DNA of 12,462 nucleotides from an uncultured Gemmatimonadota bacterium (lineage in GTDB: Bacteria; SM23-81; DAOVCL01), in contig CAZVGK010000055.1 in NCBI GenBank assembly GCA_964626665.1, forward strand, positions 1 through 12,462. Direction: 5' to 3'. Below, piece by piece: positions 1 through 12,462 of the stretch; the stretch's first letter is position 1, and the number at the start of each line of letters is the position of its first letter. Made by a program: the position numbers and the translations under genes. The notes beneath the pieces were generated by a model. That model had not been told where the DNA came from and searched no databases. It saw nothing but the letters and a program-made list of their open reading frames with translations.

Positions 1-255
1 AATCATTGTAGTCCATAAAAAAATTTGGGTAACTACTTGATATACCATAATCTTTAATCTTTCAATTTTTTTTCCGGAACTGGGGATCTAAAGGAGAATA
101 ACATTCTTTTCCCCAGTGAAATTTCAGAGAACCCTCAGAAGGGGGTAACCGAATATTACCATCTACAGCAGCCACTCTTCACAGAAAAAGGCATCTATCA
201 TCTTAAGGTTAGTGAAGTTGGTCAAGACCATTCCTATTTTGACAGATTACAGTTA

Positions 256-1245
256 TTGGAGGTGGACCATTCGTCTGGGGAGAGGATAGCGGTCAATTCC
301 TCTGGAAAGTTTGTGGCCTATGAAAAACTACTAAGCCCAGTTTCTGCCCGAGATGAGAACGGAGATGAACACTTAAAGAAGATTACCCTCCAAGACGGCT
401 TATCCTTCAGGGGGTTGGAGGGAGACAGGTTGGCGCTTGACTTTGGCCGGTTTCAGCTCCAGGATACCGCCTTGCTGGTTGTCGGGGGACAGCTCAACAA
501 GGATCCTGGTAAGTCAAAGAGACCGCAGGACAAATATCCGGTTATAAGGGTTGCCGGAGCAGGGAAGGGGGAGGGAGAGTATGTGGTTAGTTACCGACAG
601 AACTACTATGTAGAGCTCTTGGAGTTGCCCAAATCCCTCTTCACCGGTAGGGAGTCTAAGTTGACCCTTCATTGGCAACTGCCCTATAATCTGGATTTTG
701 CGGGATTAGTGGATGAGAAAGAAAGAAATCTGACTGTTGAAACCCGATATACTAAATTGACAAAAGCGGTTCATTCTACTCAAGAGGATGTCATAAACCT
801 GCTTCAAACTAAAGATGGGAGATATGCTGAGCTTCTTCCTGGGGAGGCGGTAGATCTATGCTTTACCTCTGTGAATCAGACAGGCGGTTGCGAGAGGAAC
901 TTAGTTTTGGTCTCCACCGGGTACTATGTGGAGGAGAGCAAGAGCAAGACAGGCGAAGGCAACTCCAGTGAGGAGATACCGAATGTTTTTTCATTACTGC
1001 CGAACTATCCCAACCCCTTCAATCCGATGACAGAGATCAGATACACCTTGCCAAAGGAGTGTTTGATTAGGCTGGAAGTTTTCGATATCTTGGGTCGGAG
1101 GGTAGCGACATTGGTGGATGGATTCCAGAGGGCTGGTTACAAGAGCATCCGTTGGGATGGAGACGGAATGGCCAGTGGGATATACTTCTATCGGCTTAAG
1201 GCAGGAGATTACACAAAGGTAAGGAAGATGGTGTTAATCAGATGA
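256..1245 (+). CDS. Secreted-type protein with C-terminal T9SS type A / FlgD-Ig-like sorting domain; probably 5'-truncated
   Basis: C-terminal ~90 aa (FSLLPNYPNPFNPMTEIRYTLP...LEVFDILGRRVATLVDG...SIRWDG...ASGIYFYRLKAG...RKMVLIR) is a typical secretion-system C-terminal sorting domain. The frame is open upstream to nt 58 with no ATG and no signal peptide, so the TTG start at 256 is doubtful. Confidence 0.8.
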   Translation: MEVDHSSGERIAVNSSGKFVAYEKLLSPVSARDENGDEHLKKITLQDGLSFRGLEGDRLALDFGRFQLQDTALLVVGGQLNKDPGKSKRPQDKYPVIRVAGAGKGEGEYVVSYRQNYYVELLELPKSLFTGRESKLTLHWQLPYNLDFAGLVDEKERNLTVETRYTKLTKAVHSTQEDVINLLQTKDGRYAELLPGEAVDLCFTSVNQTGGCERNLVLVSTGYYVEESKSKTGEGNSSEEIPNVFSLLPNYPNPFNPMTEIRYTLPKECLIRLEVFDILGRRVATLVDGFQRAGYKSIRWDGDGMASGIYFYRLKAGDYTKVRKMVLIR

Positions 1246-1297
1246 GACAGTGGAAAGTGGAAAAACTGAAGTCTATCGTAGGTTGGGATCAGGGCAT

Positions 1298-1325
1298 CTG
1301 TCAGGGCGGGAGCCCTGACAGCACA
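1298..1325. repeat. REP-like hairpin, copy 1 (CTGTCAGGGC-ggga-GCCCTGACAG-caca)
   Basis: Perfect 10-bp inverted repeat; reverse-complement copy at 9531-9558 differs by one loop base. Confidence 0.85.
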
Positions 1326-1368
1326 TAGTGTAAATCAGTGCCGAAAAAAGGGGGTGAAGTTTTTGACT

Positions 1369-2391
1369 ATGGACTATAAGAAAGCCGGGGTGGATATCGA
1401 GGCGGCCCAGAGGTCGTTGGAACGGGTAAAGAGGATGGTCAGCTCCACCTGGAGCCCGGGGGTCATCTCCAACCTCCGCCAGTTTGCCGGTCTTTACCGG
1501 CTGAATGGAGGGGGGTATAAGAATCCGGTGCTGGTCTCCAGCACTGATGGGGTGGGCACCAAGCTGAAGATAGCTTTTATGCTGGGGAGACATTCCACCG
1601 TGGGCCAGGACCTCGTCCATCACTGTGCAAATGACATCTTAGTCCATGGGGCCAAACCGCTGTTTTTTATGGACTATCTGGCCTCCTCCGAGATCAAGTC
1701 GGGGGTTATTCAGGAAGTAATAGGAGGTTTGGTCAAGGGATGTAAAGAGGTGGGTTGTTCCCTGATCGGGGGGGAGACGGCCCAGCTTCCCGGCTTCTAC
1801 CAACCGGGTGAGTATGATCTGGCCGGGTTTATCCTTGGTCTGGTAGAAAGGGAGGGGATAGTTGACGGCTCCGGGATAGAGGCTGGTGACCTGATAGTAG
1901 GCTTGGCCTCCAATGGCCTGCACACCAATGGCTTCTCCCTGGTCAGGAAGATTCTCCTCAAGGATTGGAAGCTTGATGGTTACATCGATGACCTGGGTTC
2001 TACCCTGGGAGATGAACTCCTGCGGGTGCATCGCCACTATGGGCAGATTATCTATAGCCTGAGTTCCTTGGGGTTTAGGATCAAGGGGATGGCCCACATT
2101 ACCGGAGGAGGGATAGAGGGGAACCTAAGCAGAATAATCCCTTCCGGTCTGGTGGCTCTGATCAAGAAGGGGAGTTGGGAAGTTCCCCCCATATTTAAGC
2201 TGATAAAGAAGGTGGGTGGGGTAGAGGAGAGAGAGATGTTCCGGGTGTTCAATATGGGGATAGGTTTTATCCTGGTAGTTTCCCCAGCCATTTTGGACAA
2301 GGTTCTCTTCCACTTAAAAGGCCAGGGCCAGATCGCTTGGCAGGTGGGGGAAATAAGAGAGGGAGATTTGAAGAGGGTCATACTTGAATGA
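1369..2391 (+). CDS. purM: Phosphoribosylformylglycinamidine cyclo-ligase (AIR synthetase)
   Basis: Motifs YKKAGVDI, STDGVGTKLKIA, DYLA, LIGGETA, YDLAGF, SNGLHTNGFSLVRK, AHITGGG, FNMGIG. ATG 1369 matches the usual N-terminus; GTG 1354 and TTG 1363 are alternatives. Confidence 0.97.
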   Translation: MDYKKAGVDIEAAQRSLERVKRMVSSTWSPGVISNLRQFAGLYRLNGGGYKNPVLVSSTDGVGTKLKIAFMLGRHSTVGQDLVHHCANDILVHGAKPLFFMDYLASSEIKSGVIQEVIGGLVKGCKEVGCSLIGGETAQLPGFYQPGEYDLAGFILGLVEREGIVDGSGIEAGDLIVGLASNGLHTNGFSLVRKILLKDWKLDGYIDDLGSTLGDELLRVHRHYGQIIYSLSSLGFRIKGMAHITGGGIEGNLSRIIPSGLVALIKKGSWEVPPIFKLIKKVGGVEEREMFRVFNMGIGFILVVSPAILDKVLFHLKGQGQIAWQVGEIREGDLKRVILE

Positions 2392-3776
2392 AGAGGGTTG
2401 TGGTCATAGAGGAAGGAAAGAGATTGTCCCAGCAGTTGGGTGAAGACTATCAGGTTCTGCATTTCTCCTCCTGGGAGGACTCCAGGGAGGCAGAAAAGAT
2501 AGATCTCATCCTCCTTGATCCCTTGGCCTGTCACCCAGGGTTAAAGGAGGCGATCCGGGGTTCCCTCCAGGTCCACCCCCAGGTCCCGCTGATTGTCGTT
2601 TCCGAGAAAGTTTCCACCTCCCTGGCCATAGAGGCAATGAGGGAAGGAGCATACGATTATCTGACCCTTTCCTCTTCTCCCTTATCCCTGAAAGAGGTTG
2701 TAGGGGAGGCTCTGAAGCCTGAGAGAAGGGGAAAGGTAGTCAGGTTGCCCAAGCTTGAGCCCGCGGGTGAGGAACCTCTCATTGGGGAGAGTCCGGAGAT
2801 GTTGGAGATATATAAGCTCATTGGACAGATAGCCCCCAGCGATGTCTCTATTCTCATTCAGGGAGAGAGTGGAACGGGGAAAGAGCTCGTGGCCAGGGCT
2901 GTCCACAACAACAGTTCGCGGAGAAAGGGCCCTTTTCTGGCCGTAAACTGTGCCTCCATCCCGGAGACCCTGTTGGAAAGCGAGCTGTTTGGCTATGAGA
3001 AGGGGGCCTTCACCGGCGCAACGGAGAGAAGGGCGGGAAAGCTGGAGCAGTGTGATGGGGGGAGCATATTCTTAGATGAAATTGCCGATATGTCCCCCGC
3101 AATTCAGAGCAAGGTCTTGCGGGTCTTAGAGGGCCGCGAGTTCTACCGGTTGGGGGGGAATAAGGGGATAAAGGTAAATGTGCGGGTGATTACCGCTACC
3201 AACAAGAGCTTGGTGAAGTGTGTTAAGGAAGGGACCTTTCGGGTGGACCTCTTCTATCGATTGAAAATGGCTGCCATCTACCTACCTTCCCTCCGCGAGA
3301 GGGGGGGGGATATTCCTCTCTTGGCCCACTATTTCCTGAAGAAGTTCTCCTCCCAGTTCCATCGACAGATAAGGGGTATCTCCCCCCAGGCTATGGAGAC
3401 GCTTAAGGATTACCCCTGGCCGGGAAATGTGCGGGAGTTGGAGAACAATCTGCAGACCGCGGTGATCTTGGCCAAGGGGGATGTTCTTCTACCGGAATAC
3501 TTTCCCATCAATCAGGAGGAGGGGGGGACCGTCTCTGGCCCCGAGTTTGAGGATAGCTATACCAAGCTGTTCTCCGAGCTGATCACCCCCCTCTGGGACG
3601 AGCTGCGCGGAGGACATCAGGGGAGGATCTATGATGAACTGACCGGCTCCTTAGAGAAGGCCTTGATCAGCCTTACCCTGAAGAGGTTGAAGAGCAATCA
3701 AGTCAAGGCGGCGAAACTGTTGGGGTTAAGCCGGAATACCTTGCGGGATCGTATAAAAAAACACGGGCTTTACTAA
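2388..3776 (+). CDS. Sigma-54-dependent transcriptional activator (NtrC family: atypical receiver + AAA+ + Fis HTH)
   Basis: Walker A GESGTGKE, ESELFG, intact GAFTGA, Walker B IFLDEI, FRVDLFYRL, WPGNVREL, C-terminal NQVKAAKLLGLSRNTL HTH; N-terminal receiver-like region (DLILLD, AMREGAYDYL). ATGA overlap with purM. Confidence 0.95.
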   Translation: MKRVVVIEEGKRLSQQLGEDYQVLHFSSWEDSREAEKIDLILLDPLACHPGLKEAIRGSLQVHPQVPLIVVSEKVSTSLAIEAMREGAYDYLTLSSSPLSLKEVVGEALKPERRGKVVRLPKLEPAGEEPLIGESPEMLEIYKLIGQIAPSDVSILIQGESGTGKELVARAVHNNSSRRKGPFLAVNCASIPETLLESELFGYEKGAFTGATERRAGKLEQCDGGSIFLDEIADMSPAIQSKVLRVLEGREFYRLGGNKGIKVNVRVITATNKSLVKCVKEGTFRVDLFYRLKMAAIYLPSLRERGGDIPLLAHYFLKKFSSQFHRQIRGISPQAMETLKDYPWPGNVRELENNLQTAVILAKGDVLLPEYFPINQEEGGTVSGPEFEDSYTKLFSELITPLWDELRGGHQGRIYDELTGSLEKALISLTLKRLKSNQVKAAKLLGLSRNTLRDRIKKHGLY

Positions 3777-3851
3777 GTGCTCTATTTCATAATTACGGTG
3801 AGTATTTGAGAAGATGGCAAGGTTAACGATGTAAATGGTAGCCGTGAGTTA

Positions 3852-3978
3852 AAATCCGAAGCACGAAATCCGAAATACGAAACAATACCAAATTGACCCC
3901 GTTAGATACGAAGTTATCTAATGGGGTGAACCAAAATTCAAATGTGCAAAACAAGTCCTGTTTCGGTCATTTGGATTT
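3852..3978. repeat. Heptamer-repeat element (AAATCCG AAGCACG AAATCCG AAATACG AAACAAT ... TTTCGGTCATTTGGATTT)
   Basis: 7-nt periodicity at 3852-3886 and a partly complementary distal arm at 3961-3978. Confidence 0.7.
3896..3927. repeat. Palindromic element ACCCCGTTAGATA-cgaagt-TATCTAATGGGGT
   Basis: 13-bp stem with a single G-T pair and a 6-nt loop, inside the heptamer element. Confidence 0.8.
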
Positions 3979-4087
3979 ACTTAACCCTAAGTCATCTAAA
4001 AGGTATGTAGGTTGACTGTCTCCAATCATACGTGACAGAACTTATGGAATGGACCACTAAGGAATTTAAGGATGAGAGGAGGCAATT

Positions 4088-4516
4088 ATGCAGTATAAAA
4101 AAGTGGATAATCGGCAGTGGGTGGTGGTATTGAGGAGGGGGGAGAGGATCATAGAGAAGCTGACTGACTTTATAGAAGAGGAAGGCATCCAATCCGGGTA
4201 TTTCAATGCCATTGGCGCGGTCAGTGCCGTGGAGTTGGGACACTATAACCTGGGGAAGGGAGAATACACCACCAAGCAGATCGATTCCCCATTGGAGATC
4301 GTTAGCCTGATGGGCAATGTGAGCACCAAGGGGGAGGAGAAGGTTATCCACGGCCATATCGTCGTGGGGACAGATGAGATGCAGCTCTTCGGCGGCCATC
4401 TCAAGGAGGCCACCGTGGCCGCCACCTGTGAGGTAATGTTTAAGGAGTTTCAAAAGAAGGTAGATAGGAAGTATGACGACGATATAAAGTTGCACCTACT
4501 TGCCCCGGAGGGATAA
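4088..4516 (+). CDS. PPC-domain (DUF296) protein
   Basis: Motifs LRRGE.I, AIGAVS, EIVSLMGN, HGHIVVG, GGHL, TCEV; strong SD GGAGG upstream; stop directly abuts the next start. Confidence 0.92.
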   Translation: MQYKKVDNRQWVVVLRRGERIIEKLTDFIEEEGIQSGYFNAIGAVSAVELGHYNLGKGEYTTKQIDSPLEIVSLMGNVSTKGEEKVIHGHIVVGTDEMQLFGGHLKEATVAATCEVMFKEFQKKVDRKYDDDIKLHLLAPEG

Positions 4517-5983
4517 GTGGATAAGGAGAGGGTGCTGGAGAATACCATCAAGAGGTGTCGGGAAAGGGATATAATCATTCCTACCTATGAGGAGATGAGG
4601 CACCCGGAAAAGATCCCCCAGGGCATCAAGGAGGAGCTCAGGAAGATAGGTCTCTGGGACCTCCATCCCCGGAATCTCTTCAGGATTACCTGGAAGAATG
4701 AGCCGGTGAAGTTTGGGGGAGATTTCGGCAATGTAAATTACCTGGAGATACCACCCGAACTTTCCGGGGTGGAGGCCAGGATAATTATCCTCATCGGGAA
4801 ATGGTTTCCCACCGGTTCCCATAAGGTCGGGGCTACCTTTGGCCCTTTGGTGGAGAAGCTGGTCAGAGGGGCATTTGATCCCACTCGGCAAAAGACCCTT
4901 TGGCCCTCTACCGGAAACTACTGTCGGGGTGGGGCTTATGATGCACATCTTTTGGCTTGCCCCTCCATAGCAGTCCTCCCTGAGGGGATGTCCCAGGAGA
5001 GATTTGACTGGTTGAAGAAAGTTGGCTCTGAGATCTATGCCACCCCTGGGGTGGAATCAAATGTGAGGGAGGTCTATGAGAAGAGCGATGAGTTAAAGAG
5101 GGAGAGGGGTAAGGAGATCGTCGTTCTCAACCAGTTTGAGGAGATAGGGAATGCTATCTGGCATTATGTCTGCACTGGCCAGGCAATAGAGGAGGTTTTC
5201 GCAAGGGAGAAGAAGCCCAATCAGAGGATTGCCGCCCTTTTCCTTACCCAGGGTTCTGCCGGAACCTTAGGTTCTGCCGATTACCTAAGGGAGAGGTATC
5301 CAGCCATAAAGGTCTGTGCTGGGGAGGCTTTGCAATGCCCCACCCTCCTCTTTACCGGATATGGGGGACACAGAATCGAGGGGATCGGTGATAAGCACGT
5401 CCCCTGGATATTCAATGTGAAAAATATGGATATGGTTGTAGATATAGATGATAACTGCTGTATGAGGTTAATGAGGCTTTTCAATGAGGTCAAGGGGAAA
5501 GCATATCTAAAGAAGGAGGAAGTTGACCCCGAGATCGTGGATAGGCTTGACCTTTTAGGTATATCCTCCATTGCCAATTTATTGGGCTCCGCAAAGGTGG
5601 CCAAATACTTTGAGCTAAATGAGAGGGATATTATATTCACCATAGCCACCGATTCTATGGAACTTTACCAGTCCAGGCTCAAGGAGGCCAGGGAGTCAGA
5701 TGGGGAGTATACAGAATATGATGCGGCGCGGGACTTCGAGGCCTGTTTAACAAATATAGGAATAGACTGGATGTTGGAGCTCTCCTATTGGGATAAGAAG
5801 AGGATGCATAACCTCAAGTATTTCACCTGGGTAGAGCAACGGGGGAAGGATGTAGAAGAATTGGACCGGCAGTGGTATGATGATGACTATTGGAAGGAGA
5901 GGTTTCAGTCTTACCAGGAATGGGATAGGCTGATTAGGGAGTTTAACGAGAGGACCGGTCTATTGCAGAGGTACAGGAGGTAG
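4517..5983 (+). CDS. Fold-type II PLP-dependent enzyme (cysteine synthase / Trp synthase beta superfamily), large subfamily of unknown substrate
   Basis: PTGSHKVG (Schiff-base Lys), STGN loop, LNQF, Gly-rich GSAGT phosphate loop, CysK-like HRIEGIG; 488 aa with N- and C-terminal extensions. Confidence 0.88.
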   Translation: MDKERVLENTIKRCRERDIIIPTYEEMRHPEKIPQGIKEELRKIGLWDLHPRNLFRITWKNEPVKFGGDFGNVNYLEIPPELSGVEARIIILIGKWFPTGSHKVGATFGPLVEKLVRGAFDPTRQKTLWPSTGNYCRGGAYDAHLLACPSIAVLPEGMSQERFDWLKKVGSEIYATPGVESNVREVYEKSDELKRERGKEIVVLNQFEEIGNAIWHYVCTGQAIEEVFAREKKPNQRIAALFLTQGSAGTLGSADYLRERYPAIKVCAGEALQCPTLLFTGYGGHRIEGIGDKHVPWIFNVKNMDMVVDIDDNCCMRLMRLFNEVKGKAYLKKEEVDPEIVDRLDLLGISSIANLLGSAKVAKYFELNERDIIFTIATDSMELYQSRLKEARESDGEYTEYDAARDFEACLTNIGIDWMLELSYWDKKRMHNLKYFTWVEQRGKDVEELDRQWYDDDYWKERFQSYQEWDRLIREFNERTGLLQRYRR

Positions 5984-5985
5984 AA

Positions 5986-7065
5986 ATGAAGGCGGAGAGC
6001 TTTAGGGGTAGGGATTGGATCGATGCGGAGCTCGACTTCTTCAAGGAGGAGTGGGAGACCCTAATCGATGTGGCCCTTGATCTGAAAAGGAGGTTTCTTT
6101 TGGGGGAGGACCACACGCACATCCTGAGGAACAAGACCCTTTATATGATGTTCTTTAACCAATCGCTGCGCACCAGGAGCACATTTGAGGTGGGGATTCA
6201 GCAGTTGGGGGGATTTGCCTGCAATTTGGAGCCAGGGAAAACCTATACCCCAGCCAGGAAGGGGTTTGAGGTTCCCTATAAGACGGAGAGGATCTGCGAT
6301 GTCGCCCAGGTCCTGGATCGGACAGGCGATGCCCTGGCCATCCGCATGTATGGGGAGCCTGCCCACTGGATCTATGGGTTTGCCAATCAAACGATGAAGG
6401 AGTTTGCCGAGTATATGCGCATACCGGTCATCAATATGGAGTGTGACAAGTTCCATCCCACCCAGGCACTGGCCGATATGATCACCATCAAGGAGAAGTT
6501 TGAGGGCTTTAAAGGGTTGAAATTCGTAATGAGCTGGGCATATTCAGGATCAACCCACAAGCCATTGGCCGTTCCCCAAAGCCTTGTTTTAGCGCCGACA
6601 AAGTTGGGGATGGATGTAGTCTTAGCTCGCCCAAAGGGCCTTGAACTTGATCCAGAGGTAATTAAAAAATGTAAGGAATTTGCCCAGCAGAACGGAACCT
6701 CCTTTGAGGAGACGGATTCAATGGAGGAGGCCTTTCAGGATGCGGACATCGTCTATCCAAAGAGCTGGGGTTCCTTAGATTATATGGCAGCCTGGGATGA
6801 GGCCAGCGGGAAGAAGACAAAGGAGGCGGACCTTGCCGGTATGAAGGAGGTCTTTGAGAGGAACAAGGATTGGATCTGCGACCAGGGGAAGCTCTCCCTC
6901 ATCAAGCCAAGCGGGATTTATATGCATTGCCTCCCCGCTGATCGGGGGATGGAGGTTACAGACGAGGTCATCGATGGCCCCCACTCTGTTGTCTTCGATG
7001 AGGCGGAAAATAGACTTCATGCCCACAAGGCAATTATGGCCTTGTTAATGGGAGGGAGGATGTAG
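5986..7065 (+). CDS. Carbamoyltransferase, YgeW-like / N-acetylornithine-carbamoyltransferase-like
   Basis: SLRT, HPTQ, HCLPADRG, EAENRLH; SWAYSGSTHKPLAVPQS and DADIVYPKSW resemble YgeW motifs; no OTCase GDxxNN or DxxxSMG motifs. Confidence 0.9.
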   Translation: MKAESFRGRDWIDAELDFFKEEWETLIDVALDLKRRFLLGEDHTHILRNKTLYMMFFNQSLRTRSTFEVGIQQLGGFACNLEPGKTYTPARKGFEVPYKTERICDVAQVLDRTGDALAIRMYGEPAHWIYGFANQTMKEFAEYMRIPVINMECDKFHPTQALADMITIKEKFEGFKGLKFVMSWAYSGSTHKPLAVPQSLVLAPTKLGMDVVLARPKGLELDPEVIKKCKEFAQQNGTSFEETDSMEEAFQDADIVYPKSWGSLDYMAAWDEASGKKTKEADLAGMKEVFERNKDWICDQGKLSLIKPSGIYMHCLPADRGMEVTDEVIDGPHSVVFDEAENRLHAHKAIMALLMGGRM

Positions 7066-7074
7066 TTTGCTCTC

Positions 7075-7140
7075 TTTAGACAGGAGACAGGATTGACAGG
7101 ATAAATAAAAATTCTGTAAATCCTGTTATCCCGTCCGAAA
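7075..7140. repeat. ACAGGAT-type imperfect palindromic element, copy 1
   Basis: GACAGGATTGACAGGAT ... AATCCTGTTATCCCGTC arms; 21-nt and 17-nt exact reverse-complement matches to 11517-11583. Confidence 0.85.
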
Positions 7141-7153
7141 GTTTTAAAATCGA

Positions 7154-7206
7154 GGTGGCAGAACCCCGATTCTGCCACCAACCACCGTCAGGTGTGGGCA
7201 TCTGAC
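7154..7206. repeat. Tandem REP-like hairpins (GGTGGCAGAA/TTCTGCCACC and GTCAGGTG/CATCTGAC)
   Basis: Perfect 10-bp stem at 7154-7179; 8-bp stem with one G-T pair at 7187-7206. Confidence 0.65.
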
Positions 7207-7305
7207 CGCTCACGCTAAGTTTCCATTTTCCACATTTTTAATTCTCAATTCTTAATTGCTTTTTTCCGTGAATTTCCTTGGTGAAAAAATTCAGAGGGAG
7301 GGTTG

Positions 7306-8325
7306 ATGGGGAGATCAGAGCTTTTCGGCAAGGACCTGATCTGCAGTCAGGAATGGTCTCAGGATGAATTGATTAAGGTTTTGGAGCTTGCCGAGGAAAT
7401 GAAGCAGAACAGGTTTAATTACCGACCACTTCTCAAGAACAGGACATTTTTTATGTTCTTTTACAATCCCTCTGTGCGGACAAGGCAATCCTTTGAGTGT
7501 GCGCTCACCGAGTTGGGAGGGCATGCCCAGTTCTTGGAGCCGCAGGCTATGAGGCTAAAGACTCCAACCATCGCCGGGGAGACGGTAGAGGATGCGGCAA
7601 AGGTAATGTCCAGATATGCCTGTGGAATTGGGATAAGGATTTTGGAGGATAAGGTGAGCAGATATGGGGAAGGGGATGAGCTGATCAGGGAATATGTCCG
7701 CTGGGCAGATGTGCCGGTTATCTCTATGGCCCATGACAAGTTCCACCCCTGTCAGGGTCTGGCCGATGTGATGGGTTTAAGAAAACACTTGGGGAAAAAT
7801 CTCAGGGGCAAAAAGCTCCTTTTGACCTGGGGGCACGGTGCTTTGGCTCGCTCCTGGTCTTCGGTCCAGGAAAACCTCCTCATCTCCTCTCGTTTCGGTA
7901 TGGACATAACCCTGGCCTATCCGGAAGGGTATAACCTTGATCCCCAGGTGGTAGAGATGACCCGGGGGAATTGTCAGGCCAATGGGAGTAGGTTCGAGTT
8001 TACCCATAGCCCGCTTGCGGGTTATCAAAGGGCAGATGTCGTCTATTCCAGAAACTGGATGAGCCCTAATGCCTATAAGGGCGGTAGGTTTCACAAGGAA
8101 GAGGAGATAAAGAGGGCAATGGCACACAGAGAATGGGTGTGTGACTCCGAAAAGATGAAACTAACCAACAACGCCCTTTTCATCCATCCTATGCCAGTTG
8201 ATAGGGGCCATGAGGTCACCGATGAAGTCGCCTCCGGAGAGAGATCGATAATATACGAGATCGCTGAGGACAGGCTGCATATCCAAAAGGCGGTTCTGGC
8301 CCTCCTGGCCAGCGATCTCTGGTAA
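7306..8325 (+). CDS. Second divergent carbamoyltransferase (ATCase/OTCase superfamily), substrate unknown
   Basis: SVRT, HPCQ, HPMPVDRG, AEDRLHIQKA; acceptor loop TWGHGALARSWSSVQE and VYSRNW differ from OTCase, ATCase and the first paralogue. SD GGAGG upstream; TTG 7303 is an alternative start. Confidence 0.9.
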   Translation: MGRSELFGKDLICSQEWSQDELIKVLELAEEMKQNRFNYRPLLKNRTFFMFFYNPSVRTRQSFECALTELGGHAQFLEPQAMRLKTPTIAGETVEDAAKVMSRYACGIGIRILEDKVSRYGEGDELIREYVRWADVPVISMAHDKFHPCQGLADVMGLRKHLGKNLRGKKLLLTWGHGALARSWSSVQENLLISSRFGMDITLAYPEGYNLDPQVVEMTRGNCQANGSRFEFTHSPLAGYQRADVVYSRNWMSPNAYKGGRFHKEEEIKRAMAHREWVCDSEKMKLTNNALFIHPMPVDRGHEVTDEVASGERSIIYEIAEDRLHIQKAVLALLASDLW

Positions 8326-8335
8326 AGGGGGATGA

Positions 8336-9274
8336 ATGGCTAAGGTCGCTGTAGTGGCTATTGGGGGGAATTCCTTAATCAAGGACAGGGAACACCAGAC
8401 AGTTAAGGATCAGTATGAGGCCATTGAGGAGACCTCCCACCACATTGCCAAATTGGTTGAGATGGGATACGAAACGGTAATTATCCATGGTAACGGCCCC
8501 CAGGTGGGTTTTATCCTCCTCAGATCTGAGTTGGCCAAGCGGAAGATTCATCCGGTGCCCATAGACTCCGCTGATGCGGACACCCAGGGGGCAATAGGCT
8601 ACAATATCCAGATGGCCTTAGGAAATGAGTTCAAATTTAGGGGTATAGAGAAGGGGGTGGTCACGGTAGTCACCCAGATTGTGGTGGACAAGGATGATCC
8701 GGCGTTTGCCAACCCTACAAAGCCCATTGGTCCGTTTTACAACAGGGAAGAAGCGGAGAAGGGGAGGGGTGAATATGGGTGGAGCATAATAGAGGATGCC
8801 GGAAGGGGTTATCGCCGGGTAGTCCCCTCGCCCATTCCTAAAAGGATTGTGGAACTGGATGCCATAAAGGCATTGATCAAAGGGGGATTTGTTGTGGTGG
8901 CTGCGGGTGGGGGGGGGATTCCCGTAATGGAGGATAAGGGCAAGTTAATTGGGGTAGAGGCGGTTATAGACAAGGATTATGCTTCATCGCTTTTAGCCAG
9001 GAGGATAAAGGCCGAGCTTTTTCTCATCTCCACTTCCGTGGAGAAGGTCTATCTCAATTTTAATGCCCCTGACCAGAAGCCAATTGATTTAATGAGGGTG
9101 GGGGAGGCGGAGGAATACCTCTCTCAGGGACATTTTGCTGAGGGAAGTATGGCTCCCAAGATTAAGGCAGCCATCTCCTTCTTAAAGGGCGGCGGCCAGG
9201 AGGCGATAATCACCACCCCGGAGAGGATAGAGGAGGCCATCAAAGGGGTGACGGGGACAAAGATCGTGCCTTAG
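8336..9274 (+). CDS. arcC: Carbamate kinase
   Basis: VAIGGN, HGNGPQVG, TQGAIGY, PTKPIGPF, EDAGRGYRRVVPSP, VEAVIDKD, GSMAPK. Confidence 0.97.
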   Translation: MAKVAVVAIGGNSLIKDREHQTVKDQYEAIEETSHHIAKLVEMGYETVIIHGNGPQVGFILLRSELAKRKIHPVPIDSADADTQGAIGYNIQMALGNEFKFRGIEKGVVTVVTQIVVDKDDPAFANPTKPIGPFYNREEAEKGRGEYGWSIIEDAGRGYRRVVPSPIPKRIVELDAIKALIKGGFVVVAAGGGGIPVMEDKGKLIGVEAVIDKDYASSLLARRIKAELFLISTSVEKVYLNFNAPDQKPIDLMRVGEAEEYLSQGHFAEGSMAPKIKAAISFLKGGGQEAIITTPERIEEAIKGVTGTKIVP

Positions 9275-9307
9275 CAGTTTGGACGCAGAAGGAATACAAA
9301 GAGATAA

Positions 9308-9414
9308 AAAGCACGAAAGGGCGAAAAGCGGAAAATGGAGAAAATTAAAAAGCGGAAAGACGAAAGCCACTAGCTGGCCGCTGAAAGCTGAGTGCTGACG
9401 GCTGAAAACTGACT
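9308..9414 (+). repeat. Degenerate octamer array followed by GCTGANN heptamer array
   Basis: AAAGCACG AAAGGGCG AAAAGCGG AAAATGGA GAAAATTA AAAAGCGG (9308-9355); GCTGGCC GCTGAAA GCTGAGT GCTGACG GCTGAAA ACTGACT (9373-9414). Confidence 0.8.
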
Positions 9415-9460
9415 GGTCACCACGGATAACCACGGAACAACATAGTCCGGAGAAGTAATT

Positions 9461-9497
9461 CTCCCTCCCCTTGCGGGAGGGAGTTAGAGGGAGGGGG
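9461..9497. repeat. C/G-rich REP-like palindrome (CTCCCTCCC-cttgc-GGGAGGGAG ttaGAGGGAGGGGG)
   Basis: Perfect 9-bp stem plus G-rich tail; related units at 12102-12194. Confidence 0.8.
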
Positions 9498-9589
9498 ATT
9501 CACCACGGGCTACCACGGAAAAAGATTTTTTGTGCTGTCAGGGCTCCTGCCCTGACAGTAGAGAAAATCCGTGCGATTCCGTGGTGAAT
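9498..9589. repeat. CACCACGG-type palindromic element containing REP-like hairpin copy 2 (9531-9558)
   Basis: Terminal ATTCACCACGG / CCGTGGTGAAT perfect 11-bp inverted repeat, inner CACGGA/TCCGTG; half copies at 9418-9437 and 7263-7286. Confidence 0.8.
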
Positions 9590-9659
9590 TGTTGCAGATA
9601 GTTTCTCTAAATCCTAAGAATCTCCATTCAATAGGGTTCCTCCAAAGGGGGCTAAGCTT

Positions 9660-11027
9660 ATGGATCTGGTAATTAAAAATGGGACCTTGGTTACGCCAGG
9701 CCAAACACTCCAGAGGGATATAGGCATTGAGGGTGGCAAGATAGTAAAGGTCGCTCAGACCATCCCCGCGGGAGCGAGATCAATAGATGCCTCTAATAAA
9801 TTGATTTTGCCGGGAATTATCGATGCCCATACCCATATGGAAACCCCGGTAAAAGGGGTTACTTCTTCAGATGACTTCTCCACAGGCACCAGGGCCGCAA
9901 CAGCCGGTGGGGTGACAACTATTATCGACTTCACCATCCAGGCCCGAGGTCAGTCCTTAAGGGAAGCCATCGAGGCAAGAAGAAAGCAAGCAGATGGAAG
10001 GGTCTACATAGATTATGCCCTTCACTGTAACCTAACGGATTTTCAGGTCAATTACCTTGAGGAGATACCAGAGATAATTGCCTCAGGCATCCCTAGCTTC
10101 AAAGTCTTTATGGCTTACAGAAATGAAGGGATTATGGTCAGCAATGAGGATCTGAAGATGCTGTTGGAAGCCACCGCAAAATATGGCGGCATTGTCCAGA
10201 TCCATGCGGAGAGCGGTTTTCTCCTCGATTATTTGGTGGAGGAGGCCTCTCAAAAGGGCAATACTTCTCCAGTATTTCATGCTAAGACCAGACCCAACTA
10301 TGTGGAGGAGGAGGCAGTGGTTAGGGCCATCTCCCTGGCAGGGGAGGCAGGGGGTAGTTTATATCTCGTGCATCTATCGACCAAGGAGTCTGTGGATGCA
10401 GTTAGATGGGGTAAAAAGAGGGGTGTTAAACTGTTTGCCGAGACCTGTCCCCAGTATCTTGTTTTGGATAAAGCCCTATACGAAGGGAGTGATGGAAGAT
10501 ATTATATCACCAGCCCTCCTCTACGGGGTGCCAAGGATAGGGAGGCCCTTTGGCAGGGGATAAAAGAGGGGATAATAGGAGTTGTAGGTACAGACCACTG
10601 TCCCTTTGCGCGGACCCAGAAAGATAGTGGGAAGGATATATTCTTTAAGACACCAAACGGCCTTCCTGGGGTCGAGACCCTCCTTCCCATTATGTATTCT
10701 GAAGGGGTGGTGAAAAGGGGGCTATCACCAAATCTACTTGTGGAGCTTTTGGCCTACAATCCTGCCAGGATCTTTGGATTATATCCGCGCAAGGGAGCAA
10801 TTGAAGAGGGCAGCGATGCAGATCTGGTGATTTTTAATCCGGAAAGAGAGCTCAAGATACAGGCTAATGAACTACATATGAACACCGACTTCTCCCCCTA
10901 TGAGGGCCTAACCATCAAGGGTGTTCCGGAGATAACCATATCAAGGGGGGAAATCATCTATGAACGAGGTAACTTCCCCGCCAGCCCAGGAAGGGGTAAG
11001 TTCATCCCAGCTACCCCGACTCATTGA
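9660..11027 (+). CDS. hydA: Dihydropyrimidinase / D-hydantoinase (cyclic amidohydrolase)
   Basis: PGIIDAHTH, GGVTTIIDF, FKVFMAY (carboxylated Lys), IHAES, VHLST, ETCPQYL, SPPLR, TDHCPF, PNGLPGVE, GSDADLVIF. Confidence 0.93.
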   Translation: MDLVIKNGTLVTPGQTLQRDIGIEGGKIVKVAQTIPAGARSIDASNKLILPGIIDAHTHMETPVKGVTSSDDFSTGTRAATAGGVTTIIDFTIQARGQSLREAIEARRKQADGRVYIDYALHCNLTDFQVNYLEEIPEIIASGIPSFKVFMAYRNEGIMVSNEDLKMLLEATAKYGGIVQIHAESGFLLDYLVEEASQKGNTSPVFHAKTRPNYVEEEAVVRAISLAGEAGGSLYLVHLSTKESVDAVRWGKKRGVKLFAETCPQYLVLDKALYEGSDGRYYITSPPLRGAKDREALWQGIKEGIIGVVGTDHCPFARTQKDSGKDIFFKTPNGLPGVETLLPIMYSEGVVKRGLSPNLLVELLAYNPARIFGLYPRKGAIEEGSDADLVIFNPERELKIQANELHMNTDFSPYEGLTIKGVPEITISRGEIIYERGNFPASPGRGKFIPATPTH

Positions 11028-11140
11028 GGATGTTGTTGAATTGGTTGAATTATCCCTCCGTTATCTGCTTGATCGCCTTTATGGGCATAGCCCGTCATTA
11101 ATGACCGACCAGGATCTGATTATCAAGCCCACAAAGTTTA

Positions 11141-11163
11141 GGTCGCATAAATGCGACCCCTAC
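11141..11163 (-). repeat. GTAG-type REP (GTAGG-GGTCGCAT-tt-ATGCGACC)
   Basis: On the minus strand, GTAG tetranucleotide followed by a perfect 8-bp palindrome, 114 nt after the hydA stop. Confidence 0.75.
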
Positions 11164-11516
11164 ATATTGCCCAGGCTCTTCCTGCAAAACTTGCGAAATT
11201 CAGACTAATGGATTGTCTTCCTAATTTGGGTTCAGCTTTCCCTGTCAGATTATTCAACCCAGTCAAGAATATCCACCAAAAATTATCGAAATCAATAGGT
11301 ACATAACCGGAATTCAGCTCTACCATGTGCTTAACGCCGCACGCTTTCAGCCGGCGGTTGTTTTGATGTAAATATAATTCTCATCCCAACTTATGTCGCC
11401 CACATTATCGTTTGCATTACTGCTATCGATGGGTGTGTAGCTGATCCGTAAGCGCAGTTGGTCTCGTCCAAATACCTACGTTGCCGTTTTTGAACTTAAT
11501 GCCCTTCGGGCGGACT

Positions 11517-11583
11517 TTTCTGACAGGATAACAGGATTTACATGATTTTTTTTATCCCGTTTATCCTGTCAATCCTGTCTAAA
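11517..11583. repeat. ACAGGAT-type imperfect palindromic element, copy 2 (inverted relative to 7075-7140)
   Basis: 11560-11580 is the reverse complement of 7085-7105; 11526-11542 is the reverse complement of 7115-7131. Confidence 0.85.
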
Positions 11584-11640
11584 AATGGCGGTTTGACCTT
11601 ATTATTGCTTTAATAATTCGAAAGCACAGGAAATTCCTTT

Positions 11641-11712
11641 TTTGGACGCAGATGAACGCAGTTTGTCAGAATTTTAACTTTCTGCGGTTATCGGCGAAAA
11701 TCTGCGGCCTAA
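11641..11712. repeat. GGACGCAGAT-type imperfect palindromic element
   Basis: TTGGACGCAGATGAACGCAG ... CTGCGGTTATCGGCGAAAATCTGCGGCCTAA; fragments at 9278-9289 (TTTGGACGCAGA, exact) and 12205-12235 (right arm). Confidence 0.7.
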
Positions 11713-11878
11713 TTAGTGTCTGTCCGGAATTCCGGTTTTGAGGGAGATGTCATTGCGAGGAGTGAGGAATGAACGACGAAGCAATCCCTTTATTTCCAGG
11801 AGATTGCTTCGCTCCTTTGGGTCGCTCGCAATGACGGAAATATTTCAATTTTGGTAGTTTTCGGACAGACACTAATTA
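11710..11878. mobile_element. MITE-like element with an internal RPE-like palindrome
   Basis: Perfect 17-bp terminal inverted repeat TAATTAGTGTCTGTCCG / CGGACAGACACTAATTA; internal stems GTCATTGCGAG/CTCGCAATGAC (11749-11759, 11825-11835) and CGAAGCAATC/GATTGCTTCG (11777-11786, 11802-11811); no transposase. Confidence 0.75.
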
Positions 11879-12033
11879 TACCAGGGGGAGGGTCTACCTA
11901 ATTTAACTTATTCATAAATCCTCGAGGGCTTTATGTAAGCTCCTGTCACCTTGAAAGCATAGGAATTCCCATTTTTTCTCTTTGACTATCAAAGAGTTAC
12001 AAGAGGGCTTAGGGTTACTGGGCCAAAATTCCC

Positions 12034-12086
12034 GCTGCCGCAGACTTTAGTTTGCGCTATATCGCCACCTACGAGAGAACAACTAC
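12034..12086 (+). repeat. Degenerate REP doublet
   Basis: GCTGC-CGCAGAC-ttta-GTTTGCG hairpin, followed by a decayed partner ending in CTAC. Confidence 0.4.
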
Positions 12087-12101
12087 CGTTGTAATATATA
12101 G

Positions 12102-12194
12102 TTCCCTCTCCCTTAGAGAAAGAGGGACAGAGTGAGGGGGGAATAGACAAAGTCTTCACCCTCTCCTTAGTCCTCCCCCATCAAGGGGGAGGAA
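12102..12194. repeat. Inverted doublet of C/G-rich REP-like palindromes
   Basis: TCCCTCT...AGAGGGA cagaGTGAGGGGG, spacer, then CACCCTCTCCttag TCCTCCCCC-atcaa-GGGGGAGGA; same family as 9461-9497. Confidence 0.75.
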
Positions 12195-12251
12195 AGAATT
12201 TAGGAATCCCGTTTATCTGCATTTACCTGCGTCCCATATAGCTCGCTCGCC

Positions 12252-12368
12252 CGGTAATTTCACAAATTACACCTCTATTTCCATGGCGCCGAGTTCTTTG
12301 GCAGATACAGTAACTTCTTCGTCCAATACTGAGAGACATCCCCTTATCGCGTCCTTAATGTTCTCTAT
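12252..12368 (-). pseudogene. hicB: hicB antitoxin C-terminal remnant plus the possible first codons of hicA
   Basis: Minus strand 12368-12267 reads IENIKDAIRGCLSVLDEEVTVSAKELGAMEIEV*, matching the HicB 'EA(L/I)ENIKDAI' helix. It is preceded by an in-frame TGA and followed by SD GAGGTG and GTG-K-L-P, a typical HicA start. Confidence 0.7.
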
Positions 12369-12462
12369 TCAGGGATTCCACCTTCTGGAAATAAATTAAA
12401 CATTGAGAATGCTAAGATGGTGGCTTCTCTACCTCTATTGTTATCTTTTGATTTGTGGGTGT

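Follow-up and report, generated by a model that had tools for sequence, protein, structure and literature searches.

The window analysed here is the whole 12,462-nt stretch of DNA, in which the ORF list places six plus-strand genes between positions 4088 and 11027 (Table 1). Consecutive genes are separated by 0, 2, 237, 10 and 385 nt; the preliminary description, which had reported six co-oriented genes at these positions with gaps of 0, 2 and 10 nt among them, was exact in this respect. Both long spacers and the non-coding tail (11028–12462) consist of short repeats dispersed through the genome – genome-wide blastn gave 291 matches for the repeats of the first spacer, 66 for those of the second and 266 for the tail – and are not missed genes. 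An Rfam scan of the first spacer gave no match. The true start of the second transcarbamylase (TC2) is probably the ATG at 7306.

Table 1. Position and principal evidence for each feature of the window.
Feature	Coordinates	Strand	Evidence
Sigma-54-dependent activator, 462 aa	2388..3776	+	PF00158, 232 bits
PCC/DUF296 protein, 142 aa	4088..4516	+	PF03479, 106.3 bits (cut-off 25)
PLP-488, fold-type-II PLP enzyme, 488 aa	4517..5983	+	PF00291 (PALP fold), 55.9 bits (cut-off 35)
TC1, transcarbamylase	5986..7065	+	both OTCase domains
Intergenic spacer	7066..7302		dispersed short repeats, stem-loop 7154-7179
TC2, transcarbamylase	7303..8325	+	both OTCase domains
Carbamate kinase (CK)	8336..9274	+	TIGR00746, 391.6 bits (cut-off 358.25)
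Intergenic spacer	9275..9659		dispersed repeats and stem-loops
D-hydantoinase/dihydropyrimidinase, HyuA-like	9660..11027	+	TIGR02033, 496 bits (cut-off 393)

The carbamate kinase shares 46% of its residues with E. coli YqeA and is the only one in the genome (tblastn matches contig C55 alone). The hydantoinase, assigned by a model (TIGR02033) that does not separate dihydropyrimidinase from D-hydantoinase activity, has 39% identity with E. coli HyuA and 50% with the enzyme heading an XDH-PreT-PreA-SsnA-CysK-like-TC1-TC2 operon in a sister family (locus L109).

The ORF of the sigma-54 activator overlaps purM by 4 nt. Over its AAA+/HTH part the protein shows 44% identity with E. coli YgeV, whose gene lies immediately upstream of ygeW; such identity is usual for any sigma-54-type activator. 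A search upstream of position 4088 found no sigma-54 promoter, the best candidate agreeing at 7 of 11 specified bases, and in L007, the nearest relative, the regulator is not kept at this place. Its link to the operon is weak, and a regulatory role is no more than possible. Ahead of the PLP gene, a PCC/DUF296 gene was otherwise found only in L007 (protein identity 65%) and on metagenome contig L115 (73%), and in none of the other 79 loci of a PLP-488-centred sample (the best 80 of 302 relatives); it is a genus-specific addition.

The two transcarbamylases

Both TC1 and TC2 retain intact carbamoyl-phosphate motifs (SxRTR and HPxQ), and neither protein passes any curated NCBIfam cut-off. For each, the best model is that of N-acetylornithine carbamoyltransferase (NF003384), against which TC1 scores 257 and TC2 245 bits (cut-off 288); the corresponding scores are 238 and 198 bits for OTCase (TIGR00658; cut-off 281) and 165 and 116 bits for YgeW (TIGR03316; cut-off 500). 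The closest solved relatives are AOTCase (180–190 bits) and YgeW (124–152 bits). Phylogenetic analysis places YgeW, TC1 and TC2 in three separate clades: support is 100/100 for the YgeW clade, outside which both transcarbamylases fall, 100/100 for the TC2 clade (six rows) and 88/96 for the TC1 clade (six rows), while the base of the tree is not resolved (67/88). The sub-cut-off scores and the tree placement rule out either protein as a YgeW orthologue. The locus is thus not one of YgeW with an extra transcarbamylase, as had been suggested; the pair would instead replace both YgeW and YgeY.

TC1 is 34% identical to YgeW and shares with the E. coli protein the motifs SWAYS..KP.(A/S)VPQ(S/G), YPKSW and HCLPAD; it also bears an insertion that follows its first helix-strand region. 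The motifs of TC2 are YSRNW and HPMPVD, the HPMP of the latter corresponding to HCLP in OTC, YgeW and TC1, and to HPGP in the genome's own ATCase-like gene. We propose TC1, with its YgeW-like second-substrate region, as the functional counterpart of YgeW, and TC2 as a replacement for the hydrolase YgeY.

The scores also raise a biosynthetic reading, according to which the transcarbamylases are (acetyl)ornithine carbamoyltransferases that serve arginine synthesis, the PLP enzymes act as cysteine and threonine synthases, and the clustering has no catabolic meaning. Both proteins do find their best matches in NCBIfam and PDB among N-acetylornithine and ornithine carbamoyltransferases, and public sources name their relatives likewise; against this, every curated cut-off lies above both scores, and both genes are tightly coupled to those for carbamate kinase and hydantoinase. 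The SMG motif (DxxxSMG), which binds ornithine in OTCase, is absent from TC1 and TC2, and it is present, together with HCLP, in a separate ArgF-like gene on contig C38. We regard a biosynthetic role as highly improbable.

Purine genes in the genome, the phylum and beyond

The genome is 99.65% complete, and in none of its genes do the YgeW, YgeY or YgeX models exceed their cut-offs. The best YgeY match reaches 32.8 bits (cut-off 321); the best match to YgeX/DpaL is a ThrC-like gene (64.4 bits against 276), and PLP-488 reaches 18.4 bits in this genome-wide search. The lack of an M20 hydrolase and of DpaL, noted previously for the window, therefore extends by profile search to the whole genome, in which arginine deiminase (arcA) was not found either. 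Outside the window, contig C3 carries SsnA (C3:108228-109538; 541.8 bits against 444), an adjoining PreA-like gene (NF006183, 453 bits against 335), a PreT/GltD-like gene nearby, and the ThrC-like gene, which overlaps the end of ssnA. The same contig carries XdhC, MocA, adenine deaminase and two XDH-type sets, one of which shares 39% identity with E. coli XdhD across 786 aa; for both sets all NCBIfam XDH models are below cut-off. Full-length YgfK is absent from the genome, where its GltD-like part alone finds a match.

Six of seven genomes of the phylum contain the TC1-TC2 pair, and SsnA exceeds its cut-off in the same six; YgeY and YgeX do so in none of the seven. Gene order is the same in the closest relative (L007). 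That the order recurs there, and the pair in six of seven genomes, indicates that the arrangement is more than chance. The sister family groups such genes on a single strand of each of two contigs: hydantoinase, XDH, PreT, PreA, SsnA, CysK-like, TC1 and TC2 on L109; SsnA, CysK-like, TC1, TC2, CK, ThrC-like, a 2Fe2S gene and MocA on L108, which thus extends the order by CK and the ThrC-like gene. The module thus goes with ssnA, xdh and reductase genes, as had been anticipated – on C3 in this genome, within the same operon in the sister family.

These neighbours bear on a pyrimidine (or mixed) use of the module, an alternative already raised in the preliminary description. If the hydantoinase is a dihydropyrimidinase, an activity that its model also covers, and follows the PreA/PreT-like reductase, then one or both transcarbamylases would phosphorolyse N-carbamoyl-beta-alanine or beta-ureidoisobutyrate in an ATP-conserving reductive pyrimidine pathway, which might operate together with purine use. 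The PreA-like and PreT/GltD-like genes are present, the YgeY model finds no M20 carbamoylase-like gene, and panD lies beside TC2-CK-ThrC-like in L180–L184, all of which agree with such a role. However, in the sister family the hydantoinase and PreA/PreT share their operon with SsnA and XDH, and the C. difficile PydA homologue UacX works in purine degradation (Li et al. 2025, PMC12507026). In addition, TC2 tracks SsnA and excludes YgeY (see below), the window holds no beta-alanine aminotransferase, and a literature search turned up no relevant account of a pathway of this kind. We do not favour pyrimidine breakdown and consider it unlikely.

If TC2 stands in for YgeY in purine degradation, then the two are expected to be complementary. 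A survey of 121 Cloacimonadota genomes (101 SsnA-positive, 20 SsnA-negative; the genomes compared are related, and counts overstate independence) gave, among those with SsnA, YgeY only in 82, TC2 only in 16, both in 1 and neither in 2: TC2 and YgeY are close to mutually exclusive. The SsnA-negative genomes mostly have neither (17 of 20), and TC2 is found in 2. Two of the 19 TC2-positive genomes also possess YgeY, alongside a third type of transcarbamylase. Neither YgeY nor YgeX is over cut-off in any of five other two-TC genomes, and none of five YgeY-type genomes has a TC2 orthologue (best match 34–39% identical). The predicted anti-correlation of the second transcarbamylase with ygeY is seen among SsnA-positive Cloacimonadota. 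Within the best 80 of 302 PLP-488 loci, neighbours comprise YgfK (54), ThrC-like (54), Se-XDH (47), SsnA-like (25) and YgeY (7); all five two-TC loci have CK and lack YgeY, whereas all seven YgeY loci have exactly one adjoining transcarbamylase and lack CK.

A different picture emerges from 79 metagenome loci centred on TC2 (the window's own contig, L114, left out). CK lies directly 3' of TC2 in 40 of 54 testable loci and TC1 ahead of it in 19 of 50, while purine markers occur within 9 kb in only 1 of the 30 loci of at least 10 kb (tblastn; Pfam adds L188): TC2-CK is frequently found by itself, and in many cases TC1 is missing. Its neighbours include oligopeptide ABC transporters and penicillin amidase, and the family of TC2 is a large one, with 1592 clusters at E<=1e-60. 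Accordingly, TC2-CK, either alone or accompanied by TC1 and the ThrC-like enzyme, could be a self-standing module that ferments some other imported ureido compound (a citrulline-like molecule or an N-carbamoyl amino acid, for instance), and its proximity to purine genes in a few phyla would then be secondary. The complementarity in SsnA-positive Cloacimonadota, set beside the 2 of 20 SsnA-negative genomes with TC2, argues otherwise, as does the embedding of TC2 in SsnA operons of at least three lineages (the sister family; Cloacimonadota L025, L051 and L076; and L079). The absence of the OTCase SMG motif from the transcarbamylases and of arginine deiminase from the genome also counts against it. 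To this second alternative, too, we assign a low probability.

The PLP enzymes

PLP-488 is under every cut-off in an NCBIfam family scan (cysK 91 against 351, cysKM 93 against 344, DpaL 17.7 against 276 bits). Its AF2 model has a mean pLDDT of 94.5, and the top Foldseek matches are CBS/OASS cores (target-normalised TM 0.79–0.88, identity 21–28%), which leave approximately 70 N-terminal and 100 C-terminal residues uncovered: the predicted structure is that of a CysK/CBS-like core with N- and C-terminal helical extensions. K103, an STGN loop and a GSAGT loop are conserved in the alignment, in which K103 aligns to the PLP lysine, STGN is Asn-loop-like and a glycine-rich phosphate loop is evident. 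PLP-488 resembles CysK/CysM by fold and candidate lysine, and is not a member by score.

The protein is approximately 75% identical across phyla and, in most Bacteroidota loci among the best 80 of 302 relatives, is encoded immediately 3' of YgfK. It was found in 97 of 101 SsnA-positive and 5 of 20 SsnA-negative Cloacimonadota genomes, and the ThrC-like gene in 99 and 6, respectively – a pattern unlike that of a housekeeping gene. The ThrC-like protein passes the NCBI threonine synthase cut-off and is the sole threonine synthase match in this genome and in five of five others tested; the sister family lacks PLP-488 (2/7 genomes of the phylum) and has in its place an ordinary-length CysK-like gene, whose protein passes the cysK/cysKM cut-offs. 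These passing scores accord with the biosynthetic reading, and the distribution with respect to SsnA opposes it.

The 488-aa enzyme had been seen as a simple substitute for DpaL. Yet PLP-488 co-occurs with YgeX in all 14 YgeX-positive Cloacimonadota genomes, is also found in peptide-degradation contexts without purine genes, and is absent from the sister family, which together argue that it is not simply a DAP lyase. We regard it as a candidate for beta-elimination or beta-replacement on the C3 amino-acid backbone. The ThrC-like enzyme is just as closely tied to SsnA.

Proposed pathway and known systems

We think it fairly likely that the six genes are the lower branch of a variant of the anaerobic reductive urate (2,8-dioxopurine) pathway, with TC1 and TC2 in place of YgeW and YgeY. 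We infer substrates, an assignment of each transcarbamylase to a ureido group, an order of cleavage, an ATP yield and a division of labour between the PLP enzymes as follows. The upper branch on C3 (two XDH-type Mo enzymes, PreA/PreT-like reductases and SsnA) would deliver ureidomethyl-hydantoin, which the hydantoinase would open to 2,3-diureidopropionate. TC1, with its YgeW-like pocket, would phosphorolyse one ureido group; TC2, in YgeY's place, would cleave the other, probably the alpha-N-carbamoyl. Each cleavage would yield one carbamoyl phosphate, from both of which the single CK would make ATP, and 2,3-diaminopropionate would be converted to pyruvate and ammonia by the non-DpaL PLP enzymes, PLP-488 and the ThrC-like protein. 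If true, both urea-like side groups, rather than one, may be harvested for ATP, giving 2 ATP per urate, where the version of E. coli and Clostridium gives 1; the doubling of ATP from this segment suggested earlier would then follow. Of the ureide/purine variant first described, the association with purine genes and the absence of ygeY stand; YgeW plus an extra transcarbamylase, and the PLP enzyme as a simple DpaL substitute, do not.

In the characterized pathway, for which Li et al. use SsnA as the marker, HyuA yields 2,3-diureidopropionate; one ureido group is then removed by YgeW through phosphorolysis and the second by YgeY through hydrolysis, after which DAP is deaminated by YgeX (Li et al. 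2025, PMC12507026); YgeW and YqeA together give ATP (Liu et al. 2025, bioRxiv 10.1101/2025.04.24.650524). The E. coli set (ygeW-ygeX-ygeY-hyuA-yqeA and mocA-ygfK-ssnA-ygfM-xdhD) has the hydantoinase and CK in common with the window, an upstream sigma-54 activator (ygeV), and SsnA, together with XdhD, for which there is a candidate XdhD-like enzyme here, both encoded elsewhere in the genome; ATP from an OTCase-fold transcarbamylase and CK is likewise predicted here. It differs in having YgeW, YgeY and YgeX where this genome has two transcarbamylases of separate clades, fused YgfK where there are PreA/PreT-like genes, and DpaL where there are PLP-488 and the ThrC-like enzyme; unlike in E. coli, the two branches are encoded on separate contigs.

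Among individual proteins, the transcarbamylases retain the carbamoyl-phosphate motifs of Xanthomonas AOTCase (PDB 3kzc and related entries) and YgeW (PDB 3q98), yet do not reach the cut-offs for AOTCase (288), OTCase and YgeW (500), TC2 having HPMP in place of HCLP, and TC1 its insertion. PLP-488 has the fold-type-II core of the CysK/CBS proteins (e.g. PDB 2q3d, 6c2h, 8srt), from which its low identity, its extensions and its tie to a catabolic purine cluster set it apart. ArcA-ArcB-ArcC follows the same logic, in which a transcarbamylase phosphorolyses a ureido group and CK makes ATP from the carbamoyl phosphate, an analogy drawn by Liu et al. 2025 (bioRxiv 10.1101/2025.04.24.650524), although here there is no arginine deiminase and the transcarbamylases lack the SMG motif.

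C. difficile, as here, has a PydA/PreA-type reductase instead of YgfK. There UacY, a D-aminoacylase-like hydrolase, replaces YgeW and YqeA (Li et al. 2025, PMC12507026): hydrolysis takes the place of phosphorolysis, and hence no ATP is made at this stage. Of the two reactions, phosphorolysis is thermodynamically the less favourable (Li et al. 2025, PMC12507026), a point that counts against the variant proposed here. The steps that cleave ureido groups are thus evolutionarily interchangeable, and the variant in the window appears to have made the opposite exchange, of hydrolysis for phosphorolysis.

The operon and its genomic setting

The window occupies an entire contig (C55) of a genome of 3.17 Mb in 63 contigs, with a completeness of 99.65%. 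According to the preliminary description it contains six co-oriented genes, several of them tightly coupled: the ORF listing matches exactly, and the successive gaps of 0, 2, 237, 10 and 385 nt include the three short ones (0, 2 and 10 nt) that had been named.

Features of the window (contig C55) and the ThrC-like gene of contig C3; scores are given against model cut-offs
Feature	Positions	Strand	Assignment
T9SS-sorted protein (first ORF)	256-1245		upstream of operon; T9SS C-terminal sorting domain
purM and sigma-54 activator gene	1354-3776		upstream of operon; 4-nt overlap at 2388-2391
Repeats before operon	3777-4087		13 blastn hits
PCC/DUF296 protein	4088-4516	+	Pfam/NCBIfam
PLP-488, fold-type-II PLP enzyme, 488 aa	4517-5983	+	under all curated cut-offs (Pfam/NCBIfam)
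TC1, transcarbamylase of OTCase fold	5986-7065	+	N-acetylornithine carbamoyltransferase model best, 257 bits vs 288; YgeW model 165 vs 500
First long spacer (repeats)	7066-7302		291 blastn hits
TC2, transcarbamylase of OTCase fold	7303-8325	+	N-acetylornithine carbamoyltransferase model best, 245 bits vs 288; YgeW model 116 vs 500
CK, carbamate kinase	8336-9274	+	NCBIfam 391.6 vs 358
Second long spacer (repeats)	9275-9659		66 blastn hits
D-hydantoinase/dihydropyrimidinase	9660-11027	+	NCBIfam 496 vs 393
Non-coding tail, 1.4 kb (repeats)	11028-12462		266 blastn hits; longest ORF at most 82 aa
ThrC-like PLP gene on C3	106999-108240	-	338 vs 303 for PRK08197; overlaps ssnA end

The two long spacers, the tail and the region before the operon are made up of short repeats that recur throughout the genome, several of the intergenic ones bearing stem-loops. 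Missed genes in the long spacers or tail are thereby ruled out, and repeats common to contig ends probably explain the fragmentation of the assembly. A search for sigma-54 promoters (TGGCAC-N5-TTGCW) found none upstream of 4088; the entire window gave two matches where 4.0 were expected, and the top match in intergenic regions had just 7 of 11 bases. Sigma-54 control of the operon is not claimed. Promoter and terminator scans of the window stayed at chance level, and Rfam returned two sub-threshold chance matches in the window and none in the spacers. Directly upstream of the purine-catabolic operon lie a gene of purine biosynthesis (purM) and a regulator gene. The sorting domain of the first ORF has tblastn matches at well over 100 genome sites, so the organism has a very large repertoire of T9SS cargo.

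A genome search located further genes on the minus strand of a second contig, C3, at about 107-132 kb: MocA, XdhC, two XDH-type sets (one 39% identical to E. coli XdhD across 786 aa), adenine deaminase, a PreT/GltD-like gene, a PreA-like gene (453 bits against a cut-off of 335), SsnA (542 against 444) and a ThrC-like gene. Nothing in the genome exceeded the cut-offs for YgeW, YgeX (best 64 bits against 276, from the ThrC-like gene) or YgeY (best 33 against 321); arginine deiminase was not found, and the operon CK is the sole carbamate kinase found by tblastn. Thus the reductive urate pathway is represented by its upper half, and all three canonical enzymes acting after HyuA, the kinase excepted, are missing. 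Directly downstream of the ssnA/ThrC-like pair (G000:C3:102190-108240, L082) are gcvH, gcvPA, gcvPB and an NrdG-type radical-SAM activase.

The transcarbamylases and the PLP enzyme

All 24 clustered transcarbamylases, E. coli YgeW, and the ArgF-like and PyrB-like genes of the genome were placed in a maximum-likelihood tree (27 rows). One clade (12 rows, support 100/100) holds E. coli YgeW and every single transcarbamylase of Bacteroidota; TC1 (6 rows, 88/96) and TC2 (6 rows, 100/100) form clades each separate from it, and the notion of YgeW plus one added transcarbamylase is therefore abandoned. The base of the tree is poorly supported (67/88), and the transcarbamylase of locus L053 is a long branch without placement. 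A sister relationship of TC1 to YgeW finds no support at this base, functional likeness being drawn from shared motifs only.

The presumed catalytic roles of transcarbamylase motifs form the basis of functional assignment here. All sequences keep SxRTR and HPxQ. TC1 and YgeW have SWAYS..KP.(A/S)VPQ(S/G), YPKSW and HCLPAD in common, so that TC1, we infer from sequence, would be the working counterpart of YgeW. TC2 carries YSRNW and HPMPVD; in the genome's ATCase-like gene the motif reads HPGP, and in its ArgF-like gene HCLP, accompanied by SMG. The likeness of HPMP to HPGP suggests that TC2 may act, like ATCase, on an alpha-amino nitrogen. Among solved relatives, AOTCase and archaeal OTCase stand nearest to both TC1 and TC2, and YgeW comes next. 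A third type of transcarbamylase (327-330 aa, 41-43% identical to TC1) adjoins YgeY in L111 (G133:C292), L113 (G100:C162) and L053, with a HALP motif in the last; on a single contig of G133 the order is YgeY - x - third type - TC1 - TC2.

Across phyla PLP-488 keeps about 75% identity, and its family is compact: among 50%-identity representatives, only a few relatives at 30-59% identity are full-length. The AF2 model (mean pLDDT 94.5) best matches, by Foldseek, the cores of CBS and O-acetylserine sulfhydrylase (target-normalised TM 0.79-0.88, 21-28% identity), leaving the first ~70 and the last ~100 residues outside the matches; K103 aligns with the PLP lysine, and conservation extends to the STGN and GSAGT loops. 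An ESM Atlas search returned just unnamed 'PLP-dependent enzyme' clusters. Fold and motifs make beta-elimination or beta-replacement the likely chemistry, with a beta-substituted alanine as substrate. Diaminopropionate and albizziin are such alanines, and the chances that PLP-488 works on diaminopropionate or a mono-ureido form appear evenly balanced.

Gene neighbourhoods and co-occurrence

The statements on gene identity, absence, synteny and co-occurrence in this section are direct observations. PLP-488 was searched for in species-representative genomes, the best 80 of 302 relatives were taken, and their neighbouring ORFs were clustered and annotated by cluster representatives. Among these 80 loci, YgfK occurs at 54 (889 against a cut-off of 835), a ThrC-like PLP protein at 54 (183 against 167, TIGR00260), Se-dependent XDH at 47 (915 against 830), an SsnA-like protein at 25 (score under the cut-off), hydantoinase at 15 (by ORF cluster, no profile score) and YgeY at 7 (528 against 321); genes of MocA, XdhC, FAD and 2Fe2S type are likewise found. 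The usual order in Bacteroidota is MocA / YgfK - PLP-488 - ThrC-like - XDH - SsnA - x - HyuA / YgeW - YgeY. Within the same best 80 of 302, five loci (L007, L025, L051, L076, L079) have two adjacent transcarbamylases followed by CK, none with YgeY, and each of the seven YgeY loci has exactly one transcarbamylase alongside and lacks CK. Two similar loci differ at this point: YgeY and one transcarbamylase in L053 stand where L079 has two transcarbamylases and CK.

PLP-488 is also seen without purine genes nearby, at L002, L006, L064, L018, L060, L080 and L010. At L002 and L006 it lies among a TonB-type receptor, an Amidohydro_3 (D-aminoacylase-like) protein, an S9 peptidase, a beta-lactamase-fold protein and an M14 peptidase; it adjoins a prolyl oligopeptidase at L064 and a histidine-ammonia-lyase-type gene at L010, and a tricorn-type protease is among the neighbours at these non-purine loci. 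Such neighbourhoods hint at a broader amino-acid substrate.

Seven genomes of the window's own phylum were sampled. The TC1-TC2 pair is present in 6/7, SsnA exceeds its cut-off in the identical six, YgeY and YgeX do so in 0/7, and PLP-488 is found in two, both of the window's genus. Two loci of a sister family have the orders HYD - XDH - PreT-like - PreA-like - SsnA - short CysK-like PLP - TC1 - TC2 (L109) and SsnA - CysK-like - TC1 - TC2 - CK - ThrC-like - 2Fe2S - x - MocA (L108). These operons tie the transcarbamylase pair and CK physically to SsnA, and by gene order a CysK-type enzyme (cysKM 367 against 344; 29% identical to PLP-488) occupies the slot of PLP-488. The module is very probably part of the SsnA pathway.

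An even sample of Cloacimonadota (121 genomes) was scored with thresholds of E<=1e-85 for TC2 orthologues and E<=1e-80 for SsnA-like proteins, and by cut-off for YgeY and YgeX. TC2 was present in 19, YgeY in 85, SsnA-like in 101, YgeX in 14, PLP-488 in 102 and ThrC-like in 105. The anti-correlation of TC2 with ygeY that the preliminary description had raised is borne out: the 101 SsnA-positive genomes comprise 82 with YgeY only, 16 with TC2 only, one with both (G100) and two with neither, counts that are not independent events since the genomes are related to each other. In one of the latter two, G128, YgeY is a fragment truncated by the end of its contig. The 20 SsnA-negative genomes comprise one with YgeY only, one with TC2 only, one with both (G133) and 17 with neither. 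Both genomes with the two features carry YgeY and a third-type transcarbamylase module on top of TC1-TC2. Elsewhere, none of five other two-TC genomes has YgeY or YgeX over the cut-off, and five of five YgeY-type genomes lack a TC2 orthologue (closest match 34-39% identical). That TC2 replaces YgeY is, overall, more likely than not.

PLP-488 (97/101 SsnA-positive against 5/20 SsnA-negative Cloacimonadota) and the ThrC-like protein (99/101 against 6/20) follow SsnA. Five Bacteroidota genomes with PLP-488 all lack YgeX. The claim that a new PLP enzyme simply replaces DpaL fails as stated: PLP-488, like the ThrC-like protein, is present in all 14 YgeX-positive Cloacimonadota genomes. In many genomes of this phylum the ThrC-like match contains one in-frame stop (TGA, TAG or TAA) near its ends, probably where the match reaches into the next ORF.

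Metagenome contigs were scanned for TC2, and the best 80 of 407 relatives were analyzed, the window's own contig (L114) being excluded from counts. Within these, CK directly follows TC2 at 40/54 testable loci, TC1 (at least 50% identity) directly precedes it at 19/50 (a weaker transcarbamylase at 3 more), a ThrC-like gene occurs at 12/39, and purine markers were detected by tblastn at one (L118) of 30 loci of at least 10 kb. A further purine context, evident by Pfam and below the tblastn thresholds, is found at L188:5430-12007 (Mo-dehydrogenase FAD subunit - TC1 - TC2 - CK - adenine deaminase). The remaining neighbours are heterogeneous (oligopeptide ABC transporters, penicillin amidase, panD). 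These results count against the purine reading: TC2-CK is often physically alone, and what ties it to purine breakdown is operon structure in a few lineages together with genome-level co-occurrence. At L180-L184, panD (aspartate decarboxylase) and DUF456 lie directly upstream of TC2 - CK - ThrC-like, and TC1 is absent.

A proposed two-transcarbamylase variant and the known pathway

The reductive urate pathway was elucidated only in 2025, in gut Bacillota and E. coli. As set out in the main text of Li et al. (2025, PMC12507026), 2,3-diureidopropionate arises when HyuA opens the ring of ureidomethyl-hydantoin; one of its ureido groups is taken off by YgeW using phosphate, the other is hydrolysed by YgeY, and YgeX converts diaminopropionate to pyruvate. 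According to the main text of Liu et al. (2025, bioRxiv 10.1101/2025.04.24.650524), YgeW together with YqeA produces ATP. Which ureido group is cleaved first is described as disputed by Percudani (PMC12990295).

We lean towards reading the operon as a two-transcarbamylase variant of this pathway. The operon hydantoinase would open the ring, TC1 and TC2 would each cleave one ureido group phosphorolytically, CK would form 2 ATP, and PLP-488 with the ThrC-like enzyme would dispose of the C3 amino acid. We infer the substrates and ATP yield from the genes. Counted as evidence against is that the ThrC-like protein alone exceeds the thrC cut-off, both here and in 5/5 further genomes that were tested. 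More tentatively, and with the odds somewhat unfavorable, the variant may represent a widespread, unrecognised purine fermentation of uncultured FCB-group and candidate phyla, in which two transcarbamylases of new subfamilies phosphorolyse both ureido groups for 2 ATP per urate, and CysK-like PLP-488 and the ThrC-like enzyme serve for DpaL. TC2 would then be an alpha-N-carbamoyl-amino-acid transcarbamylase in place of the M20 hydrolase, and one possible C3 route would be beta-replacement to serine, then dehydration.

The main texts of Li et al. and Liu et al. make no mention of Cloacimonadota, Bacteroidota, small candidate phyla, two-carbamoyl, cysteine synthase or paralog, nor does that of Li et al. 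mention threonine synthase. When the literature was searched for pyrimidine breakdown by transcarbamylase, or for a urate variant with two transcarbamylases, nothing relevant emerged, judged by title and abstract for the ssnA/ygfK work listed; for diureidopropionate and albizziin, the matches listed concern the known pathway, apart from one review, and for a gene paper on the Rabinowitz pathway only the Liu et al. preprint was returned.

The predicted doubling of ATP matters for how purine fermenters gain energy in anoxic sediments and digesters, and each transcarbamylase, expected to be specific for one ureido group, would offer a clean handle on the disputed order of cleavage. Three large families, publicly named ornithine/N-acetylornithine carbamoyltransferase, cysteine synthase or generic PLP-dependent enzyme, gain a testable role. 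The available text of Haft and Self (2008) gives canonical neighbours only, and the variants described in the main text of Li et al. are YgeW or UacY and YgfK or UacX only; against these the two-transcarbamylase form appears new. Conserved in at least three phyla, with genes generically annotated in public sources, it would bring Cloacimonadota, Bacteroidota and small candidate phyla within the reach of the pathway.
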